Below are positions 1-64,000 of a DNA stretch of 64,000 bases, one piece after another. The stretch lies in contig CAYLHT010000003.1 of NCBI GenBank assembly GCA_964383765.1, forward strand, positions 6,328 through 70,327. The letters run 5' to 3'. This stretch comes from an uncultured Gammaproteobacteria bacterium. Its GTDB lineage: Bacteria > Patescibacteriota > Patescibacteriia > SBBC01 > CAIJZX01. The notes under the pieces were generated by a model. That model did no database searches. It saw only the letters and a list, made by a program, of their open reading frames with translations, and was not told where the DNA came from. The number at the start of each line of letters is the position of its first letter. Within the stretch, counting starts at the first letter, position 1. The translations under genes and the position numbers were made by a program.

Positions 1-1
1 T

Positions 2-3000
2 GAGTCCGGCACGGTCTACACCTTGCCAACTGGAACGTATAACGTTTCAGAAACTGGTGGGCCAGCTGGGTACACCGCGAGCTTCTCGGCTAGCTGCAGC
101 AACGGATCAATTGACGTCATCAGCGGCCAGCAAGCGGTCTGCACGATCACCAACACCCGCGACTCCGGCACCATCATCGTCAACCAGAAATTGGACACCG
201 ATGGCAATGGCTCGTTTGAAAGCGGTAACACTACCGCCAACGGCTTAGGCTACGCCTGGAGCCTTGATGGCGGTGCAACCAATCGCACAATGGGTAGCTC
301 AGCCGCGGTCACGACGATTGATAACCACGCAGTTAACGAAAATGGTGTCAGCGGATATCACTTCGTTGGCTGGTACTGGACCAATGACGGAACGCATTCT
401 TGCACGAACCCGCAAGCCACCAGCTTACCGGTCAACTTTACGGTCGCCAATGGCGAAACAAAAGACGTGACGCTGTGCGCGGCTCGTGATACCGGTACGC
501 TCGTCATCCAAAAGGATGTGATCAATCCGGATAACGGCGCGGTCAGCGACACGCACCAGTTCACGGTCACCGTGTCTGGTCAATCCAACGGCACAATCGC
601 CGAAGGGACAAACGCGACCTACAGCAACTTGCCAACCGGCAGCTACACCGTCACTGAGTTAGCTGACGGTAGCTACACCTTCGTGTCCTACAGCCTCGAC
701 ACCGATGCCAATGCCGGCAACGGCGCTCAGGTGACGGTCTCGAAAGATCAGACCACCACCCTGCTCGTCACCAACAAGCAGAAGAAAGTCAGCATCGTGG
801 TCCACAAGAATGTCGTCGGAATTGATGGTCAAACCGACGTCAGCGACAGTCACGGCTTCACGGCTAATGTGAATAGTACTAGCGGCACGATTGCTGAAGG
901 TTCGAACTTCACGACGCAAGTCAACCCCGGTAACGTTCACGTTTCTGAAAATGCTGACGCGAATTACGCCTTGGTCAGCATTACCCCGGCCGACTTCACG
1001 GTTCACAGTGGCGATCAACCGGTCAACGTCTATGTCGTCAACAAACAATTGCCAGCCCACATCACGGTCTACAAAGACGTGCGGGCTTGGGATGGCAGCG
1101 ACGTCAGCGACGGCCACACCTTCATGGTGACGTTGAATAACATCACCAAGAACTTCGGCGAGAACGCGCCGGCCAGCTACGACGTGGCTCCGGGTACATA
1201 CAGCGCCAATGAATTGGCGGATGCCAACTACACGCTGGACTCAATCAGCCCAGCTCAGGTAACCGTCGGTAGCAACGGCTCAGCCCAAATCACCGTCACG
1301 AACAAGCAGAATAAAGTCTTCGACTGGACGGTCACGAAGACCGGCCCAGCTACAGTTCAAGCTGGCGGTCAGATGACATACGACATCAGCTGGCAAATCA
1401 ACGCCAATAGCAATACCCAGCTGGCCAACATCACCGTGACTGATCCGCTGCCAGCGCACACCAGCTTCGTGTCCTGCAGCAACAGCTGTGATCACTCTAC
1501 CTCAACAATTAGTTGGAGCATTCCGGGTCCATTTGCGCCGGGTCAATCAGGCGTCGTCCACCTCACCGTGGCCGTCGATAATAACCTGAACCCGTTGCAA
1601 ATCACAAACATTGCGACCGTCTGCGGCGATCAACAGCCGTTTGTCCCAACCTTATCACTGACTGCCCTCAACCTCGATACGGTCAACGGCACCAGCCCGA
1701 CGCACGTCTGTAAGAACGGCTCGGTGGTGACACAACTGTTGTCGAGTTACACACTGGGTGTTAGCAAGACTGACAATCAGACCACGACCACCCCTGGCTC
1801 GACTTATAGCTACACGGTTAACTGGAATGTGAGTGGCAACGCCGCATCGACTAGCGCGTTAGTGGTCAAAGACACACTTCCGGCCCACACCAGTTTCGTC
1901 AGCGCCAGCAACGGCGGGACGAATAATGCCGGCGTCGTCACCTGGAATCTGGGTTCGAAGAGCGTCCCCTCCAACGGCACCCTGACGGTGACCGTCAAGG
2001 CCGACGATCTGATTCGGAACGGCACTGATCTACACAACACCGTGCAACTCTGTGACGACAGTCAACAGTGCGTGACTGGTGACGACCACACTCGTGTGGT
2101 GTCTGACTACCAAGTCAACGTCACCAAGACGGGCGCGCCGGAACCTGCCAACCCAGATCAGAACGTGACCTACACGCTGAACTGGACGCTGAGCGGCAAC
2201 GCGCCGGTCGACAGCTTGACCCTGACTGATACTTTGCCCGCCGGTGTAAGTTTCGTCGGCGCCAGCAACGGCGGCACCAACAATGCCGGGACGGTGACTT
2301 GGAACCTCGGGAGCTTCCCGACCGGCCAGGGCAATGGGAGCGTGACGGTGACTGTTCACCTGCCAACCCCATTAGCCAGCGGTACCACCTTCACCAACAC
2401 GGCCCAGATCTGCGGTTCAAGCACGAGCCTTGGTGATCAAGCGCCGGTCAATCACTGTGACAGTGATCAATTCATCACCCACGTGACCTCAGACTTCGGT
2501 GTCACGATTGACAAAGCGCGTCGCCCGTACACTGCCACAGCCGGGAATAATGGAACCCACACGCAGACCAGAGCAGTGGGCGGCAACGCGCCGGTGAACA
2601 CGTTAGCTCTCACTGACACTTTCCCCGCCGGTGCAAGTTTCGTCAGGGCCAGCAACGGCGGCACCAACAATGCCGGGACGGTGACCTGGAACCTCGGCGC
2701 ACATGTGCCGGGTGATCATGGCACGTTGACCCTGATTGTGATGGTCGCTAGCCCGCTGCAGAATGGTTCGCACCTCAGCAACACGGCTCAGGTTTGTGGC
2801 ACCAGTGGTCAAACCACGCACTGCAACACCGACACGGAAATCACGACCGTCAACAGTGACTTCAGCGTGGGCTTGGTCAAGACTGCGGCCAGCACCGTTA
2901 ATGCCGGTGATCAACTGATCTACACGCTGCACTGGACCCTGAACGGAAACGAATCGGTCAACCCAGTCGTCATCACCGATGCAATTCCGGCCAACACCAC

Positions 3001-4816
3001 GTTCGTCAGCGCCAGCAACGGCGGCACGAACACTGCCGGCACCGTCACCTGGAACCTCGGCGCCCATGTGCCGGGTGATAGCGGTGACGTGACCCTCACG
3101 GTCAACGTCAACAAACCGCTCGCCAATGGCACGGTCATCAGCAATACCGGCCAAGTCTGTGCGACGGCCACGAACCAGAACGATACCACCACGCAACACT
3201 GTGGCACCTCCACCACGACCACCACGGTCAACAGCGACTTCAGTGTTGACATCGTCAAGACCGCACCGAGCACAGTCAACGCTGGTGGCAGTCTGTCCTA
3301 TGTCTTAACCTGGAGCACGTCTGGCAACGCACCGATTGATAATCTGGTCATCACCGATCCGTTACCTGCCAACACCACATTCGTCAGCGCCAGCAACGGC
3401 GGAACAAACAACGCCGGTACAGTGACTTGGAACCTCGGTGCACATGCGCCGGGTGATCACGGTTCAGTCACCCTGAATGTAACGGTGGCCTCACCTCTGC
3501 AGAATGGAACGCTCATCACGAACACCGGGAAAATCTGTGGTGTCAGCGAGAGTGTCGATGGACAACGCTGTGACACAGACACGACGACCACAACGGTCAC
3601 TTCTGACTTCGGTGTCGATATTGCCAAAGCTGGTCCAGCCACAGCCACTCCTGGTAATCAACTGACCTATGTCCTGACCTGGACCACGACCGGCACAACG
3701 CCGATCTCCAGCGTCATCATCACCGACCCATTGCCAGCCAACACATCGTTTGTCAGCGCGACGAATGGCGGAACGAACAACGCCGGTACGGTCACCTGGA
3801 ACCTCGGCGCGCATGTGCCGGGTGATGGCGGAACGGTCACGTTGGTCGTGAAACTCAATTCCCCATTAGCGAATGGCACCAAAGTCGATAACACCGGTCA
3901 AATCTGTGCGCAGGCCACCGGAGTGGATGGGCAAAAGTGCGACACCAGCACCACCACCACGACGGTTAGCTCGTCACCGAGCTTGTCGATTGCTAAGACC
4001 AATGATGTCGTCGGCTTCACCAATCCCGGCAAAACCGTGACCTACACGGTCACCGTCACCAATGCCGCGGGTGCGACCGACACTGCTCACACCGTGGTCC
4101 TGACCGACGTGCTGCCGAGCGGCTTCACCTACACCGTCGGTGGTGGGTCAACCAAGAATTTCTCCTTGGGTGACATCGCGCCGGGCGCTTCGGTGATCAC
4201 GACCTATACTGCGGTCATCAACGCTGCCCAAGCTGCTGGCACCTACACCAACACGGCCTCAGCTCAGGGCAACAACACCAGCAAGGTCAGCGCCACGTCG
4301 AATGTCGAAGTCCGCGTGCCGCAAATTCTCGGTGCCACAACTGCTCCGAACCTGACGATTACCAAGACCGTCAAGCCAACTACGGCCAACCCGGGACAGA
4401 CCATCACGTATACCGTTACGATCAAAAACACTGGTGACGGGGATGCGAAGAACGTCGTCCTGACTGACACCTTGCCGTCCGGTCTGACCTTCCTTGACAC
4501 CGGTAAGTCAACGCAGACGTGGGATATTGGCACCTTGGCCGCTAACCACGATCGGGTGATCAATTACCTCGTCAAAGTTGGTTCAACGGTCAAGGCCGGA
4601 ACCTACAAGAACCTGGCCGTCGTGACCGCTTCGGATCTCAGCCCGCAGCAGGCCACAGCGACCTTGACAGTGAAGGTTCCGCAAGTACTGGGCTTAGCCA
4701 CCACCGGCGTTTCGCTCCGCGATTATCTGACCTTCGCCGCTGGTCTCATCCTGATGGGTCTCGGCGTCACCTGGCTCGTCCGGGGAAATCGCCGCCATGC
4801 AACCGAACTCGCTTAA
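2..4816 (+). CDS. Giant cell-surface protein, 5' partial (frame open to window start). It carries ~6 tandem ~380-bp repeats encoding DUF11/CnaB-like Ig-fold modules, and a C-terminal LATTG sorting signal followed by a TM helix and an RGNRRH tail.
   Basis: 1597-aa ORF with no stop upstream of position 23. Repeated TLPA(H/N)TSFVSASNGGTNNAGTVTWNLG modules. C-terminus: LATTG + hydrophobic stretch + RGNRRH, a classic sortase substrate architecture. Confidence 0.75.
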   Translation, partial: ESGTVYTLPTGTYNVSETGGPAGYTASFSASCSNGSIDVISGQQAVCTITNTRDSGTIIVNQKLDTDGNGSFESGNTTANGLGYAWSLDGGATNRTMGSSAAVTTIDNHAVNENGVSGYHFVGWYWTNDGTHSCTNPQATSLPVNFTVANGETKDVTLCAARDTGTLVIQKDVINPDNGAVSDTHQFTVTVSGQSNGTIAEGTNATYSNLPTGSYTVTELADGSYTFVSYSLDTDANAGNGAQVTVSKDQTTTLLVTNKQKKVSIVVHKNVVGIDGQTDVSDSHGFTANVNSTSGTIAEGSNFTTQVNPGNVHVSENADANYALVSITPADFTVHSGDQPVNVYVVNKQLPAHITVYKDVRAWDGSDVSDGHTFMVTLNNITKNFGENAPASYDVAPGTYSANELADANYTLDSISPAQVTVGSNGSAQITVTNKQNKVFDWTVTKTGPATVQAGGQMTYDISWQINANSNTQLANITVTDPLPAHTSFVSCSNSCDHSTSTISWSIPGPFAPGQSGVVHLTVAVDNNLNPLQITNIATVCGDQQPFVPTLSLTALNLDTVNGTSPTHVCKNGSVVTQLLSSYTLGVSKTDNQTTTTPGSTYSYTVNWNVSGNAASTSALVVKDTLPAHTSFVSASNGGTNNAGVVTWNLGSKSVPSNGTLTVTVKADDLIRNGTDLHNTVQLCDDSQQCVTGDDHTRVVSDYQVNVTKTGAPEPANPDQNVTYTLNWTLSGNAPVDSLTLTDTLPAGVSFVGASNGGTNNAGTVTWNLGSFPTGQGNGSVTVTVHLPTPLASGTTFTNTAQICGSSTSLGDQAPVNHCDSDQFITHVTSDFGVTIDKARRPYTATAGNNGTHTQTRAVGGNAPVNTLALTDTFPAGASFVRASNGGTNNAGTVTWNLGAHVPGDHGTLTLIVMVASPLQNGSHLSNTAQVCGTSGQTTHCNTDTEITTVNSDFSVGLVKTAASTVNAGDQLIYTLHWTLNGNESVNPVVITDAIPANTTFVSASNGGTNTAGTVTWNLGAHVPGDSGDVTLTVNVNKPLANGTVISNTGQVCATATNQNDTTTQHCGTSTTTTTVNSDFSVDIVKTAPSTVNAGGSLSYVLTWSTSGNAPIDNLVITDPLPANTTFVSASNGGTNNAGTVTWNLGAHAPGDHGSVTLNVTVASPLQNGTLITNTGKICGVSESVDGQRCDTDTTTTTVTSDFGVDIAKAGPATATPGNQLTYVLTWTTTGTTPISSVIITDPLPANTSFVSATNGGTNNAGTVTWNLGAHVPGDGGTVTLVVKLNSPLANGTKVDNTGQICAQATGVDGQKCDTSTTTTTVSSSPSLSIAKTNDVVGFTNPGKTVTYTVTVTNAAGATDTAHTVVLTDVLPSGFTYTVGGGSTKNFSLGDIAPGASVITTYTAVINAAQAAGTYTNTASAQGNNTSKVSATSNVEVRVPQILGATTAPNLTITKTVKPTTANPGQTITYTVTIKNTGDGDAKNVVLTDTLPSGLTFLDTGKSTQTWDIGTLAANHDRVINYLVKVGSTVKAGTYKNLAVVTASDLSPQQATATLTVKVPQVLGLATTGVSLRDYLTFAAGLILMGLGVTWLVRGNRRHATELA

Positions 4817-5456
4817 TACTTCCGAGTTAGCTACCTTCCCCCATCGCCGCAAGGCGGTGGGGGTTTGGTGGCGCGTGGTCCCGATCGCGATGATCGTGAT
4901 TGGTGCCACCGTCATCAGTTACCCACTCTGGCCTGGGATTAAATTCGCATTAACAAAACCCAAACCGGTCATTCCTTTTCATACCAAGCTGGTCAGTACA
5001 CCCAGTGCTTTTGCAGCTTTACCATCGCTCCCGGTCATCACCGAGCTGGCCACGCCAAAGGACAACCGCCTGGTCATTCCCAGCATCGGGGTGAACATGC
5101 CAATCTTAGAAGGCCCGACCCAAAAAACCTTGGACCGAGGTGGCATTTGGCACATTCCGAAAACCTCTGATCCGGTCAAAGGTGGAAACATCGTCCTCTC
5201 CGGGCACCGTTGGCAATATCTGCCACCCAGCTCAACCACCCTCTATCTCCTGGATAAAGTGAAAATCGGCGAGCCGGTCCTCGTCTACTGGAAAGGACAA
5301 GAATATGATTACACGATTGATGGTCGCCAGGTCGTTAATCCTGACCGGGTTGATATTCTCAAAGATACCCCCCAACCGAAGTTAACCATTTTTACCTGTA
5401 CCCCACTCTACTCCACCAAACAACGCCTCGTCCTGTTTGGACATCTTATTTCATAA
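4797..5456 (+). CDS. Sortase (class E-like, consistent with an LAXTG substrate)
   Basis: N-terminal TM anchor, LSGHR active-site His motif, TLxTC motif (LTIFTCTP) and a conserved C-terminal Arg. Lies immediately downstream of the LATTG protein. Confidence 0.8.
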   Translation: MQPNSLNTSELATFPHRRKAVGVWWRVVPIAMIVIGATVISYPLWPGIKFALTKPKPVIPFHTKLVSTPSAFAALPSLPVITELATPKDNRLVIPSIGVNMPILEGPTQKTLDRGGIWHIPKTSDPVKGGNIVLSGHRWQYLPPSSTTLYLLDKVKIGEPVLVYWKGQEYDYTIDGRQVVNPDRVDILKDTPQPKLTIFTCTPLYSTKQRLVLFGHLIS

Positions 5457-6546
5457 CGCTTCACGTATGCGCCTGTCGCGATGGTCAGTCATTTCTGTCT
5501 TCAGTCTCCTTGTGCTGAGTCTCGGGTTCGTGAGTCGCACGAATGCCACTACCACGAAAATTTCTGTTAGCCCAAGTTCGGCTACTCTGCAAGCTGGTCA
5601 TACCCAAACCTTTATTGTGACGGCCACGGATAGTACCGGAACAACGAAAGACGTCACTGCCGATTCGACGCTCTCATCAAATGACCCCAACGGCAAAGTC
5701 AGCGGCGCAACGTACACCGCCGGCCAAGTTGGCAATTGGACGATTCAAGTCGCCTACCAAAGCTTTGTGACAACCGCCAAAGTCAGTGTCAGTGCTGGCG
5801 ATGTGGCTGAGCTCGTGATTAACCCAAATTCAGATCCCGAAGTCATCTTAACTGGGACCAGAAAACGTTTTAGTGTTGAAGCCTTCGATGCCAAACACAA
5901 TCCACTCGACACCCCACACATCACCTGGAGCGTGATTGGAGCGATTGGCTCGATCGACAGTACGGGTGTCTTCACCCCAACTGGCATTGGCACCGGAAAA
6001 GTTCAGGCGCAATCTGATTCCGTCACCGGGCAAGTTGCCATTGAAGTTCGTCAGGCGCCCGTGACCAATACGAATTCATCCGTCACAACGAATACCAATA
6101 CCACCACGAACACAAATCGCCCGACGAACCGCAATACGAATTCGAGCAACACGAATTCGGCGACCAACGCGAACACCAATGTGGCCACGAATCAAAATAC
6201 GAACTCCTCCAACGTCAACGCGACCAACGCGAACACCAATACAAGTACTCTGGTAACCTCATCCCAGTGCACCTCGCTTAAACCCTGGGTTTGGACTGTG
6301 ATGCTGATTCTCTTCTTAATCCTCGTCGCCATCCTGTACGGCTTAGTACCAGTCACGAAAATCTGGCCAGTGGTGGTCGCCTTAATCAGCGCTGGCGTCC
6401 TAGCCTTTATTCAACGTAAGTACGACTGTAACCTGCAGACCTGGTGGGCGTGGGTGATTACACTCGGCACCGTCGCCTTGACCGCCTTAGCCATCCGCTC
6501 GAATCCAAGTACCGGCGGACAGAATCAAACGCCATCAAATTCCTAA
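5437..6546 (+). CDS. Secreted/membrane protein with a signal peptide, two Big_2-like Ig domains, a T/N-rich low-complexity linker and a C-terminal multi-TM anchor
   Basis: Translation shows a hydrophobic N-terminus, Ig-like motifs (ATYTAGQVGNWTIQV...), a TNTNSS repeat tract and C-terminal hydrophobic helices. Confidence 0.55.
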   Translation: MDILFHNASRMRLSRWSVISVFSLLVLSLGFVSRTNATTTKISVSPSSATLQAGHTQTFIVTATDSTGTTKDVTADSTLSSNDPNGKVSGATYTAGQVGNWTIQVAYQSFVTTAKVSVSAGDVAELVINPNSDPEVILTGTRKRFSVEAFDAKHNPLDTPHITWSVIGAIGSIDSTGVFTPTGIGTGKVQAQSDSVTGQVAIEVRQAPVTNTNSSVTTNTNTTTNTNRPTNRNTNSSNTNSATNANTNVATNQNTNSSNVNATNANTNTSTLVTSSQCTSLKPWVWTVMLILFLILVAILYGLVPVTKIWPVVVALISAGVLAFIQRKYDCNLQTWWAWVITLGTVALTALAIRSNPSTGGQNQTPSNS

Positions 6547-6555
6547 TCGATGAGA

Positions 6556-6589
6556 TACTCCGCCCCGGCCGTCACGGCCGGGGCGGTTG
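6556..6589. terminator. GC-rich hairpin (CCGCCCCGGCCG-TCAC-GGCCGGGGCGG) between convergent genes; likely a bidirectional terminator
   Basis: Perfect 11-12 bp inverted repeat seen directly between the 6546 (+) and 6593 (-) gene ends. Confidence 0.55.
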
Positions 6590-6592
6590 GTA

Positions 6593-7405
6593 TTAGTGCA
6601 ACCAAACAATCGCCAATACGGTCAGACCGAGAACGATCCGATACGCCGTAAACCACGCGTACGAATGACGACTGAGGAATCTGAGCAACGCCCGGATGAC
6701 AACGTACCCCACGATCGCCGCTACGGCCGCACCGACGATAAACGCTAACCGTTGATCGCTCGTTAATGATTCGTGACGAAGCTCAAAGAGTTTTTTCAGG
6801 ACCGCGCCAGCGGTGATTGGCGTGGCGAGTAAAAAAGAAAACCGCGCCGCCGACGGCCGGTCAAAACCTAGCCACCGCCCAGCGGTAATCGTCACCCCCG
6901 AACGTGAGATGCCCGGCACGACTGCGAACATTTGGGCTAGCCCAACCAAGAGCGCCTGCCACCACGTAATGCGATCCAACGCTCGGTCACTGCGACCAAA
7001 TCGATCGGCTAGCCAGAGGACAATACCCGCACCAATCAACGTTAGTGCCACGAGTGCGGGTTGCCGAAATGTGGATTCGGCCGCTGATTCAAGTAAAGCC
7101 CCCGCGATTGCGCCAGGAATGGTGGCAATCAATAGCCACCAAGCCAAGCGCTGATCCGGATCGGACATCTGCCAGCGGCCAAAATTCCGAAACCAGGATC
7201 GGACCAATCGCCACAGATCGTGCCAAAAGTACGCGAGTAAGGCCAACAGTGTACCCAGGTGGAGAGCCACATCAAACGTTAGATCATCGCCAACCGAAAA
7301 GTGTGTTATGCTGTGCAGGAGCAACAAGTGTCCGGAACTAGAAATTGGCAAGAATTCCGCTAGGCCCTGCACCGCCCCGAACAACGCCGCTTCACCAAGT
7401 ATCAT
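6593..7405 (-). CDS. uppP: Undecaprenyl-diphosphatase
   Basis: LAEFLPISSSGHL motif plus a multi-TM profile typical of UppP/BacA. Confidence 0.85.
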   Translation of the reverse strand: MILGEAALFGAVQGLAEFLPISSSGHLLLLHSITHFSVGDDLTFDVALHLGTLLALLAYFWHDLWRLVRSWFRNFGRWQMSDPDQRLAWWLLIATIPGAIAGALLESAAESTFRQPALVALTLIGAGIVLWLADRFGRSDRALDRITWWQALLVGLAQMFAVVPGISRSGVTITAGRWLGFDRPSAARFSFLLATPITAGAVLKKLFELRHESLTSDQRLAFIVGAAVAAIVGYVVIRALLRFLSRHSYAWFTAYRIVLGLTVLAIVWLH

Positions 7406-7414
7406 AGATTCATA

Positions 7415-7870
7415 TTGATTATGACTATTCCGTCGTTACTGATTATTCCGCTCGCCGCTGGTTTGTTGACCCAGGTCACCAAGTTTATCATAGAAATCGT
7501 GCATGGCGAATGGCGGTGGGAAGCCTTCTTCGAGTACGGGGGCATGCCTTCTGCCCACACTGCTTTCGTGGTCTCATTAACGACGGCGGTCGGTTTACGG
7601 GAGGGCCTGGCGAGTGCAGACTTTGCAATCGCCTTTATTTTCTCGCTCTTGGTGATCCGCGACGCTACTGGTTTACGCCAATTCCTCGGCCAGCACGGGC
7701 GCGTCTTAAATATGCTGATTCGTGAATTACCGGACCAAGAAGAACGCAAGTTCCCACAAAAATTAGCTGAGCGGCTCGGCCATACTCCTCTGCAAGCCCT
7801 GGTGGGTGGCTTGATTGGGTTGCTGTCGGCGTTGGTGCTGTATCGCTGGCTACCGATCACGCCGTACTAA
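7415..7870 (+). CDS. Divergent PAP2 / acid-phosphatase-related membrane protein (DUF212-like)
   Basis: MPSAHTAFVVSL...IRDATGLR motif pattern of the YuiD/DUF212 family. Confidence 0.5.
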   Translation: MIMTIPSLLIIPLAAGLLTQVTKFIIEIVHGEWRWEAFFEYGGMPSAHTAFVVSLTTAVGLREGLASADFAIAFIFSLLVIRDATGLRQFLGQHGRVLNMLIRELPDQEERKFPQKLAERLGHTPLQALVGGLIGLLSALVLYRWLPITPY

Positions 7871-8733
7871 CGCTGACAATTCGGACAGTAATGCGTCCCG
7901 CGCTGAGCCAGGACGGTTTTGACGATCGTGTGACCACAGCGGCGACACAGTAATCCATCTCGTCCATACACTCGCAGAAACTTATTCATACTCCCCTTCT
8001 CACCGTTGGAGCGACGGTAATCCGAGGCGGAGGTGCCGTTGTGTTTGATCGACAACTGGAGCACGTGACGAATTCCGCGATAGAGCGCTGCTCGTTCAGT
8101 CGGGGTAAGCGTGCTGATGCGGCGGGCTGGTTTGATTTTGGCGTAATGACAGGCCTCGTCGGCATAAATATTTCCGATCCCCGCCATTACATGTTGATCC
8201 ATAATCGTAGGCTTAACGCGTTTGACTCGATGCTTTTTGAGCAGCGCTGAAAACAACGCAAAACTAAAATCGTCGGTCAGTGGTTCCGGTCCATACCCCT
8301 GGCCTTCCAACCACTGTTCAAGTTCATCCGTTTTTACCAACCGCACAAATCCAAATTGCCGTTGGTCATTAAAAAATAGCGTGCCGCGATTGGTCACGAA
8401 AATGACATGTGAGTACTTGTTTGGCAGATTCAGCGTCCCGCCCGGAATCGGGTGACCGCCGACAATCTGACGATGGCGCTTCCCTTCCCAAATTAACTGT
8501 CCAGACATTTTGAGATGAATCACAATAGTGTGATTGTTCGAAACATCGAACAGGGCGAGCTTGGCCCGACGGTGCACTCGGAGAACTCGAGTGTTCAAAA
8601 TCCCCCGACGAAATTTTCGTAGCGGCATTTTGACCATTTTCGGTAAACCGACCTGGACTTGCTGAATCCGGCTACCGGGCATGACCCGGTTTAACTCACG
8701 GGTGATGGTTTCAACTTCGGGTAACTCCGGCAC
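7867..8733 (-). CDS. mutM: Formamidopyrimidine-DNA glycosylase (Fpg/Nei family)
   Basis: N-terminal MPELPEVE and a C-terminal C4 zinc finger (CRRCG...CPNCQ). Confidence 0.8.
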   Translation of the reverse strand: MPELPEVETITRELNRVMPGSRIQQVQVGLPKMVKMPLRKFRRGILNTRVLRVHRRAKLALFDVSNNHTIVIHLKMSGQLIWEGKRHRQIVGGHPIPGGTLNLPNKYSHVIFVTNRGTLFFNDQRQFGFVRLVKTDELEQWLEGQGYGPEPLTDDFSFALFSALLKKHRVKRVKPTIMDQHVMAGIGNIYADEACHYAKIKPARRISTLTPTERAALYRGIRHVLQLSIKHNGTSASDYRRSNGEKGSMNKFLRVYGRDGLLCRRCGHTIVKTVLAQRGTHYCPNCQR

Positions 8734-8735
8734 AG

Positions 8736-9056
8736 CTATGTTAAAAACGACGAGGCTTCAATTTCTTGCCACTCTCCGTTAACTTTTCGTAGCGCAGTCA
8801 GCTCCGACACTTCTTCATCCGGGCTGTATTCATAGCTCACGCTGGCCGCCGTGCCGACCCGCCGGCCGCCCATAGCTTTTTTACCGATAATCCGCGGCCG
8901 GGTGACGAATTCTAGACGAATCTCCCCGACCGGTCCCGTAAATTCAATGAACTCAAGTCGGCCCGGTTCTTCGTCCAAGGGTTGTTCACCACGTTCGTTC
9001 ACAGTAAACCGATCTTGAATCGTTCCGATCAAATCAAGCCAGCGTTCTCGAGTCAT
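8736..9056 (-). CDS. Hypothetical protein
   Basis: ORF only; tightly packed between mutM and the DedA-like gene. Confidence 0.3.
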   Translation of the reverse strand: MTRERWLDLIGTIQDRFTVNERGEQPLDEEPGRLEFIEFTGPVGEIRLEFVTRPRIIGKKAMGGRRVGTAASVSYEYSPDEEVSELTALRKVNGEWQEIEASSFLT

Positions 9057-9790
9057 ACCTGCTTGTTGTTATCGAGTAACCGATGCATAATTTTTGTCCA
9101 ATCGAGACGGAACATGATATACGCGATAACGGCAATTCCCCCAATCGTCAGAATTTGAGTGATTAAACCAGTCGTGGTCGCGGCTAAACCAGTGTTCAGT
9201 TGATGCGAAATCACAAAACTCGAATAGGTCACGACCCATCCGGCCATGATTTTTCCGAGCGTTGAGAACAACCACGCCCGCCAGACCGGATACTTGAGCA
9301 TGCCGAGCGGAATCATAATCAAGTCGTCCGGCAACGGGGTCGAGCCAAAAATCAGCAAGAAGATAATGATCATGCCTGGCCGTTCGTGTAAAATGCGTTC
9401 CATCGCGTCATAGGTTTCTGGTTTTTTGCGGTGAAACCAGTTCGACCCCCATCGCCCAACGATATAGCCAAACAACTGACCAATCCCGGCTCCGAGTCCC
9501 ATCAACAAGCCCAACCAAAACGGACTCAATCCCTGAGTTGCGAGGAAAAAGATAATCACCGTATATGGAAGGAAAACTGTGGCACTGGTGCTGCCAATCA
9601 AGGCCGAGAAAAAAGCTCCGGCGTACCCATACCGCAATGCGACATGCGTCCACGAATCGGTCAGATGACCATAGACTGTTGCGATCAGGGGAACACTCGT
9701 GATACCGATGCCGAGCAAAATCAGGATCACGAGCACAGTGATGACCCCCATTTCCGCTCGCCCGAACTTAAATGGTTTGAAATGAATCAT
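9053..9790 (-). CDS. DedA/TVP38-like membrane protein
   Basis: Multi-TM protein with the DedA-like motif region (FGSTPLPDDLIMIPLGMLKYP). Confidence 0.4.
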   Translation of the reverse strand: MIHFKPFKFGRAEMGVITVLVILILLGIGITSVPLIATVYGHLTDSWTHVALRYGYAGAFFSALIGSTSATVFLPYTVIIFFLATQGLSPFWLGLLMGLGAGIGQLFGYIVGRWGSNWFHRKKPETYDAMERILHERPGMIIIFLLIFGSTPLPDDLIMIPLGMLKYPVWRAWLFSTLGKIMAGWVVTYSSFVISHQLNTGLAATTTGLITQILTIGGIAVIAYIMFRLDWTKIMHRLLDNNKQV

Positions 9791-11070
9791 GAGTTTCGAA
9801 AAGGATTACGCTTTGGTTGGTAGTACTGTTTTTTCTCAAACTTCGTCGGCAAATACTGTTGCTGTCCTTCGGCCGCTGAAAAGTCATGTGAGTATTTGTA
9901 CCCCTGATGGTAACCGAGTTCTTTCATGAGCTTGGTCGGCGCATTACGCAAGTTGAGTGGTACCGGTTCATTTAAACTGCTTTTTACATCAGCCAAAGCC
10001 GCATCGTACGCTATGTACGTTTCATTCGACTTCGGACACGTCGCTAAGTATACCGCAACATGCGATAAATTGATCGTACATTCTGGTAATCCAACCAGGT
10101 CGCAAGCCTGCATGCACGCCACCGCCAACGGTAATGCATGCACGTCGGCCATGGACACATCTTCCGAAGCAAAAATCACCATCCGCCGCGCGATGAACAA
10201 GGGATCTTCGCCAGCTTCCAACATCCGACCTAACCAGTAGAGTGCTGCATCCGGATTCGAGCCACGCATCGACTTGATGAAAGCTGAAATGACGTTGTAG
10301 TGTTCCTCACCTTTCTTGTCGTACAGTAAATGCGGTTTTTGGAAGGCCTCAGCCACAGTTGTCAACGTAATCTGACGCTGTCCTTTGTCGATCGGCGTCG
10401 CTTTCACCGCTAACTCAAGCGTATTCAAGGCTGTTCGGCCATCACCATTACTGGCAGTGCTCAATAACTCTGAAGCTTTCGGTTCGACGACAATGTTCTG
10501 ACCGGCGTATCCCCGCTCATCGTTGAGAGCCCGAATGATAATCGCCGAGATATTCTCCGGTTGTAATCGTTCCAGCACGAAAACTTTACAGCGCGACAAC
10601 AATGGTGAAATAACTTCAAAACTTGGATTCTCAGTCGTCGCGCCAATCAACGTGACCGTGCCATTTTCAACGTACGGTAACAAGGCATCTTGTTGCGCTT
10701 TATTCCAGCGATGAATTTCGTCCACGAACAGAATCGTACGTTGACGTTTGAATTTGAGAAGGTCTTGCGCAGTTTTCACAGCCCTCAACAAATCATCCTT
10801 GCTGCTCAAGACACCGGACAAACCCACAAATGAGGATTTGGTAAGGCCGGCAATAATCCGTGCCAGCGTGGTTTTCCCGCTACCCGGTGGACCCCAGAGA
10901 ATGATGGAAAACAGCTCGTCGTTCTCAACCGCTTTCCGCAAAATCGTCCCGGGTCCAACCACCTGGGCTTGCCCAACGAACTCATCGAGGGTCCGCGGTC
11001 GTAAACGATCCGCCAACGGAGCCGTGCGGCTTATTTCAGCTTGTCCAACGGCGTCAAACAAATCGTCCAT
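9787..11070 (-). CDS. rarA: Replication-associated recombination protein A (AAA+ ATPase)
   Basis: Walker A ILWGPPGSGKTTLARIIA and MgsA/RarA-like overall length and C-terminal region. Confidence 0.85.
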   Translation of the reverse strand: MDDLFDAVGQAEISRTAPLADRLRPRTLDEFVGQAQVVGPGTILRKAVENDELFSIILWGPPGSGKTTLARIIAGLTKSSFVGLSGVLSSKDDLLRAVKTAQDLLKFKRQRTILFVDEIHRWNKAQQDALLPYVENGTVTLIGATTENPSFEVISPLLSRCKVFVLERLQPENISAIIIRALNDERGYAGQNIVVEPKASELLSTASNGDGRTALNTLELAVKATPIDKGQRQITLTTVAEAFQKPHLLYDKKGEEHYNVISAFIKSMRGSNPDAALYWLGRMLEAGEDPLFIARRMVIFASEDVSMADVHALPLAVACMQACDLVGLPECTINLSHVAVYLATCPKSNETYIAYDAALADVKSSLNEPVPLNLRNAPTKLMKELGYHQGYKYSHDFSAAEGQQQYLPTKFEKKQYYQPKRNPFRNS

Positions 11071-11139
11071 AGGCCTAGTTTAGCACGTTTGAATAGGACT
11101 GACATGGGTATCAGTCATGATTTTTCTCTGCAAGAAACC

Positions 11140-11718
11140 TTAGGTTGTTGGCGGATTTTTGGTTGTGCCGCGTGCTAACACCGCATCGAGCAAACCATTC
11201 TCGTCAGGTCGAAGGTCAGCTACAGCGATGTGCGGTTTCGTTTCAAAAGAAATTATCCGGCCGTCACGTTGTGCAATTGCCACGGTCGTCGCCCGATGGT
11301 GTCCTTCGATCAGTACAATTTTTCCATCTGGCCGTCGTAAGGCAGTCATGATGGTTTGCGATGGGAAATTCTCAATCATTTTTTGGATGGTTGGAATTTG
11401 AATGAAGTGTTGATACTGTTCTGGAATATTCACCAGGTCGGCAAATGAATGAACATTCGGTTGGGGTAAGCGACCTTGCCAACCCGAAAACGGTCCCACC
11501 AGCATCACCGGCATTTCTGAAATCGGATCATCCAGCACAAAAAGTTTCCAGTTTCGTTCATCCAGTTTGAGTTGCTTGACCGTAAACATCCGCCACGATT
11601 TCCAATCTGGCCAACCTTTCACCTCAGTCGCAACTTTACGCCAAGCTGAACCCTCGCCTTCGTTATGTTCCCAAGCGGCAAAGATGTCGGGCCAATTGAT
11701 ATCTTTAAGAAAAGTCAT
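11140..11718 (-). CDS. ParB/sulfiredoxin-like nuclease-domain protein
   Basis: LIEGHHR motif resembling the ParB N-terminal domain; otherwise unknown. Confidence 0.35.
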   Translation of the reverse strand: MTFLKDINWPDIFAAWEHNEGEGSAWRKVATEVKGWPDWKSWRMFTVKQLKLDERNWKLFVLDDPISEMPVMLVGPFSGWQGRLPQPNVHSFADLVNIPEQYQHFIQIPTIQKMIENFPSQTIMTALRRPDGKIVLIEGHHRATTVAIAQRDGRIISFETKPHIAVADLRPDENGLLDAVLARGTTKNPPTT

Positions 11719-11748
11719 GGCTTGAGTATAGCAGGAACACTAACAGCT

Positions 11749-11777
11749 TGCTTTTATCCCATTCAGTTGCTATTATC
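11749..11777 (+). promoter_or_regulatory. Candidate sigma70-like promoter (TTGCTT-17-TATTAT) upstream of tRNA-Pro
   Basis: Hexamers and spacing read directly from the sequence. Confidence 0.4.
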
Positions 11778-11827
11778 ATCGCGTTTTACGGGGATTGGTG
11801 CATGCGAGTGCGCGTCCCGCCCCCTGT

Positions 11828-11900
11828 CGGGGTATAGCGCAGTTGGTAGCGCGCACGCTTCGGGTGCGTGAGGTCCCGAGTTCGAGTCTCGGTACCCCGA
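11828..11900 (+). tRNA. tRNA-Pro (anticodon CGG); the precursor has a 6-bp extension of the acceptor stem (CCCTGT/ACAGGG)
   Basis: Manual cloverleaf: acceptor CGGGGTA/TACCCCG, D-arm GCGC-AGTTGGTA-GCGC, anticodon loop TTCGGGT, T-arm CCGAG-TTCGAGT-CTCGG. Confidence 0.85.
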
Positions 11901-11907
11901 CAGGGCG

Positions 11908-11932
11908 CGGGAAGGTCGCGAGTTCGACCTGT
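11908..11932 (+). repeat. Partial duplicate of the tRNA-Pro T-arm (GGTCGCGAGTTCGACC vs GGTCCCGAGTTCGAG) immediately 3' of the tRNA
   Basis: 12/13 identity to the T-arm of the adjacent tRNA; could be an old att-site remnant. Confidence 0.4.
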
Positions 11933-12020
11933 CCTGAGCTTGCCGAAGGAGTCTCGCATCCCCGACCATAAACCCAGCCTTGCATTTTTTTCACAATTCA
12001 GATATCCTGCACCTCACGTT

Positions 12021-12599
12021 ATGACCTGGCTGAAAAACATTTTTCCGGTGCTCATTCGGCAATGGCTGCCGTTGGCGTTTGTGATGACCATCACCGCCGG
12101 TCTGGTCTATGGCACGGTTCAACAGTCCTATCGCCAAGGCGCCAACGACCCGCAAATCCAGTTGGCGGAAGACATTGCAGACGCGATCAATGGTGGGGTT
12201 GACCCAACCACCCTGGTTGGCAGTGGTAAACTCGATATGGCCAAAAGCCTGTCGACATTCCTCATCGTCGTCGATAAAGACAATAAAGTCGTCGCCGATA
12301 ATGTACAATTGGGCGGCAAGTCGGTGAATGTTCCGATTGGGCCGATTGATCAAGCTCGTCAACACGGTCAGAACAGGATTACTTGGCAGCCGCAAGCGAA
12401 TGTTCGCAACGCGATCGTGCTACAACCGGTGTTGAGCCAAAAGGGCGAAGTCGTCATCGTTGGCCGATCATTGCGCGAAGTTGAAATTCGTGAAGGACAA
12501 TTGACTTCGATGGTCTTTCTCGCCTGGGCCGTCGGATTAGCTGGATCACTGATTCTGGTTTGGCTGGGACAGATGGTGCCCAAACCAAAAACAGCATGA
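12021..12599 (+). CDS. Hypothetical membrane protein (start taken at the internal ATG after the tRNA)
   Basis: The ORF track ORF 11868..12599 overlaps the tRNA; the first plausible start is MTWLKNIF at 12021. Has an N-terminal TM. Confidence 0.4.
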   Translation: MTWLKNIFPVLIRQWLPLAFVMTITAGLVYGTVQQSYRQGANDPQIQLAEDIADAINGGVDPTTLVGSGKLDMAKSLSTFLIVVDKDNKVVADNVQLGGKSVNVPIGPIDQARQHGQNRITWQPQANVRNAIVLQPVLSQKGEVVIVGRSLREVEIREGQLTSMVFLAWAVGLAGSLILVWLGQMVPKPKTA

Positions 12600-13285
12600 C
12601 CAAGAACGGCATTCGCCACCTGGGTATCATCATGGACGGTAATCGCCGCTGGGCTAAGGAGCACGGCTTGCCAAGTTTTGAAGGTCACCGCCGCGGCTAC
12701 GCGAATCTGAAAAAAGTAGGTGATTGGTGTATTAGCCGCGGGATTGAGGTTTTAACGGTTTTCGCCTTTTCCACTGAAAACTGGCAACGCTCAAAACAAG
12801 AAGTCTCCTACTTGATGCGCTTATTCGAAATGGCCTTGTCGCGCGACCTTGATGATTTGCATCGTAAGAACATTCGCATCGCCGTCATCGGCCGTGTAAC
12901 CGATTTACCGAAACGTTTGCAGAAACACATTGCCGCGGCAGTCGAAAAAACTAAACACAACACCCGGGGGACGGTCCAGTTAGCATTGAACTATGGCGGT
13001 CGTGCGGAAATTGTAGACGCCGTAAAAAAAGTCGTGCGGACGGCCCGCAGTGCCTCGAAAATTACCGAGGAATCGATCAGTCGGGCGATGTATACCGCTG
13101 AGCAGCCCGATCCGGACTTGATTATTCGCACCTCTGGTGAACAACGCACCAGCGGTTTCTTAGCCTGGCAAGGTGCCTACAGCGAGCTGTACTTCACCAA
13201 GAAATACTGGCCGGAATTTACCGAAGCTGATCTGGATCAAGCCTTGAACGAATACTCGCGCCGGCAACGACGTTTCGGACAATGA
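12596..13285 (+). CDS. uppS: Undecaprenyl pyrophosphate synthase (isoprenyl transferase)
   Basis: LGIIMDGNRRWA motif; ATGA start/stop overlap with the upstream gene. Confidence 0.85.
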   Translation: MTKNGIRHLGIIMDGNRRWAKEHGLPSFEGHRRGYANLKKVGDWCISRGIEVLTVFAFSTENWQRSKQEVSYLMRLFEMALSRDLDDLHRKNIRIAVIGRVTDLPKRLQKHIAAAVEKTKHNTRGTVQLALNYGGRAEIVDAVKKVVRTARSASKITEESISRAMYTAEQPDPDLIIRTSGEQRTSGFLAWQGAYSELYFTKKYWPEFTEADLDQALNEYSRRQRRFGQ

Positions 13286-13707
13286 ACAAAGACGCGACCA
13301 TACCTTTGCCCCGCTGGGGCCAAATTGTTATTCAAATTGTGGTCTACGCGACAGTCGTTGGTTATGCCGTATTCCATTTGTCTCATCATTCCCACGCCAT
13401 CAAACTACCGGCCCAGGCTTGCGCCGGATCTGGTCAAGCGATCATGATTACTTTTACTGACACGGCGATTGCTCCAAGTCCAATTCAACTCCAACGCTGC
13501 GACCGCGTCACGATCATCAATCGTGGCCACCTGTCGATCAAGCCGGCGCTTGGCCCGCACGAACAGCACCTTGTCTACCCTACCTTCCGTGAACAGATTC
13601 TCCGGCCCGGACAATCGATGCAGTTCCAAGCGAGCGTGCCTGGTCAGTTTGAATTGCATGACCACGTGGCAGATAAACTTGAAACTGAGGTGACCATCGC
13701 AAAATGA
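13282..13707 (+). CDS. Hypothetical protein with an N-terminal TM
   Basis: ORF, ATGA-coupled to uppS. Confidence 0.35.
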   Translation: MNKDATIPLPRWGQIVIQIVVYATVVGYAVFHLSHHSHAIKLPAQACAGSGQAIMITFTDTAIAPSPIQLQRCDRVTIINRGHLSIKPALGPHEQHLVYPTFREQILRPGQSMQFQASVPGQFELHDHVADKLETEVTIAK

Positions 13708-13708
13708 A

Positions 13709-13737
13709 AACTCCCGCCTGAGCGGGAGTTTTCGAAA
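13709..13737 (+). terminator. Rho-independent terminator (CTCCCGC-CTGA-GCGGGAG + TTTT)
   Basis: Hairpin plus T-run read directly from the sequence. Confidence 0.7.
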
Positions 13738-13748
13738 CGCCAAAGCGT

Positions 13749-14171
13749 TTACATCGCTGGTTGCGACGGACTGGCTGGCATTGCGGGTTTTTTCATACCC
13801 ATGCCCATGCCTTTACCCATCGAGGCCCACAAGGCCCAGATACCCACGACCGCGTGGAGAATCAAGTCAGCTGGACTTTCGAGGTTGGAGCCCAGGAACT
13901 TCGTGCTGAAGAAGTTGTAGACCGCCACGAAGATACCGAGCAAACCGAGCAACATGACCAACGGCTTTTGGGCCGCTGCCGGGAAGGTGAAAGCGGCGAT
14001 CAAACCGACCACACCCAGAATCAAGTGGGCCCAGTTTTCACCGTTGTCGAACCACCAGGTCGAACCGAAGATACTCTTGTCTGCGGTCGGACCGATGACG
14101 CCGACGAATCCGAGGATGCCGACGAGCACTAAGACGGCACCGCCGATTGTGAGAAATTGTTTGGGATTCAC
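13749..14171 (-). CDS. Hypothetical small membrane protein
   Basis: Three to four hydrophobic helices and a GMGMGM C-terminus. Confidence 0.4.
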   Translation of the reverse strand: MNPKQFLTIGGAVLVLVGILGFVGVIGPTADKSIFGSTWWFDNGENWAHLILGVVGLIAAFTFPAAAQKPLVMLLGLLGIFVAVYNFFSTKFLGSNLESPADLILHAVVGIWALWASMGKGMGMGMKKPAMPASPSQPAM

Positions 14172-14267
14172 TGTGTACTCACCTCCTTCAGAATCTAGTA
14201 TTCAAAATCTTCTATCCACAGTATACGAAAAAAAGGCTGAAACTTCAATTTACGCCATTTTGCTGAG

Positions 14268-15050
14268 TTATGGGTATTTACCCGCTATGATAGCCAAGGC
14301 ACCGTATAGGCCCGCTCGTGGCCCCAGGCGGCCTTTTAGAAGCTTTGGGGCATGGGGAAAAGGCCTGAGATTAGCCTGAAACTGGGTTTTGAGGCGAGGC
14401 CAAATTATGTGGCCATTCGTGACAATTCCACCGCCAACTACGACGCCATCCGCCGGCCACGATCGAACTACTTGAATCAGTCCACTCGCCAGATCATGAG
14501 TGACTTGGCGCCAATTGACTCGACTTCGACGTAGGCTGCGTCCGCCAATACGATCTTCTAGCGTTTTCCCTCGAACCTGAATGTGCTGACCGGGGTGGAG
14601 CGATTGTGATCTTCGATCAATTCGACGACGAACAATCCGGCAACCGCCGACTCCGGTTCCAACTGTGAGATATGCACTGGTCCGGAATTTTTTCCCAGCA
14701 CCGTAGCGTGCCTCCCCTAACCCACCGAGGGCGGCATCATTTTCCATCACCACCGGAGCCTGAATCATGAATCGAAGATCTCTCACCACGGGTTGTCGTT
14801 CCCATCCATGTAAATTCGGTGCACTGAGAATTCGATCACGTTTGGTATTCAATTTTCCGGGCACACCAATCACCACGGCTGAAATTTTGCGACCAGCAAA
14901 CAATCGACTAATGATTCGAACTAGCTCTTGTTTCCCTTGAGACCATTGTCGCGGCGTGTGCACAATCCGAACGTCAAGGAGTCGTCGATGACTCGATCGC
15001 GCCACTCGCATCCATGTTCCGCCGACATCAATCAGCAGAAAATGTTTCAT
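14268..15050 (-). CDS. ROK-family sugar kinase / glucokinase-like
   Basis: N-terminal IDVGGT and ENDAALGGLGE (ROK signature). Confidence 0.55.
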   Translation of the reverse strand: MKHFLLIDVGGTWMRVARSSHRRLLDVRIVHTPRQWSQGKQELVRIISRLFAGRKISAVVIGVPGKLNTKRDRILSAPNLHGWERQPVVRDLRFMIQAPVVMENDAALGGLGEARYGAGKKFRTSAYLTVGTGVGGCRIVRRRIDRRSQSLHPGQHIQVRGKTLEDRIGGRSLRRSRVNWRQVTHDLASGLIQVVRSWPADGVVVGGGIVTNGHIIWPRLKTQFQANLRPFPHAPKLLKGRLGPRAGLYGALAIIAGKYP

Positions 15051-16888
15051 CGTAATTTCAACACTGCGGACACAATTGCTTGACTATCAATCCCTTCGTA
15101 CCTGAGTAACTCATCCGGCCGGCCGCTCCGGGGCGTTTTCTGGACGGCGAGTGAACTGACGCGACCGGCGTCTTTTCCCAGCGCCGTTCGGACAGCTTCC
15201 GTGATTCCACCTTCAGGATAGTGATCTTCGACTACAATCAAATGTTTCGTTTGCTGAGCTGCTTGTTTAAGCGTCTGGACATCAATTGGCTTGATCGAGT
15301 ACAGATCAATCACCCGAACATTAATTTTTTTCTTGGCCAAGAGGTCGGCGGCTTTTAACGCCTCGTGGACTGTTACTCCAGCTGCTACTACAGTCGCAAC
15401 ATCGCTTGGGCTTTTTCGCAAGACTGCGCTGCCGCCAATCACAAATCTTGTTGCCGGTTTGTACAGCATCGGTAATTCTGCTCGGGTAGCGCGTACATAG
15501 ACGATGCCATCCGCCTTGAGTGCTTTTTCAAGCAAGCGTTCAGCTGAAACTCCGTCAGCTGGATGCAGTACGCTGCTGTGTTCAAGTGTTCGAAACATTG
15601 CAATGTCTTGCAACCCCATTTGGGACACTCCATCCTGACCAATGTGCGTTCCGGCGTGCGTTCCGATCACAATCTGATGAGTACCGCTGTAACTCGCCAT
15701 CCGCAATTGATCATAGGCGCGAGTCAAAAAAGCAGCAAACGTTGCGGTCACCGGAATTTTCCCGCGTCGCGCTAATCCAGTTGCCATGCCAACCATGTTT
15801 TGTTCGGCGATGTAACCTTGAATAAACCGCTTTGCAAACTTTTTCTCAAACCATTCGGTATACGTCGAGTTCTTAACCTCGCCGTCAAGCACCACGAGAT
15901 TTGGCCATGCTTGACCAAGTCGCACCAAGCCGCGCCCGAGCGCGGCCCGCGGGGAAATCATCTCGCCAATTTTGTATTTTAGGTCTTTGGCGGCTTTGCG
16001 GTTTGGTCGATGGGGTTGTCGGCGCTCGGGCGCGGCCACCTTACCACGCAGACGTTCATCAATTGGACCAAGTTGTTGGATAGCTTCAGCCGCTTGTTTT
16101 TTTGACAACGCTTTCCCATGCCAACCTTCTTTGCCCTCAACTAGGGCCACGCCTTTCCCTTTGATAGTTTTGGCGATGATCATGGTTGGACCGCCTCTGA
16201 ACGTTGTGGCTTTGCGGTATGCCGCGATCACCGCGTCCGTGTCGTGACCATCAACGATGACCGTATTCCAATTGAACGCACCAACCCGCCGCGCCATGGT
16301 CGTGGCATCCCGTTTCAACATCGTTGGCGTCGACTGACCGAGCCCATTCATGTCAATCACCCCAATCAAGTTTCGAATGCCGAGAAATCCAGCCAACTGT
16401 ATCGCTTCCCACACGCTGCCTTCGGCCATTTCTGAATCGCCTAGTAAACAGTAGACGCGGTACGTTAATGTATCCATGTGGCCTGCCAACGACTCACCCA
16501 GGGCAATGGGTAAACCTTGGCCAAGGCTGCCGGTTGGAGCTTCGGTGTAAGGAAATGTTGGCATCGGGTGGCCTTCTAGTTTACTCCCGAATTTCCTAAG
16601 TGTGAGTAATTGACTGGCGGGAATCGCGCCGGCTGCGGCATACAACGCATAAAACAACGGTGCGGCATGACCCTTGGAAAAGATCAACCGGTCATTATTT
16701 GGATAGTCCGGCTGCTTGAGATCAGCCCGAAAGATGCCACTGAACATTAAGCCGGTCATCAGTTCCACTGCTGACAAGGATGACGTTAGGTGACCTGAAC
16801 CAGCAGTTGTCGTCATCCGAATTAACCACGACCGAATTAACCGATTGAGCTGCGTCAAATCCACTGATCCTCTGGTCGGTTTAGGCAT
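15047..16888 (-). CDS. tkt: Transketolase (single-chain)
   Basis: GSGHLTSS...SKGHAAPLFYA, GDSEMAEGSVWEA thiamine-diphosphate region and C-terminal domain. Start is trimmed to an internal Met to avoid overlap with the upstream gene. Confidence 0.8.
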   Translation of the reverse strand: MPKPTRGSVDLTQLNRLIRSWLIRMTTTAGSGHLTSSLSAVELMTGLMFSGIFRADLKQPDYPNNDRLIFSKGHAAPLFYALYAAAGAIPASQLLTLRKFGSKLEGHPMPTFPYTEAPTGSLGQGLPIALGESLAGHMDTLTYRVYCLLGDSEMAEGSVWEAIQLAGFLGIRNLIGVIDMNGLGQSTPTMLKRDATTMARRVGAFNWNTVIVDGHDTDAVIAAYRKATTFRGGPTMIIAKTIKGKGVALVEGKEGWHGKALSKKQAAEAIQQLGPIDERLRGKVAAPERRQPHRPNRKAAKDLKYKIGEMISPRAALGRGLVRLGQAWPNLVVLDGEVKNSTYTEWFEKKFAKRFIQGYIAEQNMVGMATGLARRGKIPVTATFAAFLTRAYDQLRMASYSGTHQIVIGTHAGTHIGQDGVSQMGLQDIAMFRTLEHSSVLHPADGVSAERLLEKALKADGIVYVRATRAELPMLYKPATRFVIGGSAVLRKSPSDVATVVAAGVTVHEALKAADLLAKKKINVRVIDLYSIKPIDVQTLKQAAQQTKHLIVVEDHYPEGGITEAVRTALGKDAGRVSSLAVQKTPRSGRPDELLRYEGIDSQAIVSAVLKLR

Positions 16889-17474
16889 CGCGTTTGGTCG
16901 GAGTAATCGCTTGGAACGCTGGGGTGATGGCCAACGTCTTTTCAATCAAGGTTTTCAGTTTGACCATGTTCTTCTGATCGACCAGATCGCCTTCTGGGGT
17001 AAAGGCCTCCTCCGCATTTTTAATCATCACCATCGGCTGCGGCAAAAACAGCATATTCAGATCAATCAAGACTTGGCGCAGGTGGAGTTGACCACGTACC
17101 GTGCCGTATTGTCCATCTGACGCGCCTAGGGTGATGACCGTTTTCCCAGCCCAGCTATTGCCTTTTCGCGAACCCCAATCGAGCGCGTTTTTCAATGCGG
17201 CTGAAATCGAATAATTGTATTCAGGACTAGCCAGTATGATCACATCAGCCGCCTCGACTGCCACTTTGAGTTTCTGGACGCTCTCCGGCAAACCTGCATC
17301 TTGAATATCTTGGTCATAGATCGGCAGGTCAAGGGTTTTCAGATCGAGTTCATCCACATTGGCCCCAGCCTCAATCGCCAAACGTTTCGCCAATTGCAAC
17401 GCCCGCCGGTTGAATGAGTCGCGCCGAAGGCTGCCGCTAATCGCCAAGACTGATAATGGTTGTCTAGTATTCAT
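16881..17474 (-). CDS. NAD(P)H-dependent FMN reductase family flavoprotein
   Basis: LAISGSLRRDSFNRRAL N-terminus typical of the SsuE/ArsH-like fold. Confidence 0.55.
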   Translation of the reverse strand: MNTRQPLSVLAISGSLRRDSFNRRALQLAKRLAIEAGANVDELDLKTLDLPIYDQDIQDAGLPESVQKLKVAVEAADVIILASPEYNYSISAALKNALDWGSRKGNSWAGKTVITLGASDGQYGTVRGQLHLRQVLIDLNMLFLPQPMVMIKNAEEAFTPEGDLVDQKNMVKLKTLIEKTLAITPAFQAITPTKRDA

Positions 17475-17498
17475 GCCAATCGTTAGTTTACCACGAGC

Positions 17499-18521
17499 CT
17501 ACCGAATCAGCATCCCGTCGCCGAAAGACAGGAATTTCATTTTTCGTTTGAGCGCTAGTTGATAGAGCTCGAACAGCTTCTTGCGACCAACCAAGCTGGC
17601 AGTGAGCATCAATAAACTCGATTTCGGCACGTGGAAATTCGTGATCAACCCGTCCACAAACCGCCAATGATAGCCAGGTTGGATGAAGAGTTGGGTTGAC
17701 CCGCGCCCGGGATTGAGGCGGCCGCGGCGCGAGGCTGATTCCAAAGTTCTTGCTACTGTGGTTCCAACTGCAATGATGGGTCGACCTTCAGACTTGTAGC
17801 GATTAAGACGCGCCGCGGCCGCCCGTAAAATCTCAAACTGTTCATGGTGTAGTCGTTGTTTTTGAATCTGTTCGGAAGTAACCGGGGCAAAGGTCCCTAA
17901 TCCAACTGACAAGTTCACAAATTCCTCTGCGATCCCCTGTTTTCGTAACTGGTTGAGCAAAGTTGGCGTGAAGTGCAGCGAGGCCGTCGGCGCAGCTACC
18001 GACCCGGTGTGTTTGGCGAATACGGTCTGGTACCAACGTCGGCGCTCAGATTCTGTTAGCGGCGAATGCCGTAAATATGGTGGCAGTGGTGTCTGCCCGC
18101 GGCTTGCGAGCAGTTTGAGAAAAGTTTTAGTTGGAACATTCGGCTGTAGTTTGTATTCGGATCCGCTGTGGCTAAGAACTCGAGCAGTGACAGTTAGGGT
18201 GAACCGTAACATCGCGCCAATGTCGAGTCGACGATTGGACAGTGCGGAAATAACGCGGCCATGTGATTCGAGATAAAGTAATTCAACCTTGCCACCGGTT
18301 GGCTTTGTGGCGGAGATTCGAGCTGGAATGACTTTTGTATCATTGAAAACTAAAACTGCATTGTGTGGTAGATATTGAGCTATCTGCCGAAAACGACTAA
18401 TCGTAACTCGTTTGGTTGCGCGGTTGTACACGAGCACCTTCGCTGCGTCGCGGGGTTGAGCTGGACGCTGGGCAATTGCCGAGAGCGGCAATCGGTAGTC
18501 AAAATCTTCAGTTTGCGGCAT
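17499..18521 (-). CDS. queA: S-adenosylmethionine:tRNA ribosyltransferase-isomerase
   Basis: DFDYRLPLSAIAQRPAQPRDAAKVLV N-terminus matches the QueA signature. Start is set at the internal Met abutting the upstream ORF's stop. Confidence 0.8.
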   Translation of the reverse strand: MPQTEDFDYRLPLSAIAQRPAQPRDAAKVLVYNRATKRVTISRFRQIAQYLPHNAVLVFNDTKVIPARISATKPTGGKVELLYLESHGRVISALSNRRLDIGAMLRFTLTVTARVLSHSGSEYKLQPNVPTKTFLKLLASRGQTPLPPYLRHSPLTESERRRWYQTVFAKHTGSVAAPTASLHFTPTLLNQLRKQGIAEEFVNLSVGLGTFAPVTSEQIQKQRLHHEQFEILRAAAARLNRYKSEGRPIIAVGTTVARTLESASRRGRLNPGRGSTQLFIQPGYHWRFVDGLITNFHVPKSSLLMLTASLVGRKKLFELYQLALKRKMKFLSFGDGMLIR

Positions 18522-18736
18522 TAATGCGACAAGCCGTGGCGGTGGAGACAATCGACAAAGTCAGCTTCACGCACATCATAGTAAGGATTTGTTTGTGCGG
18601 TTCCGACTAGGTCAATCCGACTCGCACACTGTTTTCTCACAGAGTACGGTCGATACTCGTACCACCAAAAAGCTAAAGCGAGTACAGCTAGCCCGAAGAG
18701 TGATCGGCGGAGATATTTGATTGGGGTACTGGCCAT
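18521..18736 (-). CDS. Small hypothetical membrane protein
   Basis: ORF with one TM. Confidence 0.3.
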   Translation of the reverse strand: MASTPIKYLRRSLFGLAVLALAFWWYEYRPYSVRKQCASRIDLVGTAQTNPYYDVREADFVDCLHRHGLSH

Positions 18737-18797
18737 AGTTACTCGCTGAGGAGAATGTCCAAAATGGCGATCCTGCTCCTGTCGTACTAGATCCGAG

Positions 18798-19415
18798 TCA
18801 ACGAGGAGAAATAAGTTTCAGGTTACTCCCCACTGAAGAACCTCCGCCATTGGTGTATGCTCTATCCTTTGTCCAATTTTCCTTGTCCGCCGTGGCCCAC
18901 GTATACCCCTTGCCAGAAATATTCGTAACATATAGATAAACTTCTTTTGATGGTTTTGTGATGGTGAGATTTGCCGTACCCGTAGAGTCTGTCGTCGCCG
19001 ATATTTTTTGAGTGGTTGTGGTAGCGGGCCCCAAGGAATCCCTGACCTCGGCCGAAACGGTAGCGCCTATGGCTGGCAACCAAGAATAAAGATTGGGAAT
19101 CGATTTATTTTGGGAAAGTTTAACTTGAACAGACCACTGGATACTACCATTACCGAGGTCAACGGCCTCGAGATTACCGCCATTGTAAATCCAAAAAGAA
19201 TCATTTTGAGCTTGATTGACATTGAAGGAAATGTCACTACTCCGATGGGAGGGGGAAGTAGTATTGTCACCAACTCCTGAGGTGGCAAAGCGATAAATGA
19301 AATAGCTCCAACCAAGCCCAACTGCAATGATTGCGGTAATCAGGATAGAGTCTAGTAATGTTTTGCCGCCGCGTTCTTTCATCTTCGTGCGTTCACTATA
19401 GCATATTTGTGTCAA
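18798..19415 (-). CDS. Hypothetical secreted/anchored protein
   Basis: N-terminal TM followed by a Ser/Thr/Asn-rich domain. Confidence 0.35.
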   Translation of the reverse strand: MTQICYSERTKMKERGGKTLLDSILITAIIAVGLGWSYFIYRFATSGVGDNTTSPSHRSSDISFNVNQAQNDSFWIYNGGNLEAVDLGNGSIQWSVQVKLSQNKSIPNLYSWLPAIGATVSAEVRDSLGPATTTTQKISATTDSTGTANLTITKPSKEVYLYVTNISGKGYTWATADKENWTKDRAYTNGGGSSVGSNLKLISPR

Positions 19416-19459
19416 CCCAAAAATAACTCTTCGGTGAGGCTGGACGTTGTCGAGCTCGT

Positions 19460-19533
19460 TGGCACGGGCACTAGGATTCGAACCTAGAATGACGGTTTTG
19501 GAGACCGTAGTGATACCATTTCACTATGCCCGC
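19460..19533 (-). tRNA. tRNA-Trp (anticodon CCA), CCA-encoded
   Basis: Manual fold of the reverse complement: acceptor GCGGGCA, anticodon loop CTCCAAA. Confidence 0.8.
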
Positions 19534-19549
19534 ATAAGGCCAAGCTAGC

Positions 19550-19705
19550 TTACTTGGCTTCCTTATGCAAGGTGGATTTCTTGTCCCACTTGCAGTACTT
19601 CATCAACTCAATTTTATTCTTGAGCTTCTTCTTGTTCCGTTTCGAATGGTAGTTGATGTGCTTGCAAACGGTGCACTGGAGTTTGATGAGATTGTCTTGT
19701 GACAT
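19550..19705 (-). CDS. rpmG: 50S ribosomal protein L33 (51 aa; not in the ORF track because it is under 60 aa)
   Basis: Translation MSQDNLIKLQCTVCKHINYHSKRNKKKLKNKIELMKYCKWDKKSTLHKEAK matches L33 (Cys pairs, C-terminal HKEAK). Confidence 0.85.
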   Translation of the reverse strand: MSQDNLIKLQCTVCKHINYHSKRNKKKLKNKIELMKYCKWDKKSTLHKEAK

Positions 19706-19726
19706 AGATAGTCTTGCTAATAAGTT

Positions 19727-19802
19727 CTGGAGCCAGCGGTCGGATTTGAACCGACGACCTTCACTTTACAAAAGTGTTGCTCTACCACTGAGCTACGCTG
19801 GC
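19727..19802 (-). tRNA. tRNA-Thr (anticodon TGT), CCA-encoded
   Basis: Manual cloverleaf of the reverse complement. Confidence 0.75.
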
Positions 19803-19844
19803 GTTGAGCTCGAGGGTCGGGTCAATCCGCAACGGATTGACCCG

Positions 19845-19931
19845 TGGTGGGCCGGGAAGGATTCGAACCTTCGAAGGCGCGAGGCCACCTGATTTACAGT
19901 CAGGTCCATTTGACCACTTTGGTACCGACCC
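19845..19931 (-). tRNA. tRNA-Tyr (anticodon GTA) with long variable arm, CCA-encoded
   Basis: Manual cloverleaf: anticodon loop CTGTAAA, long variable arm, acceptor with a G-U pair. Confidence 0.8.
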
Positions 19932-20080
19932 AGGTTGTAAGGGATCAGCTTAGCGCGTGACTTGCCTTTTGGGGTCCCCGCCAAGGATTTGCTTGGCGGG
20001 GAAAAGCGGGACGCGCAACGAGGGTGGAGTGGGAACGACTTGTCGTTCATACGCAACCCGGGGTGCGCGATCACGCGCGG

Positions 20081-20153
20081 AGCCGTTGACCGGAATTGAA
20101 CCGGTGACCTTCTCCTTACCATGGAGATGCTCTACCAACTGAGCTACAACGGC
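20081..20153 (-). tRNA. tRNA-Thr (anticodon GGT)
   Basis: Manual cloverleaf of the reverse complement; anticodon loop ATGGTAA. Confidence 0.7.
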
Positions 20154-20165
20154 GTGTAAAATTGT

Positions 20166-21143
20166 TTACGTGCGTTCGTTTGGAGATGTGTGCGTTTCGT
20201 ACAATGTCGGTGAGCTTTCGTCTACCGTGACAGCTGGGAACTTGACGCTATTTTCCATGGCTTCAATCTGTTCCCGCCAGCTAGCAATCTTGCTATTCTC
20301 CGGGTTGACGTCGCTCATCTGCCGGACGGCGTCTTCGGCAAACTGTTTCTTACCGGCCCCGATGCTAATTTCAATGTATTCGTCGAGAATCTTGGGGTTG
20401 TTCGGTTCGCGTCGATGGGCTTCTTCAATCCGCTCAAAGGCCAATCGCCACTCCCCCAGCATGCGATCAACCTTGGCTAAGTTCAAGTAGTAGACTGTGT
20501 CGCCGCCGTTGAGCTGGACCGCCCGTTCAAGATCGTGTTCCGCCTCGCGTAGATCCCCACTGGCTAATTCTGCCTCGCCTAAGTGTTCGTAAATAGCATC
20601 TGACTCCCCGACCAATTTCAATAAGTATCGGTAGACTTCCTTGGCATGATCGGGTTGATTGGTCTTGAGATAGAGCTCGCCGAGGAATTCAAAAGCTGGA
20701 ACTGACCGCGGTTCAAGTCGGATGGCCTGCATGGCCTTCTCTTCAGCCGCAGCATCTTCCCCATCGTCCCCGAGGGCTCGCGCTTGAGTCAACAAGTCAG
20801 AGATTTCGCGATCAAGTTTATGTCGTTGGCGCCGATTCAGGAAGACCGGTAGGGAACGAATTTTATACTCGCGTTCGAGCTCCACCAGTTTCTGGTGAGT
20901 CCCTTGCCAAACGTTTTGCACGCGTTGTCCAATTGGTCCCGCCGCAGTCGACACTGCCTCCCAAGCGGTCGTGACTTTCCGTCGTAGTCGTTGCTCGAGC
21001 AGCGAACGTTTGCGAGCTTCAACGGCGGTCGTGGCGGTGATCGCTTCGGTTCGCGCCAACAAGGGAAATTTTCGCACCACGATCACGCCGGCTGCAATCA
21101 AACTGATCGCCACCGCTCCCAGCGAGATCAGCTCAATCGACAT
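20166..21143 (-). CDS. TPR-repeat membrane-anchored protein
   Basis: N-terminal TM, then tetratricopeptide-like repeats. Start is trimmed to an internal Met so that it does not overlap tsf. Confidence 0.45.
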   Translation of the reverse strand: MSIELISLGAVAISLIAAGVIVVRKFPLLARTEAITATTAVEARKRSLLEQRLRRKVTTAWEAVSTAAGPIGQRVQNVWQGTHQKLVELEREYKIRSLPVFLNRRQRHKLDREISDLLTQARALGDDGEDAAAEEKAMQAIRLEPRSVPAFEFLGELYLKTNQPDHAKEVYRYLLKLVGESDAIYEHLGEAELASGDLREAEHDLERAVQLNGGDTVYYLNLAKVDRMLGEWRLAFERIEEAHRREPNNPKILDEYIEISIGAGKKQFAEDAVRQMSDVNPENSKIASWREQIEAMENSVKFPAVTVDESSPTLYETHTSPNERT

Positions 21144-21144
21144 G

Positions 21145-21726
21145 CTAGACGGTTTGGCGGTTAAAGGACACGACTTGGATATTCTCACCCAGCCGGGTAA
21201 TCGCAGCCTGAATCACGTCAGTAATCGTTTGGGTATCGTCTTTGACAAAGGGCTGGTCAAGCAAGCATGTTTCACTGTAGAACTTCTGTAGTTTTCCTTC
21301 GACTATCTTGTCCCACATTTTTTCCGGCTTCCCTTCTGACTGAAGTTGATCGCGGTAAATCGCGCGTTCTTCGTCAAGCACCTCAGCCGGAATCTCGCTG
21401 GATCGGAGGTACCTGGGGTTGGTAGCGGCGACATGGACCGCCAGGTCATGGGCTAAGTTTTTAAAATCATCAGTCCGAGCGACAAAATCGGTTTCGCACG
21501 CCAGGGCGACCATCGCTCCAACTTTACCATTGGCATGCAGGTAGGTCCCAACCACACCTTCCTTAACCGGTCGCGCGCTTTTCTTACTGGCGATTTTCAG
21601 ACCGGCCTTGCGTAGTTCAGTCACGGCCTTGGCCATATCCCCGCCGGCGGCTTCCAAAGCTCGCTTGGCGTCCATTAGGCCGACGCCGGTTTGCTGCCGG
21701 AGGGCGTTAATATCTTGTGCGTTCAT
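21145..21726 (-). CDS. tsf: Elongation factor Ts (short form)
   Basis: N-terminal INALRQQTGVGLMDAKRAL UBA-like motif; downstream of rpsB as usual. Confidence 0.85.
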   Translation of the reverse strand: MNAQDINALRQQTGVGLMDAKRALEAAGGDMAKAVTELRKAGLKIASKKSARPVKEGVVGTYLHANGKVGAMVALACETDFVARTDDFKNLAHDLAVHVAATNPRYLRSSEIPAEVLDEERAIYRDQLQSEGKPEKMWDKIVEGKLQKFYSETCLLDQPFVKDDTQTITDVIQAAITRLGENIQVVSFNRQTV

Positions 21727-22523
21727 ACCTCGTCGGGTGATTCGGCTGAATCTGATTCAGCTGGCATGTCGGTCATGGCTACTCCTGGTTCGACCAGCGC
21801 TTCGGCCGCTTGTTTGGCTTGGGCTGCCAGACGCCGTTCGTTGTCGGCCTGACCGTCGGTCATCGCCTCAACCAGAACTTTGGTGATATAGGCAATCGAC
21901 TTGGTGGCATCGTCGTTGGCTGGAATGACGTAGTCGATCCCGCTTGGATTCACATTTGAATCACACAGGGCGACGACCGGCACGTGCATCAGCGCAGCCT
22001 CACGGATGGCAGTCTTCTCGTGTTTGACGTCAACCACGACGATGGCCGACGGCAGACGATCCAAGGCGCCGAGTCCACCCACCAATTTGTCTAAGCGTTC
22101 AATTTCGCGTTCAAATTCGAGCTGCTCTTTTTTCGTGTACTTTGACAGTTGGCCGGCTGCGCGTTGTTCCTTCAGCGTGGCCAATTTGTGGATCAGCTGC
22201 CGGACATTCGAGAAGTTCGTAAACAGTCCGCCGATCCAGCGATCGACGACGAAGGGCATCGCAGCTTGCTGAGCGGCTTGCAGCACGACCTCGCGGGCTT
22301 GACGCTTGGTCCCGACGAACAGGATCGTGCCGCCGCTCCCGACGGCTTCCCGTAAGAACGCCGCCGCTTGCGTTAACGCCACCTTGGTTTTCTCCAGGTT
22401 GATGATGGACACGCCGTCCCGGGTGGTATACAGGTACGGCTCCATTTTAGGATGTCGACGGCTCGGCTGGTGACCAAAGTGGACACCGGCTTGGAGCATG
22501 TCGAGTAACGTTACGTCCGACAT
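21723..22523 (-). CDS. rpsB: 30S ribosomal protein S2
   Basis: LLDMLQAGVHFGHQ...TRDGVSIINLEKT. Confidence 0.9.
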   Translation of the reverse strand: MSDVTLLDMLQAGVHFGHQPSRRHPKMEPYLYTTRDGVSIINLEKTKVALTQAAAFLREAVGSGGTILFVGTKRQAREVVLQAAQQAAMPFVVDRWIGGLFTNFSNVRQLIHKLATLKEQRAAGQLSKYTKKEQLEFEREIERLDKLVGGLGALDRLPSAIVVVDVKHEKTAIREAALMHVPVVALCDSNVNPSGIDYVIPANDDATKSIAYITKVLVEAMTDGQADNERRLAAQAKQAAEALVEPGVAMTDMPAESDSAESPDEV

Positions 22524-22712
22524 AAGTTCCTTTCTTCCCGATCGAATGACCGGGCCGCTACACCGTGGCTAATCCGGAGCCTCATGACTTAAGGCAGGGC
22601 CGGGCCGAAAGCGGTGTATGTGTGATGGATAAGCGAAAACAACTGCCGCCGCAGTCTACCACGACTCACGTGGCTTGACAAGCCCTAGCCGAAGCGGTAG
22701 ACTGTGCCGGCA

Positions 22713-23006
22713 ATGCAAACCGCCATTCACCCCACCTATACCCACACGGCCAAGGTTACCTGCCTAACCTGTGGCACCACCTTCACGACCGGTTCGACGC
22801 TTGAGGACATCAAAGTCGAAGTCTGTTCGCATTGTCATCCGTTCTATACCGGCAAACAGAATTTGGTTGACACCGCCGGCCGAGTTGATCGGTTCCAGAA
22901 ACTGGTGCAACGGAGTACGACCGACAAACCACGCCGCTCGAAGCGAACCAAGTTGGCTGAAAAGAAGGCGCGCAAGGTCGCCAAGGCGACGAAAGACGAG
23001 GAGTAG
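22713..23006 (+). CDS. rpmE: 50S ribosomal protein L31 with a Lys/Arg-rich C-terminal extension
   Basis: MQTAIHPTY...CxxC...[10 protein letters not shown] motif. The promoter TTGACA-17-TAGACT ends ~10 nt before the ATG. Confidence 0.75.
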
Positions 23007-23060
23007 ATTCTTAGCGTCTCCACCCCGGTTTCCGGGGCTGATTTGCTATACTAAAGAACC

Positions 23061-24125
23061 ATGATTGATCCCAACCACATCAATCAGTTGCGTCAAGATT
23101 TGCACCACCTGCAGGCAGAATTAGCGTCGGCCAGTACCGCGAATGACCAAGCGGCTATCCGTTCGCTGTCCCAACGGTACGCGGAGGTTGAACAGATTGT
23201 GACCTTGGCTGATCGGCTCGACGAAGTTTCAGCCGCTGAACGAGACGCACACCACAGTGCGACTGACGCCTCGGATCCCGAATTACAACAACTCGCTCAA
23301 CACGAGCTCACGCATTTGTCCAAGCAGCGTCAAGATCTTTCGGCTCAGCTCGAGGAACTACTCACCCCCGGCGATCCGAACGACCGGAAGAATATTATCG
23401 TGGAAATTCGAGGCGGCGCCGGCGGAGATGAAGCGGCGTTATTCGCAGCTGAACTGTTCCGGATGTACAGTCGGTTCGCCGAACGACAAGGCTGGAAAAC
23501 AAATCTACTGTCGTCGAGTCACACCGGCATCGGCGGTTTGAAAGAAGTGATTTTTGAGATCAGTGGGACGAATGTCTATCGCGCGATGAAATATGAGAGC
23601 GGCGTCCACCGTGTGCAGCGGGTGCCTGAGACGGAAAAAAGCGGTCGGGTCCACACGTCAACCGTGACGGTCGCGGTTGTTCCCGAAGCCGAAGAAGCTG
23701 ATTTGGTCATTGATCCAAAAGATTTGAAAATCGTCACCTCAACCTCAAGCGGTCACGGCGGTCAATCGGTCAACACCACCTACTCCGCTATTCGATTAAC
23801 CCACATCCCAACTGGTATCATGGTCACCATGCAGGACGAACGTTCACAGCAACAAAACCGGATTAAAGCCATGCAAGGCTTGCGCTCCCGCTTGCTGGCC
23901 AAACAGGAAACCGAACGTCGCGAACGTGATTCAGCCCTGCGGAAGAGTCAGATTGGGAGCGGCGATCGATCGGAAAAAATTCGAACCTACAATTTCTCGC
24001 AGGATCGTGTGACTGATCACCGCATCAAAGTCAACGTCCACAATTTACCCCAGTTCATGGACGGTGATATTGGGGAATTAACGGAACAATTGCGACAAGC
24101 TGACTTGGCACAACAACACGCATGA
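23061..24125 (+). CDS. prfA: Peptide chain release factor 1
   Basis: GGQ motif (SGHGGQSVNTT), PxT-type tripeptide (PET) and RF1 length. Confidence 0.85.
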   Translation: MIDPNHINQLRQDLHHLQAELASASTANDQAAIRSLSQRYAEVEQIVTLADRLDEVSAAERDAHHSATDASDPELQQLAQHELTHLSKQRQDLSAQLEELLTPGDPNDRKNIIVEIRGGAGGDEAALFAAELFRMYSRFAERQGWKTNLLSSSHTGIGGLKEVIFEISGTNVYRAMKYESGVHRVQRVPETEKSGRVHTSTVTVAVVPEAEEADLVIDPKDLKIVTSTSSGHGGQSVNTTYSAIRLTHIPTGIMVTMQDERSQQQNRIKAMQGLRSRLLAKQETERRERDSALRKSQIGSGDRSEKIRTYNFSQDRVTDHRIKVNVHNLPQFMDGDIGELTEQLRQADLAQQHA

Positions 24126-24952
24126 GTATCAGTCATCAGCTGACGGCGGCGCAACGCCGCTTAAAACAGTCATCCGACAGTCCACGACTTGATGCTGAGT
24201 TATTGTTAGCTCATGTCGTACAAACCGATCGGGCCGGTTTGATCAAGCGGAAAAACGAATCATTGTCGCCCGAGCACGAGCAGGTTTTTCAAGCTTTGAT
24301 TGAATCCCGCCTTCAGGGTTGGCCGGTCGCCTATCTCACGAACCGCCAAGCCTTCGGCGATTTGTCACTCTACGTCACGCCAGACGTTTTGATTCCGCGG
24401 CCAGCCACGGAACTACTGGTCGACGAAATCGTTCAGCGTGTGCCGGCCGATCAGGCTGTCACGATTGCTGACATTGGTACCGGCAGCGGCGCGATCGCAC
24501 TTGCCTTAGCCCTGAATCTTCCGCATGCAAAAATTATTGCGACTGATATTTCTCCACAAGCCCTTTCAATTGCACACTATAACGCCCGACATTCCGGTTT
24601 AACCCAGAGAATCCAATTTCTCCAAGGCACGCTGCTTGAACCTCTCCAACGAGTGGCAACACCTGACATCATCGTGGGGAATCTTCCCTACCTCCGGCCG
24701 GACCAGTTCACCGAACCGTCGATTCAACATGAACCGAGATTAGCGTTGGCTGGTGGTCGAGACGGGTTAACATTAGTCTGGCGACTCTTGGACCAACTTC
24801 ATCAGGTGTATCCGTGGGCTGGGTTAGTGCTTGAACTTCATCCCAATCAAGTTGAAACCGTTGGAGCACACCTCGCTAGTCAATGGCCGCAATATTCCAT
24901 CAGTCGCGTTTCAGACGGACAGACCGACCGTGGCGTGGTCTTGTGGCGGTAA
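24122..24952 (+). CDS. prmC: Release-factor glutamine N5-methyltransferase
   Basis: NLPY (NPPY-type) motif, SAM-binding DIGTGSG, and ATGA-coupled downstream of prfA. Confidence 0.8.
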   Translation: MSISHQLTAAQRRLKQSSDSPRLDAELLLAHVVQTDRAGLIKRKNESLSPEHEQVFQALIESRLQGWPVAYLTNRQAFGDLSLYVTPDVLIPRPATELLVDEIVQRVPADQAVTIADIGTGSGAIALALALNLPHAKIIATDISPQALSIAHYNARHSGLTQRIQFLQGTLLEPLQRVATPDIIVGNLPYLRPDQFTEPSIQHEPRLALAGGRDGLTLVWRLLDQLHQVYPWAGLVLELHPNQVETVGAHLASQWPQYSISRVSDGQTDRGVVLWR

Positions 24953-25029
24953 TCGCCTACGCACCGCTGTATGAAGTTTTTCAACCCCGTTTGAAAATGA
25001 TGAGTTTCTATAGCTACTGTTGCAGATAG

Positions 25030-25058
25030 TTGACAAATATGTTTTCTGAGAATACTGT
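25030..25058 (+). promoter_or_regulatory. sigma70-like promoter TTGACA-17-TACTGT
   Basis: Consensus -35, 17-nt spacer and a TAnnnT -10, followed by an AGGAGG SD and the ATG at 25094. Confidence 0.55.
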
Positions 25059-25093
25059 TCAACGCCCATTCCTGCAGAGGAAAGGAGGATTCG

Positions 25094-25291
25094 ATGGGAG
25101 ACGGTCTCAAGAAATTGGCGGAGGATATCGAGGAGTACCGGGGGTTGTGCGAGAAGTACGGGGAGGAAGTTCAGACCAGGACCGGAGCATATGGCCACTC
25201 TGTGCCCGATCCATACTGCGCACATGCGAAGGGACTCAAGCAGCGTGAGTTGACGGAAGATGCTCAGCGTTCCGACACAGCCCAATCGTAG
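25094..25291 (+). CDS. Small hypothetical protein (65 aa, 2 Cys) with a strong SD and promoter
   Basis: AGGAGG sits 5 nt upstream of the ATG; consensus promoter; terminator downstream. Confidence 0.5.
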   Translation: MGDGLKKLAEDIEEYRGLCEKYGEEVQTRTGAYGHSVPDPYCAHAKGLKQRELTEDAQRSDTAQS

Positions 25292-25328
25292 TCAAGTACT
25301 CGTTATCTCGTCGTTGCTAGCGGTGCAC

Positions 25329-25358
25329 ATCCCGGACTTGATTGCCCGGGATATTTTT
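25329..25358 (+). terminator. Rho-independent terminator (ATCCCGG-loop-CCGGGAT + ATTTTT)
   Basis: Hairpin plus T-run read directly. Confidence 0.65.
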
Positions 25359-25524
25359 CCACGCCGTGCAAACAAAAAAGAACTCTTTGAGAGCCATTGG
25401 GGTTAAAAAATTTCGCTCAACTTTAGGTTATAGGTAGTGCGTCGCACCATTGCAGCCAGACAATTGTATTCTCGCTCTGTCACATCTGACCTACAACCTA
25501 AAACCAACAACCTACCAGCTATCT

Positions 25525-26664
25525 TCAGTAGGTCACTTTCCGATCCAGCGGTAGTGCTTCAATCCAGGTCACGCCCGGGTTGAGCGCTAAGACATTCCCG
25601 CTCGCATCGAGGAATTGTGTTCGACCTGTGGCGCTGTCCTTTTTCCAGGTGCCTTCGGTCGTGGTGCCGTCGCGGAACATCAACATTTTCCCTGTGCCCA
25701 CAGTCTGGAGATCAAGCCGCTCTTTTTCGCCTTTGATCAGTCCGGTTTTCATGAATTCCACAACCACGTTGTCGGCGTAGAGTTGCGTACCGTCGCGCGT
25801 GACGTGGGGCTGATCCGCAACGTACCTGGTGTAGCGGTTGTTGACCCGATCATAGACGTATTTGACGCGGTAGGTGAACGATGAGAAATCAATCACCAGG
25901 TCGGTGACGGTCGCCGGACGCTGCTCGAGCGGCGTCTCGTCTTTGAACGTCCAGGGGGTAAAGGTCGGTGTTTCCGGTTTAACACGATTCACGGCGTCGC
26001 TCATCAGGAAACTACTCGTGTAGAGATTGTGCGGTGCGTGGCGCTGTTTATCTCGAATGAAATTCGGGGCGTGATAGAATTGATTGAAGTCGTACACATT
26101 TGGATGCCCGGTTTTCAGATAGGACAAGGCTTGTGGACTTCCGCCGACATGCAAATACAGTGGATGGTATTCCTCAGCCCAAGAAATGTAGTACGGTCGG
26201 GCCGACCGAATTGGACCGAGTTCTTTGAAATCGGTGCCGACCGGGATCAGGGCCATGAATCGAGTAATGCCGCCCTCGGCTAAGGCTTCATACACGACGC
26301 TCGCTTTATCCAGACCGGACGGCGGCCGCGATTCCTTAATGTTTTCGACCATGGCGGCCAAAATCACCGGGTTCGTCTGATCGGCTGGAACCATCACGCC
26401 ATCCAGCAGCCGCGGAGCTAAAACGGTGGAATTCGTGGACGCCGTATTGGTGGTCGACGTCGTGGCGGGTCGACGCATGACCATCCAGCCAATCGCGGCC
26501 ACGCCGCCAACCACGACCACGCCCACAACCACCCAGGCCCAGGGTGGAATCAAGCGTTTGCGATTCGTTTTCACGACGGTTGCTTTTGAGATCGGCGAAC
26601 CCGCTGAAGGGGTCCCGCTTGAAGGGTTCTGGATTTCAGGTGAAGACTGAGGGCGTTTAGCCAT
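25525..26664 (-). CDS. Membrane-anchored DUF3048 (YerB-like) protein
   Basis: N-terminal TM; FMALIPVG...ARPYYISWAEEY resembles the DUF3048 core. Start is trimmed to an internal Met. Confidence 0.4.
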   Translation of the reverse strand: MAKRPQSSPEIQNPSSGTPSAGSPISKATVVKTNRKRLIPPWAWVVVGVVVVGGVAAIGWMVMRRPATTSTTNTASTNSTVLAPRLLDGVMVPADQTNPVILAAMVENIKESRPPSGLDKASVVYEALAEGGITRFMALIPVGTDFKELGPIRSARPYYISWAEEYHPLYLHVGGSPQALSYLKTGHPNVYDFNQFYHAPNFIRDKQRHAPHNLYTSSFLMSDAVNRVKPETPTFTPWTFKDETPLEQRPATVTDLVIDFSSFTYRVKYVYDRVNNRYTRYVADQPHVTRDGTQLYADNVVVEFMKTGLIKGEKERLDLQTVGTGKMLMFRDGTTTEGTWKKDSATGRTQFLDASGNVLALNPGVTWIEALPLDRKVTY

Positions 26665-27355
26665 TCTTTTTTTCTTCAGGGCTTGGGGCAGCTGCTTCTT
26701 CGGTTGTTTCGTCTTCAGCCGGTTTAGCCTTCTCAACGGTACCGACGGCACTCACATCCTCTTCAACTTTTTCACTCAGGGCGGCAATTTCCTCTTCGCT
26801 CCGAGGCGGTGTGACGCTCGCGACGACTTCTTCGAATCGATCCAAAATGGTAATCCCTTTGGGCGCCTGAATGTCACTGACGTGAATCCGATCTTCAAAA
26901 GTTTTCAATCCGCTGATGTCGACGGCAATATTCGGAACCAGGTCGGCGGGCAAACATTCAACTTTGATTTTGTCCAAGGCCCGGACAAAAATCCCGCCTT
27001 GCTCTTTGACGGCTGGCGATTCACCGATAAAGTTCAGTTCAATTTCGGCTTGGAGCTTTTCTGTCATCTTAACTTGATAGAAATCGACGTGCACGATCGC
27101 CGAGCTAGTGGGATGGCGCTGGACATCGTGAATCAGGACCGTGACCGGGGCATGTCCAGAGACCGATAAGTCGACTAAACTCGTCGAGCCGGCTTGACGC
27201 AAGACGCGGGCCAGCTCAGCTTGTTTGACGACCAGGTTCTGGTTCGCAACGCCGTGACCATACACAACCGCCGGGACCTGATCGGTCCGGCGAAGCTTAC
27301 TGGTCTGTTTGCCGAGGTCAGTTCGACGCTCGGCGGTGAGAGTGTACCGTTCCAT
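26657..27355 (-). CDS. rplY: 50S ribosomal protein L25 / general stress protein Ctc
   Basis: N-terminal L25 fold motif (RTDLGKQTSKLRRTDQVPAVVYG) with a long Ctc-type acidic C-terminal extension. Confidence 0.8.
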   Translation of the reverse strand: MERYTLTAERRTDLGKQTSKLRRTDQVPAVVYGHGVANQNLVVKQAELARVLRQAGSTSLVDLSVSGHAPVTVLIHDVQRHPTSSAIVHVDFYQVKMTEKLQAEIELNFIGESPAVKEQGGIFVRALDKIKVECLPADLVPNIAVDISGLKTFEDRIHVSDIQAPKGITILDRFEEVVASVTPPRSEEEIAALSEKVEEDVSAVGTVEKAKPAEDETTEEAAAPSPEEKKNG

Positions 27356-27376
27356 ACTGGCGATGAACTTCCGGTC

Positions 27377-27739
27377 CTAGAGCCAAACCAACTGCCGGTC
27401 GCTCTGCAGCCAGCGGTACATCTCAAGCACGTCGTCAATTGAGACCGATTGACGTGCCGGTAAATCAATTAATTCCTGACTGGTCAGATCAGTCACGGTC
27501 CCAACTGAAGATAAGCCCGACATACCGGTGGTCACGACTGCGACCACGGCGCTGCCGCACTGTCGACATTCGAGATACAGTAAATGCGCATCATCCCGTT
27601 CAGCCATGATTTGGGTTTTGAGGGGATTGTAGGTCGCCTGACACTGCGGACACACCGTCAAGATCTGGAGGTCGCGACCCGATGAAGGGGTATAGTCGGA
27701 AGCCATAGGAAAATAATCTGAACAGGTTGAGTATAGCAC
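27377..27739 (-). CDS. Hypothetical zinc-ribbon protein
   Basis: CPQC...CRQCG Cys pairs. Confidence 0.3.
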   Translation of the reverse strand: MLYSTCSDYFPMASDYTPSSGRDLQILTVCPQCQATYNPLKTQIMAERDDAHLLYLECRQCGSAVVAVVTTGMSGLSSVGTVTDLTSQELIDLPARQSVSIDDVLEMYRWLQSDRQLVWL

Positions 27740-27766
27740 GTTCGGACGTAGACGTCAAATATTGGT

Positions 27767-28879
27767 TTACCGTGGCGCCACCGATTGACGCACGATCACG
27801 CTCTGGATCAAGCCAACGGCTAATAAGCTGGCGACCATTGAACTTCCGCCATAACTGATGAATGGCAATGGGACTCCCGTGACTGGGAATAAGCCCAAGT
27901 TCATAGCCAGGTTAATCGTGACCTGGATTCCAAGTGTTAAGGCCAAACTCGTGACCAGAAGCAAACTGTAATTATCACGCGTCGACGTCATTAATCGCCA
28001 CAGCCGCCAAAAAAACCAGCCGAATAAACCCACCACTGCCGCTGCACCAACCAAACCCAGTTCTTCACCGATCGAGGCAAAGATGAAATCGGTATGGCGC
28101 TCGGGCAAGAAGTTTAATTGAGACTGTGGGCCAAGTCCAAGCCCCCGTCCCAGCCACTCACCGGAACCGATGGCCGTGATGGCTTGCTGGACATTGTATC
28201 CAGATTTCAATCGATCCCGCCCGGGCGACAAAAAATTAAGAATTCGATCATGCTGGTAGGGTTTGAGAAAGCCGAACCAGCCAATCACGCCCATCACGAC
28301 CAGTCCTAACAGGATCGTCAGTAACCACCGGCGAGGAATCGGCAACAGGATCACCAGTCCGAGCCACATGCCAGCCAGAATGGCGGCCGAACCAAAGTCT
28401 GGCTGCCACAAAATCAAACCCACCGGCACGGCCGTCAACAGTGCACTCGTCACCAGGATCCGCCAATCACCGAGGCGATCGCGATAATCTGAAAAATATC
28501 GGGCCAGGACAACGGCCATGATAATTTTCACAATCTCAACTGGCTGGAACTGGAAGCCGGCGACCACGAACCAACCAGTTGTGCCATGGACGGTTTGCCC
28601 AATCAATCGCACCGCAATCAGTAATCCGAGTGCGACGGCATACAGCATCCAGTGCACACCTCCAAACCAGCGGTAATCCAGTCGACTCACGACCGCTGCA
28701 ATCAGCAGGCCAATCAACGCAAACCCGATTTGTTTCGTGAAGACACTGGCGTTGGCGTCGGTGGCATTAATCGAAAAACTGTAGAGAGCCGCCAATCCAA
28801 ACAAAACTAAGATGACCGTTACAGTCACTAAGCCGAGGTCAACGCCAAATCCCAGCTGGCGCCAGCGGAGGGTGGCCAT
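27767..28879 (-). CDS. SEDS-family peptidoglycan glycosyltransferase (FtsW/RodA)
   Basis: Ten TM helices and a PERHTDFIFASIGEELG motif. Confidence 0.85.
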   Translation of the reverse strand: MATLRWRQLGFGVDLGLVTVTVILVLFGLAALYSFSINATDANASVFTKQIGFALIGLLIAAVVSRLDYRWFGGVHWMLYAVALGLLIAVRLIGQTVHGTTGWFVVAGFQFQPVEIVKIIMAVVLARYFSDYRDRLGDWRILVTSALLTAVPVGLILWQPDFGSAAILAGMWLGLVILLPIPRRWLLTILLGLVVMGVIGWFGFLKPYQHDRILNFLSPGRDRLKSGYNVQQAITAIGSGEWLGRGLGLGPQSQLNFLPERHTDFIFASIGEELGLVGAAAVVGLFGWFFWRLWRLMTSTRDNYSLLLVTSLALTLGIQVTINLAMNLGLFPVTGVPLPFISYGGSSMVASLLAVGLIQSVIVRQSVAPR

Positions 28880-28894
28880 CCCAGTACTACAACT

Positions 28895-29152
28895 TCAATT
28901 TCCGAAAAGGTACTCGCGAAGACGCTTAGCCAGAAACCGGCGCCCACCGGTTGTCTTCAGGTACCTTTCCCGCCTGCGCGCATCCTTTTCGGATAGGCAA
29001 GCTTCGTAATAAATAAGCTTCATGGGTAATCGAGGTTTCGTTGATACAGATTTACCTTGGGCATGATCTGCTAACCGTTCGCGCAAATTGCCCGAAAAAC
29101 CAATATACTTTTGACCGTCTACAGAACTTTGAAGTACGTATGTGTAATACAT
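28895..29152 (-). CDS. GIY-YIG nuclease-family protein (YhbQ/UPF0213-like)
   Basis: YTYVLQS...YIGFSGNLRERLADH...GGRRF motifs of the GIY-YIG fold. Start is trimmed to an internal Met. Confidence 0.55.
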   Translation of the reverse strand: MYYTYVLQSSVDGQKYIGFSGNLRERLADHAQGKSVSTKPRLPMKLIYYEACLSEKDARRRERYLKTTGGRRFLAKRLREYLFGN

Positions 29153-29174
29153 ATTGAAGTTGTAGTACTGGGCA

Positions 29175-29996
29175 TTAACGGTAGATGTTGGTTTGATCAA
29201 ATCGGCTGACCTGTGGAGTCAACTCAGCTGTGACTTGGCCACCAATCGCGTATGGCCAGGTGTCGGTGATGGTCCGGGTCGTCAGCGTGGCCCAGGCGTC
29301 TGCGGTGACTTGGTCAACCGCCACGATCGTCTCCCCTTGCTTGATGACGATGGGGATGATGACGTGACGATAATTGTAGACTGAGCGATTGGTCAGGTTG
29401 GCGCGCAGATTGATCGTCACAATCGATTGACCAGCTATCGTGACCGTGGTTGGTGTCAGATCGACCGATTCAACCACGAAATTCGCTGCCGGCAGAGCCG
29501 CGTTAGCACTTTTGACCCAGTTGACTCCATCCACTCTGATCGAGGGCTCGAGCTGGGCGCGGGGGGTGACTGCTACGTTCAACGCCATGACTGGGCGATC
29601 TTGCCGTGGATTGAGAAAAACGGTTTGGGTGGGGATCGCTTGGCTGCCAAGGGCAAAGTGGACCTGGGCAGACTCAGCTCCCCAATCCGCATTGGGGTTT
29701 GTAACGGTCGCTACGATGTCCACATGGGAATCATCCCGATCAACCACCGTCACCTTCGAAACACTCGGGTCGATCGGTCGCATCGTCACGCCGGCTGCAC
29801 TCTGGCTCGCCTCAAAGCTCAGCCGGGTATCGATGGATCGTGACTGGCTAAAAAAAATGACGGTAAAGGCCAAGCCCCAGACCACACTAATTAAAATGAA
29901 CGTCAGTAGGCTGACCGCCCACCAGGTGCGTAACGTCGCCCGGTGGCTCACGAGCCAGTAGCCGATACTCAATTGAAGATCTCCAGCCGGAGGCAT
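29175..29996 (-). CDS. Hypothetical membrane-anchored protein
   Basis: ORF with N-terminal TM helices. Confidence 0.3.
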   Translation of the reverse strand: MPPAGDLQLSIGYWLVSHRATLRTWWAVSLLTFILISVVWGLAFTVIFFSQSRSIDTRLSFEASQSAAGVTMRPIDPSVSKVTVVDRDDSHVDIVATVTNPNADWGAESAQVHFALGSQAIPTQTVFLNPRQDRPVMALNVAVTPRAQLEPSIRVDGVNWVKSANAALPAANFVVESVDLTPTTVTIAGQSIVTINLRANLTNRSVYNYRHVIIPIVIKQGETIVAVDQVTADAWATLTTRTITDTWPYAIGGQVTAELTPQVSRFDQTNIYR

Positions 29997-30070
29997 GGCG
30001 CGACTGTAGCATAATTCCTCCGGATTGTCACCTGGTCGCCGGGCTAAAAAATTTCTGCTATACTACTCCC

Positions 30071-30382
30071 ATGCTTTCCCGTGATGTCCTCTATTACACC
30101 TTAGCACTAGCGGCTGCGGTCGCCACGGCCTTTTGGGTGTGGTTGTTGTGGTACATCATTCAAATTTTCCGAACGACCAAGGGTTTGATCGAAGATTTCC
30201 GCGACCGACTGCATCGCATCGACCAAATTCTCCAAACCATTCAAGATAAGCTGAGTTCCACCCACGTCCAACTCTCGATGTTGGCCGAGGGCGTCAAAAC
30301 GTTAATCGGTTTCTTTGCCAACCGCTCCGCCAAACGGAGCCGCTCAAGCTCGCGAGCATCAGCCGCGTCAGACGATTTCTAA
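30071..30382 (+). CDS. Hypothetical small membrane protein
   Basis: ORF with a TM N-terminus and a coiled-coil-like tail. Confidence 0.3.
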   Translation: MLSRDVLYYTLALAAAVATAFWVWLLWYIIQIFRTTKGLIEDFRDRLHRIDQILQTIQDKLSSTHVQLSMLAEGVKTLIGFFANRSAKRSRSSSRASAASDDF

Positions 30383-30437
30383 ATCCTGACGAGGTGGTGA
30401 CGCTTCGGGTTCCCTTCAGCGGAACCTGGTCTCTCGT

Positions 30438-33400
30438 ATGAACACGAAATTCGTCCATCTCCACGTCCATAGCCACTACTCTCTCCTCGACGGTCTGCCA
30501 AAGATCGAGGCTTTAGTGTCGGCGGCCAAAGACCAAGGCGCCGAGGCTTTGGCGCTGACCGATCATGGGAGTTTATATGGCGCGATTGAGTTTTTCCAAG
30601 CTTGCCAGAAGGCCGGAATCAAACCCATCATCGGGGTGGAAGCCTACGTCGCCCCACTTGGTCACAAGAATAAACGGGCCAAAGTCGATGAACAAAATCA
30701 CCATGTGATCTTGCTGGCTCGGGACCTGACCGGTTACCGAAATTTGATCCGTTTAGTCACCATCGCTCACCTCGAAGGTTTTTATTACCGTCCCCGAATT
30801 GATCATGAACTCTTGCGCCAATTCGGTCAGGGCTTGATTGGCTTGAGTGGCTGTTTAGGTGGCGAGATTCCGACCGCCATTGTCAGCGGCCGACTGGATG
30901 ATGCCGAGCGTTTGATCCGCGAGTATCAAGACCTGCTTGGGCAGGACAATCTCTATCTTGAACTCCAACATCACCCGGCCTATCCCGAACAAGCTCAGGT
31001 CAACCAAGCGCTCAAGTCGCTGAGCAAAATCACTGGTGCCCCGTTGGTGGCCACGGCCGATAGTCACTACATCCATCCCGAAGATACCGAAGCCCAAGAT
31101 ATTCTGTTGTGCATTCAATTGAAGAAACAGTTGGCTGACACCGACCGCATGAGTATGGCCAAAGATGATTTGTCCATGAAATCACCGGATGAAATGGCAG
31201 CCCTGTTTGCAGACGTACCGGAAGCGATTAGCAATACTGTCAAGATTGCTGAGCGCTGCAACGTCGAGATCCCGCTCGGCCACGTTCAGCTCCCTCACTA
31301 TGACGTACCAGCAGGAAAAACGGCAGAAACGTACCTGCGTGAACTCGCTGAGGCTGGCATTGGGCGGCGGTATGGGAAATCGACGCCAACCATCGTAGAA
31401 CGCTTGGACTACGAACTCTCGGTGATCGCAAAAACCGGCTTCGCCTCGTACTTTCTGATCGTCCAAGACCTCGTCAACTGGGCTAAAGATCACGGCATCG
31501 TGGTCGGGCCCGGTCGCGGATCAGCCGCTGGTTCAATCGTGTCCTACCTCCTCAACATTACCAACGTCGATCCGCTGAAATACGAACTCATCTTCGAGCG
31601 CTTCTTGAATCCGGAACGGATCGCCATGCCTGATATTGATATTGACTTTGCTGACATTCGGCGGGACGAAGTGCTCCGGTACGTTGAAGGGAAATATGGT
31701 CACGACCACGTCGCCCAGATCATCACTTTCGGGACCATGGCTGCTCGCGCGGCCATTCGCGATGTCGGTCGGGTGCTCGGTCTCCCCTACAGTTACTGCG
31801 ACCGGGTGGCCAAGTTGATTCCGATGTTCCGGTCACTCGACCAAGCCATCGCGAGCGTTCCGGAATTGAAAGATATTTACGATAACGATCCTGAAGCCAA
31901 ACGACTACTCGACAGCGCCCGCAAGCTCGAAGGCGTGGCCCGGCACGCCTCACGTCATGCCTGCGGCGTGGTGATTACCAAGCAGCCGCTGACCGACCAC
32001 GTGCCGCTGCAGTATGCTGGGCCGGACGATCAAGCCATTATCAGTCAGTACTCGCTCCACCCGATTGAAGACTTGGGTCTGCTGAAAATGGATTTTCTGG
32101 GGTTGTCCAACCTGACGATTCTTGAAACCTGCATTCGGATCGTGAAACAAACCCGCGCGATCGATCTCAACGTGGACACGATTCCGTTCGACAACAAACC
32201 CACCTTCAAACTGCTCCAGCGGGGAGATACCACCGGTGTCTTCCAATTGGAATCCGGCGGTATGCGGCGCTATTTGCGGGATCTGAAACCGACCAGTTTG
32301 GAAGATATTATCGCCATGGTCGCTTTGTACCGACCCGGACCGATGGAACTGATTCCGCAGTTCATCGGCGGGAAACACGGAAAGATTAAACCCAAATACC
32401 TTGACTCTCGACTCGAACCGATCCTCGCCAAAACCTACGGTGTGGCAGTCTACCAAGAGCAAGTTCTGCAAATTGCCCGAGACATTGCGGGCTTTACCCT
32501 GGGCGAGGCCGACATTCTCCGTAAAGCCGTGGGGAAGAAAATCGCCAAGCTCCTCAAAGAGCAGCGCGAGAAGTTCATTACCAAAGCCAAAGAGAACGGA
32601 ACTCAAGCGTCAGTCGCTGAGAAAATTTTCGATTTTATTGAACCGTTTGCTGGTTATGGGTTCAACCGGTCACACGCTGCCTGCTACGCCGTGATCGCGT
32701 ACCACACCGCGTACTGTAAAGCCAACTATCCGGCCGAATTCATGGCGGCCCTGCTGACGTCCGATCAGCACAATACTGATCGCATTGCCCTGGAAATTGA
32801 CGACGCTCGGAAAATGGGGCTCCAAGTCTTACCGCCGGATGTCAACGAAAGTTTTGATTCGTTCACGGTCGTGAATGATGAGGCCGGCAAACCGAACCGG
32901 ATTCGGTTCGGTTTAGGAGCAATTAAAAACGTCGGCGATAATTTAGTTCGGGCGATTATTGTCGAGCGGAAGGCCAATGGTCATTTCGCAAATTTAGATG
33001 ATTTCCTGCGTCGCATTCAGCAGAAAGATTTGAACAAGAAATCACTGGAAAGTTTGGCCCGGGCCGGAGCACTGGATGCCATGGGTGAACGTCAATCAAT
33101 TGTCGACAACGCGAATGAACTGTTACGCTACTCACGCACCGCCGAAGTTGAAGCGGACACCGGTCAGGCGAATTTGTTCGGCGTGTTGCCGACCAAGCAC
33201 GCCCCAGTCTTGCGGATGAAAGAGGTCCCTCCAGCCACGCCGTCTCAGCGCGGGCAATGGGAACGCGAACTGCTTGGCCTGTACATCACGGAACACCCCT
33301 TAACACCACATCGCGAATTCCTAGGAAAGGTCGCACAGCCAATCGCTACCATCCGTGAGCAGCGCCTGCGCCGATCGACAGTGGGCGGACTGATCACCAA

Positions 33401-33854
33401 GGTCAAACGGATCACCACCCGCACCAATGAAGCCATGGCCTTCGTGCAGCTTGAAGATTTAACCGGTTCAATCGAAGTGGTCATTTTCCCTTCGATTTTC
33501 CGGCAGACCATCACGCTCTGGCAGGAAGATCAACTGGTGATGATCGAGGCCCAGAGTTCGACCAAAGATGGTGAATTTAAGTTGTTAGCTGACAAAGCCC
33601 GCGAACTCAGGCCACCTGAAGCCGCCGCTGGTCCAGCCAAAGTCCAAATCCAGCTCAGTCTGGAAACGGCCACACCCGCGGTCTTCGACGAACTCAAAAC
33701 CTTGCTCCGCGCCTCGCCCGGCGAGCGCTTGGTGGAACTCTTGGTACACAAAGGTCAGCAGCAACGAGTAGTCCCAACTGAGCTCTCAATCTCGCTGACA
33801 CCCGAGTTACGCGAGGCCCTACAGCGACTTCTCGGCAACTGTTTGGTAGAATAG
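30438..33854 (+). CDS. dnaE: DNA polymerase III alpha subunit
   Basis: PHP domain (HLHVHSHYSLLDG), a polymerase core (GLLKMDFLGL...) and 1138 aa. Confidence 0.9.
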   Translation: MNTKFVHLHVHSHYSLLDGLPKIEALVSAAKDQGAEALALTDHGSLYGAIEFFQACQKAGIKPIIGVEAYVAPLGHKNKRAKVDEQNHHVILLARDLTGYRNLIRLVTIAHLEGFYYRPRIDHELLRQFGQGLIGLSGCLGGEIPTAIVSGRLDDAERLIREYQDLLGQDNLYLELQHHPAYPEQAQVNQALKSLSKITGAPLVATADSHYIHPEDTEAQDILLCIQLKKQLADTDRMSMAKDDLSMKSPDEMAALFADVPEAISNTVKIAERCNVEIPLGHVQLPHYDVPAGKTAETYLRELAEAGIGRRYGKSTPTIVERLDYELSVIAKTGFASYFLIVQDLVNWAKDHGIVVGPGRGSAAGSIVSYLLNITNVDPLKYELIFERFLNPERIAMPDIDIDFADIRRDEVLRYVEGKYGHDHVAQIITFGTMAARAAIRDVGRVLGLPYSYCDRVAKLIPMFRSLDQAIASVPELKDIYDNDPEAKRLLDSARKLEGVARHASRHACGVVITKQPLTDHVPLQYAGPDDQAIISQYSLHPIEDLGLLKMDFLGLSNLTILETCIRIVKQTRAIDLNVDTIPFDNKPTFKLLQRGDTTGVFQLESGGMRRYLRDLKPTSLEDIIAMVALYRPGPMELIPQFIGGKHGKIKPKYLDSRLEPILAKTYGVAVYQEQVLQIARDIAGFTLGEADILRKAVGKKIAKLLKEQREKFITKAKENGTQASVAEKIFDFIEPFAGYGFNRSHAACYAVIAYHTAYCKANYPAEFMAALLTSDQHNTDRIALEIDDARKMGLQVLPPDVNESFDSFTVVNDEAGKPNRIRFGLGAIKNVGDNLVRAIIVERKANGHFANLDDFLRRIQQKDLNKKSLESLARAGALDAMGERQSIVDNANELLRYSRTAEVEADTGQANLFGVLPTKHAPVLRMKEVPPATPSQRGQWERELLGLYITEHPLTPHREFLGKVAQPIATIREQRLRRSTVGGLITKVKRITTRTNEAMAFVQLEDLTGSIEVVIFPSIFRQTITLWQEDQLVMIEAQSSTKDGEFKLLADKARELRPPEAAAGPAKVQIQLSLETATPAVFDELKTLLRASPGERLVELLVHKGQQQRVVPTELSISLTPELREALQRLLGNCLVE

Positions 33855-33858
33855 CCAT

Positions 33859-34962
33859 ATGTCTTCGCTGACCGCCGCCCATGTTAAACACAGCTACCGC
33901 CTGATCGTGAGTTTATTTCTTGGCGGGGTGCTGCTCGTAGCCGGTGTCACCTTTGCCTTCGGGTCATCCAGTGCCACCCTGACCATCACACCTAAACTCC
34001 AGCCCGTCAACACAAGTTTCAGTCTGGTGGTCGGAACGAACGTCGACGCGACGGCGGGCATCATCGGCCAAGTCAAAACGTCGAGTCTGTCGGCCAGCGT
34101 TACCGCCCAGGCTTCGACCACGGGCACGCCCGTGCCGGCTCACGCCCACGGCTCAATCGTGATCCATAATGAAAGCGGCGGTAACCAGACCCTGTCCGCC
34201 ACCACGCGCTTACAAAGTGCCAGCGGCGTTATTGTTCGGACTGCCAATCGGGTCGATGTCCCGGCTGGCGGAACCGTTACCGTCAATGTCACGGCTGACC
34301 CAACTGGTGAGACCGGCAACCTCGAAGCCGGACGATTAACCATCGTGGCTCTCCGACCGGCCAACCAGGCCTTGATTTACGGCATGGTCGTGACTCCACT
34401 GACCGGCGGGACAGTCGACCAGTCTGGAACCTTGGCCCTCGATGATCTAACCAAGGCCAGCGACCAAGCCCAACAAAAAATTCGACAACAGGTAGGCACC
34501 GACCAGCCCGGGCACCTGCGCTTGCTCGTGCCCGAATCGGTGGCGACTGATCCTGAGCCAACGACGCCGAGCGCCGAGTACACCGTGACGGTGACTATGC
34601 AGGTGATCGATGTGACCTTCAAGGCCGAGGATATGACCACTCGCATTCAATCCGCCTTAGCCGCCACCCTGGCATCGGACCAAACGCTCGTCAAGACCGA
34701 TCCCCCCGCCATCGGCGCCGGAGATCAACCAACCGCCGACAGCATCACCCTCTCGGTCACCGCTCAGGCGCTCGCCAGGATTACAACCAAAAGTGACATC
34801 GTTCAGCCGACACACTTTGTCGGACAGTCTCGCGCGACGATTCTCCATACGTTGACCGGCAGCTCAGCCATCAAATCAGCGACTGTCTCGTTCTCACCGT
34901 TCTGGCGACAGTCCGCGCCCAGTCAAGCCAAGAATATTCATATCGTTATTCTGGGCCAGTAA
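33859..34962 (+). CDS. Hypothetical secreted protein
   Basis: Signal/TM N-terminus, then a Thr/Ala-rich beta-type sequence; 4 nt after dnaE. Confidence 0.3.
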   Translation: MSSLTAAHVKHSYRLIVSLFLGGVLLVAGVTFAFGSSSATLTITPKLQPVNTSFSLVVGTNVDATAGIIGQVKTSSLSASVTAQASTTGTPVPAHAHGSIVIHNESGGNQTLSATTRLQSASGVIVRTANRVDVPAGGTVTVNVTADPTGETGNLEAGRLTIVALRPANQALIYGMVVTPLTGGTVDQSGTLALDDLTKASDQAQQKIRQQVGTDQPGHLRLLVPESVATDPEPTTPSAEYTVTVTMQVIDVTFKAEDMTTRIQSALAATLASDQTLVKTDPPAIGAGDQPTADSITLSVTAQALARITTKSDIVQPTHFVGQSRATILHTLTGSSAIKSATVSFSPFWRQSAPSQAKNIHIVILGQ

Positions 34963-35164
34963 AAAAGCCGGTCGTGTGATCGACCGGTTACGGCAACCGC
35001 CGATAGAGCGCAGCGATCGGCGTGGTGATCAGCTGATAGAGCCCGTTGGCATAGGGCCACGTCGGAAAGGCCTGTCGGCACTCGCCGATCATGATCAGCA
35101 CGCCTGCCCCCCAGATCATCGCCGGAACGAACCACCAGTTCAGGTGCATGCCTCCCTCCGAAGT

Positions 35165-35569
35165 TCAGGTTCTGGTCGATACATACCGTAGGCGAGGACG
35201 GAGTGTGATTGAAACCTGGCCGTAATACACTCCGTCGGTCGGAACTTTCGGAACATCCATCTGTAAGCTTGGTTCAAGCTCAAGGTCGTCAGGAACGTAG
35301 TTCAGCTGCTCTTTCAGCTCGGCAGCTAACTGAGCTTGGACCACTTCTCGGTCCGTCCCTGAGTGGCGAATGGTGTACGGCCGGCCCTCAGACGCAGCTT
35401 GCCGCATCTGCGCTTGAATCAAAGATGACATGCGAGTTAGTCGGGTGGCAAACCATACTGAAATCGCGGAGAACAGAACGAAGACAATGATAATGCCAAT
35501 CAAGGTGGCCATCGATATCCTCCTGTGAAGGGGCTTCCGAAAACTGTCTGGCTGCGCTATCCTTAGCAT
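35165..35569 (-). CDS. Hypothetical membrane protein
   Basis: ORF with one TM. Confidence 0.3.
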   Translation of the reverse strand: MLRIAQPDSFRKPLHRRISMATLIGIIIVFVLFSAISVWFATRLTRMSSLIQAQMRQAASEGRPYTIRHSGTDREVVQAQLAAELKEQLNYVPDDLELEPSLQMDVPKVPTDGVYYGQVSITLRPRLRYVSTRT

Positions 35570-35587
35570 AGCTTTGAATTTCCGTCA

Positions 35588-37318
35588 ATGTCCTCCCCAA
35601 CCCTCGATCATATCCGCCACACCCTGGCTCACCTCCTGGCCCACGCGGTTCAAGATACGTTCCCGCAGGCTAAATTTGCGATTGGTCCGACGATTGAACA
35701 CGGGTTTTATTATGATCTTGATCTCGACAAGTCATTGACACCAGAAGACTTGAAGCCGCTCGAGAAACGGATCAAGCACCTGATCAAACAGCGTCTGCCG
35801 ATGACGAAAGTTTCAGATTCAGAACCTGGCGTTGTAGCGTTTGTGAAAACCCAGCCATTCAAACAAGAATTATTAGCGGAAATTAAAGCCAAGCACGAAC
35901 CGGCCACTTTTTACCAAGTCGGGAAATTCATTGATCTGTGTCGCGGTGGTCACGTCGAGAACACTGGGCAAATTAATCCCGATGCCTTTGCCCTTACCCA
36001 CGTGGCCGGCGCCTATTGGCGTGGGGACAGCACCAAGCCGATGCTCCAACGGATTTACGGTGTGGCCTTCAACACCAAGGCTGAATTGGATGAGTACCGC
36101 GCACAATTAGCCGAGGCCGCGAAGCGAGATCATCGTAAACTAGGACAGGAATTGGAGTTATTCACCTTTGAACCGGTTGCTCCGGGTGCGCCATTCTGGC
36201 TGCCAAACGGCATGATCGTCGTCCGACAACTCGAAGCCTACTGGCGGCAGGTTCATGACGCGGCCGGATATCAAGAAACGTCCACCCCGATTTTGAACAG
36301 TTCCGAGTTGTATAAAACTTCGGGACATTGGGAACATTTCCGGCAGGATATGTTCACGTTGAAAGTTGATGAACAGGATTTCGCTCTCAAGCCGATGAAT
36401 TGTCCGTCGTCGACGAGGATTTTCGCTTTTCGCACGCGCAGTTATCGTGAGCTACCGCTCCGTTTGTCTGAAATCGGTCGACTTCACCGACATGAATTGC
36501 GCGGAGTGTTGAATGGCCTGCTCCGGGTTCGTCAAATTACAATGGACGACGCGCACATCTATTGTCGGCCCGACCAAATTGAAGCCGAAATTAAGGGCGT
36601 GATGAAACTCGTCAAGAATTTCTACAAACTCTTTGGCTTGCAACCGACCTTCAAACTCTCGACCATGCCGGATCATCACTTAGGTGATGAAGCCACCTGG
36701 CGCAAAGCCGAAGCCAGTTTGGAAAAAGTCTTGAAGCAGGAAAAAGTGAAGTATGAATTGAAGCCAAAAGACGGCGCTTTTTACGGACCGAAAATAGATA
36801 TTCATATTGACGACGCCTTGAAGCGCACCTGGCAAGTCGCAACAATTCAGCTCGATTTCCAAATGCCGGAACGTTTCAAGCTTGAATATACCGACGCCGA
36901 TGGTTCAGCCAAAAGACCGGTCATGGTTCACCGCGCTATCTTCGGATCGTTTGAACGCTTCCTTGGCATTCTGCTCGAACACACCGCCGGTAATTTGCCG
37001 CTGTGGCTTTCCCCAGTTCAAGTCCAGATCGTCCCGGTCACATCCAAGCACATCACCATCGGAAAAAAGTTATTGAAGCAATTATCCGACGCCGGCATCC
37101 GCACCCACCTGGACGAATCCAACGAAACCGTCGGTTACAAAATCCGCAAAGCTGAACATCAAAAAGTACCGTATATGGTGGTCGTCGGCGATAAAGAAAA
37201 ATCGCTGACCAAACTTGCGGTCCGGGTGCGTGGAAAAAAACAGGTGAAAACGGTGACGCTCAAAACCTGGGTTCCGCAACTTCAAAAAGCCATAGCGAAT
37301 CGGACGCTGGTACTCTAA
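35588..37318 (+). CDS. thrS: Threonyl-tRNA synthetase lacking the N1 (TGS) domain
   Basis: HxxxH editing-domain motif, class II motifs (...FRHELRGVLNGLLRVRQITMDDAHIY) and an anticodon-binding domain; 576 aa. Confidence 0.85.
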   Translation: MSSPTLDHIRHTLAHLLAHAVQDTFPQAKFAIGPTIEHGFYYDLDLDKSLTPEDLKPLEKRIKHLIKQRLPMTKVSDSEPGVVAFVKTQPFKQELLAEIKAKHEPATFYQVGKFIDLCRGGHVENTGQINPDAFALTHVAGAYWRGDSTKPMLQRIYGVAFNTKAELDEYRAQLAEAAKRDHRKLGQELELFTFEPVAPGAPFWLPNGMIVVRQLEAYWRQVHDAAGYQETSTPILNSSELYKTSGHWEHFRQDMFTLKVDEQDFALKPMNCPSSTRIFAFRTRSYRELPLRLSEIGRLHRHELRGVLNGLLRVRQITMDDAHIYCRPDQIEAEIKGVMKLVKNFYKLFGLQPTFKLSTMPDHHLGDEATWRKAEASLEKVLKQEKVKYELKPKDGAFYGPKIDIHIDDALKRTWQVATIQLDFQMPERFKLEYTDADGSAKRPVMVHRAIFGSFERFLGILLEHTAGNLPLWLSPVQVQIVPVTSKHITIGKKLLKQLSDAGIRTHLDESNETVGYKIRKAEHQKVPYMVVVGDKEKSLTKLAVRVRGKKQVKTVTLKTWVPQLQKAIANRTLVL

Positions 37319-37349
37319 CCTCTCTGCATCGCCCCCAGGCATAGGGAAT

Positions 37350-37376
37350 AAAAAAGCCGCTAGTTGGACTAGCGGC
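37350..37376 (-). terminator. Rho-independent terminator for the minus-strand HAD gene (hairpin GCCGCTAGT-CCA-ACTAGCGGC + T6 on the minus strand), overlapping its stop codon
   Basis: Inverted repeat plus an A-run on the plus strand. Confidence 0.55.
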
Positions 37377-38085
37377 CCTCGGCTGCGATGGTCCGAAGTA
37401 AGTCCGGCAACTCACGTAGGTCGTGAATGACACGGACTCGCGTGTCTAAACCGTTATCGGATTGCGTCCAGAGCGAGGTATTGTGAATCCAGACAGGTAC
37501 GATACCGAGCGCCAATGCCGGTTCCATGTCGGTGACGTAGTTATCACCGACCATCACGGTGATCACTGATGGATCGGCTAGCTCTTTCATCACGAGCCCT
37601 TTATCAAGCTCAGTGATGTGAACCGAGTCAAACAGCGGTTCAAGAGCATTCGGTTTGACTTTGCGTTCCATTTGGAAGTCGTGGTCGCCAAGCGTCAGGA
37701 GGTGAATCGATTCAGCCAAAGTCCGGACTTCATGTAGAACGGAGTAAACGTCGGGAATGGCCGGGTAAGTCGCCCGCTTGACGTAGGCTGCTTCGTAGAA
37801 GATGTTGGCGGCCACCGCCGAGCTGTACGGAATGCCAGATTGCATCGCCAACTGGCGGTAGGTTTCAATCCACGCATCTTCAAATTGCGTGAAGCGGTAC
37901 CCGCGCTCTTTCATCGCACCTCGCTCGATCTTTTTCTGAAGCTGAAGATACTCGTGGGGTGGTGGCGCATTCACGCCCAGCACCCGGGCAATCAAATGAC
38001 CGCACGCCCAGTCAGCCAGGTAATAGTTATGACGACAGTACCAACAGGTGTCGTCACCATCTTTGACTACGCGAATCTTTTTCAC
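37369..38085 (-). CDS. HAD-superfamily hydrolase
   Basis: C-terminal MVGDNYVTDMEPALALG (HAD motif III/IV-like). Confidence 0.45.
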   Translation of the reverse strand: MKKIRVVKDGDDTCWYCRHNYYLADWACGHLIARVLGVNAPPPHEYLQLQKKIERGAMKERGYRFTQFEDAWIETYRQLAMQSGIPYSSAVAANIFYEAAYVKRATYPAIPDVYSVLHEVRTLAESIHLLTLGDHDFQMERKVKPNALEPLFDSVHITELDKGLVMKELADPSVITVMVGDNYVTDMEPALALGIVPVWIHNTSLWTQSDNGLDTRVRVIHDLRELPDLLRTIAAEGR

Positions 38086-38182
38086 GACACCTCCGAGAAA
38101 TAGAAGTCAAGGTGCATCCGGTGAACTGAGCCAGCTAACCGTATTATCCTCTGCTTGTCAAGGCGGATGATATACTATCCTA

Positions 38183-39088
38183 ATGCATACGGTGATCATC
38201 ATCCTCGGCCCAACCGCCTCGGGAAAATCGAAACTCGGTGTTCAGCTCGCCAAGAAATTTCACGGTGTGGTGATTTCAGCCGATTCACGACAGGTGTACC
38301 AGGGCTTGAACATCGGGACTGCTAAAATCACGAGAAAAGAAATGAAAGGTGTCCCCCACTTTTTGTTGGATGTCGCCTCACCGAAACGGCAATATACCGT
38401 GTCACACTACATTCGTGATGTTCAGCGGGTGCTGAAAAAAATTCCTGAATCAACGCCGGTGTTCCTCGTCGGTGGTTCACCGTTTTACATTGACGCGGTT
38501 ACCAAACCTCATTCATTCTCACCTGTCCCACCGAACCCCAAACTAAGACAGCGACTTGAGAAAAAATCCATTGCCCAATTGAGAATCATTCTCAAGAAGC
38601 TTGATCGAGCCCGGGCTCGAAACATTGATTGGAATAATAAACGTCGTGTTATTCGCGCTATTGAGGTTGCCTCCACCTCCCCTCTCCCCTCCTTACCGAA
38701 GGAGGGGCGGCCCCCACACCAAAATTTTGGTGTGGGGGCCGGGGTGGTCCTAAAAATCGGCCTTTCCGTCTCCCGCGCAGAACTCTTCCGGCGGATTGAC
38801 CATCAAATTGATCAACGTCTGCGCCACGGGATGATCAGTGAGGTCCAGCGGCTTCACCGCAAAGGAGTTTCTTGGCGGAGGTTGTCAGCATTCGGTCTTG
38901 AATACCGCGAAATCGTGAAGATGCTCAATGGCCAAGCCTCACGAAAAAATCTGTCGACCCGCATGAAATCAGTTACGCACGATTTTGTCCGCCGCCAAAT
39001 GACCTGGTGGAAACGCGATCAGGATATTCACTGGGTGACTACGCCAAAACAAGCAGAAGTGTTCGTCAGTCGCTGGCTACAATCATAG
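38183..39088 (+). CDS. miaA: tRNA dimethylallyltransferase carrying an in-frame ~80-nt palindromic insertion
   Basis: P-loop ILGPTASGKSKL and DSRQVYQGLNIGTAKIT. The insert at 38671-38760 encodes ASTSPLPSLPKEGRPPHQNFGVGAGV. Confidence 0.85.
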   Translation: MHTVIIILGPTASGKSKLGVQLAKKFHGVVISADSRQVYQGLNIGTAKITRKEMKGVPHFLLDVASPKRQYTVSHYIRDVQRVLKKIPESTPVFLVGGSPFYIDAVTKPHSFSPVPPNPKLRQRLEKKSIAQLRIILKKLDRARARNIDWNNKRRVIRAIEVASTSPLPSLPKEGRPPHQNFGVGAGVVLKIGLSVSRAELFRRIDHQIDQRLRHGMISEVQRLHRKGVSWRRLSAFGLEYREIVKMLNGQASRKNLSTRMKSVTHDFVRRQMTWWKRDQDIHWVTTPKQAEVFVSRWLQS

Positions 39089-39179
39089 TTGTCATTTCGA
39101 ACCCGCCGCGGGTGAGAAATCTGCTTCACTACTTGACCAATGTAGATTTCTCCTCGCTGACTCGTCGAAATGACAGTAG

Positions 39180-40619
39180 TTAGAGGCTTAATGCTTTCGC
39201 CAACAACTCCTGAACAACTTTCGGGTTGGCTTTGCCTTTCGTAGCTTTCATGACCTGGCCGACGAGGAATTGGACCCCCGCGACTTTGCCAGCTTTGACT
39301 TCGGCCACGACTTTTTCGTTGGCGCTAATCACATCACCAATGATTTTCTCAAGCTCCGCGCTGTCGCTGACCTGTTCAAGTCCGAGTTCCTTGATCAGCA
39401 CATCCACCGATTCTTTCGTTTCAACCATCTTCTCGAAAATTGTGGCCGCGGCTGGGGCGTTGATTTTCCCTTGACTATGGAACCACAACAACTCTGCCAC
39501 ACCGCTGGCCGGAACGGATAAACCATTGGCCGCCCGGTGCTCGGACGAAATCTTGTTGATCAACCAATTGGCGATAGTTTGATGATCGGCCGTTTTACCA
39601 GCGCGTTCATCGTACTCACTTACAACATCCTCAAAATAGCCAGCGAGTTCTTTATCCTGCACTAATGCATCAGCCTGCTCAGGTTTGATTTTGATTTGCT
39701 TGATAAAGCGTTGTCGCCGCGCTTCCGGCAGTTCAGGAATAGCGCTGTTCAATTCTTTCAAATGTTCTTCAGAGATCACAACCGGCGGAATGTCCGGTTC
39801 AGGGAAATAGCGATAGTCAGCTGCTTCCTCCTTGGTGCGCTGTTCCACGGTTTTTTGTGAACCCTCATCCCAACCATGTGTGGATTGTTTAGCCGGCTGC
39901 TTACCGTCTTCCCATAATCCTGATTGTCGTTCCATTTCAAATTGGAGCGCCCGTTCAACCGCTTTAAATGAGTTGAGGTTCTTAATTTCCGTTTTCGGGT
40001 AGAGTTTCTGGTCGCCCGTGGGTCGCATCGACACGTTCGCATCGCACCGCAAGTGACCTTTTTCCATATCCGCGTCGGACACACCCAGGTAGCGCATGAT
40101 AAGGCGCAGTTCTTGCATATACGCCTTGGCTTCCTGCGGCGATCGGAAATCCGGTTCGCTGACGATTTCCATCAGTGGCGTTCCAGCGCGGTTTAAGTCG
40201 ATCAAGGTTTGGTTACCTTGGTGTAGTAATTTACCTGCGTCTTCTTCTAGGTGGAGTCGGTGAATCCGAAAGGTTTTTTCTTTACCATCCACCAACACCT
40301 TGACTTTTCCATCGTGCCCAAAGGGTTTGTCGTACTGGCTAATCTGGTAGCCTTTCGGGAGATCGGGATAGAAATAATGTTTGCGGTCGAAGTGTGATTG
40401 TTGGTGAATCTTGCAGTCTAGTGCTAACGCCGACATCACCGCCCAATCAATGGCCTGCTGATTGGGCAATGGCAAGGTTCCAGGCTGGCCAGTACAAATC
40501 GGGCAGATGGCAGTGTTCGGCGGCTGATCATCCCGATTGTCGCAACGACAAAACATCTTGGACTTGGTTTTGAGTTGCACGTGGACCTCCAGTCCAATGA
40601 TGGCTTCCAAGGGCTTCAT
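39180..40619 (-). CDS. gatB: Asp/Glu-tRNA(Asn/Gln) amidotransferase subunit B
   Basis: N-terminal IGLEVHVQLKTKSKMFC and a C-terminal YqeY-like tail. Confidence 0.85.
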   Translation of the reverse strand: MKPLEAIIGLEVHVQLKTKSKMFCRCDNRDDQPPNTAICPICTGQPGTLPLPNQQAIDWAVMSALALDCKIHQQSHFDRKHYFYPDLPKGYQISQYDKPFGHDGKVKVLVDGKEKTFRIHRLHLEEDAGKLLHQGNQTLIDLNRAGTPLMEIVSEPDFRSPQEAKAYMQELRLIMRYLGVSDADMEKGHLRCDANVSMRPTGDQKLYPKTEIKNLNSFKAVERALQFEMERQSGLWEDGKQPAKQSTHGWDEGSQKTVEQRTKEEAADYRYFPEPDIPPVVISEEHLKELNSAIPELPEARRQRFIKQIKIKPEQADALVQDKELAGYFEDVVSEYDERAGKTADHQTIANWLINKISSEHRAANGLSVPASGVAELLWFHSQGKINAPAAATIFEKMVETKESVDVLIKELGLEQVSDSAELEKIIGDVISANEKVVAEVKAGKVAGVQFLVGQVMKATKGKANPKVVQELLAKALSL

Positions 40620-40639
40620 GTTGCGATAGTGTACCAGCT

Positions 40640-40680
40640 TTTTTGCCCAGAAAAAAGCCCACTCTTTCGAGCGGGCAAAC
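40640..40680 (-). terminator. Probable terminator for the ThyX-like gene (hairpin GCCCGCTC-GAAA-GAGTGGGC + T6 on the minus strand)
   Basis: Read from the reverse complement. Confidence 0.5.
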
Positions 40681-40685
40681 TCACT

Positions 40686-42308
40686 TCACGAAGGCAGCTT
40701 GGCTTCCTTGGCCCGTTGATGAGCCTCAGAATCGCCGCGCGGCCAGTCGTAGTCGTTCTGATCCACGAACTGGAGCAAGTCGGAGATGCGTTCACCGTCT
40801 CGGGCAACCATCTGCCGATAGATCTCCTGGCACACCAGCCGGTAGCTGCGATGGCCTTGCGGGCCGGTCCGCAGTTCGAGTAGGTGTTGGGCTTCCCGGT
40901 CGTTGAAGCCAAAGCGACAACGGATGTTGTGACCGAGGAGCACGACATACTGTGCCGTCTCTCGGCCGAGATCGGCCGCGATGGTCGCGTACAGCGTCTC
41001 CACTCGCTTGACGCACTCGCGGACCTGCGGTTCGAAGCCGGCTTCGCGAATGTCGTTCAGCTGTTCGGTGAACCCGAGGTCGACGGTGTACAGCTGTCGT
41101 TCCTGGGTCATCATGCGGTGGCGATGGAGATCGCGGTAGATCCCGAGGTCGAGCACGAGTTCCATCTCCCAGGGATAACCGAATTCCATTGCTCGGCCGA
41201 CACGATCGCGTCGCGTCTGGCGCTGACCGATGTAGGTCTGGCGGATGTTCCGGCGTTGCACCGGCGACAATTTCCCCACCAGGTCAATCAGCTGCGCCAT
41301 TGAGTGACGGCTATACGGAAACAGCATGGCCGCCAGCTGGCCGTCTTCTCGAACATCCTGTCCGATCAGACGCACGCCCGACTCACTCGCCCAAGGCTTG
41401 ACCGCGAATAAGAGTTCGTCGGCTAGCCGTTGCATGGCTTGGCGCGTGTTCACCAGGAAGTCGCTGCGACTTGCCCGCTGAACGTAGCGCGGAATGACTC
41501 GCTTGAGCGAGGCGTGGAGCTTCGTCGCAAGTTCCTGGGCCTCTGGTTGGTCGCTCGAGTAGAGCTTCCGCAGGAGGTGCTCCAGGTTACGGCCGTTGCC
41601 GTGAATCCCGACGTTGGTGCGGGTGCACGCCGGCAGCAGGATCCGAAGCGTGTCGCAGGCCTTCGTGCGGATGTCCATCTTGTAGGTCCGTTCGAAGTCC
41701 TTGCGTTGCTCGTCGTCCTGACACTGCGCGTACCTGATCTTGCCTTCGCCGGTCCGAATCTCGTACTGAGCGTCGTCCAGCGGCTTGCGACGCCGGAAGT
41801 ACTCCTGCATCGGCTCGATCAGGTTGACGTAGGTCTGAAAGACGAAGTCCATGGTCTGCTCGAAGGCCGCAGCATGGCGTGAAGCCATGATCCGTGGTTC
41901 GCGCAGATACCGGAACCTGCCTTGGTCGTCTCGCTGATCGTAGAACACGTAGCGGGACGACTGCTCGATGAAGGCTAGCAGCCGGCAGTCCTCGACGAGC
42001 TTGGTCATGACGTTGCTGACCTCTTCCATCGAGACCCAAGCACTTTCGAGTTCCTGGACCGAGTCATCACCGTATTGGATGAGCACGCGGGTGATCAGCC
42101 CATCGGCGTGTTCTGGATCAAGCTGTCCGTCTTCGACAAATTCCTTCAGCAGTGTCTCGCGGAAGCCACCCTTGGCTCGGCTGTACCGAGCGTAGGCCGC
42201 CCCAATCATTCCTGGCATCTTCTTGGGGAAGACGATGTAGACGTCCTCGTCTGGGTCGGAGACGTACTCCTTGAGGAGCTCGCGTTGTTCTGGAGTCCAG
42301 GTGGTCAT
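40686..42308 (-). CDS. Long (540 aa) ThyX-family (FAD-dependent thymidylate synthase-like) protein, possibly a tandem/duplicated fold
   Basis: Two ThyX-like helix regions (…NGRNLEHLLRKLYS… and …HNIRCRFGFNDREAQHLLELRTG…) and an RHR motif (DLHRHRMM). Lies directly upstream of thymidylate kinase. Confidence 0.45.
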   Translation of the reverse strand: MTTWTPEQRELLKEYVSDPDEDVYIVFPKKMPGMIGAAYARYSRAKGGFRETLLKEFVEDGQLDPEHADGLITRVLIQYGDDSVQELESAWVSMEEVSNVMTKLVEDCRLLAFIEQSSRYVFYDQRDDQGRFRYLREPRIMASRHAAAFEQTMDFVFQTYVNLIEPMQEYFRRRKPLDDAQYEIRTGEGKIRYAQCQDDEQRKDFERTYKMDIRTKACDTLRILLPACTRTNVGIHGNGRNLEHLLRKLYSSDQPEAQELATKLHASLKRVIPRYVQRASRSDFLVNTRQAMQRLADELLFAVKPWASESGVRLIGQDVREDGQLAAMLFPYSRHSMAQLIDLVGKLSPVQRRNIRQTYIGQRQTRRDRVGRAMEFGYPWEMELVLDLGIYRDLHRHRMMTQERQLYTVDLGFTEQLNDIREAGFEPQVRECVKRVETLYATIAADLGRETAQYVVLLGHNIRCRFGFNDREAQHLLELRTGPQGHRSYRLVCQEIYRQMVARDGERISDLLQFVDQNDYDWPRGDSEAHQRAKEAKLPS

Positions 42309-42311
42309 GGA

Positions 42312-42992
42312 TTACCTCAATCTAGGTTTGATTATGGATACAACTAACCGATGAACTTCTCGGCGATTCAGGACTCGGTCGCCAGAGGTGCAGGCAACCA
42401 GTCTGACATCCCGACTGAACTTCGCCAGGTCCTGATAGACCCTGACCACTTGGGACTGGTAGTCCCGGTTGCGTTCATGGATATCGCGCCTCCCTCGACG
42501 GATGTACTGCCGTGCCTTCTTCTTGAACACCAACTGGCTGCTGTGTTTCGCCGGCATGATCAAAACCACGTTGTAGTCGGGCCGCGGCAGTCGTAGCAAA
42601 CCGAATTCGAAGTCAAGCACCCAGCGCCAGAATTTCTTCCTGGCGGCCAGACTGCGAAGTTTGGCACCGCCGTGAGCCAAGTTCGAAATAGTGTACCGGT
42701 CGGCAATCACAACCGCGCCTGAGCTCAACCAGTCTACGATCTTCGCCCGGGCTGCGAGACGATCAACGGCATACAGAACCGAGCCTCGATAGGGACCGAC
42801 ATCGTAGAGATCGCCATATTTTCCGTTTAGGTAATCCTCGACCGGACCGGCCGATTTTGTACCGTATTGCGGAAAAGCGATCGTGTGTACTTTGTGTCCC
42901 GATCGACGCAAGGCAAGCGCTAGAAGCCGCGTCTGGGTGGCTTTTCCTGATCCGTCTGTTCCCTCAAAAGCTATGAACAGTCCACGTTTCAT
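42312..42992 (-). CDS. tmk: Thymidylate kinase
   Basis: FIAFEGTDGSGKATQ P-loop. Confidence 0.85.
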   Translation of the reverse strand: MKRGLFIAFEGTDGSGKATQTRLLALALRRSGHKVHTIAFPQYGTKSAGPVEDYLNGKYGDLYDVGPYRGSVLYAVDRLAARAKIVDWLSSGAVVIADRYTISNLAHGGAKLRSLAARKKFWRWVLDFEFGLLRLPRPDYNVVLIMPAKHSSQLVFKKKARQYIRRGRRDIHERNRDYQSQVVRVYQDLAKFSRDVRLVACTSGDRVLNRREVHRLVVSIIKPRLR

Positions 42993-43101
42993 AGGAGTCT
43001 CCCGCGTCAGAAATATCGAATGTCAAAGGGCTTGTTGTTGCCAAGCCCTTCCTTCTTGGTCCGGATCACTGTAGCAGACATAGGGTGACCCGAGCAAACC
43101 A

Positions 43102-43779
43102 TTAGATTGCGAGCTTAATCCCCGGCCCCATGGTTGAGGTCAGAGTGACCGAACGCAAGTACGTGCCTTTCGTCTCACTCGGTTTGGCCTTTTTGACCGC
43201 TTCCATGTAGGCCTCAATGTTGGCTTTCAATTGGTCCGGTGCAAAAGACGCTTTGCCAACAACTTGGTGCAGGTTCGCAGTGTCATCCATTCGAAAGGTG
43301 ATTTTCCCGCTCCGCAGCGCGGTCACGATCTTAGCTGGATCCGGATTGACGGTTTCATTCTTCGGGTTTGGCATTAAGCCTTTGGTGCCAAGGGTTTTGG
43401 CAATCGGCGCTAAGGCTTTCATCATGTCCGGCGACGCGACTGCGACATCAAAATCGGTTTTCTGGGTTTTCTTGATCTCAGCCACCAAGTCATCATCACC
43501 GACGATGTCGGCCCCGGCTTCTTTCGCGGCTTTGGCGGCCGCGCCCTTGGCAAACACAGCAATGGTGAGTTTTTTCCCAGTGCCATGGGGCAATTGAGCG
43601 GTGCCGCGGACCAATTGGTCAGCTTGTTTTGGATCCACGCCTAAATGCACGTGGACTTCCACACTGCCGTCGAACTTGGTGGTCGAGGCTTGCTTGATCA
43701 GGTTGACAGCCTCGTCGATGGGATAGGCCTTGGTGCGGTCAACCAGTTGTTGAGCGGCGCGATAACGTTTACTACGCAT
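43102..43779 (-). CDS. rplA: 50S ribosomal protein L1
   Basis: Translation matches L1 throughout (…VHVHLGVDPKQADQ…). Confidence 0.9.
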   Translation of the reverse strand: MRSKRYRAAQQLVDRTKAYPIDEAVNLIKQASTTKFDGSVEVHVHLGVDPKQADQLVRGTAQLPHGTGKKLTIAVFAKGAAAKAAKEAGADIVGDDDLVAEIKKTQKTDFDVAVASPDMMKALAPIAKTLGTKGLMPNPKNETVNPDPAKIVTALRSGKITFRMDDTANLHQVVGKASFAPDQLKANIEAYMEAVKKAKPSETKGTYLRSVTLTSTMGPGIKLAI

Positions 43780-43831
43780 ACAGAGTCTCCTTCGTGGTCA
43801 TGTCCGCGACCTGCTGCGCGGTGCCACAAAG

Positions 43832-44833
43832 TTAAGAAATAGAAGCAGGTGAATTTGGTTTTGGTTCGGACGATTCTTTACGAATGGAGGTGAAATGATA
43901 CAGGAAGAGCGGCAAACCGACGAGCACGAACGGAATCGTCGTTGCCAATTCAGCCGAATATTGACCTGTGTTTGTGGTTTGCGCGTCTTGGTATTTTGCA
44001 TTATCGGCTACCCATTGATTGGCAAGCGAAACTTCCTCAGCCGAAAAACCACACTTGTCTTTGCAAGCTAACAAACTTTTCACACCGTAATCGGAGCTGG
44101 TAGGTCCATCAATCGCCGGTTGAACGATAGGGACTGAAGTATCTGAACCGGTTTTTAACCAAACTTGTAAACCATCGTTAATAATCACCCCGCTCGCCAC
44201 CACCGCCATGACCAGCCCAGCGAAGGCGACGCCATAAAAGTACAAGGAATTGAGCGGGCTCGGCTTGTTGCCGTCAGCGCGTCGGCCCTTCCGCATCAGG
44301 CGCGAGAACACGAGGTAGAGCGGTAAGCCAATGATGAAGAACCCGAGCGATGTCGCCAAGCTACGCCGCGTGGCTAAGGACAGACCCTGTTGTTTTTGCC
44401 ATTGTTTGTAGTTCGTCACCCATAACCCAACTTGGGTTTTATCATAGGCGGTAAACTGGCAATCCTTTGAACACTGATAAACGCTCGGTAGGGTCGTGGT
44501 GGGTCCAGGCGCCGCCACGCTGGTTCCCTCTTTCAACGGGAGGGCGATAGCGCCTTGGCTTGGTAAGTAGAGTTGCGGTGGGCCGGAGTAGCGTTGCTGA
44601 TAGAGGTCAGCCGATTTGAAAATATATTGACGAAAACCAGTATTCAACAGGGCCACCGTTGCTCCGACAGTCATGGTCAACATCACCAACGATACAATCG
44701 TATAGAACGCTAACCGAAACCCACCACGGTGTTCGCTGCGATTCTCTTGAACCACGGCCACGATGAACAGCACCAGTGATCCGGCCGAGCCGATAAAGAG
44801 GAAGGGAAGGATCACGCCTTGCCAGTTGTTCAT
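43832..44833 (-). CDS. Hypothetical membrane protein with two repeated Cys-motif modules (CSKDCQF... / CKDKCGF...), inserted between rplK and rplA
   Basis: ORF with N- and C-terminal TM segments and an internal duplicated module. Confidence 0.4.
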   Translation of the reverse strand: MNNWQGVILPFLFIGSAGSLVLFIVAVVQENRSEHRGGFRLAFYTIVSLVMLTMTVGATVALLNTGFRQYIFKSADLYQQRYSGPPQLYLPSQGAIALPLKEGTSVAAPGPTTTLPSVYQCSKDCQFTAYDKTQVGLWVTNYKQWQKQQGLSLATRRSLATSLGFFIIGLPLYLVFSRLMRKGRRADGNKPSPLNSLYFYGVAFAGLVMAVVASGVIINDGLQVWLKTGSDTSVPIVQPAIDGPTSSDYGVKSLLACKDKCGFSAEEVSLANQWVADNAKYQDAQTTNTGQYSAELATTIPFVLVGLPLFLYHFTSIRKESSEPKPNSPASIS

Positions 44834-44840
44834 GCGACCA

Positions 44841-45263
44841 TTATTCCACCGTCAAACCCATTTGTCGAGCTGTGCCTTCGATAATCCGCATCGCGCCTTC
44901 AATATCCTTGGCGTTCAAGTCCGGCATTTTCTGTTCGGCGATGGCTTTGACTTGCGCTTTCGTGACTTTGCCAATCTTGTTGCGCAACGGATCGCCGCTC
45001 CCCTTTTCAAGTTTGGCGGCTTTTAGCAATAACACTGAGGCAGGCGGCGTTTTGAGGATAAACGAATAGGTTCGGTCTTCGTAAATCGTCAGTTCCACCG
45101 GCGTCGTTTCGCCATTGCGGTCTTTCGAAGCATCGTTGAATTTCTTAACGAACTCAGCGATGTTGACGCCGTGCGGTCCTAAAGCAGTACCGACTGGCGG
45201 CGCCGGAGTAGCTTTCCCACCCGGGATTTGTAACTTCAGAACAACTTTAATCTTCTTGGCCAT
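44841..45263 (-). CDS. rplK: 50S ribosomal protein L11
   Basis: [22 protein letters not shown] motif. Confidence 0.9.
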
Positions 45264-45267
45264 ACAA

Positions 45268-45813
45268 TTACAACTTCTTAATCTGCAAGAAATCTAATTC
45301 CACTGGAGTTTCGCGACCGAACATCGAGACTAACACTTTCACCTTACCGCGACCCTCGTCCACTTCCGCGACTTTACCTTCAAATTCTTTGAACGGACCA
45401 TCGGTGATGCGTACGGCCGTCCCGGACTCGACATCGATCTTATACTTTGGTTCTTCGACGCCCATGCGTTGCAATAAGGCTTTAACTTCTTCTTCTGAAA
45501 TCGGCGTCGGGGTCGTGCCGGAGCCGACGAAGCCGGTGACGTTCGGCGTGTTACGCACGACGTACCACGAATCATCGGTCACGATCATTTCGACTAAGAC
45601 GTAGCCCGGGAAAATTTTCTCGGTTACGATCTTGCGTTTACCATTCTTGATGCGGATCCGATTTTCGGTCGGCACCAAGACCGTGAAAATCTTATCTTCC
45701 ATGTCCATGGACTCGATACGCTGTCGTAAATTGCGAGCCACGTTATCTTCATAGCCGGAATACGTGTGGAGGACGTACCAGCGCTTACCTTGTTGGAGGA
45801 CTTGTTTGGCCAT
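45268..45813 (-). CDS. nusG: Transcription termination/antitermination factor NusG
   Basis: NGN plus KOW domains ([11 protein letters not shown]...). Confidence 0.85.
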
Positions 45814-45815
45814 AG

Positions 45816-45998
45816 CTAAATAAACTTTCCTAACAAATACCCGAAACCAATATCGAGGAGGCCCAGGAACAGCGCTAGAAATAGGCTAATCCCGATCACT
45901 AAGAGCGTGTTACTGCGAGTTTCCGGCCAAGTCGGCCAAGCGACTTTCTTGAGTTCGTCGCGGGATTGGCGGAAATAGCCCAGAATTGAGTTAGCCAC
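45816..45998 (-). CDS. secE: Preprotein translocase subunit SecE
   Basis: 60 aa with a single C-terminal TM, ELKKVAWPTW motif, and a position immediately upstream of nusG. Confidence 0.75.
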   Translation of the reverse strand: MANSILGYFRQSRDELKKVAWPTWPETRSNTLLVIGISLFLALFLGLLDIGFGYLLGKFI

Positions 45999-46109
45999 GA
46001 AGTGTAATCAGTTCTAAAAAGCCCGGTTCGGGCGGTGATGGGGATACTATACGGTAACATCTGCCACTCGTCAAGAGCGCTTGAAATCATAGCTTAGGTA
46101 TGTTAATAC

Positions 46110-46826
46110 GTGGCTACCGCTCCGTATGGACGGGAAACCCTGGCACTGGACCAGGTTGGTACCTTAGCCTCACGGGGGTTCGATATGAAACCCGAAACGT
46201 GGACGTGGTCAAACAGCGACCGGGCACTCGAAGGTAAATGGTTGGAAATCAGACCCGGCCGCGGGCCAAGCCGGCTTGATCTGGCCCAACCCATTCTTTA
46301 TCCCAGAAATGGGGTCGACCGCCTAACCAGGGACGAAGTCTCGTTCCACATCGATTACAACGGTCTTGATCTATGTGTGATCATGCACTCGCCTCGGCTT
46401 GATCACGGGAAACCCGACGCGATGAAGGTGGAAGGCAGGGGGCGTGTACTTCTCTTTCGATCCGATTCGACTTTGAACGGGAACTGTTCCTTGGTTCGGG
46501 TTCGCTCCTACAATCCCTATGAACGAACCGGAGAAATACAGTTCTACCTTCAACCAGAGTTCAGCTCACCAAGGACTTGGGAGATTCTTTCGCTGGACGG
46601 CGGCGTACTGAACAAAGGCAAGGGTACAACAGTCCTACTGTTTGACTCGAGGGAGCAGTCGCTCACGGGTGGCCGGTTGTACCTGTTCACACCGACCGGA
46701 CGTAAGGGAGTGAAGACTCTCGGAGATGGCGTCCTGAGGGAGATGGATCATTGCGCTAATGTGACCGTCCAAGTGATCAAGGGCGGTGGGATCTCTCGCC
46801 TCGGAACGCTGCGTGAGATACGGTAA
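46110..46826 (+). CDS. Hypothetical protein (238 aa) with a GTG start, no SD and atypical AGR-rich codon usage
   Basis: A 717-nt stop-free frame that fills the whole gap between secE and the MFS gene. Eight AGA/AGG codons, unlike neighbouring genes. Confidence 0.4.
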   Translation: MATAPYGRETLALDQVGTLASRGFDMKPETWTWSNSDRALEGKWLEIRPGRGPSRLDLAQPILYPRNGVDRLTRDEVSFHIDYNGLDLCVIMHSPRLDHGKPDAMKVEGRGRVLLFRSDSTLNGNCSLVRVRSYNPYERTGEIQFYLQPEFSSPRTWEILSLDGGVLNKGKGTTVLLFDSREQSLTGGRLYLFTPTGRKGVKTLGDGVLREMDHCANVTVQVIKGGGISRLGTLREIR

Positions 46827-46859
46827 GTAGTGGTCGGCTGGCTCGCCAGCCGATTTTTC

Positions 46860-48539
46860 TTAGAGCACCGTCGGCTCATCCTTGGCGGGCATCACGCCCT
46901 CCTCAATCGCCAATTCTTCACCCGCGGCTTCACCCGGACGTTCAGCATGAGTTTTGCGGAGTGGAATTTCTTTGAGCCAGAGGGAGATGAAAAATCCAAC
47001 CGCCACGACGATGCCTGAGATCAGGAATAGCTCGGTGACCGAGGTCGAGAAGGCCGATTGAGCCTTCGACACGAATCCATGAAAAGCACTCAGGGCTTGG
47101 TCATGCGCCGGTCCAGAAATCGTTGCTAACTTGGCTTCGATGTGTTGCCGACCGCTACCGGTCAAGACGCCTTGCAGCTGGTTGGCGTCGACCTTGGCTA
47201 GGTTAGCTCCCGGAGCAAACTTTTTGGACAAGGCCACAAATGGATCGCGTTCCAAGTTACCGAGTTGACTGGCCAGTTTCGAGTTGAGAATTCCACCCAG
47301 GACCGCGGTGCCCACGGTCGCGCCAATACTGCGAAACAACTGGGTTGAAGCGGTGGCAATCCCGAGCTTGGCATGTTCAAACGCATTCTGGACGGCCAAG
47401 GTGAAGATCGGCAAACTCATCCCAATCCCCAGCCCGGTCAAAACCATGCGCCAGATTAATCCAAAGTGGGAAGTGGTTGGCGTCATGCGCGACATCAGGA
47501 TCAACGCCACCGCGGCGACACCCAAGCCGACCACCACTAACCACTTGTAGCGCCCAGTTCGGGCAGTAATTTGACCTGCAGCCACGCTGGCAAAGACTAA
47601 ACCAAGCATCATCGGGGTTAAGAGCGTCCCTGAGTTCGTCGCCGACACGCCCAAAACCAGTTGAGCAAAAACCGGAATGTACAATATCGATCCGAACATC
47701 CCAACACCGACAATAAACAAACACATCATCGAAACAGTGAAGATCCGATTCTGGAAGAGTGTCAGCGGTAAGATCGGCTCGGCCGCTCGCCGCTCCACCA
47801 GAGTGAAGCTGGTTAAGGCAACCGCCGCGGCCGCCAATAATGTCAGAATCGTGCTTGAGCCCCAGGCATACTGCGAACCGCCCCAAATAAACGCGAGCAG
47901 CAAGCTTGAGAGTCCAGCCGTCAGTAAAATCGATCCCAGGTAATCAATTTTCTTGTTCTTAATATCTGGAATGATTCTGGGCATCCAGGCCGCAATCGCG
48001 ATCAAGGCTAAGATCCCAATCGGAATGTTGATGTAGAATGTCCAGCGCCAGGAAGCGTGATCCGTCAGCCAGCCGCCAAGCGTTGGGCCGATGACCGAGG
48101 CAATGCCAAAAGCGGCGCCGAGCAACCCTTGCCAGCGTCCCCGTTCAGCCGGCGGGAACAAATCACCGATCACCGCAAAGGCGTTGGCAAATATCGCGCC
48201 GCCGCCGAGCCCTTGAATCGCCCGGTAGATGATGAGTTGGAGCATGCTGTGGGCCGAGCCGCTCAGGATCGAACCAACGATGAAGACTGCAATCGCTGAC
48301 AAAATAAACTGCTTGCGACCGTAGAGGTCAGATAGTTTTCCGTACAGCGGCACAATCACCGTCGACGCGAGCAAATAGGCCGCGATGACCCAGCTCAAAT
48401 GTTCTAACCCTTGGAAGTCTTGGACGATCCGAGGGAGAGCCGTGGCGACAATGGTTTGGTCCAAGGCCGCCAAGAGCAACGCTAACATCACCCCGATCAT
48501 GACCAGGATCTTCTGGCGACGCGAGATATTGGCTAGCAT
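46860..48539 (-). CDS. MFS transporter, DHA2 (EmrB/QacA-like, 14-TMS) family
   Basis: 559 aa, about 14 hydrophobic helices and MFS motif-like regions. Confidence 0.8.
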
Positions 48540-48540
48540 A

Positions 48541-49656
48541 CTACTGTCGCTTTTCTTCGAAGCCGAATGTTAAGTTCGCGGTGAAAATCAACACCACGGC
48601 CCAAGCCAACATCCAGTACAAGTCACGGCTAATATTGGAGATGGTCGCTCCGTTGGCGACGACTTCACGCATGCTGTGCGCAAAATGCTGGAGCGGTAGA
48701 TAACTCACGATTTTCTGCAGCCAATCGGGCATGGCATTCGTCGGGAAGAACACACCGGACAGGAACAACATCGGGAAGACAATCAGGTTAGCAATGGCTG
48801 GGACCGCATCCACCGTCTTGGCCATGCCGGAAATGGTGAAACCAAGACCAAGAAACATCACCCCGCCCAGCAAGGAAATCAGGAAAATCAACCACCAGGC
48901 GCCGTAGACGTGCGAGTGGAACACCAAGATCCCGACTCCAAGGAGCGAAATTGTTTGGAACAACGCCATAATCAAGCGCGTGATGACGTTGGCCGTCACG
49001 AACTGGTAGGGCTTCATCGGCGTGGCGATTAAGCGCTTCAAAATTCCGCGTTCTTTGTAGTCGGTGAACACGAATCCGACCGAGAACACGGCCATTTGCA
49101 TGATCGACATAGCCACGATACCGGGTAATAGGAAGTCAATGTATTTGGCGCGCTTGGCACTGACATCCTGAACGTCGAGCTTGAAAAGATTCGGTGCCTT
49201 GGCAACCTGCAGCGTGGTCTTGTCGAGAATCTGCGTCATGATTGAAATGGCCGTGCCGGCCAGTTGTTCCTGGCTGACGTTTTTCAGTACCGTGATGGTC
49301 TGCGGGGTAACTGTTTTCGCGCCTGACACCGGGAACAAATGATCTGGGACGAGCAATACAACGACGCGATCACCTTTGTTCAACGCCACTTTCTCATCGT
49401 TCACGTTTCCACGCGTCGTCTTGAAGGCATCAAATTTTCCCAACGTTTGAATGAAGGCTTCGGTTGGTTGATCGGGGTGATTCGCGACAATGCCAACATT
49501 AATTTTCGGTACTTTATCGAATCCGATCAAGCCGAAGATGCCGATAAAGATGAACGGCATGATCAAGGTGAAAAACAACGCTTGCCGGTTTCGGAAGAAC
49601 ATCTTGAGCGTTGACTGGGTTAAGGTGGCAGTGGTGTTTACAGACATATCATTCAC
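48541..49656 (-). CDS. ABC-2 type transporter permease
   Basis: Six TM helices in the C-terminal half, typical of ABC-2 permeases. Confidence 0.75.
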
Positions 49657-50566
49657 GTAAGCTACGGCCTGTCAGTTTCAAAAACACGTCTTCCAGTGTC
49701 GCTTGGTGCATTTGAACGTTGGTCAAATGCCAGTTGCGATCTTTGGCCAGCGTAAAGAGTGCGGGTAGGGTTTTTTCTGGCGCGGTGGTGACGATCCGAG
49801 CTGCATGGTCCTCGCCCTTGACGTCAGTCACGGCTGGCAAAGTTTTCAGGGCAGCAGCATCGGCTGGTTGATCTAGGTGGACTTCGACCGTCGTAGCGAC
49901 GTCAGCCAGCTTCAACAATTCGGCCGGCGTGCCAAAGGCAATAATCTTGGCATGATCCATGATCGCGATCCGGTCGCAGAGGACTTCCGCTTCTTCCATG
50001 TAATGGGTCGTCAGAATAATGGTCACGCCACGGGCTTTGATGGTATTAATGAGATCCCACAAATTCCGACGGGCTTGTGGATCCAAACCAGTTGTCGGTT
50101 CGTCGAGAAACACCGCTTTCGGTTTGTTCACGAGCGCCACGGCAATCGACAGGCGTTGTTTCTGACCGCCGGACAGCTCTTTGACTTTACTCTTCCATTT
50201 ATCTTCAAGTTGAACTTCACGCAGCAGCTCCATTGCGTCAACCTCCTGGCCGTATAATGCGCCAAAGGTAATCAACAACTCTTTCAAATTCAGTCCATCA
50301 AAAAACGCCGAGGATTGTAATTGCACCCCGATGATTGATTTGACCTCGCGTGGGTGCTCGGCCACGTTTTTACCATCGAGCGTGACCGTCCCGCTGGTAA
50401 TCCCCTTCAACCCTTCCACCATTTCTAAGGTGGTCGTTTTGCCCGCACCGTTCGGGCCGAGAATCCCAAAGGTTTCACCGGGGCGAACCCCAAACGAAAT
50501 TCCGTCCACGGCGGTAAAGTCGCCGTAAGTTTTCTTGAGATTTGTGGCAGTGATGAAATCAGCCAT
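49649..50566 (-). CDS. ABC transporter ATP-binding protein
   Basis: Walker A GPNGAGKTT, signature LSGGQKQRLSIA and Walker B. Confidence 0.9.
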   Translation of the reverse strand: MADFITATNLKKTYGDFTAVDGISFGVRPGETFGILGPNGAGKTTTLEMVEGLKGITSGTVTLDGKNVAEHPREVKSIIGVQLQSSAFFDGLNLKELLITFGALYGQEVDAMELLREVQLEDKWKSKVKELSGGQKQRLSIAVALVNKPKAVFLDEPTTGLDPQARRNLWDLINTIKARGVTIILTTHYMEEAEVLCDRIAIMDHAKIIAFGTPAELLKLADVATTVEVHLDQPADAAALKTLPAVTDVKGEDHAARIVTTAPEKTLPALFTLAKDRNWHLTNVQMHQATLEDVFLKLTGRSLRE

Positions 50567-50568
50567 GG

Positions 50569-50808
50569 CTATGATTTCTTCAGAATCTGGCGCAAGCCTT
50601 CCAATTTCTTGCTCAAATGGTCAGCAAATTGTTCCAGCTGCTCGGTTTTCGTAAAAGCCAGTAAGTTATGCCCCATGCCGAAGACCAGCAACTTATCGCC
50701 GGATTTCAAATTCAACGCTTTACGGGCTTCAGCCGGCACGACGACTTGGCCCTTTTCACCAATGGTGGTCGTTCCGTAGAAATGTTTGTGGCTGTGGGGG
50801 TGTGACAT
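50569..50808 (-). CDS. AbrB/MazE/SpoVT-family DNA-binding protein, translationally abutting the ABC ATPase
   Basis: Swapped-hairpin motif TIGEKGQVVVPAEARKALNLKSGDKLLV. Confidence 0.6.
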   Translation of the reverse strand: MSHPHSHKHFYGTTTIGEKGQVVVPAEARKALNLKSGDKLLVFGMGHNLLAFTKTEQLEQFADHLSKKLEGLRQILKKS

Positions 50809-50881
50809 GTGTGTGGATAACTTCCTACAAGTAGGAAATGTAGGAAACCAGTATATCGGGACGGAACTAGGCCGTCAAGAC
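50809..50881 (-). promoter_or_regulatory. Promoter (TTGACG-17-TATACT on the minus strand) overlapping a palindromic operator (TTCCTAC-AA-GTAGGAA, with an extra GTAGGAAA half-site) upstream of the AbrB-like gene
   Basis: Hexamers and the inverted/direct repeats are seen directly in the intergenic region. Confidence 0.5.
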
Positions 50882-51082
50882 TTACTGGAGGTATTGCTGG
50901 ATGTTGAGCGATTTGATGTAGGTCGGGATGACAAACGCCAGTCCTATCAGCGGCAGAATAAACAAAATCAAACCGGCGATCATCGTCCAGAGCGTAATCT
51001 TGCGCATCTGCTCAACCGAGCGGTAAATTCGATCGAGCTTCGCGTCGAGTGCATTCAAGCGTTGTTCAATGTCGTCTGGCAT
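50882..51082 (-). CDS. Small membrane protein (N-terminal coiled coil + C-terminal TM)
   Basis: 66-aa ORF. Confidence 0.35.
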   Translation of the reverse strand: MPDDIEQRLNALDAKLDRIYRSVEQMRKITLWTMIAGLILFILPLIGLAFVIPTYIKSLNIQQYLQ

Positions 51083-51132
51083 GAATTCAGTCTACGCCAA
51101 TATCCCCCACCTGACTATCTTGGCAGGTACAC

Positions 51133-51495
51133 TCAGAACCGCCAGGCCACTCCGTGGTGGTTGGCGCAGCCAGCGGTAATCGCCGACGAGTAGACGTAAT
51201 GACCGTCAGCACACACCGCGGTCGCTCCGGAGGGTTTCACGCCGCGGCGCGAGGTTCCAACTGACATAATGTTGTACACCGGTTTGTAGCTCAACACGCC
51301 CTTGGGTGTCCCCCGACTCAAATACACATATTTGTAGCGGTACACGTAATGACAGCGGTGTGTCACCGAGCTACACACTCGCACCCGGTACTTGACCCGG
51401 TAGGTCGTTGCGTTCGCCGCCTGGGGCAGACTGATGCTCACCAGTGCCAGCAATCCTCCCCAGATGGCGATGTGTCGCACAATAAAGCGTGACAT
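51133..51495 (-). CDS. Small secreted Tyr/Arg/Cys-rich protein (signal peptide)
   Basis: Start trimmed to MSRFIVRH...; hydrophobic signal, then a Y/R/C-rich domain with 4 Cys. Confidence 0.35.
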   Translation of the reverse strand: MSRFIVRHIAIWGGLLALVSISLPQAANATTYRVKYRVRVCSSVTHRCHYVYRYKYVYLSRGTPKGVLSYKPVYNIMSVGTSRRGVKPSGATAVCADGHYVYSSAITAGCANHHGVAWRF

Positions 51496-51812
51496 AGGCA
51501 GGAGGTGCAGTATACCGACCTCATCCAAACTCGCAACCCCCGGGCTTTCCCCAGGGCTGTTTATGGCCTAAAATCAAGTGCGAACTACAAAATCCGGGCA
51601 AGAGCATCTTTATCAACCCACACATATGGCTCGTGCCCAAACCTTTCATTGAGGTCAGTTTTTTGGTAGTTGTGAATCATGTAATCAATGACTCTGCTAG
51701 CATCAAGAGAATCGTCGATGTACCACCGGAAAAATCCACGTTGCCATACATTCCCAGCCGGAAGCGTGCGAGAGAATGTTCCTTTGATTGATCGCATCAA
51801 CTCCCACACCGC

Positions 51813-51834
51813 GGGTGGACTAGAAAGTCCACCC
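51813..51834. repeat. REP hairpin GGGTGGACTAGAAAGTCCACCC (inside the RAYT ORF)
   Basis: Perfect palindrome with a GGACT-AGAA-AGTCC core. Confidence 0.75.
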
Positions 51835-51864
51835 TCTCCCATAAAAATATTCCTCTCCTTGTTA

Positions 51865-51890
51865 GAGCGCGGACTTTCTAGTCCGCGCTC
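51865..51890. repeat. REP hairpin GAGCGCGGACTTTCTAGTCCGCGCTC (inverted partner, inside the RAYT ORF)
   Basis: Same core in the opposite orientation, 30 nt from the first. Confidence 0.75.
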
Positions 51891-52165
51891 AGATACAGAT
51901 GTTGTTACCAGAAGATGAACATGATCTGGCAATATGGCAAAGACCAACGGCGTAAACCCTTTTTGTAGAGATGCCATTCGAATCATAATGTTCAATCGCT
52001 CCGCTAACTTCGGATTGCCAAAAATCGGCCGACGGTTTTTCGTGACGGTAGTGATGAAATACAAATATGGAAAATCGGGGTCGGGCTGGATCATGGATGA
52101 ATGGCCGGCCAAACCACCTAACGCGGACAGTATATCGGATATTTCTTGGTTGTCAATCCTGTGCC

Positions 52166-52191
52166 GAGGGCAGACTGGAAAGTCTGCCCTC
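52166..52191. repeat. REP hairpin GAGGGCAGACTGGAAAGTCTGCCCTC
   Basis: Variant core GACTGGAAAGTC, upstream of the RAYT start. Confidence 0.7.
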
Positions 52192-52217
52192 TACCTCGTG
52201 GTGTTCCCTCTTCGATA

Positions 52218-52243
52218 GAGACCGGACTTTCTAGTCCGGTCTC
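52218..52243. repeat. REP hairpin GAGACCGGACTTTCTAGTCCGGTCTC (inverted partner)
   Basis: Same core in the opposite orientation, forming a second doublet between the RAYT and gyrB. Confidence 0.7.
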
Positions 52244-52270
52244 GGCCGCTAGGCCTGTGGAGCGGTCGGG

Positions 52271-54403
<2,133 letters not shown>

Positions 54404-54418
54404 CTAACAGATTCTGAC

Positions 54419-54447
54419 TTGACAAAATGTCATGTTTTTGCTACTTT
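54419..54447 (+). promoter_or_regulatory. sigma70-like promoter TTGACA-17-TACTTT with an AAAATGTCATGTTTT palindrome in the spacer
   Basis: Read directly; an AAGGGAG SD and the ATG at 54510 follow. Confidence 0.5.
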
Positions 54448-54509
54448 GCGACCGCTCGAATCGAAGAAAGCCCTCGACGAGCTCACCCCTAACACGAAGG
54501 GAGCGTCCG

Positions 54510-54725
54510 ATGACTCGGACACCGCAACGCAAGCAGCGTGGCGCTCCCAAGGATGGAAAGCGCAACGTCGCCGCGAAGGTTCGCAGCGAGATGGAACGTC
54601 TCCATCCGGATAGTCCAACCGGTTCAGGTCTCGCCGACCCGGCTCTCGCTAGGCTGCGACGGGTGCGGATTCGGGAGACGTTGAAACATTGGAACCGGCG
54701 GTCCCAGTGTGGACCGACCGAATGA
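54510..54725 (+). CDS. Small highly basic protein (~71 aa). It is convergent with the 454-aa gene and overlaps that gene's 3' end by ~77 nt.
   Basis: Promoter plus SD upstream; Arg/Lys-rich translation. Confidence 0.4.
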   Translation: MTRTPQRKQRGAPKDGKRNVAAKVRSEMERLHPDSPTGSGLADPALARLRRVRIRETLKHWNRRSQCGPTE

Positions 54726-56013
54726 ACCGGTCGTCCGTCAGTCGGTAGACATGCCTGGTTCGTTCATCTTTGGCCTCCTCACGCGACGCGTCGAGGAGGT
54801 CTTTTCTTTGTTCCAGGAGTCTTTCAAAGTGTCCAATCACGGCCACATACGACGCCAGAGCGGTTGACTGAGCGCTTTGCCGAGTCAGGACTTCTTGTTG
54901 ATACCGTAACTGAGCCAAAAGTTCTTCGACCAACACATATTGAAAGATTGGACCGTCGTGCCGTTCGGCTTGAGCCAGGGCGTAGAATTTTTTCATTTCT
55001 TGACGAACTGGGGTGGTGGTCGAGATGTCCTCGAAATTATGAGCGCGCATCAATCGCGTCGCTCGCAATCGGTCAATGGTCAACACGACGGGAATAAATT
55101 CCGTCCCAGACTGGAGTTTGCGGGTGCCGTAGCCTAATCGTCGAACCGGTTCATCAAAATTACGACGCAGTTTTTTGGCTTGCTCTTCTTCACGATTCGT
55201 GATGGTAAAGTCAATGCCAATTGTCACTCTTTCGGCTTGGCCCGAGGCAGTTGGTACAGAAAACTGCGCAATCATATCAACGCCCTGAGCATAGTCATCG
55301 TACTTGGTGACCGGTTCGATCGTGATATCTTCTGAACCAAACGTGTTCATCCGTTGGAGGGCGGTGGCAAAACTCACCTCTAAGTGATCGGTCAAATTTC
55401 TGAACTCGCGAGCTGACGGCGACATGGCGGCGATTCTGGCGTCGATCTTGTTCACTAGGGCCTGATCCGGTGGAGCATAGTCAACTGGAACTCCGTCTGG
55501 ACCAACGGGAGTACGTCCGCGCGTCCAGGTCGCATATCTCTGTTCACCCACCACATCAGACTCTGCCAGCGCTTGCGTAATTTCACGAAGTTCAACTGAC
55601 CCACCAGCCAACCCTAATTCAGCTTGATCATCTTCGTCCATTAAGGCATGCGCCGAGGAGAAGCGACGTTCGACATCCGCCTGCTGAGCAGCATCAATGC
55701 GGGCCCGAGAACGACCGGTCTGGGCTTGAGACTTGAGATATTTAACTAGCACCTCGCGATAACCTTCAGGCTTTTTCAGCTTTCGTTTGACCAAGGTTGG
55801 GAGGGTCTCCTGAAATTCAGCAAAACTCTTGACCTTGATACCCTCGCGATTTAGGGCTGCGGTGAGTTGATGCTCAAAGATTTCCAAGTCATCAATAGCC
55901 ATCTCATCGAAGTCTTTGGATGGACGACGTAAAAGTTCCCCTAAATTAGGTTGAGCCTCCTCACTAGCCATCTCACCTGAAGGCATGTCCAGAAGTTCTG
56001 GGTTCATAACCAC
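54649..56013 (-). CDS. Hypothetical protein (454 aa, acidic N-terminus), located between pheT and gyrB
   Basis: Long ORF abutting the pheT stop; no recognisable motifs. Confidence 0.4.
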   Translation of the reverse strand: MVMNPELLDMPSGEMASEEAQPNLGELLRRPSKDFDEMAIDDLEIFEHQLTAALNREGIKVKSFAEFQETLPTLVKRKLKKPEGYREVLVKYLKSQAQTGRSRARIDAAQQADVERRFSSAHALMDEDDQAELGLAGGSVELREITQALAESDVVGEQRYATWTRGRTPVGPDGVPVDYAPPDQALVNKIDARIAAMSPSAREFRNLTDHLEVSFATALQRMNTFGSEDITIEPVTKYDDYAQGVDMIAQFSVPTASGQAERVTIGIDFTITNREEEQAKKLRRNFDEPVRRLGYGTRKLQSGTEFIPVVLTIDRLRATRLMRAHNFEDISTTTPVRQEMKKFYALAQAERHDGPIFQYVLVEELLAQLRYQQEVLTRQSAQSTALASYVAVIGHFERLLEQRKDLLDASREEAKDERTRHVYRLTDDRFIRSVHTGTAGSNVSTSPESAPVAA

Positions 56014-58290
56014 CTAACGAATTTCCGCTCCCTGGTTCATGAGCGCATCCTTGATCTTTTGTTCGAGTTTGTCAACCTCAGCCTTGATCAGGGTGCGATC
56101 GGGGGCCTGATACACAAAGTTTACTCGGTAACTCGTGCGGCCGTCTTTCGTGAAGCGGTCAACAATCTCAAATGTGTCTAATGCTCCAATACCCAACTGC
56201 TTAATCGTGGTTGTAATGTGACCTTCATCATGGGCCCACCAAAAAGCAATGTCGCGTTTCACCGTTGGGTACTTTGATTGCTCACGATAACGAACACCAG
56301 CCGATACAAATTTTTTCGGATCCCATTCCGACATCTCGGCTTGAGCATCAGCCATCAAGGCCGCAATGTCGAACTCACATACCTCAATAGTTCGGCCGCG
56401 AGTTTTTTCTGCAAAATTTGCTTCGAATGGTTTGATAGTAAATTTCAATCGACTCTGGAACTCCTCGATTAGATTCGGTAATTGAGGTTCCGAGTGTTTA
56501 TGCGTTAGACCGATCGCAAGTTTCCATGGCTGTTGCTGGTTAACCGCGCCGGGTAACGTCGGATCGAACACGCGGCCGATTTCAAAAATTTTTGCGTCCT
56601 GGCCGGCATCGGCTTGTCGCGCCAGGACAGCAGCGATCTGCACGTAGACACCTTTGCGTAATTCGTGTTGCGTTTCGTCCAACGGATTCGCCACGTGAAA
56701 GTGCTGACCCTCTTCTTGATGTTCTGCCAGAAATGCATGCGAAATAATTTCCGTGAACCCCATCTCAACCAGAAGATTGCGAAGCTCAAGTTGAAAACGG
56801 ATTTCTTTGGGAACTTCTGTGTGTGATTCAATCGCGGGCATAGACTTCGGAAGATCTTCATATCCAATCATCCGGCCAACTTCGTCCACAATATCTTCGG
56901 GTAATGACACATCCAACCGCCATTCTGGGACTTTCACATTCCATGTCTTGGTACCGGTCATGGCAAAACCTAAGTTCGATAAAATCTTTTTGGCTTTAGC
57001 AGCTGGAACAGTTGTCCCAAGACGTTCGGAAATGTACTGGGGATCAATCACAACGGTTTTGGATTCATGTTTTGTCGATCCAGCTACAGCCGCTCCTTCC
57101 TCAAGGGTCCCGCCGCAAATTTCTGCAATTATGGCCGCGGCAGCCGCACTTGCCTGTAATGGTAAACTCGGCCACAAACCTTTTTCAAAACGTTTTGAGG
57201 CCTCAGACACCAATCCAAGTTGACGCGACGTTCGGCGAATAGAAACAGGGTTGAAGATCGCAGCTTCAAGGTAAATGTCGGTCGTGGTATCGGAAACTTC
57301 GGTGTTTTCGCCGCCCATCACCCCGGCAATCCCGACTGGCCCCTTCCCGTCGGCAATGACAATCATTTCAGCACTGAGTTTCCTGGTTTGACCATCGAGC
57401 GTTTTCAGCGTTTCACCAGTTTTCGCCGCCCGGGCAACTAAGCTGTGGCCGGAAATTTTCCTTGCATCGTAGGCATGCAGCGGCTGGCCGTATTCCAACA
57501 TCACATAATTGGCAACATCAACCACGATGTTGATCGACCGCATTCCGGCTGCTTGCAAGCGTTGGACCATCCATAGCGGCGTGGGTTTCATGGTCACTCC
57601 ACGAATTGTTCGCACGACAAAGAGTGAACAGAGTTTCTGATCATCAGTTCGAACACTGACCGATGTCAGATCTTCTTTTGGCTGCCCCCTCCTCTCCGAG
57701 GAGGGGTGTAGGGGTGGTGGAAGTTTTGGTTGCTGACTGAGGATTGCTCCAATCTCCCAGGCCAATCCCCTCACCCCCATCAAATCCGCCCGGTTGGCTG
57801 GAGTCGTCATATCGAAAACACTGTCATCAAAACCCGTGGCCTGTGCAAACGGCGTGCCAACCTTCAACTTGGGATCGAGCACCATAACCCCGCTGTGATC
57901 CATGCCCAACCCAAGTTCATCCGCCGCGCAAATCATCCCGTTCGATTCCACACCGCGAATGGCGCGCTTCTCAATCGTCAATCCATTAGGCAATTTCGTG
58001 CCAATCAGTGCCACCGCCACTTTCTGCCCGACTTCAATATTCGGCGCGCCGCACACAATTTCCAGTGGTTTGCCTTTAGGTGAAACCATGACATCGGCTA
58101 GCCGAAGTTTATCCGCATTGGGATGAGGTTTGATCGAAATAATTTCACCAACTACAACGTTGTCGAATTGAGCATCATACTCAATCACATCTTCAACATC
58201 GAGTCCGTGCATCAACAAGTGTTCCACTAGTTTCGGGACCGGTGGTAATTTGGGCAAGTAAGTTTTTAGCCAGGCGTAGGAAAGCTTCAT
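56014..58290 (-). CDS. pheT: Phenylalanyl-tRNA synthetase beta subunit carrying an in-frame palindromic insertion
   Basis: N-terminal tRNA-binding domain (…VVGEIISIKPHPNADKLRLADV…), B3/4, B5 and C-terminal domains. The insert at 57680-57735 encodes PKLPPPLHPSSERRGQPKED. Confidence 0.85.
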   Translation of the reverse strand: MKLSYAWLKTYLPKLPPVPKLVEHLLMHGLDVEDVIEYDAQFDNVVVGEIISIKPHPNADKLRLADVMVSPKGKPLEIVCGAPNIEVGQKVAVALIGTKLPNGLTIEKRAIRGVESNGMICAADELGLGMDHSGVMVLDPKLKVGTPFAQATGFDDSVFDMTTPANRADLMGVRGLAWEIGAILSQQPKLPPPLHPSSERRGQPKEDLTSVSVRTDDQKLCSLFVVRTIRGVTMKPTPLWMVQRLQAAGMRSINIVVDVANYVMLEYGQPLHAYDARKISGHSLVARAAKTGETLKTLDGQTRKLSAEMIVIADGKGPVGIAGVMGGENTEVSDTTTDIYLEAAIFNPVSIRRTSRQLGLVSEASKRFEKGLWPSLPLQASAAAAAIIAEICGGTLEEGAAVAGSTKHESKTVVIDPQYISERLGTTVPAAKAKKILSNLGFAMTGTKTWNVKVPEWRLDVSLPEDIVDEVGRMIGYEDLPKSMPAIESHTEVPKEIRFQLELRNLLVEMGFTEIISHAFLAEHQEEGQHFHVANPLDETQHELRKGVYVQIAAVLARQADAGQDAKIFEIGRVFDPTLPGAVNQQQPWKLAIGLTHKHSEPQLPNLIEEFQSRLKFTIKPFEANFAEKTRGRTIEVCEFDIAALMADAQAEMSEWDPKKFVSAGVRYREQSKYPTVKRDIAFWWAHDEGHITTTIKQLGIGALDTFEIVDRFTKDGRTSYRVNFVYQAPDRTLIKAEVDKLEQKIKDALMNQGAEIR

Positions 58291-58736
58291 ACTGCCTCAC
58301 CCTCCGGTTCTGGACCGCGGTGTGGTTTCAAACTTGTCATCACGAGATCGAGGAGTTCGTTACCAGCGTCCACATCGGCCTGGGTCATGTCTTGCTTACG
58401 ACTATGTTCTTCGCTGGTGGTGTGAAACAGCCGGTTTGAACGGGTCTGCAAGGCAGCCTGCTGTTGAGGATCTTCAACAAAACGTTCTCGAACTTGGTCC
58501 GCCAGATTCACCACATCCGTAAACCAGACCGTCCGACGTTTATTCAACAATTTTTCGTCTAGGGTTTTACGTTCCTCTTCGGGCAAGTCATCGTACGAAC
58601 CACCGGACGGTAGATGGGAGTCCGGTTGATCCGTCCAGTAGTCTTTTAGGACTTGCGCCAGATCGTACAATTGATCAGCCGAAGCTTTTTCGCCAGCGGT
58701 CTCAATCGATTGCGCGACTTCTTCGTACCGATTCAT
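58287..58736 (-). CDS. Hypothetical acidic protein, translationally coupled between pheS and pheT
   Basis: 149-aa ORF with an ATGA overlap with pheT; 1 nt after the pheS stop. Confidence 0.4.
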   Translation of the reverse strand: MNRYEEVAQSIETAGEKASADQLYDLAQVLKDYWTDQPDSHLPSGGSYDDLPEEERKTLDEKLLNKRRTVWFTDVVNLADQVRERFVEDPQQQAALQTRSNRLFHTTSEEHSRKQDMTQADVDAGNELLDLVMTSLKPHRGPEPEGEAV

Positions 58737-58737
58737 A

Positions 58738-59439
58738 CTAAAACTGTTTCAAGAAATCGAGCTTGCCGCTGTAAAACAGTCTGACGTCGGGCACGCCGTA
58801 CTCAAGTAACGCTAATCGATCAAGACCCATCCCAAAGGCAAAACCTTGCCAGTCCTTTGGATCAAGTCCCATGTTGGTGATCACGGTCGGATGGACGAGG
58901 CCAGCCCCGAGAATTTCGAGCCACTGCTTTTTGCCATTGCGTTCCCATTCCACATCCAGCTCAATCCCTGGTTCCACGAATGGAAAAAAGCTTGGTCGGA
59001 CCCGTGATTTTTTTTCGGGATAGAGTTTGTGAATGAATGCATTCAACGTCGTCACTAAATTCGCCATGGAGACGTTCTGATCAACTAAAACTCCGTCACA
59101 TTGATGGAACATCGACTCATGCGTGGCGTCGGTCGCTTCATGCCGATAGACTTTACCAATTTCAACCACCTTGAATGGCGGTTTCGCGCCGTGGGTTTTC
59201 GGCCAGCGGAGTTGGACGTTTGAGGAATGCGTTCGCAAGACCAAGTCTGGACGATCTTTGATAAAAAAGGTGTCCTGAACATCGCGGGCTGGATGATCTT
59301 TAGGAACATTCAAGCCATCGAAGTTGAACCACTGCGTTTCAAGTTCAGGATTTTGGGCGATGTCATAGCCAAAACTCCGCCAGATCTCGAGCACCCGGCG
59401 GCTGAATTGGGTCAAGGGGTGAAGGTGGCCGCGGTCCAT
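58738..59439 (-). CDS. pheS: Phenylalanyl-tRNA synthetase alpha subunit, catalytic core only (no N-terminal coiled-coil domain)
   Basis: Class II motifs (…HPARDVQDTFFI…FRHEATDATHESMFHQCDGV…GAGLVHP…GFAFGMGLDRLA). Confidence 0.8.
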   Translation of the reverse strand: MDRGHLHPLTQFSRRVLEIWRSFGYDIAQNPELETQWFNFDGLNVPKDHPARDVQDTFFIKDRPDLVLRTHSSNVQLRWPKTHGAKPPFKVVEIGKVYRHEATDATHESMFHQCDGVLVDQNVSMANLVTTLNAFIHKLYPEKKSRVRPSFFPFVEPGIELDVEWERNGKKQWLEILGAGLVHPTVITNMGLDPKDWQGFAFGMGLDRLALLEYGVPDVRLFYSGKLDFLKQF

Positions 59440-59442
59440 AGT

Positions 59443-59931
59443 TTACGAAAGCGCGTGATCGGTTCGTTTGGGTTGGTTCGATTGTCCGGCCAAGAAAAAC
59501 ACTTCGATCACGATCACCAGCAGGCTTAAACTAATTCCTGACCAAATATTCAACCAGCGCGCTCCCTGCAACATCAACCCGATGATGGCACCGCTGCTGA
59601 TCAAAGTGGCTTGCCGCAAAGCTGTGCCAACTTGTCGGAACAAGACCTGTTCTTTTTCCAGCCACATGCGCAAGAAAAACCCAATCAGTGTGATGGTACC
59701 CAGCAAACTCAGCCACAAGCTCAAGTAAAACAAAGCCAGTGCCCCAGCCCCTCCTGTTTGGGGGTCAAGCGTCATCAGCACTATGGTCCACGTTCCCCAC
59801 GACAACAAAGTCCCAACAGACAGGAAGATAATAAACCTTATCAGCGACATAGCTGGGCATGAGTATACTGATTTCTTGGCGATTTGACAACTTTTCATCT
59901 CAGGAGTAGACCGGGAGAAGAGTCCTTTCAT
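59443..59931 (-). CDS. Hypothetical membrane protein (4 TM)
   Basis: ORF with hydrophobic helices. Confidence 0.35.
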   Translation of the reverse strand: MKGLFSRSTPEMKSCQIAKKSVYSCPAMSLIRFIIFLSVGTLLSWGTWTIVLMTLDPQTGGAGALALFYLSLWLSLLGTITLIGFFLRMWLEKEQVLFRQVGTALRQATLISSGAIIGLMLQGARWLNIWSGISLSLLVIVIEVFFLAGQSNQPKRTDHALS

Positions 59932-59957
59932 AACCGATTCGAATCATCAGAGAGGGG

Positions 59958-60500
59958 GTGTTGCGGATGACGCAGATTGGTGGTATCACCGAGTTCAGAC
60001 AAGTCATCGTCAAGCCGGAAGTACTGGTCGTTCCAAGCAAGATCGGTGGTCGGCTACCAAGTGACGGGATCAGTTGGCGCGTTCCGGTCAGTCCAAACGC
60101 GCCGGGCGCCATCCTCCCCCTGCTCGACGACTACTTGCTGGGGAAACACGAGTTGCTGGAAATGTTTGTCGCGCGTGTAGCGCACGTTGCTTCGGAAGCC
60201 TTGATCAATGCCGGTCGGTACGGTCTACCGGGCAGCGAGATGCAGGTCGGATGTAAAGTTGTCGGATTTGGTGACACCCGGCGCTGCACTGTCCAGGTGT
60301 TCCACTATGTCGCCCCGACGGTTGAGGTCTTTCCGCAGGGAACTGACATCCCCGCCCCCGATCAACAAGAGGCTTTAGAGAGAGGGGGTCGAGGCCTACC
60401 GATCATGAAGCAACGCGCCGACAGCTTCGCACTCGAAGACTTGCCTGGCAACGCCAAGGAAGTTACGCTGTCGTTCGACCTGAACAGTCCTATCCGCTAG
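59958..60500 (+). CDS. Anti-sigma-factor-like serine kinase (GHKL HATPase_c_2, RsbW/SpoIIAB-like)
   Basis: C-terminal ERGGRGLPIMKQRADSFALE matches the G-box region of RsbW-type kinases; no STAS partner is seen nearby. Confidence 0.45.
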   Translation: MLRMTQIGGITEFRQVIVKPEVLVVPSKIGGRLPSDGISWRVPVSPNAPGAILPLLDDYLLGKHELLEMFVARVAHVASEALINAGRYGLPGSEMQVGCKVVGFGDTRRCTVQVFHYVAPTVEVFPQGTDIPAPDQQEALERGGRGLPIMKQRADSFALEDLPGNAKEVTLSFDLNSPIR

Positions 60501-60589
60501 GACGAGGGGTTGGCGGACATATAGCGAGAGAAGACACTCGTAAGTCATCCACAGCACTACGCCTAGCAGTAGCTCGCCAGGCGGTTTTC

Positions 60590-60619
60590 TTGACAGTCCC
60601 GCTCTACGCCTGGTACTGT
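60590..60619 (+). promoter_or_regulatory. sigma70-like promoter TTGACA-18-TACTGT upstream of the candidate ncRNA
   Basis: Same hexamer pattern as the promoters at 25030 and 54419. Confidence 0.5.
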
Positions 60620-60625
60620 GCTCGA

Positions 60626-60885
60626 GGTTTGGTGGGCATGTAGCTCAATATAATGACACACGGGGATTCACACAGAGCGCTCCGTCGCGAGGACGGGGAG
60701 GTTGCTGGACAGCGCGCCAGCCATGCCCGCCGTAATGTACCGTGGTGGTGATGTGACTGAGTCTGGCGAAAGAAACCGGCCTGTGGATGCGTATTCGTGT
60801 GGGCCGCTGTGGAGATCGTAACGATGGGAGGCGATCCATCGTGCTCCGCTACCGGAGGTTCGAATCCTCCCTCACCACTGCGTTC
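60626..60885 (+). ncRNA. Candidate ~250-nt structured RNA whose 5' end (UGGUGGG) pairs with its 3' end (CUCACCA) next to a canonical T-arm (GGAGG-UUCGAAU-CCUCC); that is, a tRNA-like terminal domain (tmRNA-like architecture, but no tag ORF found)
   Basis: Promoter, 7-bp acceptor-like pairing with a G-U, a perfect T-arm, an internal hairpin CGATGG-GAGGCGAT-CCATCG, and no long ORF. Confidence 0.35.
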
Positions 60886-60986
60886 TTTTGACGGGATGGC
60901 CGAGACTCGAAGGCCGCGGCGTGAAAAACCGTGTTTCGTCGGTGAATCCGACTCCCGTCTCCAATGTTCTGTCTCAAATCAGATCG

Positions 60987-61063
60987 AGCCCCTCTAGCTC
61001 AGAGGTAGAGCGCCTGGGCGCGTCATCAACCAGGAGGTCTGCGGTTCGAATCCGCAGAGGGGC
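60987..61063 (+). tRNA. Non-canonical tRNA-like gene: normal acceptor, D and T arms, but a 12-nt anticodon loop (GCGCGTCATCAA) on a perfect CCTGG/CCAGG stem
   Basis: Manual cloverleaf; 77 nt; no encoded CCA. Possibly CAT or GTC in the loop; a 5-nt insertion or pseudogene. Confidence 0.45.
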
Positions 61064-61076
61064 TCAAGATTTCTTT

Positions 61077-61152
61077 AGGGCTGGTCGCTCAACAGGCTAG
61101 AGCACCGGGCACTAACCCCCGGAGGTAGGAGGTTCGAGTCCTCCCCAGCCCA
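61077..61152 (+). tRNA. Non-canonical tRNA-like gene: acceptor with one bulge, 9-nt D-loop, and an 8-nt anticodon loop CACUAACC (central CUA) on a perfect CCGGG/CCCGG stem
   Basis: Manual cloverleaf; T-arm GGAGG-TTCGAGT-CCTCC; discriminator A. Confidence 0.4.
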
Positions 61153-61157
61153 CAACT

Positions 61158-61185
61158 TCCCTGGGTCATCACGACCAGGGATTTT
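61158..61185 (+). terminator. Rho-independent terminator (CCCTGG-TCATCACGA-CCAGGG + ATTTTT) after the tRNA-like genes
   Basis: Hairpin plus T-run read directly. Confidence 0.65.
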
Positions 61186-61186
61186 T

Positions 61187-64000
61187 CTATACCGCTCTAA
61201 ATTCGCAAATCTCCCGGTAATCACAAAACTTACACACCATTTCACTCGGTGTAGCTCGGAAATCACCGGAGTGAATTTTTTTGATGGTTGAGCTGACCCA
61301 CTCTTTTGCTGCGGCTGAATCTTTTTCCGTCGGAGTCATTGTCCGCGATTCATTTTCATCAATAAAGTAATACTCGAGCTCCTTCACTTCAGCGTTGAGA
61401 ATATTTGGATCTTGCACGGCCAAGGCGTAAATCAGTAACTGATACTTATCATCTTTTTCGAACTTTTCCTTAACCTTCCCGGTTTTGTAATCCACGATTT
61501 TCACTTCGGGTTTTTCATTGGTTCCACCAATTTGATCAATTCGATCGACAGCTCCATTCACAACAAACTCATCAACTTTCAGATTGAACACTTGTTCTAG
61601 CCTGAGAACATTCGGCATAGCCTTGAGTATTTTCGCATACCACTCGGTCAATGCCTGTTTGCCCTTGTCATAATATTCATTCTTCAATTTCTTTTTCGGA
61701 TACCATTCATCGATAAAGCACCGATCGTACATGGTCAGCAACTCTTCTTCGCTTACAGTTTGACCGTCTTTGGCCCGCTCTTTCCAGAGCGCGAAAAAGT
61801 TGAACAGTGTTTTGTGAACTGACGAACCATACGATAATGCATAGCTCCCCTTCTTCGGAACTTGAAGCACAAAAGCGTAGCGGTATTTCCAGGGACAATC
61901 GTTGTAGGTTGAGAGCTTAGTGAAACTGTATTGTTTTTCACGCGCGACGTACGCAACCACTTCTTTTTTCTGTTTGGGTGTGGGCTTGAATTCACGGGCC
62001 GGTAATGGCAATTTCTTCTCGGCCGCTACGGGTGGTTTCAGTAAACCCAGCTCATACATAAATGCTGACGGTTTTTTCCGACGCTGACCACCGTAATCTT
62101 CGGCTAAGGTAAAAAACACACCGTTCCGAGCCCGCGTGATCGCGACGTACATCAAGCGTCGTTCTTCTTGGACGTGCGCGTCACCCGTGGGTAAGATTTC
62201 ACGTACTAAAGCATCCGGCACTGGAATCGGATCTTTACGATCCATGCCTGGAAAGCGCTGTTCGACAACATTACCGATAAACACGTATGGAAATTCGAGT
62301 CCTTTGGCCGAATGGATCGTCATAATTTTGATTGTGTCCGGCCCGGACGATTCCAGGTCATGCTCAAGTCCGCCGGCGTCACCTGACTCAGTGACATGGT
62401 CAATGTATTTCAGAAACGATTTGACCGTCGCTGGCCGTTCACCTTGTTGAAAAGTTTCAATAACTTTAAAGAGTTGTTTCAAGTAACTTGTCTGTTCATG
62501 CGTTTCCGCGGTTTCTTTTTTCGTAATCTCTTGCAAATATCCAGAATCATTCAGGAATTGGAGGAGTACTTCACCAACAGATTTTGTGTTGGCTAACTCA
62601 GTGTGAGCCTGAATTAGGCTTTTGATTTTTTTGACGCCGGCCCGAGTTGCATCGGAAATAGTGATGTCATCATGCAGCAATTGCTCATACAACGACCGAT
62701 TTTTCTTTTTGGCTTGATAGGAAAGTTCGACGACATCACCGTGATCAATCCCGAACACTGGAATAGCCAGTACGCGATACAACGCCGCGCTTTCGTGATA
62801 ATTATCAAGCAACCGTAAATACGCTAACAGGTCGATCACCAACGGTTTCGTGAATAATCCCCGCGCCGCTAAGAACACGTGCGGCATTCCCCGACGTTCG
62901 AATTCATTGATAAAAATTTGGGCGTGATCGTTGGCACGAACCAAAACACAAAATGAATCCCAACCCACGACGTTCCCCTCCTTGTCTAAGGAGGGGTGGC
63001 CGGAGGCCGGGGTGGTCAGGGCGCGCGATCGAAGTTCCTCAACCTTATCCGCCACCGCGCGTGCCTCCGCCTCTTGTGTATCAACATGAATCACGCCGAT
63101 CTCCCCATTTCCCTCTCGCTGCGCCTTCAATTTCTTCACAATCGCCATGCCGCCGAACAGTTCTTTCTTCGCTTCCAATCGGTCCGGATTATTATGTTGG
63201 ATAAAGGTATGGGCTAAATCGAGAATCGACTGCTTGGTTCGATAGTTTTTCGTGAGTACAATCACTTCGGCGTCGGCAAAGTCCTTTTTGAATTCAAGGA
63301 TATTTGACACAGATGCTCCACGAAACTTATAGATCGATTGGTCATCATCACCGACCACGGTCAAATTGTTCCGTGGCTTGGCTAGACGTTTAATCAACTC
63401 GTACTGCGCCCAGTTCGTGTCTTGGAATTCGTCAACCAGAATGTATTGGAATTGCTGCTGGTATTTTTTGAGAATTGCCGGCCGTTCGCGCAACAAACGT
63501 AACGTGTACAAGATCAGGTCACCAAAGTCTAAGGCGTTGTTATCGAGCAATAATTGATTGTATGTATCATAGGCTTTTGCAAGTTCCATTATTCGGGCGG
63601 CCTCAGCTTTCTCTTCGTCAGTAGTTTTGTTTTTCGACAGAGTCTTTGCGTATTTCAAATATTCCGCCGGTGAAATGTCTTCATCTTTAAGTCGCGAAAA
63701 ATGTTTGACCAGCGCGGTAATGAATTTCGTCGGATTCCCAAGCGGGCGATAATAGTCCAAATCAAAGTCATCAAGATGTTCCCGAATCAATAGCCACTGG
63801 TCGGTTTGGGACAACAACTTGAAGTCATTCGACAACCCAATATCGAGTGCGTGTTCTTTCAGTAACCGCTGTCCAAGGCTGTGAAATGTCATCACCCATA
63901 GATCAACATACCCAAACGGTAAAATCCGCTCGACCCGATCCTGCATTTCACCGGCAGCTTTATTGGTAAACGTCAACGCTAAAATATTATCCGACGGCAC
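61187..64000 (-). CDS. UvrD/PcrA-family ATP-dependent helicase fused to a C-terminal PD-(D/E)XK/Cas4-like nuclease domain with a Cys cluster; N-terminus lies beyond the window end. Carries an in-frame palindromic insertion.
   Basis: Helicase motifs (LALTFTNKAAGEM, ILVDEFQDTN, VVGDDDQSIY, TIHSAKGLEF), a C-terminal ...CKFCDYREIC Fe-S-like cluster, and the insert at 62970-63025. Confidence 0.75.
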   Translation of the reverse strand: MPSDNILALTFTNKAAGEMQDRVERILPFGYVDLWVMTFHSLGQRLLKEHALDIGLSNDFKLLSQTDQWLLIREHLDDFDLDYYRPLGNPTKFITALVKHFSRLKDEDISPAEYLKYAKTLSKNKTTDEEKAEAARIMELAKAYDTYNQLLLDNNALDFGDLILYTLRLLRERPAILKKYQQQFQYILVDEFQDTNWAQYELIKRLAKPRNNLTVVGDDDQSIYKFRGASVSNILEFKKDFADAEVIVLTKNYRTKQSILDLAHTFIQHNNPDRLEAKKELFGGMAIVKKLKAQREGNGEIGVIHVDTQEAEARAVADKVEELRSRALTTPASGHPSLDKEGNVVGWDSFCVLVRANDHAQIFINEFERRGMPHVFLAARGLFTKPLVIDLLAYLRLLDNYHESAALYRVLAIPVFGIDHGDVVELSYQAKKKNRSLYEQLLHDDITISDATRAGVKKIKSLIQAHTELANTKSVGEVLLQFLNDSGYLQEITKKETAETHEQTSYLKQLFKVIETFQQGERPATVKSFLKYIDHVTESGDAGGLEHDLESSGPDTIKIMTIHSAKGLEFPYVFIGNVVEQRFPGMDRKDPIPVPDALVREILPTGDAHVQEERRLMYVAITRARNGVFFTLAEDYGGQRRKKPSAFMYELGLLKPPVAAEKKLPLPAREFKPTPKQKKEVVAYVAREKQYSFTKLSTYNDCPWKYRYAFVLQVPKKGSYALSYGSSVHKTLFNFFALWKERAKDGQTVSEEELLTMYDRCFIDEWYPKKKLKNEYYDKGKQALTEWYAKILKAMPNVLRLEQVFNLKVDEFVVNGAVDRIDQIGGTNEKPEVKIVDYKTGKVKEKFEKDDKYQLLIYALAVQDPNILNAEVKELEYYFIDENESRTMTPTEKDSAAAKEWVSSTIKKIHSGDFRATPSEMVCKFCDYREICEFRAV

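Follow-up and report, generated by a model that had tools for sequence, protein, structure and literature searches.

The first 6.6 kb of the window (the whole 64,000-nt stretch of DNA that was analysed) probably carry an operon of three genes for surface display, built around a sortase-anchored fibrillar adhesin, in an ultra-small, Kerfeldbacteria-like Patescibacterium (CPR); a probability of about 0.72 was assigned to this reading of the sequence. Host attachment of CPR/Patescibacteria outside the cultivated Saccharibacteria is little understood and the literature centres on type IV pili. The locus provides a concrete and conserved candidate: a putative covalently wall-anchored, isopeptide-stabilized fibre of about 2,000 aa with a variable head. 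The arrangement is of an ordinary Gram-positive style and the understanding of sortase biology is unchanged. The features were as follows.

2..4816, + strand: substrate gene, 5'-truncated by the window edge, encoding a fibrillar-adhesin stalk and, at the C-terminus, a sorting signal (ORF, DUF11, TIGR04226)
2..169, + strand: C-terminal remainder of a CnaB-type, SpaA/prealbumin-like domain that the window edge interrupts (PF17802)
170..496, + strand: 109-aa β-rich unit (aa 57–165), no family assigned (sub-threshold matches only)
497..1318, + strand: three CnaB-like (DUF5979/SpaA-type) stalk domains, aa 166–262, 263–351 and 352–439 (PF19407, alignment)
1319..4693, + strand: nine tandem CLIPPER (DUF11, CnaA-like) domains of 117–142 aa each, corresponding to the '~380-bp repeats' of the original prediction; units start at 1319, 1745, 2105, 2492, 2858, 3236, 3605, 3974 and 4343
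4694..4708, + strand: LATTG sortase recognition motif (aa 1565–1569), inside the extended signal VLG-LATTG-x-x-RDY (sequence, conservation)
4724..4798, + strand: hydrophobic membrane-spanning segment (YLTFAAGLILMGLGVTWLV) and basic tail RGNRRH, the stop-transfer part (sequence)
4797..5456, + strand: sortase, 219 aa (PF04203, TIGR01076, triad, AF2)
5467..6546, + strand: conserved third gene, 359 aa (homologues, AF2, fold match)
6560..6586, no strand: perfect 12-bp all-G/C hairpin between gene 3 and the convergent uppP (terminator scan)

The substrate ORF runs from base 2 to a TAA codon at 4814–4816. It encodes 1604 aa counted from base 2, or 1597 aa from the earliest in-frame start (TTG at 23), and has a DUF11 stalk; the giant protein of 1597+ aa ending in LATTG, a hydrophobic stretch and RGNRRH that had been predicted was borne out. 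The window holds the stalk of this protein. Its L004 orthologue (60% identity) aligns to it from L004 residue 636 onwards, by which about 635 N-terminal residues would lie outside the window. Orthologues begin with a conserved signal peptide followed by variable head domains, and by analogy the signal peptide and head of the window protein are placed upstream of the 64,000 nt. A VWA head is present in L010 and L011 and no recognisable head in L004, L005 and L008. SdrD_B and SpaA matches were also found in the orthologues. The PDB was searched with the substrate sequence and returned no match.

The substrate and sortase ORFs overlap by exactly 20 nt, in agreement with the earlier description of an overlapping downstream gene for a TM-anchored sortase, and a GGGGA Shine-Dalgarno-like element lies 9–13 nt 5' of the sortase ATG, inside the substrate gene. 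No terminator-like site was detected between the three genes by the terminator scan, and the strong hairpin at 6560..6586 follows gene 3, of which it is likely the (bidirectional) transcription terminator. On these grounds (overlap, Shine-Dalgarno-like element, uninterrupted interval and terminal hairpin), the three genes would form one transcription unit. This supports the broader claim of a surface protein with a tripartite signal of the LAxTG form, adjoined by an apparently co-transcribed sortase with an N-terminal TM anchor. UppP and a PAP2-like phosphatase are encoded next to the unit, which is consistent with a monoderm envelope that makes peptidoglycan. Elsewhere in the window, an odd tRNA was noticed at 61078. 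Its reading as an amber suppressor was rejected; TAG is a normal stop codon here and ends 14 of 53 genes.

The protein of gene 3 has a signal peptide and two Big/Ig-like domains, followed by a disordered linker rich in Asn and Thr and by three TM helices at the C-terminus. Residues C268, C321 and W326-W327-x-W329 are invariant. The gene lies directly 3' of the sortase gene in about 20 loci and has 43 homologues, all unannotated. In the AF2 model, the Ig domains reach a pLDDT of ~97 and the best fold match is to the LigA Big domains (8gyr, 4.8e-14). The TM module was retrieved in 13 representatives only, among 1.84 billion proteins.

The sortase and its class

The 219-aa ORF matches the sortase family, as had been predicted (PF04203, 88.1 bits for a cutoff of 26.6; TIGR01076, 64 bits for a cutoff of 39.35), and contains the motifs VLSGHR and LTIFTC. 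The protein consists of a basic N-terminus (HRRK), a TM helix (aa 24–53, nt 4866–4955), a structured linker (54–90) and a β-barrel (91–217). The predicted catalytic residues His137 (5205–5207), Cys201 (5397–5399) and Arg210 (5424–5426) are invariant in 36 relatives. The chain ends 9 residues past the catalytic Arg and all relatives end at the same point. The AF2 model (pLDDT 86) was searched with Foldseek and matched all sortase classes with a probability of 1.0 and a TM score of ~0.5. That the enzyme is 'dedicated' to its neighbour is plausible from the conserved adjacency, within the scope of a 64-kb window. The sortase is placed in a Patescibacteria-specific clade outside the curated classes A–F.

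Class C is the best-scoring class (NF033745, 72.6 bits for a cutoff of 160). It is also slightly the closest in the PDB sequence search (8t28, 55 bits) and in the fold search (5k9a, 2xwg and 3tbe; E ~3e-12, 28–34% identity). A class C-like, pilus-type polymerase might use the giant protein as a tip adhesin and link it through a lysine to a further subunit, instead of or before wall anchoring. The VWA heads of the orthologues resemble the pilus tip adhesins RrgA and SpaC, and the substrate itself matches the 'fimbrial isopeptide domain' TIGR04226 (86 bits). In addition, the sister loci L015–L022 encode a giant LATTG protein together with a small LA(A/E)TG protein of 221–239 aa, which has an invariant Lys-Pro near its mature N-terminus. 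We consider this role improbable for the window locus. Besides a score below the class C cutoff, the DP[FWY] lid motif is found in 0/36 clade members and the window sortase has no C-terminal TM anchor. The YPK pilin motif is absent from all full-length substrates that were inspected, seven of them giant orthologues and three of them small proteins of the sister clade. The window locus and its 8 closest relatives have no second substrate gene between the adhesin and the sortase, and a protein of ~2,000 aa is already a fibre. Some probability is retained for a polymerising or two-component role because the sister loci carry the second small substrate.

The original prediction had called the enzyme 'class E-like'. 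An actinobacterial housekeeping-type enzyme of this class would read the Ala at P3 of LATTG via the tyrosine of its β3/β4 loop. LAxTG is the signature motif of class E, and the tyrosine is Tyr229 in SrtE1 (PMC5148588). The TM anchor is found at the N-terminus only, as expected for this class, and three relatives are named 'class E sortase' by NCBI. The spacing from GxWH to the catalytic His also equals that of class D/E enzymes: 5uus, 5go5 and 5utt read GHYxxT...GNFAVAGHR and the window sortase reads WHIPKT...GNIVLSGHR, with identical spacing. Against this, the class E model NF033747 gives 66 bits for a cutoff of 160, and the relatives labelled by NCBI score 56–80 bits. The hallmark Tyr is replaced by Ile120 in the window sortase and by Ile or Leu in all LATTG loci. 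In the model, as throughout the clade, the β6/β7 loop has 14 residues (181–194) and lacks the class E insertion (~21 aa). Over the same span, SrtE1 and T. fusca SrtE match with 6–11 additional residues, whereas class C aligns without length difference. SrtE1 was placed below classes C, A and D by both Foldseek and phmmer. Finally, the substrates of the clade carry LAxTG, LPxTG or VDTG, and their P3 residue did not co-vary with the residue that the sortase has at the Tyr position. Membership of class E is therefore quite unlikely. The LAxTG motif alone does not identify a class E sortase, and the 'class E' labels of the relatives are unsupported by the current curated model.

Sorting signal and stalk

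The substrate C-terminus reads ...VPQVLG-LATTG-VSLRDY-LTFAAGLILMGLGVTWLV-RGNRRH-ATELA. LATTG, a spacer of 5–6 residues, a hydrophobic segment of 18–19 residues and RGNRRH follow each other at the extreme C-terminus, and the layout of hydrophobic segment and basic tail is the same in all orthologues. VLGLATTG is identical in 8/8 of the closest loci (sortase at least 59% identical), so the C-terminal motif is conserved in homologues, as the original prediction implied. LATTG was found in 17 locus-encoded proteins overall, always adjoining sortases of the window clade, and also, among the matches listed, in P0165, P0166, P0167 and P0173. The census of C-terminal motifs covered at least 38 proteins, mostly fragmentary, of which 13 had informative C-termini.

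The hydrophobic segment might instead be a mere membrane anchor and LATTG an inter-domain linker, with a coincidental sortase neighbour and no processing. A linker of similar sequence, VPQILGATT, stands before the last CLIPPER domain. Curated anchor models gave no match: neither PF00746 Gram_pos_anchor, which the original prediction had suggested (Pfam, E ≤ 0.01), nor the NCBIfam LPXTG-anchor models (E ≤ 1, last 89 aa). The absence of processing is nevertheless very unlikely, since VLGLATTG and x-x-RDY are invariant amid diverging flanks, a protein that combines xxTG, a TM segment and a basic tail is encoded directly 5' of a clade sortase in about 30 loci across Patescibacteria, and the overlapping frames imply co-expression. 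Such substrates are missed by standard LPXTG-anchor models and CPR surface proteomes are probably under-called.

The N-terminal part of the stalk in the window is largely CnaB-like. PF17802 (SpaA) matches aa 4–26 of the substrate (24.7 bits) in a region that aligns with SpaA_2 of L004. The unit that follows (170..496) has sub-threshold matches to Flg_new and List_Bact_rpt and is weakly conserved in comparison with L004. CnaB-like unit 2 matches PF19407 (DUF5979, 34 bits for a cutoff of 25), and units 3 and 4 are 42–44% identical to it. A Lys...Glu...Asn pattern is conserved in these units: Glu and Asn are invariant in an alignment of six sequences, and the three window units also share the Lys of the first strand. 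DUF5979 belongs to the CnaB-like isopeptide families (PMC12617251).

For the C-terminal part, the proposed DUF11 assignment was confirmed (PF01345, 296 bits over 9 stretches, above cutoff; TIGR01451, 196 bits), and a custom CLIPPER profile also counted nine domains. Across the nine units, no column is invariant except Lys, Asp, Pro, Gly and Asn. A profile built from all nine aligned over its full length to the CLIPPER crystal structure 9IFR, which was reached only by this profile and not by the substrate sequence. In this alignment, Lys falls on K715, Asn on N806 and the catalytic Asp on the Asp of the LNDTL strand. Matches of the same profile to designed armadillo repeats in the PDB were spurious. 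Units 2–7 have one Cys pair each. Every stalk domain retains the predicted isopeptide triad (Lys/Glu-or-Asp/Asn). The first strands of CLIPPER unit 4 (DKARRPYTATAGNNGTHTQTRAV) are atypical and L004 has the canonical sequence there. A compensated frameshift in this unit was rejected: both other frames are interrupted by stops, and neither shows similarity.

At least six near-identical DNA repeats of ~380 bp had been described in this region, and only the short word quoted for them recurs. This 23-mer was found at 1895, 2252, 2639, 3002 and 3380 with at most one mismatch, where chance would give 0 such sites, and a copy with 5 mismatches lies at 3749; the spacing is 357–387 nt. It encodes F-V-S-A-S-N-G-G and is the only strongly conserved part of the repeats. 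Whole units 2–7 share 56–67% identity in DNA and 40–67% in protein, and the actual count is nine units, not six. The visual impression of identity came from the 23-mer recurring at domain spacing; a short conserved DNA word can thus mimic near-identical repeats when the units are only ~60% identical. The repeat search gave 60–73% identity over 230 nt. The longest exact word common to any two units is 38 nt, and at most 23 nt for most pairs. No tandem repeat with a period of ~380 nt was detected by TRF, with default parameters or with a minimum score of 30. The repeats are old protein domains that have diverged.

The original prediction also held the array to be a hotspot for recombination and assembly collapse, in which case the region would be unstable or mis-assembled and its nine-unit structure unreliable. 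Copy number does vary among species (9 C-terminal CLIPPER units here, 7 in L004, 4 in L005 and L011, 3 in L008, 2 in L009 and L010) and the sequence is metagenome-derived. With units so diverged, however, the array is not plausible for either event: it is a poor RecA substrate and unambiguous for short-read assembly. Moreover, the frame and the K/D/N triad are intact in every unit, and units 1–5 are collinear with L004 at ~60–80% identity. We give this possibility hardly any credence.

Proposed display mechanism and known systems

In the sortase-anchored adhesin that we favour, gene 1 would encode a Sec-exported fibrillar adhesin of ~2,200 aa whose variable N-terminal head lies outside the window. 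At least four CnaB-like and nine CnaA-like CLIPPER domains would form a long rigid stalk, in which the Lys/Glu-or-Asp/Asn residues would auto-catalyse intramolecular isopeptide bonds. Such a fibrillar-adhesin architecture has been described for CLIPPER proteins (PMC12617251). LATTG, the TM segment and the basic tail would keep the precursor membrane-bound until the type-II-anchored sortase cuts the Thr-Gly bond by means of Cys201, together with His137 and Arg210. From the resulting thioacyl intermediate, the adhesin would be passed on to an amine nucleophile, for which the lipid II stem peptide is the most likely candidate. The slightly greater closeness of the sortase to the pilus-polymerising class C than to the housekeeping classes counts against this reading. 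The adhesin would finally be covalently bound to peptidoglycan, project tens of nanometres from the cell and probably serve for attachment to a host cell or surface. Gene 3 may take part in the process.

A more far-reaching version can be proposed tentatively. The sortase would represent a distinct Patescibacteria-specific class, defined by G-x-W-[HR]-x-P, a short β6/β7 loop, no lid and an unusually relaxed P3 specificity (Ala, Pro, Val-Asp). In a module of three components, gene 3 would encode a dedicated, lineage-restricted membrane partner that escorts or positions the enzyme or the adhesin, as a functional analogue of actinobacterial SafA. The module would be an attachment organelle of non-Saccharibacteria CPR epibionts.

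Compared with class E systems (S. coelicolor SrtE1/SrtE2 with chaplins; A. oris SrtA with SafA), the anchored-adhesin locus shares the Ala at P3 (LAxTG), the single N-terminal TM anchor without lid and a conserved membrane-protein gene directly 3' of the sortase gene (SafA there, the protein with Ig domains and three TM helices here). It differs by a sortase below the HMM cutoff, Ile in place of the β3/β4 Tyr and no long β6/β7 insertion, and by its occurrence in Patescibacteria instead of Actinobacteria. SafA has 52 aa, a single TM helix and an FPW motif (PMC9282373). The gene 3 product, with its 359 aa, two Ig domains and three TM helices, shows no sequence relationship to it; homology was rejected and the analogy is positional only.

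Class C pilus sortases (S. pneumoniae SrtC/RrgA, C. diphtheriae SrtA/SpaC, A. oris SrtC1/SrtC2) give the best similarity of the catalytic domain (28–34% identity). They too are encoded beside their substrates, with CnaA/CnaB-type isopeptide-bonded domains and, as in some orthologues here, a VWA head. In contrast, the DP(F/W/Y) lid, the C-terminal TM helix, the pilin motif and a major-pilin gene are all absent from the window locus, one giant substrate stands against three pilins, and the HMM score stays below half of the class C cutoff.

With the class A system (S. aureus SrtA with Cna/SdrD), the locus would share the proposed mechanism, in which a tripartite signal is cut after Thr and lipid II receives the protein, and it shares a stalk of B-type repeat domains (SdrD_B and SpaA matches in the orthologues). 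The motif is LATTG here and LPXTG there, and identity to class A is 22–27%. The sortase gene lies beside one substrate within the 64-kb window, whereas class A substrates are many and dispersed.

The CLIPPER adhesin B9T28_05395 of Acinetobacter silvestris (PDB 9IFR; PMC12617251), taken as an example of its kind, has an OmpA-like domain as anchor, unlike the window protein with its sortase signal, and the stalk described here mixes CnaB-like and CLIPPER domains. The host is also a CPR bacterium, a group that the CLIPPER survey (PMC12617251) does not discuss. Both proteins have a tandem stalk, the Lys/Asp/Asn triad and disulfide-closed loops in many units, and by analogy with the orthologues they would also share the succession of signal peptide, head, stalk and anchor.

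Locus layout and genomic setting

The substrate ORF, which encodes the giant surface protein, is open from base 2 to a TAA at 4814-4816 (+) over 1604 codons. Its earliest in-frame start is a TTG at 23, and the gene is clearly 5'-truncated by the window edge. The sortase ORF (219 aa) starts at an ATG at 4797, 20 nt ahead of the substrate stop and 9-13 nt downstream of a GGGGA. Gene 3 follows the sortase after a gap of 10 nt, with ATG 5467 as the true start, and its 359-aa product is identical to a database protein (P0121). No promoter- or terminator-like site was found between the three genes in a site scan, and a perfect 12-bp G/C hairpin lies between gene 3 and the convergent uppP gene.

Features of the locus (coordinates, strand, description)
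2-4816, +, giant surface protein (substrate), 5'-truncated
4797-5456, +, sortase
5467-6546, +, gene 3, Ig-like domains and three transmembrane (TM) helices
6560-6586, G/C hairpin
6593-7405, -, UppP/BacA (285 bits), lipid-carrier phosphatase type, flanks the operon
7415-7870, +, PAP2-like DUF212 protein, lipid-carrier phosphatase type, flanks the operon

Homologous loci were collected with an alignment of 36 members of the sortase clade, scanned against a single genome of each species. This gave 69 loci (numbered L001 onwards), almost all from Patescibacteria and several from evidently mislabelled 'Gammaproteobacteria' MAGs. Nine loci (L004, L009, L017, L027, L031, L034, L038, L041 and L045) come from TPA MAGs titled 'uncultured Gammaproteobacteria bacterium'; their sortases are 37-72% identical to the window enzyme, synteny is unchanged, and the labels are probably wrong. 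L001 and L003, two relatives from Kerfeldbacteria, keep the UppP/BacA and DUF212 genes in the same order. This flanking pair is consistent with a peptidoglycan-building envelope, and its linkage to the operon is perhaps coincidental.

The other 57 kb of the window carry housekeeping genes (DnaE, GyrB, PheT, ThrRS, GatB, transketolase, AddA-like helicase-nuclease, UppP, Fpg), so the locus belongs to the chromosomal core and not to an island. The ThyX ORF (40686-42308, -; 540 aa) has two Thy1 matches, as if a flavin-dependent thymidylate synthase had been duplicated in tandem. There are also two neighbouring tRNA genes of atypical form, both scoring about 54 bits on the Rfam tRNA model, under the other four tRNAs. 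The one at 60988-61065 (+), called Thr-CGU, has an anticodon arm with a 12-nt loop; the one at 61078-61153 (+) forms a clean cloverleaf with an 8-nt anticodon loop (CACUAACC), for which ARAGORN gave the 4-base anticodon 'ctaa'. TAG ends 14 of the 53 genes and is an ordinary stop codon; the window thus gives no hint of amber recoding.

The substrate and its isopeptide-domain stalk

The original prediction described at least six near-identical DNA repeats of about 380 bp. The 23-mer on which it was based does recur at intervals of 357-387 nt, at 1895, 2252, 2639, 3002 and 3380 with at most one mismatch (chance expectation 0) and at 3749 with five, and it codes for a conserved strand, F-V-S-A-S-N-G-G. 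The array is larger than proposed, with nine units (nt 1319-4693), but these are far from identical. In global alignments, units 2-7 share 56-67% identity at the DNA level and 40-67% at the protein level, and units 1, 8 and 9 are about 50% identical in DNA to units 2-7. Gap-free extension of the repeats gave 60-73% identity across 230 nt, the longest exact word common to any two units is 38 nt, and TRF found no array even at score 30. The units are so diverged that neither collapse in short-read assembly nor unequal exchange by RecA is likely, and the proposed hotspot of recombination and assembly collapse is not supported. Array length does change over evolutionary time: the contiguous C-terminal array has nine units in the window, seven in L004, four in L005 and L011, three in L008 and two in L009 and L010. 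The closest orthologue, L004, is without equivalents of units 6-7.

Each unit is a CLIPPER/DUF11 domain, as anticipated from the proposed DUF11 search (PF01345, 296 bits, nine stretches). Only five columns, Lys, Asp, Pro, Gly and Asn, are invariant across the nine-unit alignment. The profile of the nine units was aligned end to end (E 1.3e-6) with 9IFR, the only solved CLIPPER domain, in which the crystal isopeptide bond joins K715 to N806 and the Asp of the LNDTL strand is catalytic (PMC12617251). In this alignment, Lys falls on K715, Asn on N806 and Asp on the sole Asp of the LNDTL strand. Units 2-7 each have one Cys pair just past the Asn, a feature of about 30% of CLIPPER domains (PMC12617251). 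Strands 1-2 of unit 4 are atypical (DKARRPYTATAGNNGTHTQTRAV; window 2513-2590, aa 838-863) compared with the canonical KxxxPxxxxAGxxLTYTLxW of the other units and of the L004 orthologue. Unit 4 still has the Lys/Asp/Asn triad, and a simple frameshift was ruled out by stops in the other reading frames.

The array is preceded by the tail of a SpaA-type domain, a 109-aa unit with only sub-threshold family hits, and three units of 88-97 aa. The first of these three matches DUF5979 (34 bits, cutoff 25), the second and third are 42-44% identical to it, and all three keep the first-strand Lys, the Glu and the last-strand Asn. DUF5979 and SpaA_2 are CnaB-like isopeptide families (PMC12617251).

The window protein was read from the stalk onward, and the signal peptide and head were taken from intact orthologues. 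The alignment with the L004 orthologue (60% identical) starts at L004 residue 636; about 635 N-terminal residues are thus absent from the window protein. A VWA head is present in L010 and L011, and no head is recognisable in the intact orthologues L004, L005 and L008. Orthologues carry an unusually long and conserved signal peptide, ..(L/I)xPRK(S/T)x(K/R)ER(V/L)WKTLNV(V/I)VG(I/V)(T/S)T(I/L)LNVS...AxA (L004 2042-, L008 3254-, L010 1451-, L011, L014, L023, L028 and database protein P0165). It matched none of the NCBIfam specialised signal-peptide models (YSIRK and KxYKxGKxW types) and may be a lineage-specific export signal. Judged from its sequence and its orthologues, the substrate is predicted to have the plan of a fibrillar adhesin, with a signal peptide, a variable head, an isopeptide-domain stalk and a C-terminal anchor.

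Sorting signal and sortase

The final 45 residues of the substrate read PQVLG-LATTG-VSLRDY-LTFAAGLILMGLGVTWLV-RGNRRH-ATELA; the pentapeptide is followed by a short spacer, a hydrophobic span of 18-19 residues and a basic tail. The motif is conserved in homologues, as the original prediction required: VLGLATTG-x-x-RDY with a hydrophobic stretch and an Arg-rich tail ends the upstream giant ORF in 8/8 of the closest loci (sortase at least 59% identical). When all ORFs of the loci were counted, 17 proteins had LATTG C-termini, and LATTG also occurs in the database homologues P0165, P0166, P0167 and P0173. The signal was missed by the Pfam Gram_pos_anchor model, by which it was to be checked, and by the NCBIfam anchor models. 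In more distant clade members, the upstream proteins end in LPTTG, LPQTG, LPKTG, LPETG or [AVT]V[DE]TG. The last form ends the giant proteins of L024, L026 and L028-L032 (RVLG-E-[AVT]-V-[DE]-T-G-A-G, a TM segment and a basic tail); such a 'VDTG'-type signal, with P4 not Leu and P3 neither Pro nor Ala, would be an unusual sortase motif.

The 219-aa ORF is indeed a sortase, with PF04203 and TIGR01076 scores that exceed the curated cutoffs, and His137, Cys201 and Arg210 are unchanged across 36 relatives. The AF2 model (pLDDT 86) comprises a predicted TM helix (24-53), a structured linker and a β-barrel. The proposed class E affinity did not hold. According to Kattke et al. (PMC5148588), class E enzymes are defined by a tyrosine conserved in the β3/β4 loop, by the greater length of that loop and by 21 residues inserted into the β6/β7 loop. 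The class E structures 5uus, 5go5 and 5utt read G-H-Y-x-x-T...G-N-F-A-V-A-G-H-R and the window sortase W-H-I-P-K-T...G-N-I-V-L-S-G-H-R; as the spacing is equal, the tyrosine position is Ile120. All LATTG loci have Ile or Leu there; within the clade, the residue at this position does not co-vary with the substrate P3 residue, and the β6/β7 loop has 14 residues throughout. Scores on the class models (class C 72.6, class E (NF033747) 66, class D 62-65 bits) are all far below the cutoffs of 140-166, and the class E model gives no more than 68-80 bits to relatives called 'class E sortase' by NCBI.

By sequence and fold, the nearest solved enzymes belong to class C (8t28, 55 bits; 5k9a, 2xwg and 3tbe, E ~3e-12, 28-34% identity), and SrtE1 gives 41 bits (E 4e-10). 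The class C lid motif DP[FWY] was found in 0/36 clade members, and the window sortase has no C-terminal TM helix, a class C hallmark. G-x-W-[HR]-x-P is an invariant motif peculiar to the clade. On these comparisons the sortase is assigned not to class E but to a clade that is specific to Patescibacteria and falls outside the curated classes. It is predicted to act like a housekeeping or substrate-dedicated anchoring enzyme. CPR genomes already carry annotated sortases (e.g. PMC7143001); no paper analysing a CPR sortase or its substrates was found in a literature search.

Proposed anchoring pathway and the gene 3 product

By analogy with known sortase and CnaA/CnaB-domain mechanisms, the adhesin would be exported via Sec and stay in the membrane through its C-terminal TM segment. 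The co-translated sortase would then use Cys201 to cleave it after Thr1568 and pass it to a peptidoglycan precursor, giving a covalently anchored, isopeptide-stabilised attachment fibre.

A sister sub-clade (L015-L022, sortase 47-50% identical) has a different gene order, in which a small protein of 221-239 aa is encoded between the giant LATTG protein and the sortase (e.g. L021, 82-7134 and 7227-7910; L016, 3151-7179 and 7231-7896). The small protein consists of a signal peptide and one CLIPPER-like domain, has an invariant Lys-Pro close to its mature N-terminus and ends in LAATG, LAETG or LPATG; the two substrates together recall a pilin pair of tip and base. These two-substrate loci and the affinity of the sortase to class C make a pilus-like or two-component version of the pathway conceivable, though unlikely. 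No YPK pilin motif was found in the full-length substrates examined.

Covalent anchoring of the adhesin is the preferred and likely reading. Homologues of gene 3 lie directly 3' of the sortase in about 20 loci and about 2-4.5 kb away in more distant ones. The AF2 layout comprises a signal peptide, two Ig-like domains (pLDDT ~97), a disordered Asn/Thr-rich linker and three TM helices. The ectodomain resembles the Big-domain tandems of LigA and of S-layer proteins. In the TM module, two cysteines predicted to face outwards (Cys268 and Cys321) and W326-W327-x-W329 are invariant. All 43 database relatives are without annotation, and an exhaustive search for the TM module by itself retrieved only 13 representatives in 1.84 billion proteins. 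That the clade forms a new class of sortases, served by a dedicated Ig-3TM partner, is unlikely. The sole precedent for a conserved membrane protein right behind a sortase is SafA of Actinobacteria, which protects the enzyme from signal peptidase (PMC9282373); gene 3 occupies the same position, and the resemblance is one of analogy, not homology.

Follow-up and report, generated by a model that had tools for sequence, protein, structure and literature searches.

A dispersed DNA repeat of intrastrand-triplex design lies in frame in housekeeping genes of a Patescibacteria genome

Results

Copies of the element and their host genes

The DNA analysed here, referred to below as the window, is a stretch of 64 kb from a member of the Patescibacteria, whose closest named relatives are Candidatus Kerfeldbacteria. 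Three of its genes carry a copy of the same short repeat: miaA, coding for tRNA dimethylallyltransferase (38183-39088, + strand; Pfam MiaA (IPPT)), pheT (56014-58290, - strand; Pfam B3_4, B5, tRNA_bind and FDX-ACB) and a gene for a UvrD-like helicase with a PD-(D/E)XK nuclease domain (61187-64000, - strand; assigned by Pfam), which runs off the window. The repeat starts with a hairpin made of a pyrimidine (Y) arm, CCCCTCCT, and a purine (R) arm, AGGAGGGG. Exact matches to CCCCTCCT-N3-8-AGGAGGGG were found at 38686-38707, 57686-57706 and 62975-62996, all on the + strand, vs. none in 100 dinucleotide-preserving shuffles. Each of these hairpins is followed on its 3' side by GGGGTGGT, at 38741-38748, 57711-57718 and 63009-63016, respectively. 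The total span of the element ranges from 33 to 75 nt, and a relaxed scan for the triplex architecture gave no further strong copies in the 64-kb window. DNA folding predicts the hairpins of the three copies, with z-scores of -7.9, -2.1 and -3.2.

In miaA, where the element codes for residues ~164-189, copy 1 consists of the Y arm (38686-38693), a first loop (38694-38699) and the R arm (38700-38707), which is the Watson-Crick partner of the Y arm. Between this hairpin and the tail lies a perfect palindrome, CGGCCCCCACACCAAAA / TTTTGGTGTGGGGGCCG (38708-38741), whose two 17-nt arms (38708-38724 and 38725-38741) are 100% complementary, and the copy ends with the putative reverse-Hoogsteen (third-strand) arm at 38741-38748. 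Upstream of the Y arm, a C-rich block, CACCTCCCC (38674-38682, + strand), pairs with the downstream tail in the DNA fold; since it is also complementary to a third-strand arm that would serve the opposite strand (GGGGAGGTG on the - strand), copy 1 is two-sided.

The other two copies, both on the + strand, are antisense to their genes. Copy 2, in pheT (57686-57718), has its Y arm at 57686-57693, the loop CTCCG, its R arm at 57699-57706, the second loop TGTA and the third-strand arm at 57711-57718, and the peptide that it encodes is about PPPLHPSSERRG. Copy 3, in the helicase gene (62975-63016), has its Y arm at 62975-62982, the loop TGTCTA, its R arm at 62989-62996, a second loop (62997-63008) with the mini-hairpin GGCC-GGA-GGCC and the third-strand arm at 63009-63016; its peptide is about TTPASGHPSLDKEG. 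With respect to the host genes, one copy is thus sense (miaA) and two are antisense. No inference can be drawn from the common + strand orientation, since its chance probability is 1/4 and one of the copies is two-sided.

A preliminary description of this DNA had reported the three hairpin-plus-tail copies, their host genes, the additional miaA hairpin and a stop-free translation into Pro/Gly/Ser-rich segments in either orientation relative to the gene, and the present analysis agrees with it on all these points. It had also noted a G-rich tail, which is indeed present in all copies, but the anatomy of this tail, described below as a mirror of the purine arm, had been missed.

Effect on the host proteins

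The three host ORFs are open throughout the element. Compared with element-free orthologues, the net gain is about 10 aa in MiaA, 5 aa in PheT and 15 aa in the helicase, so that an earlier figure of 17-30 added residues was too high. The helicase copy is located in a variable region after the N-terminal helicase domain, and the two closest orthologues (78% and 75% identical) are devoid of the segment and shorter by these 15 residues at exactly that point, which indicates a recent in-frame gain.

The pheT copy lies in the linker that precedes the B3/4 domain. Among the matches listed, the closest PheT orthologues (56-63% identical) do not have the element, the window protein being longer by the 5 residues mentioned above. 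Nevertheless, a 53% identical orthologue (P0153, locus L249) has the element too, with position, orientation and frame all as in the window; its arms and second loop are identical to those of the window, whereas its first loop and flanks have diverged. Different elements were found in the pheT linker of other orthologues. As for MiaA, about half of the aligned relatives possess an insert resembling PP..RRG..GVV after the motif RAIE[IV]A.

The idea that these segments are lineage-specific insertions rather than ancestral sequence is contradicted in part: only the helicase copy is clearly recent, the miaA copy is shared by seven related lineages at one nucleotide offset (see below), and the pheT copy recurs in the 53% identical orthologue. 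In alignments to solved structures, the MiaA and PheT segments map to variable linkers, whereas the helicase alignments end on either side of the element segment. In the AlphaFold model of MiaA, residues 165-188 form a coil between a helix (153-164) and a strand (189-194), with pLDDT values below 50 at positions 170-186, and the element-coded segment is accordingly predicted to be a disordered linker.

Anatomy of the element and mirror covariation

In all three window copies, the pyrimidine, purine and reverse-Hoogsteen arms follow each other in this order on one strand, which is the arm order of the class II (purine-motif) intrastrand triplexes in the ITxF definition of Holder et al. 2015 (PMC4666352). 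The tail is more than G-rich: GGGGTGGT is AGGAGGGG read in reverse with A replaced by T, i.e. a mirror of the purine arm, as expected for the antiparallel triads of class II. A Watson-Crick duplex between the tail and the 5' arm was considered and ruled out; the tail is parallel-complementary, and not antiparallel, to that arm, so ordinary pairing provides no explanation for it.

The mirror relationship was then analysed in hairpins with other homopyrimidine/homopurine arms, present in loci fetched from public genomes. A perfect mirror tail was found within 45 nt in 42 of the 62 variant-arm hairpins, vs. a mean of 3.3 and a maximum of 9 when arms were swapped among hairpins of equal length, a control that leaves the kinship among copies of one genome in place. 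In an independent set of viral loci, 46 of 58 variant hairpins had a mirror tail (swap control: 7.4, maximum 13). As the loci had been picked by one exact arm type, every genome that contributed variant arms also has this type. Pairs of arm and tail include GGGGAGAGGGG with GGGGTGTGGGG, GAGGGGAGGG with GGGTGGGGTG, AGGGGAGG with GGTGGGGT, AAGGGGG with GGGGGTT and AGGGGGG with GGGGGGT. An A of the arm is mirrored in the tail by either T or A, both of which form legal triads. A non-mirror tail of equal composition (GGTGGGG) follows the same hairpin in 11 viral loci, ten of which were already among the matches of the mirror-tail scan, vs. at least 120 loci for the mirror tail.

These observations bear on the possibility that the element is a G-quadruplex former, in which the G runs of the R arm and tail (GG, GGGG, GGGG, GG) would yield a two-tetrad G4 and the C-rich arm would merely compete. 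Four G tracts are available in each window copy, and related archaeal repeats next to a C-rich tract change between the hairpin/triplex and G4 forms upon addition of K+ (PMC8044849). However, a quadruplex does not call for A/T positions mirrored between the R arm and the tail, as they are here, and the non-mirror tail of equal composition is rare. In addition, the architecture is kept in variants whose arms have one G run each (AAGGGGG with GGGGGTT), and conservation is as strict for the fully complementary Y arm as for the G arms. We consider this explanation improbable.

The length of the second loop is bimodal, being 2-5 nt in 218 of 382 copies and at least 9 nt in 155. A stem of its own, of at least 4 bp, is found inside the second loop of 126 of these 155 long-loop copies, which suggests that the third arm is kept beside the hairpin. 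In the window, the stems of all three copies (8-9 nt) are inside the ITxF range, as are the loops of copy 2 (5 and 4 nt, for a range of 1-6 nt); the second loops of copies 1 and 3 (33 and 12 nt) exceed this limit, and each folds into its own hairpin that unites the arms. The mirror covariation of third arm and hairpin, seen across many phyla and phage contigs, argues that a triplex geometry, beyond mere G-richness, is kept.

DNA-level conservation at the miaA site

The miaA site was compared in seven related lineages, i.e. the window, L001, L004 and L251 to L254, the element of L251 having been missed by the script and positioned by eye. The orientation of the element is constant in all seven. 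In four of them, the distance from the Ala codon of the RAIE[IV]A motif to the first base of the Y arm is 10 nt; the offset is 9 in L254, which has an extra C, and the start is shifted in the window by the additional C-rich block. Six of the seven lineages have identical Y and R arms, while both loops are entirely different and the flanking third-codon identity between lineages is 0.41-0.42 (25 conserved codons on either side of the element). In the remaining lineage, L001, a concerted change affects all three arms, which read CCCCCCT, AGGGGGG and GGGGGGGT. L004 and L251 have a degenerate third arm.

On this comparison of sequences, the miaA copy is old, being common to seven related lineages at one site. 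Repeated insertion at one exact nucleotide position could, instead of descent, account for the identical arms, but this is less likely. That the arms stay constant while loops, reading frame and neighbouring synonymous sites change points to conservation at the DNA level, through selection on the structure or through gene conversion with other copies as donors.

Selection on the peptide, by which a Pro/Gly-rich loop would be of use to the host proteins, might be invoked in view of the similar PP..RRG..GVV segments at the same MiaA site in many orthologues. The R arm is, however, translated in three frames across the lineages (KEG, RGG and RRG), the loops differ, and the arm nucleotides are identical even at synonymous positions; since frames vary while the nucleotides do not, peptide selection provides no explanation for the miaA arms. 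The same DNA also occurs intergenically and within unrelated genes, in both orientations, and the AlphaFold model shows a disordered coil at this place. We therefore regard a selected peptide as hardly credible.

Distribution among genomes and viral contigs

The exact motif including the tail (23 specified bases) was found at at least 120 loci in genome contigs (one genome per species), vs. about 3 loci expected from our own calculation assuming a uniform base composition. The genome matches listed come, among others, from Acidobacteriota, Bacteroidota, Proteobacteria, Chlamydiota, Dehalococcoidia, Nitrospinota, many Patescibacteria and one Bathyarchaeia record. At least 120 loci were likewise obtained from the IMG/VR viral contigs, some of which contain five copies within 10 kb, and inverted pairs as well as tandem arrays of the element are present among the genome loci. 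Because of this spread over many phyla and phage contigs, the element is neither lineage-specific, as had been assumed, nor of the Rickettsia type. An Rfam scan of the whole 64-kb window at gathering thresholds returned tRNAs only, and no family for the element. Literature searches with the strings CCCCTCCT, AGGAGGGG and AAGGAGGGGT gave nothing relevant, and those on cyanobacterial short dispersed repeats gave nothing useful.

In-frame copies also occur in other genomes, in the genes for AspRS, an aldehyde dehydrogenase, topoisomerase I (Nomurabacteria), a beta-CASP RNase (Magasanikbacteria), an Orn/DAP decarboxylase, the ATP synthase gamma subunit (AtpG, Saccharibacteria), an RlmI-like methyltransferase and an MmeI-type enzyme. 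In most of these genes, host domains identified by Pfam flank the element on both sides. Four to five of the six reading frames are open in most copies, modestly above a rough expectation of about three for random sequence; the stop-poor composition aids tolerance, without being decisive.

The placement of the copies is relevant to a putative role at the RNA level, in which the hairpin would hide a Shine-Dalgarno-like AGGAGG or serve as a terminator or mRNA stabiliser. The sequence AAGGAGG does lie inside the R arm, and many intergenic copies of phage contigs are situated 10-40 nt from gene ends or starts. Between co-directional genes, however, both orientations occur with no clear bias (22 vs. 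29 in genomes and 22 vs. 34 in viral loci), and intragenic copies are sense in 24 cases and antisense in 16, both counts being based on crude ORF calls; the window itself has one sense and two antisense copies. The tail has no Watson-Crick pairing to either arm, and the Rfam scan gave no match. Moreover, RNA reportedly does not form purine-motif triplexes, and the potential intrastrand triplex (PIT) elements of E. coli have no promoter or terminator activity (PMC4666352). The mixed orientation and the lack of such triplexes in RNA both argue against an RNA-level role, which we judge very improbable.

Comparison with mobile repeat families

Rickettsia palindromic elements (RPEs), to which the preliminary description had likened the repeat, are about 150 bp in size and form ten families, described from Rickettsia, each with a conserved encoded peptide (PMC10969869). 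The resemblance is real in that small palindromic repeats lie in frame in unrelated housekeeping genes of a reduced genome, where they are tolerated in surface regions. Kinship is another matter: unlike RPEs, the element spans only 33-75 nt, has no conserved frame and no conserved peptide, possesses a mirror third arm and crosses phyla, being also found in phages, which sets it apart from the description of RPEs.

With the REP/REPIN sequences associated with RAYT (Y1 HUH) proteins, the element shares short hairpins, often in inverted pairs, the lack of a target-site duplication and the presence of a RAYT-like gene in the window; REPs, however, do not have a mirror third arm. This RAYT-like Y1 transposase gene (51585-52112) is flanked and interrupted by another hairpin family, GAGnnnGGACTTTCTAGTCCnnnCTC, and not by the triplex-type element. 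No homologue of the Y1 protein of the window or of that of L004 was detected by tblastn in the 8-kb loci around the 120 genome matches listed. In view of the absence of a tblastn match in these loci and of the link to the GAGnnnGGACTTTCTAGTCCnnnCTC family, a connection of this transposase with the element was rejected.

A TTTTGG repeat flanking the pheT copy was considered as a target-site duplication and dropped, as flanking direct repeats were not enriched over cross-paired controls in 376 copies. Contrary to what defines a MITE, the ends of the element, CCCCTCCT and GGGGTGGT, are not inverted repeats of each other.

A transposon of the RPE or MITE kind, moved by a transposase through cut-and-paste, with the in-frame copies as survivors, would fit the multi-copy and dispersed nature of the element, its occurrence in phage contigs, the presence or absence of the helicase segment between 78% identical orthologues and the Y1 gene of the window. 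The lack of both enriched direct repeats and inverted ends, the absence of Y1 homologues around the copies, the association of this gene with the other hairpin family and, for the RPE form, the size and the variable peptide all speak against it, as does the absence of transposase or integrase near the E. coli copies in earlier work (PMC4666352). On balance, such a transposon is unlikely.

Discussion

The architecture found in the window has already been described in bacteria, as BoxC (1990s), as PIT elements (Hoyne and Maher 2000, 2002), in E. coli and other species, and as TM_ECO (Holder et al. 2015, PMC4666352). In the ITxF definition, class II sequences consist of a pyrimidine, a purine and a reverse-Hoogsteen arm, with stems of 6-15 nt, at most one mismatch and loops of 1-6 nt (PMC4666352). 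The single strand of TM_ECO forms a stable triplex by CD and NMR; this was seen on isolated single strands only, and neither in duplex DNA nor by in vivo DMS footprinting (PMC4666352). TM_ECO was found in 262 proteobacterial genomes, with G/C-rich motifs more widely, and in E. coli MG1655 it is "always located intergenically", with more genome variation around the elements (PMC4666352). For bacterial intrastrand-triplex repeats, no function, mobilising enzyme or in vivo relevance of the triplex has been established (PMC4666352).

The window element shares with BoxC, PIT and TM_ECO the class II purine-motif layout, the G/C-rich composition, the multi-copy state, frequent inverted pairs, occurrence in either orientation and the lack of a linked transposase, and BoxC-type copies (CCCTCTCCC..GGGAGAGGG..GGGTGAGGG) are present in the same loci as the scanned element. 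It differs in its arms, which are 8 nt long in the window (CCCCTCCT/AGGAGGGG/GGGGTGGT) vs. 9 nt in TM_ECO (CCCTCNCCC), and the window copies do not match the strict TM_ECO/BoxC pattern CCCTCNCCC-N3-6-GGGNGAGGG-N3-GGGNGAGGG. Whereas the ITxF finder works with loops of 1-6 nt, about 40% of the copies, including two of the three in the window, have a second loop of at least 9 nt, mostly with a hairpin. In contrast to the intergenic TM_ECO of E. coli MG1655, the three window copies all lie in frame inside ORFs, and the exact-arm type scanned here is present in many phyla and phage contigs, a range beyond that given for TM_ECO.

The G4/triplex repeats of Methanomicrobiaceae (PMC8044849) are also G-rich, with an adjoining complementary C-rich tract, and a hairpin with an antiparallel G-rich third strand is possible in them. 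Their block order is nevertheless reversed, the C-rich tract being 3' of the G runs, and all of them are intergenic, in one archaeal family (PMC8044849). Judged from its sequence, the window element belongs to the known intrastrand-triplex class as an intragenic variant, often with a second-loop hairpin. What is new with respect to this class is the different arm sequence, the frequent second-loop hairpin and the intragenic siting.

Our main reading, to which we give a probability of about 0.8, is that of a dispersed DNA repeat of triplex-forming design, lying in frame in the disordered linkers of essential genes, in which the arms, and not the peptide, are conserved. When the + strand is single-stranded, presumably during replication or repair, the Y and R arms would pair as a hairpin and the third arm would fold back, antiparallel to the R arm, into the major groove of this hairpin, with contacts made of reverse-Hoogsteen G*G:C and T*A:T (or A*A:T) triads. 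We infer that the window sequence folds in this way by analogy with the published CD and NMR data on its E. coli relative. The element would be translated through, giving Pro/Gly/Ser-rich loops in permissive disordered linkers, because the arms contain almost no stop-forming triplets, and its arms would be maintained by selection for the DNA fold or by gene conversion, with other copies as donors. Its spread may proceed through a structure-dependent process on single-stranded DNA that leaves no target-site duplication and no linked transposase.

A further proposal, which we put forward tentatively and hold to be doubtful, is that the arms are selected in vivo for their ability to form a triplex, the folded strand being the substrate or guide of a structure-specific DNA transaction. 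In a specific and speculative version, the hairpin module would insert beside a G-rich run that can be bound as a third strand. At the empty site, the closest helicase orthologue reads GTT^CGGGGTGATCAG, and the window has there GTT, a 33-nt hairpin module and CGGGGTGGTCAG; this comparison suggests that the module may land beside such a G run. Against an insertion of the hairpin module only, the repeated unit in other genomes includes the third arm and sequence beyond it. If true, the proposal would describe a family of mobile elements, crossing phyla and borne by phages, that recognises its target by Hoogsteen pairing.

As for the dispersed repeat of triplex-forming design itself, its in-frame copies in essential genes contradict the "always intergenic" picture obtained from E. 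coli. The inserts explain odd Pro/Gly-rich loops in proteins of the candidate phyla radiation, which should not be annotated as functional domains. The synonymous sites around the conserved miaA arms are saturated, which makes selection directly testable at this site. The most useful addition of this analysis is the comparative evidence in favour of selection on these three arms.

Triplex elements at the pheT and miaA sites

The triplex element (an intrastrand-triplex repeat) of the window pheT gene, at positions 57685-57718, has a counterpart at the same position of the PheT linker in another public genome (locus L249, positions 6597-6630), the two PheT proteins being only 53% identical. Between these two copies, the arms and the second loop (TGTA) are identical, whereas the first loop differs and the flanks cannot be aligned. 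PheT orthologues sharing 56-63% identity with that of the window are devoid of the element.

As for miaA, the closest MiaA (69% identical to the window protein) is found in the genome represented by locus L250, and its gene carries no triplex element. The empty site retains CCCTCCCCT, which is possibly a leftover of the pyrimidine arm. The same locus has a two-sided triplex element with other arms (CCCTCCCCTC/GAGGGGAGGG) at 9102-9181, where thrS and an HAD-hydrolase gene converge on it from either side; at the equivalent spot of the window, only an ordinary hairpin is present (37356-37376).

Arrays and multiple copies in other genomes

Complete triplex elements were also observed in a tandem array with a period of 41 nt in a Thiomargarita sp. 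MAG (L105, positions 7128-7322), with at least four units arranged head-to-tail and more dispersed copies within the same 8 kb. Two IMG/VR viral contigs (L130 and L137) each possess five near-identical copies over a span of ca. 10 kb, all on one strand and most of them ca. 25-40 nt away from an opposite-strand start codon. In L137, the repeated unit exceeds the triplex core, since sequence identity extends ca. 30 nt beyond the third arm. Finally, an MmeI-type restriction-modification ORF of 1148 aa (L109, a public-genome locus, positions 281-3724) holds the element in frame within its methyltransferase domain, where it adjoins an inserted DUF559 domain.

Replication strand and tRNA-like gene

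The cumulative GC skew falls steadily over the whole window (1-64000) and the majority of the genes are on the minus strand; the window is therefore probably located within a single replichore, with the minus strand leading. Should this be so, the triplex-forming strands of the window copies would all (3/3) be on the leading-strand template, a number (n = 3) too small to be interpreted.

A tRNA-like gene (61078-61153; Rfam tRNA, 53.7 bits) adjoins tRNA-Thr(CGT). Its anticodon loop has 8 nt, CACTAACC, in which ARAGORN called an anticodon of four bases, "ctaa". The gene may encode a suppressor-like tRNA that reads amber or quadruplet codons, or it may be degenerate.

Y1 transposase-like gene and its hairpins

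A Y1 (HUH) transposase-like gene (51585-52112, minus strand, 175 aa) has as its top match the NCBIfam model "REP-associated tyrosine transposase", in two separate stretches and with 66 bits, under the cut-off of 80 bits. Two inverted pairs of a hairpin family distinct from the triplex element, GAGnnnGGACTTTCTAGTCCnnnCTC, are found at this gene (51585-52243), one within it and in frame (51813-51890), the other immediately upstream (52166-52243). These hairpins are probably the "first" palindromic family of the preliminary description. A homologue in locus L004 (public genome), 49% identical, likewise has a hairpin insert. Taken with its GAGnnnGGACTTTCTAGTCCnnnCTC pairs, the window gene looks like a RAYT accompanied by doublets of REPIN type, with one doublet having inserted itself into the RAYT gene.

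Follow-up and report, generated by a model that had tools for sequence, protein, structure and literature searches.

A RAYT gene and four hairpins next to gyrB

Downstream of gyrB, and in the same orientation, lies an ORF that a preliminary description had assigned to the RAYTs, which are domesticated single-strand-DNA transposases (Table 1). It is the only RAYT copy in the window, by which we mean the whole 64 kb stretch of DNA that was analysed. A TTG at 52112 offers an alternative start, from which the ORF (51585..52112, − strand) would encode 175 aa. Because the database protein P0001 has 169 aa and is 100% identical to the ORF product, ATG 52094 is probably the true start; residues are numbered here on the 175-aa form unless stated otherwise. 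The protein carries the HUH motif PDHVHLL (H64/H66; nt 51915–51923), a WQRGFF motif whose WQ is W123–Q124 (nt 51741–51746) and the catalytic Tyr144 (nt 51681–51683) in a Y...N arrangement with N148. H64, H66, W123 and Y144 are invariant across 21 aligned sequences and N148 is nearly so; in a second set (n = 17) N148, which is N142 in the 169-aa numbering, is invariant as well.

Table 1. Features of the RAYT locus, by position in the window
Feature	Position	Strand	Details
RAYT / TnpA_REP-like Y1 HUH nuclease gene	51585..52094	−	169 aa from ATG 52094
REP-encoded insertion, β3(HuH)–αC loop	51810..51899	−	residues ~72–101 (175-aa numbering); predicted disordered
Internal REP 2	51813–51834	−	GGGTGGACT-AGAA-AGTCCACCC; 9-bp perfect stem; loop TTCT on − strand; encodes GGLSSPP
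Internal REP 1	51865–51890	+	GAGCGCGGACT-TTCT-AGTCCGCGCTC; 11-bp perfect stem; loop TTCT on + strand; encodes ERGLESPRS
Candidate sigma-70-like promoter, TTGACA-16-TATACT	52129..52156	−	11/12 positions; consensus match only
Upstream REP	52166–52191 (52166..52194 with foot)	−	GAGGGCAGACT-GGAA-AGTCTGCCCTC; 11-bp stem; loop TTCC on − strand
Upstream REP	52218–52243	+	GAGACCGGACT-TTCT-AGTCCGGTCTC; 11-bp stem; loop TTCT on + strand
gyrB	52271..54340	−	upstream neighbour; synteny anchor

The assignment to the RAYTs (class 2 of Quentin et al.), with its HUH motif, is supported by Pfam, NCBIfam, a PDB profile search and Foldseek, which lead to Y1 HUH proteins with TnpA_REP ranked highest. In the HMM comparison with Y1_Tnp and TnpA_REP profiles that had been suggested as a check, Pfam Y1_Tnp matched with 33 bits (7.5e-8; cut-off 23), covering residues 18–72 only, and the NCBIfam profile REP_Tyr_transpos scored 66.1 bits (cut-off 80) as against 27.3 bits for the IS200 profile (cut-off 55). 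The REP_Tyr_transpos match falls into two stretches, and its score lies below the cut-off probably because an insertion, described below, splits it. The best PDB match, both by profile and by fold, was E. coli TnpA_REP (4ER8): a Foldseek search with the AF2 model (mean pLDDT 84.6, core >90) placed 4er8_A first (E 5.4e-8), followed by the TnpA proteins of ISDra2 and IS608. Profiles and predicted fold, from which the nuclease assignment derives, support the reading of the ORF as an intact RAYT-type Y1 HUH protein.

Four perfect hairpins with stems of 9–11 bp, each 22–26 nt long and so within the 20–40 nt expected of REPs, form two inverted pairs, in agreement with the two inverted doublets of REP-like palindromes originally described. 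As also described, one pair is located just upstream of the RAYT start, between gyrB and the candidate promoter, which itself sits between this pair and the start codon; the other is in frame inside RAYT. An extragenic location is thus not general here, since two of the four hairpins lie within the RAYT ORF and are read in frame. In all four the closing pair is T-A, the loop is TTCY and the 5′ foot is close to the G(T/C)AG type. The feet are on the strand that bears the TTCY loop: the upstream hairpin at 52166–52191 has the canonical GTAG (52194→52191, − strand) and that at 52218–52243 has ATAG (52215–52218), while internal REP 1 has TTAG (51862–51865, + strand) and internal REP 2 a degenerate GGAG (− strand); one of the four is exactly GTAG, a form of the GT[AG]G expected of REPs, and the others are one base off. 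Members of a pair are read correctly on opposite strands, each on one strand only, and the spacers within the pairs are 26 and 30 nt. When either pair is folded as single-stranded DNA it gives two hairpins (−25 to −27 kcal/mol, with z between −6.2 and −9.1); for the internal REPs, one long REPIN-like hairpin formed by the two together is also possible.

The preliminary description had given all four palindromes a common core. This holds for three of them, which carry GGACTAGAAAGTCC; in the fourth it is replaced by AGACTGGAAAGTCT, through a G-C pair that has become A-T by a compensated change. The 14-mer, with up to one mismatch allowed, has 3 matches where 0.08 are expected, a number reached in 0 of 100 shuffles, and the shorter core GACTNGAAAGTC occurs at the four sites of the locus, with no copy elsewhere in the 64 kb window. 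Within these 64 kb the palindrome is therefore confined to the locus, which the preliminary description had named as grounds for refutation, and the dispersed high copy number that belongs to the definition of REPs is not seen. A second palindromic repeat in the window (38686 and 62975) was considered as a relative of the RAYT REPs and rejected: its loop and foot differ, and it has no copy in 160 loci. The palindrome in MiaA is not clearly an insertion, the protein being only ~4 aa longer than its S. epidermidis homologue.

The in-frame pair and its age

As had been claimed, the internal pair is read through in frame, its hairpins encoding E75–S83 and G94–P100. Relative to E. coli TnpA_REP the insertion amounts to ~25–30 aa. 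The proposal that about 30 aa are extra was likewise upheld by alignment to 4ER8, in which profile positions 67–110 lie opposite residues 64–76 only, and by the end of the Pfam match at residue 72. Residues 76–95 of the AF2 model have pLDDT <50, and the insertion peptide, which links the HuH strand to helix αC, is predicted to be a disordered loop. A reading of ER.LE / GGLS.PP as a motif at the protein level was rejected, because the amino acids co-vary as base pairing demands (G..P, T..V, I..M, A..A), because the region is predicted to be disordered, and because identical hairpins occur in non-coding DNA.

Among the closest homologues, which are 39–58% identical, ER.LE...GGLS.PP is present at the same site in 20 of 20. 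In the DNA of the homologous loci scored, hairpin 1 (sense loop NGAR) precedes hairpin 2 (loop YTCN), and the stem sequences are unrelated. Of the 35 internal hairpins scored, 33 share one codon phase, and the pair persists across proteins that are only 30–35% identical. Two loci, L002 and L003, have the order gyrB–REP–RAYT, with RAYT in the same orientation, in common with the window; by tblastn, their gyrB identities to it are 83% and 80% respectively. Given the same site in homologues, the shared codon phase and gyrB order, and stems that have diverged but are still paired, sequence comparison indicates that the insertion is ancient and maintained, not recent.

These findings run counter to the ‘recent REP mobility’ that had been read into the locus, according to which the RAYT was invaded by an active REP or REPIN of its own, with the frame kept by chance and mobility ongoing. 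The GGACT/AGACT core and the loop shared by the four window hairpins would fit such a history, as would the ability of the internal REPs to pair together as a REPIN-like hairpin. Nevertheless, the pair has the same site and orientation in all 20 of the closest homologues and in the syntenic genomes (L002 and L003), its codon phase is nearly constant, its stems have diverged via compensatory changes and no further copy lies within 64 kb. We regard recent self-invasion as extremely unlikely.

Variation is seen among relatives. The pair is reduced to one fused hairpin in L012, P0052 and P0060, and spacer length within it varies freely. Relatives without the insertion, with a canonical 15-aa loop, are nested in the clade (P0044, P0049, P0057 and P0080), so that the insertion is at times lost, or gained repeatedly at a favoured site. 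P0072 also lacks it. A small second element sits in REP loops, in a fixed orientation. A few genomes carry multiple RAYT copies (a tandem in L001; L005, L006 and L015 in one MAG), and the intragenomic copies in relatives are 38–45% identical. The two tandem genes of L001 raised the possibility that the upstream pair in the window is the relic of a decayed tandem RAYT; this was rejected, as no trace of coding similarity remains and a distance of 52 nt puts the two hairpins out of frame.

Stem covariation and strand polarity

In an alignment of 54 hairpins (A2), 97.1% of cells are paired, a percentage that is partly built in because the hairpins were chosen for pairing. Changes on both sides are found in eight of the nine stem pairs. 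Compensatory cells number 141 as against 44 in shuffles, a level reached in 0 of 500 shuffles, and sliding the partner by 1–3 columns leaves only 21–48% paired. T15 and C16 of the loop do not vary among the 54 hairpins, nor does the closing T-A pair. A TAGAG/CAGAG/ACAG foot is conserved on one side only, namely 5′ of the hairpin as read on the strand with the TTCY loop; in relatives the feet are GTAG (5), GCAG (6) and ACAG/CCAG. Single mismatches are mostly G.T on the TTCY-loop strand (~12 versus 2), these being few and partly related events. The loop-proximal stem is lineage-specific, yet common to all the hairpins of one locus.

Hairpins with a matching loop number 81 in 336 kb, as compared with 11–19 in shuffles, and nearly all of the good ones are in the gene or within 400 nt of it. 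No hairpin copies were found in the ±10 kb flanks of close relatives; dispersed related REPs are present in more distant CPR loci (L014, L078 and L080).

The internal REPs could be a neutral relic, that is, passengers that cannot be removed without damage to the gene and that are kept perfect by template switching at quasi-palindromes or by gene conversion among the hairpins of the locus, rather than by recognition or selection. The disorder and variability of the peptide, the freely varying spacer, and the fusion (L012, P0052, P0060) or complete loss of the pair in some lineages are all consistent with this, and Quentin et al. see such insertions as of low impact. The invariance of T15, C16 and the closing T-A pair in 54 hairpins and the conservation of a one-sided foot argue against it, however, as does the presence of the same features in the non-coding upstream hairpins. 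Furthermore, the lineage-specific loop-proximal stem is common to the locus, as co-evolution with one reader protein predicts, and the pair has outlasted divergence to 30–35% protein identity. A neutral relic therefore seems to us unlikely.

IS200 limits transposase synthesis through RNA structure. With this precedent, the internal hairpins might act at the mRNA level by slowing translation, stabilizing the message or attenuating expression of a nuclease that may be harmful. Both are very stable and would form in RNA too, and a strong promoter-like site lies upstream. Such a role is nonetheless improbable. The hairpins are mirror images, with loop and foot correct on opposite strands, so only one of them can be in the ‘correct’ form in mRNA. 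In hairpin 1 the single mismatches read A.C in the sense direction, and only the antisense strand has them as G.T; identical hairpins are also found ahead of the promoter and beyond stop codons. A terminator scan found no terminator at the hairpins and no terminator-like T-tract. An Rfam scan of 51300–52500 with a permissive E-value threshold returned nothing beyond miRNA/sRNA matches of chance level that fell far short of the gathering scores, which indicates that no known RNA family is present at the locus.

A candidate REPtron and its relation to known systems

We believe it likely, on the analysis as a whole, that the locus is a vertically inherited REPtron of Patescibacteria (CPR), in which a RAYT is accompanied by four REPs, in two inverted BIME- or REPIN-like pairs, that would be its cognate binding sites, and that the in-frame pair is ancestral. 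One REP pair appears to have entered the reading frame in an ancestor of the RAYT clade, in the β3–αC surface loop, where its translation into a ~30-aa disordered peptide would leave the catalytic core intact. From then on it has been kept at the same site, nearly always in the same codon phase and with stems changing by compensatory substitutions; occasionally it has been fused to one hairpin or lost in some lineages. From the established biochemistry of TnpA_REP, we infer that each hairpin, folded from single-stranded DNA, is bound by the enzyme with strand specificity, the loop and the upper part of the stem being what it chiefly reads. The persistence of the internal REPs may be due to their still being recognised by the enzyme, with which they would co-evolve, and to their doing no harm in the loop.

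A further-reaching and, in our estimation, doubtful proposal is that in streamlined Patescibacteria the RAYT–REP partnership has shrunk to a self-contained module, with the intragenic pair as a functional cis-element. If this were so, the nuclease would have no substrates other than the hairpins within and next to its gene, and the intragenic pair, instead of being a tolerated passenger, would act, for example, in autoregulation or in nicking and rejoining of the locus coupled to replication. It would also mean that DNA secondary structure within a coding sequence has been under selection over deep evolutionary time. The precise losses in nested relatives with the canonical 15-aa loop would then be signs of continuing enzyme-mediated excision or insertion, and the second element in the REP loops a further such sign.

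The known arrangement of REPs inside a RAYT gene is now extended to Patescibacteria/CPR. In this lineage the intragenic pair appears to be long-lived and structurally maintained, with a clear strand polarity, and not a transient accident. The system is naturally compact, comprising a 169-aa enzyme, four candidate substrates within 450 bp and many co-varying orthologues, and could be used to work out rules of REP recognition and to test the function of intragenic REPs. For annotation, it is of consequence that such genes score below the cut-offs of curated RAYT profiles, apparently because the insertion splits the match.

The internal doublet had been called unusual, but in-frame REPs at this very position, the β3:αC loop, have already been reported in genes of TnpA_REP subclass 2.4 (Quentin, Siguier, Chandler and Fichant, 2018; PMC6006769), the equivalent of group 4 in the RAYT classification of Bertels et al. 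(2017). As in subclass 2.4, the insertion between β3 and αC is caused by in-frame REPs, the REP stems are perfect and start with GGG/GAG, the feet are close to G(T/C)AG, there are ‘double-foot’ fused forms, the protein has the WQ motif and intragenomic copies are ~40% identical. The subclass signature is NH[IFV]H / WQ / YIxNNP (PMC6006769), whereas the window protein has DHVH and YMIHNY and the clade consensus is DH[VL]H (N in 4) and YIxxNY. Because relatives within profile reach carry the exact signature (P0072, with NHVH, WQ and YIRNNP, at a profile E of ~1e-27; also P0079, L090 and L112), the clade may be a divergent branch of subclass 2.4. In contrast to that subclass, there is no 8-aa insertion at the end of αB (profile positions 14–66 against 12–63 of 4ER8, a one-residue difference), the hosts are Patescibacteria, which are absent from the report of the 2018 survey, and no REP copies turned up away from the locus within 64 kb. 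Where the 2.4 insertion is highly variable, a constant inverted pair with a conserved loop is found throughout the clade.

E. coli TnpA_REP (YafM; 4ER8) and its REPs and BIMEs have been studied (Ton-Hoang, 2012; Messing, 2012; Corneloup, 2021), including binding and cleavage assays with purified protein and oligonucleotides (PMC8266576). The window protein resembles it in its set of HUH, Tyr and Asn residues, in having inverted REPs beside the gene and, as far as the sequence suggests, in a substrate that is a hairpin of folded single-stranded DNA with a foot of GTAG type on its 5′ side. E. coli REPs, however, are imperfect palindromes with a bulge, strictly extragenic and present in hundreds, whereas here the stems are perfect and one pair is intragenic. 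The residues after WQ that contact GTAG are not conserved in the window protein. Corneloup et al. (2021) found that folded single-stranded REPs are recognised strand-specifically and that loop positions are critical when REPs are perfect palindromes; the conserved positions here are in the loop, which resembles the strategy of group 3 and differs from that of E. coli REPs. With REPINs (Bertels and Rainey, 2011) the locus shares inverted REPs, a short spacer and a vertically inherited RAYT in one or a few divergent copies. REPINs, though, are replicating populations of tens to hundreds of copies, as opposed to the two locus-bound pairs seen here, and in most relatives the members of a pair are unable to form a joint hairpin.

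The Y1 HUH fold is common to IS200/IS605 TnpA proteins (subclass 1.1), among them those of IS608 and ISDra2, and recognition of a single-stranded hairpin with a 5′ guide tetranucleotide, which is probable here too, would be a further likeness. The hairpins might accordingly be seen as the subterminal left-end and right-end structures of an autonomous mobile element, a view to which the two or three copies in a few genomes (L001 in tandem; L005, L006 and L015) would also lend themselves. We judge it highly improbable. IS200/IS605 elements have Y...Q, same-strand ends, many near-identical copies and often tnpB, none of which was found here: the motif is Y...N, the inverted pairs lie on both strands and not as same-strand ends, intragenomic copies are only 38–45% identical, and no tnpB was seen when the window ORFs were compared with the loci. 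The IS200 profile scores 27 bits against 66 for RAYT, and the chromosomal position is conserved across genomes. Finally, the palindromic elements of Rickettsia (RPEs) are in-frame palindromic repeats in coding genes that are tolerated as surface peptides. They are scattered over numerous genes that have nothing in common, and no Y1 nuclease is dedicated to them, whereas the host gene of the palindromes described here would be the cognate nuclease itself.

The gyrB–RAYT locus and its product

Re-reading of the window recovered the locus as the preliminary description had drawn it: an ORF for a REP-associated tyrosine transposase (RAYT) with two REP hairpins inside it (the internal pair) and two between it and gyrB (the upstream pair; see the table). 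All four stems are perfect and all four loops are 4 nt long. The core said to be shared by all four is present in three, containing GGACTAGAAAGTCC, while the fourth carries a compensated AGACT...AGTCT. A 14-mer occurs three times against 0.08 expected, and a shorter core is found at four sites only in 64 kb, all at hairpins of this locus. Folding of each pair as single-stranded DNA produced two hairpins (z = -6.2 to -9.1). Outside the RAYT locus, neither the rest of the window nor the flanks of close relatives showed a further hairpin copy; dispersed related REPs are present in remoter CPR loci (L014, L078 and L080).

The ORF encodes 175 aa when started at TTG; an identical database protein (P0001) has 169 aa, which makes the ATG at 52094 the probable start. 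A near-consensus sigma-70 promoter-like site lies 35 nt ahead of this ATG, directly downstream of the upstream pair. The protein has PDHVHLL (H64/H66), W123-Q124 and Y144...N148, and the catalytic residues are invariant across the family; judged by sequence, the gene looks functional, with its catalytic set intact. Profile searches pointed to a RAYT-type Y1 HUH nuclease: Pfam Y1_Tnp matched at 7.5e-8, restricted to residues 18-72, and NCBIfam REP_Tyr_transpos scored 66 bits over two stretches (under its cut-off of 80), against 27 bits for IS200. The top find of the family profile was Escherichia coli TnpA_REP (4ER8), whose residues 64-76 face profile positions 67-110. About 25-30 residues are therefore extra, in line with the earlier proposal of a ~30-aa insertion and in agreement with the size of the 78-nt hairpin pair. 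In the AlphaFold model (pLDDT 84.6) the core is confident and residues 72-101 are disordered, with pLDDT below 50 at 76-95; Foldseek placed 4er8_A first (5.4e-8), followed by ISDra2 and IS608 TnpA proteins. In this model the peptide from the internal hairpins is a surface loop, predicted to be disordered, between the HuH strand and helix alphaC.

The window also holds two copies, with 0 expected, of a different palindromic repeat that reads CCCCTCCTT-N4-AAGGAGGGG, then a GGCC...GGCC hairpin, then GGGTGGTC. The helicase copy coincides with ~13-29 extra residues relative to PcrA; the length of MiaA is almost unchanged. No copy was found among the 160 fetched loci.

Features of the window and of fetched homologous loci (L numbers)
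Locus	Position	Feature	Sequence or detail
Window	51585..52112(-)	RAYT ORF	
Window	51813-51834	hairpin within RAYT ORF	GGGTGGACT-AGAA-AGTCCACCC
Window	51865-51890	hairpin within RAYT ORF	GAGCGCGGACT-TTCT-AGTCCGCGCTC
Window	51862-51865	foot, TTCY-loop strand of internal hairpin	TTAG
Window		foot, TTCY-loop strand of remaining internal hairpin	GGAG
Window	52129-52156 (-)	sigma-70 promoter-like site	TTGACA-16-TATACT
Window	52166-52191	hairpin between gyrB stop and RAYT gene	GAGGGCAGACT-GGAA-AGTCTGCCCTC
Window	52194->52191 (-)	foot, TTCY-loop strand of upstream hairpin	GTAG
Window	52215-52218	foot, TTCY-loop strand of upstream hairpin	ATAG
Window	52218-52243	hairpin between gyrB stop and RAYT gene	GAGACCGGACT-TTCT-AGTCCGGTCTC
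Window	52271	gyrB stop	
Window	38686-38757	different palindromic repeat	in frame within miaA (38183..39088 +)
Window	62975-63015	different palindromic repeat	in frame within UvrD/PcrA-like helicase (61187..64000 -)
L001	110-748, 1758-2438	tandem RAYT genes	45% identical; internal REP pair in each
L001	1701-1780	extra REP pair	between the tandem genes
L012	10172-10203	fused 14-bp hairpin	TCCAAGCGCGGGTT-TTGA-AACCCGCGCTTGGA
L078	1973, 12522	hairpins kilobases away from the gene	
L080	11688, 11758, 13952	hairpins kilobases away from the gene	
L090	10212-10229, 10567-10584	internal REP and second REP	
L112	887-904, 1208-1225	internal REP and second REP	
L005	10542-10563	third REP	overlapping/after stop codon
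L081	660-677	third REP	overlapping/after stop codon
L084	10506-10529	third REP	overlapping/after stop codon
L085	1611-1638	third REP	overlapping/after stop codon
L001	about 2140-2190	second element	
L002	10254-10289	second element	same as L083 442-477
L005	10191-10244	second element	
L007	about 10305-10365	second element	
L014	1449-1500, 4871-4928, 10206-10256, 12872-12906	second element	

Strand polarity and covariation of the hairpins

Fifty-four hairpins were aligned on the strand whose loop reads YTCN. No variation was found at the closing T-A pair or at T15 and C16 of the loop. Because the hairpins had been chosen for pairing, the strength of the result lies in covariation and position and not in the 97.1% of cells that were paired. 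Eight of nine stem positions changed on both sides; compensatory cells numbered 141 as compared with 44 in shuffles, none of 500 shuffles reaching 141; and pairing fell to 21-48% when the partner was slid.

A conserved foot stands solely on the 5' side of the YTCN-loop strand. In the window's group it is TAGAG or CAGAG, mostly preceded by G (GTAG 5, GCAG 6, TTAG 2, ATAG 1), with ACAG and CCAG feet in deeper branches. Single stem mismatches on this strand are G.T about 12 times versus 2, a bias that supports one strand per hairpin, suggestively only, the events being partly related. Foot, loop and wobble pattern all single out the same strand of a hairpin as the active one. Within a pair the active strands are opposite and the feet point toward the spacer, as with REPs in BIMEs and REPINs; this layout favours recognition of folded single-stranded DNA over recognition of mRNA. 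The loop-proximal stem is common to all hairpins of a locus, be they internal, upstream or, as some genomes have them, on or past the stop codon; it is GGACT for the window, TTCT for L004, L005 and L084, and ACGTT for L090 and L112. A single reader protein co-evolving with the hairpins would be expected to produce such sharing. The 336 kb scanned held 81 loop-matched hairpins, where shuffles gave 11-19; the good ones are almost all inside a RAYT gene or at most 400 nt away.

The enzyme would bind each hairpin on its TTCY-loop strand while that strand is single-stranded, a state that could arise on the lagging-strand template or in a transcription bubble, and might cleave and rejoin DNA near the hairpin. 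The internal pair may have been kept as a still recognised substrate sitting in a permissive loop.

Age and variants of the internal pair

The internal pair had been read as a sign of recent REP mobility, and comparison with relatives does not support this. The peptide ER.LE..R.....GGLS.PP stands at the same site in all 20 homologues found (39-58% identity; Kerfeldbacteria and other Patescibacteria), the codon phase of the loop is identical in 33 of 35 internal hairpins, and the order gyrB, REP hairpins, RAYT recurs in L002 (gyrB 83%, RAYT 51% identity to the window) and L003 (80% and 46%), with which the window is syntenic, over ~20 kb for L002. From the homologous loci fetched (160), the Patescibacteria-clade genes scored have a hairpin with sense-strand loop NGAR and most have a second, with loop YTCN, 20-130 nt further on; stems are unrelated from genome to genome (CAGGGCATTCT/GGGTGCTCT in L004, GCGCGCCTT/GCGCGGGCT in L013). 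RAYT copies sharing one genome are just 38-45% identical. At E <= 1e-30 a library-wide profile search gave 51 clusters, a number that rose to 510 at E <= 1e-10. Remoter relatives (Anaerolineae and others) have a canonical loop of 15-16 aa without hairpins and a 2.2-like signature, DHIH/YIHYNP. In a rough NJ ordering, most members of the YIxxNY clade have the pair, a few one fused hairpin (proteins P0052 and P0060, locus L012), and a small nested group a clean 15-aa loop (P0044, P0049, P0057 and P0080). This distribution marks the pair, on sequence comparison, as an ancestral and long-lived feature, open to reduction or loss.

Long-range synteny links window positions 40000-64000 with the Patescibacteria MAG loci L002, L001, L003 and L081. 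RAYT ranks with the fastest-evolving genes of this block (46-62% identity); several neighbours show 70-94%, gyrB among them at 80-83%.

Hairpins vary among relatives. Peribacteria loci (L059, L064 (same as L153), L070, L075, L078, L080, L128, L147 and L159) have a single long 'double-foot' hairpin of 9-15 bp, for example CCGTAGCGGAAGAT-CGCC-ATCTTCCGCTACGG, with feet GTAG/GCAG...CTAC/CTGC, ~100 nt past the HuH codons; similar hairpins flank their RAYT genes, and in L078 and L080 a few are kilobases distant. In L012 two internal REPs are apparently fused, the loop holds an in-frame TGA and the remaining gene runs on in another frame; it is probably a pseudogene left by loss of the central stretch between the two REPs. 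In the deep-branching L090 and L112 the second REP lies outside the gene, just past the stop codon; its stem, GCACGTT, matches that of the internal REP exactly, and the pair thus brackets the gene's 3' half with the catalytic Tyr in it. Four tandem half-REP repeats in L112 encode PQPRTPFF, and in a Kerfeldbacteria-like group the third REP encodes the C-terminal ...ILERML*.

A second small structured element of ~36-57 nt, (T/C)CACCGCC-NNN-GGCGGGA-TCCCGCC-about 20 nt-GGCGGGA, is placed exactly in the 4-nt REP loop (CTGG^...^AAAG), in constant orientation to the REP strand. Within RAYT genes it keeps the frame, giving GGIP.F.EMN.CGGKR (P0018 and P0016); L014 has more copies, seated in loops of other GTAG-type palindromes. 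Possible readings are a miniature element that targets REP loops and a REP variant with a long loop.

Relation to known REPtrons

REPs inside a RAYT frame are less of a rarity than was first supposed: Quentin, Siguier, Chandler and Fichant (2018, PMC6006769) describe in-frame REPs within the gene as a trait unique to subclass 2.4. Table S1 of that study includes the REP GTAGAGACGCGA-TACA-TCGCGTCTCTC, which closely resembles the window's GTAGAGGGCAGACT-TTCC-AGTCTGCCCTC. The subclass signature is NH[IFV]H / WQ / YIxNNP (its Table 1), whereas the window protein has DHVH / WQ / YMIHNY and lacks the alphaB insertion relative to 4ER8, which places it outside subclass 2.4 in the strict sense. The exact signature occurs in relatives within profile reach, and the subclass 2.4 radiation probably includes the window's clade as a divergent Patescibacteria branch. 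Our literature search found no paper connecting RAYTs with CPR. Corneloup et al. (2021, PMC8266576) showed TnpA_REP recognition of folded single-stranded REPs to be strand-specific and, where the REP is a perfect palindrome, to depend critically on single loop positions; the invariant loop here fits this. We conclude that the locus is a real, well-defined REPtron (a RAYT gene plus its REPs), correctly identified in the preliminary description, and that it is of a known kind, in a new phylum-level lineage.

Follow-up and report, generated by a model that had tools for sequence, protein, structure and literature searches.

The stretch of DNA analysed here (64,000 nucleotides, hereafter the window) is assigned by sequence comparison to Candidatus Kerfeldbacteria, a lineage of the Patescibacteria (CPR) with tiny genomes. 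PheS, encoded on the minus strand at 58738-59439, showed 78-83% identity to its counterparts in three MAGs, two of which are named Candidatus Kerfeldbacteria, and the next matches, at about 50% identity, came from other Patescibacteria. A UvrD-type helicase fused to a PD-(D/E)XK nuclease occupies 61187 to the end of the window; about 40 homologues of this protein were found, with 63-82% identity, and ten of their loci were taken for comparison. The gene order is conserved, the helicase being followed by a variable slot, a small HATPase_c_2-like ORF, pheS, and pheT. A database search with the HATPase-like ORF returned just the ORF itself, and exact-sequence look-ups of this ORF and of PheS gave no match. 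From promoter to terminator (60590-61186), the window carries an operon of about 560 nt that contains five cloverleaf RNAs (units A to E, all on the plus strand), none of which is a fully canonical tRNA, and the layout suggests that the five units are co-transcribed. ARAGORN reported seven tRNAs in the window, none of them within 60590-60885, the interval at the front of the operon.

The promoter consists of TTGACA at 60590-60595 and TACTGT at 60614-60619 on the plus strand, separated by an 18-nt spacer, as the preliminary description of this DNA had proposed. A generic sigma-70 scan called no promoter at 60590-60619 because the -10 hexamer matches TATAAT at just three of six positions. The motif TTGACA/G/T-N17/18-TAnnnT, mostly with TAnnGT, heads the syntenic slot in 12 related genomes (among them L001-L003, L127, L128, L130, L132-L134, L255, and L256, where the -10 element of the first promoter is CATTAT), and the promoter prediction is therefore supported by conservation; the motif could not be placed in L129 or L131. 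The operon ends at 61159-61186 (plus strand) with a terminator-like hairpin, CCCUGG and CCAGGG separated by 10 nt, followed by AUUUUU, which was absent from the terminator scan because its loop is longer than 8 nt. An equivalent hairpin and U-run closes the arrays in L001, L003, L127, L129, and L131-L134. Most loci thus share a slot that begins with the promoter motif, and the slots holding an RNA array end in a hairpin and a U-run.

According to the preliminary description, the interval encodes a single tmRNA-like RNA of about 250 nt, closed by pairing between UGGUGGG at its 5' end and CUCACCA at its 3' end, with a T arm directly before the 3' strand and with several hairpins and no ORF in between. 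The T arm, GGAGG-UUCGAAU-CCUCC, is real and lies at 60854-60870, and the interval contains no meaningful ORF. UGGUGGG (60630-60636) can indeed pair with CUCACCA at seven of seven positions, one of them G-U, the latter sequence lying at 60871-60877, 2 nt away from the 60869-60875 assigned to it earlier; this pairing was not confirmed as meaningful, however, and a full 7-bp partner for CUCACCA (G-U allowed) arises in 9.7% of dinucleotide shuffles of the 297 nt upstream. The fold of 60626-60880 was no stabler than those of shuffled sequences (z = +0.61 for the plus strand, -0.14 for the minus strand), which makes single-sequence folding uninformative. The MFE structure of this segment consists of two adjacent cloverleaves rather than one closed RNA, and the hairpins noted earlier are the arms of the two. 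The proposed 5' strand overlaps the acceptor stem of the better supported cloverleaf, unit A (60634-60729); UGGUGGG comprises the leader and the opening three bases of unit A and is unable to serve both structures simultaneously. For the 3' strand, a closer partner exists at 60741-60752, with which it forms 11 of 12 pairs, and this pairing is conserved in homologues.

A divergent or minimal tmRNA (ssrA), one RNA of about 250 nt with paired ends beside a T arm, would account for a T arm followed by a 7-nt strand whose 7/7 complement lies 248 nt upstream, and for the promoter just upstream of that complement. The T arm beside the 3' acceptor strand and the predicted promoter-driven expression recall tmRNA, whereas a pseudoknot-rich body and a tag frame are absent here and the end pairing is not conserved in relatives. 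ARAGORN found tRNAs only, and no tmRNA, in the window. Rfam 15 was searched at gathering thresholds and, for 60450-61000, at E<=10; even at E<=10, no match was obtained with the models for tmRNA (including alpha, beta, cyano, and mt-tmRNA), RNase P, or Y RNA. G3-U70 is absent from both possible closing helices, the distal pairing giving U1-A72, G2-C71, and G3-C70 and the proximal pairing G1-C72, G2-C71, and U3-A70, and neither GCN-stop nor GCN-GCN-stop (Ala-stop) occurs in any frame of 60626-60885. Furthermore, the two halves occur independently in relatives: L001 and L131 have the 3' half (unit B) without the 5' half (unit A), and in L133 the order is reversed, B preceding A. We take the tmRNA reading to be already refuted by the comparative data, and give it next to no credence. 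The fallback offered in the same description, a tRNA-like ncRNA, was right in kind but has to be divided between two RNAs. The earlier observation is partly confirmed and its interpretation is partly supported. The riboswitch models of Rfam gave no relevant match in the interval. Of the remaining Rfam matches, the best was to a minus-strand plastid 3'UTR family; it is no more than the T arm read backwards and was rejected.

Patescibacteria tRNA genes with group I introns are missed by standard annotation tools because of their extra sequence (Nakagawa et al. 2026, PMC13011429), and one could envisage that the interval is a tRNA gene in which splicing of an intron restores a normal tRNA. Group I introns are frequent in the tRNA anticodon loops of Patescibacteria, some of them escape both RF00028 and ARAGORN (PMC13011429), and a span of 248 nt would suit a group I intron. 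No RF00028 match was obtained at E<=10, however, the 5' flank following UGGUGGG has neither a D arm nor an anticodon stem, and the interval resolves into two complete cloverleaves while its flanks assemble no tRNA. The extra segments within the units measure 20-45 nt, much less than a group I intron; their location is the D loop or variable region rather than the anticodon loop, and removing them gives no anticodon loop. The genes of Nakagawa et al. 2026 carry self-splicing introns of >200 nt in the anticodon loop and yield normal tRNAs after splicing (PMC13011429), whereas the units described here, from the same phylum, owe their extra sequence to short hairpins placed in the D loop, variable region, or arm at the anticodon position. 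A spliced tRNA is scarcely credible; units A and B have no anticodon loop and are neither tmRNAs nor intron-containing tRNAs.

Unit A (60634-60729, plus strand) is an irregular cloverleaf that emerges from the MFE fold alone and is further documented by homologues and a stem alignment. From 5' to 3' it consists of GGGCAUG, UA, GCUC, a 28-nt D loop, GAGC, G, the hairpin CUCCGUC-GCGAG-GACGGGG, AGGUU, the T arm GCUGG-ACAGCGCG-CCAGC, CAUGCCC, and G, and base pairing is possible between its leader UGGU (60630-60633) and the trailer GCCG (60729-60732). The features of tRNA that it keeps are a 7-bp acceptor stem, a D stem, a 5-bp T stem, and the core elements U8-A14, R15-Y48, A21, and G26, A21 having been read from the raw D-loop sequences because its alignment column is a placeholder. 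The irregularities are the 28-nt D loop in place of a normal one, a T loop (ACAGCGCG, 8 nt) that is not of tRNA type, and a closed 7-bp hairpin with a GCGAG loop that replaces the anticodon arm. Unit A was not detected by ARAGORN or Rfam. Homologues are present in L133 (downstream of unit B), L134, L127, L129, and L256, and those in L127, L134, and L256 occur without unit B. The L129 version has normal D and T loops together with a long closed hairpin at the anticodon position.

Unit B (60747-60877, plus strand) is a long tRNA mimic that resembles class II tRNA (Tyr/Ser/Leu type), and was recognised from a weak Rfam match, folds, homologues, and a stem alignment. The Rfam tRNA model scored 16.3 bits on 60747-60877 (threshold 29 bits, E=1.6) and used the nearer 5' strand, GGUGAUG. 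The acceptor pairs GGUGAUG with C-UCACC, with one bulged U, and is followed by A73; the helix can be extended by pairing 60741-60751 with 60872-60882. The D arm has 3 bp and a 12-nt loop containing GG, the arm at the anticodon position is closed and 30 nt long (60777-60806), the variable arm spans 41 nt (60809-60849), and the canonical T arm described above is invariant in unit B homologues. These were found in L001, L133, and L131, the L001 copy being collinear and directly behind the promoter, without the upstream 110 nt. The four copies share the 5' motif UGGU followed by GGYGAUG, UG, and CCYGAG, a class-II-type D arm (3 bp, with a 9-12-nt loop containing GG), a very long variable arm that rises from a 6-bp stem, and the canonical T arm. 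Position 73 is A except in L131, where it is U, and L133 encodes ACCA.

Stem-only alignments with filler loops were built by hand for five sequences of unit A and four of unit B, because MAFFT on full units misaligns the variable arms. In these alignments, which lean towards structure because they were assembled by hand from four to five sequences, 93.8% of the cells of unit A pair, with both-side changes in 15 of 26 pairs, and 95% of those of unit B pair, with both-side changes in 16 of 30. Neither level was reached by any of 500 shuffles, and slid controls paired at 28-43% for unit A and 35-55% for unit B. U8, A14, and G26 do not vary across the five sequences of unit A, in which the tertiary (Levitt) pair 15-48 covaries (A-U three times, G-C twice); the canonical core pairs U8-A14, R15-Y48, and G26 are thus all present in the five. 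At the base of the unit B variable arm, all six pairs covary. Part of this 'covariation' could reflect descent from different parental tRNAs and not later selection. The interval holds two independent, conserved, structurally constrained tRNA-shaped genes within the five-unit block that runs from promoter to terminator.

Unit B, and perhaps other units, might be a real but structurally unusual decoding tRNA of the allo-tRNA or tRNA-Sec-like kind, serving recoding or mistranslation. In the L133 copy of unit B, the loop is 7 nt long (UUAAGGG) and includes U33 and R37, in addition to which an ACCA end is encoded; the long unit of L129, 144 nt in all, has UCG as its anticodon, the canonical loop CUUCGAC, and a variable-region insert of about 75 nt, and this unit scores 44.4 bits on the Rfam tRNA-Sec model, just below the threshold of 47; the arrays of relatives include tRNAs with CUA or UCA anticodons; and allo-tRNAs with long variable arms can be translationally active (PMC5389517). 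Against this, a normal anticodon arm is found in none of the four unit B copies. The window copy has no 7-nt loop: in its arm, an internal loop separates a 6-bp stem from a 5-bp one, which is capped by a UAUU loop. The arm ends in the tetraloop CAGA in L131 and in an AAGG or 8-nt loop in L001, and the L133 loop sits on nine stacked positions with one U-C mismatch rather than on the usual 5 bp. Loop sequence is not conserved among homologues, and at this position of both A and B, which have no 7-nt anticodon loop in the window, loop length and sequence vary among homologues. The canonical anticodon combination of a 5-bp stem, a 7-nt loop, U33, and a purine at 37 is found in neither unit A nor unit B, and tRNA-Sec (RF01852), a tRNA with an 8/5 arrangement, a long variable arm, and the anticodon UCA, had no match in the window. 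We consider a decoding role highly improbable.

Downstream of units A and B, the operon continues with three further irregular units. Unit C (60890-60959, plus strand) was found in cloverleaf scans and has a homologue in L003 (4754-4685). It is composed of GACGGGA, UG, GCC, GAGACUCGAA, GGC, the anticodon arm CGCGG-CGUGAAAAA-CCGUG with a 9-nt loop, UUUC, the T arm GUCGG-UGAAU-CCGAC with a 5-nt loop, and UCCCGUC; a T loop similar to that of unit C is present in L129 at 7498-7420. Neither ARAGORN nor Rfam gave a match to unit C. Unit D (60988-61063, plus strand) was labelled tRNA-Thr(CGU) by ARAGORN and scored 54.2 bits in Rfam, yet its anticodon arm, CCUGG-GCGCGUCAUCAA-CCAGG, has a 12-nt loop and was returned as a 22-nt arm by the four-stem scan; canonical CUCGUAA versions of this unit exist in L127 and L129. 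Unit E (61078-61151, plus strand) is a tRNA with an 8-nt anticodon loop, CACUAACC, that was reported by ARAGORN as 'tRNA-???, ctaa' and also matched in Rfam; its homologue in L131 (7577-7504) keeps the stems and has the loop GCUGCGC. A strict three-stem scan of 4.87 kb of array strands from 11 genomes returned 19 cloverleaves, nine of them with non-canonical T loops, against a shuffle expectation of 0.22. In 865 kb of other Patescibacteria PheS loci, a scan of this kind gave scattered low-scoring matches only, with no clustered or high-scoring irregular units. As the tools miss units A, B, and C and mislabel D and E, annotations of this lineage hide the operon and may misreport tRNA repertoires, a 'tRNA-Thr(CGU)' with a 12-nt anticodon loop being an example.

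The cargo of the slot differs in almost every genome and is made up of varied mixes of A, B, C, and ordinary tRNAs. An analogous unit with an 8/4 acceptor/T arrangement is present in L002. The slot is best explained as a recombination hotspot, the cargo of which would be reshuffled between close relatives. In L130, one cloverleaf is nested inside the T loop of another. An archaeal bulge-helix-bulge intron was considered for this T-loop insert and rejected because the single-stranded segments oppose each other as a 3x4 internal loop and not as two bulges 4 bp apart.

The main rival to a functional interpretation of the units is decay at such a hotspot: they would be decaying tRNA duplicates or att-site scars, a functionless pseudo-tRNA graveyard left by integration and excision of mobile elements and still transcribed because it sits behind a promoter. 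The genome-to-genome variation of the slot and the nested cloverleaf of L130 agree with this reading, as do the recurrence in L133 of 24 nt of the unit B 3' end, as a direct repeat some 150 nt downstream, a GIY-YIG endonuclease ORF that fills the slot in L128, an 88-aa ORF that fills it in L255, and the imperfections of the window copy of unit B, whose acceptor stem has a bulged or deleted nucleotide and whose D stem contains an A-A mismatch. The direct repeat and the slot variation also lend some support to the att site named as a fallback in the preliminary description. In contrast, the new, non-tRNA parts of the units (41-45-nt variable arms, closed anticodon-position hairpins, the D-loop hairpin of L133) are perfectly paired, with sequences that differ from genome to genome, compensatory changes run throughout all stems, the ends of unit A are identical across genomes whose helicases share only about 77-80% identity, and the promoter and terminator have been retained. 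We regard decay as unlikely. PADLOC, NCBIfam, and Pfam gave nothing specific adjoining the array that would link it to defence or toxin-antitoxin systems.

Among known systems, the nearest parallel is provided by the 'polycistrons of irregular tRNA sequences' that Mukai et al. described in 2017 (NAR, PMC5389517), a set of irregular and suppressor tRNA-like sequences from soil metatranscriptomes. Joint transcription of several non-canonical cloverleaf RNAs is a shared trait, suggested here by the layout, in which the five genes lie between one promoter and one terminator. Long variable arms, extra loops, and altered acceptor/T proportions (here the 8/4 unit of L002) are shared, as are nonsense-suppressor-type members in the same arrays, an association with mobile or variable loci, and the judgement that members do not serve translation. 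The Mukai 2017 sequences, however, come from Acidobacteria-like soil metatranscriptomes, lie near toxin-antitoxin genes, and mostly keep a normal anticodon loop (PMC5389517), whereas here the host belongs to the Patescibacteria, the neighbourhood yielded no defence or toxin-antitoxin gene, closed hairpins replace the anticodon loops of A and B, the T loop of A is not of tRNA type, and variable arms are as long as 41-45 nt. Allo-tRNA proper has an 8/4 or 9/3 arrangement and a tRNA-Sec-like D arm of 6 bp with a 4-nt loop, whereas units A and B of the window are 7/5 and the D arm of unit B has 3 bp and a 12-nt loop.

YrlA (RF02553) is likewise a non-coding RNA that has a tRNA-like domain with a T arm and a D arm. 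In YrlA, as Chen et al. are said to have reported in 2014, the RNA ends close a stem that replaces the anticodon stem. The ends here instead close the acceptor stem beside the T arm. RF00019 and RF02553 (Y RNA/YrlA) gave no match in the window and, in relatives, sub-threshold matches only, over ordinary tRNAs. tRNA-Other of Bacillus cereus is a chromosomal pseudo-tRNA without a role in translation that lies beside a genomic island boundary (Rogers et al. 2012, PMC3399842). It shows that regulatory roles are possible for bacterial pseudo-tRNAs and, by analogy, offers a functional precedent for a tRNA-like RNA outside translation. It is, however, one gene only, close to normal in size and equipped with an anticodon loop, and has no sequence relationship to the units described here. 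A literature search found no paper combining 'Patescibacteria' and 'tRNA-like'.

We consider it probable that 60590-60885 is the front of an operon with two separate genes whose released RNAs act as non-decoding tRNA mimics. The precursor would be cut by RNase P and by 3' processing enzymes, freeing the units. Work on bacterial RNase P substrates suggests that a uridine at -1 favours cleavage; in most copies of units A and B a U at -1 precedes G1, so the same preference might apply to them. Once freed, the RNAs would not be translation adaptors, and could instead act as decoys, or as carriers serving enzymes that recognise tRNA by its acceptor/T or core shape. More tentatively, selection in this clade may maintain an operon dedicated to tRNA-shaped RNAs that gave up decoding while preserving the core and acceptor end of tRNA. 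Closed hairpins would stand in for the anticodon loop and, in some units, for the T loop, the variable arm having expanded to 41-45 nt, and the RNAs would be a new class of bacterial tRNA mimics; we hold this to be possible but, on balance, doubtful. If true, their job might be, for example, to serve as decoys for tRNA-targeting nucleases or toxins or as acceptor-end enzyme carriers, and the rapid turnover of cargo between strains would suggest a conflict-driven role. If functional, the units would extend the few known bacterial non-decoding tRNA mimics to the reduced-genome Patescibacteria, where each retained gene is informative, and would provide a natural series (core kept and elbow lost, elbow kept and anticodon lost, giant variable arms) in which to ask what parts of the tRNA fold serve non-translational roles. 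If the units are junk, the locus would still be a clear case of a tRNA-gene recombination hotspot.

Metagenome and viral sequences were scanned with the pattern GATGTGNCTGAG-N70-100-GGTTCRAWTCC, which returned 46 matches. These were chance matches, tandem tRNAs, and unrelated tRNA-like genes with long variable arms, such as the UUA-anticodon genes of L086/L107; close relatives of unit B were absent, and the matches were therefore of no help to the alignment. A viral scan with GGGCATGTAGCTCA returned for the most part chance 14-mers within coding DNA and various normal tRNAs, together with one irregular tRNA-like gene, in L155.

In relatives of the window, the content of the variable, promoter-headed slot was found to be rearranged or replaced. 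At the related locus L130, a tRNA-like gene (~8280-8075, minus strand) is interrupted by a ~70-nt insert that splits its T loop between UUC and GAAU. The insert (inner unit 8167-8103) itself folds into a cloverleaf, which is closed by a 10-bp stem; therefore, one cloverleaf is nested inside another. The locus L133 carries a ~24-nt direct repeat of the 3' end of unit B, the class-II-like tRNA mimic of the array (UCGAAUCCUUCCAUCGCCAC, at ~5255-5232 and ~5115-5092, minus strand). The repeat copy lies ~150 nt downstream of the intact unit B 3' end, and the pair resembles the duplicated att site that results when an element integrates. In two other relatives, a protein gene occupies the slot in place of the RNA genes; in L128 (6563-6925) this is a GIY-YIG endonuclease-like ORF, and in L255 (6022-6288) an 88-aa ORF.

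Within the array, the 70-nt cloverleaf of unit C (window 60890-60959; minus strand of L003, 4754-4685, and of L129, 7498-7420) is unannotated, and we obtained no ARAGORN or Rfam match for it. The unit is conserved in both the window and L003, and is marked by a T loop of 5 nt (UGAAU or CGAAU) and by UGAAAA within an 8-9-nt loop. Unit D (60988-61063) was identified by both ARAGORN and Rfam as tRNA-Thr(CGU). Its anticodon arm, CCUGG-GCGCGUCAUCAA-CCAGG, has a 12-nt loop, whereas the syntenic tRNA-Thr(CGU) of L127 and L129 has the normal loop CUCGUAA.

The final gene of the array is unusual in several genomes. In the window (61078-61151) its loop is 8 nt long, CACUAACC, and in L131 (7577-7504) the same stems are accompanied by the loop GCUGCGC. 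The L003 gene (4653-4583) has the loop CUCUAAA and the anticodon CUA, and is of a clean amber-suppressor type; that of L001 (4659-4590) is a degenerate tRNA with UCA. Stop-codon recoding was not evident in the long ORFs of the window.

Irregular or suppressor-type tRNAs were also detected on metagenome and viral contigs. Two metagenome contigs (WNFM01205271.1 and WNFN01228694.1) carry a tRNA whose anticodon arm, CCGAA-CUUUAAA-UUCGG, is normal and whose anticodon (UUA) is of the ochre suppressor type; it has a variable arm of ~44 nt and an encoded CCA end. The host organism of this tRNA is unrelated to that of the window. A high-GC viral contig from IMG/VR (IMGVR_UViG_3300019487_000078; tRNA genes at 3151-3225 and 4209-4288) bears an amber-suppressor-type tRNA (CUA) and an irregular tRNA that has the acceptor/D sequence of unit A and a long closed hairpin as its anticodon arm. 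Further odd tRNA-like units are present on this contig.

The G+C content across the HATPase-like ORF and the RNA array (59900-61200) is 56-60%, compared with 44-52% in the flanking genes, which is consistent either with genes for structured RNAs or with acquisition of the region as an island. The neighboring PheS (58738-59439) has 233 residues and lacks the N-terminal domain, as do the 233-239-aa PheS proteins of several relatives; those of L128 and L256 (326-329 aa) contain PF02912.

Elsewhere in the window, a palindromic hairpin with the core GGACUUUCUAGUCC or a variant of it occurs in four copies (~51813-51835, 51868-51888, 52168-52190 and 52221-52243) inside and around a 175-aa ORF (51585-52112, minus strand). 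The hairpins and the ORF may constitute a REP-like repeat family with its associated gene.
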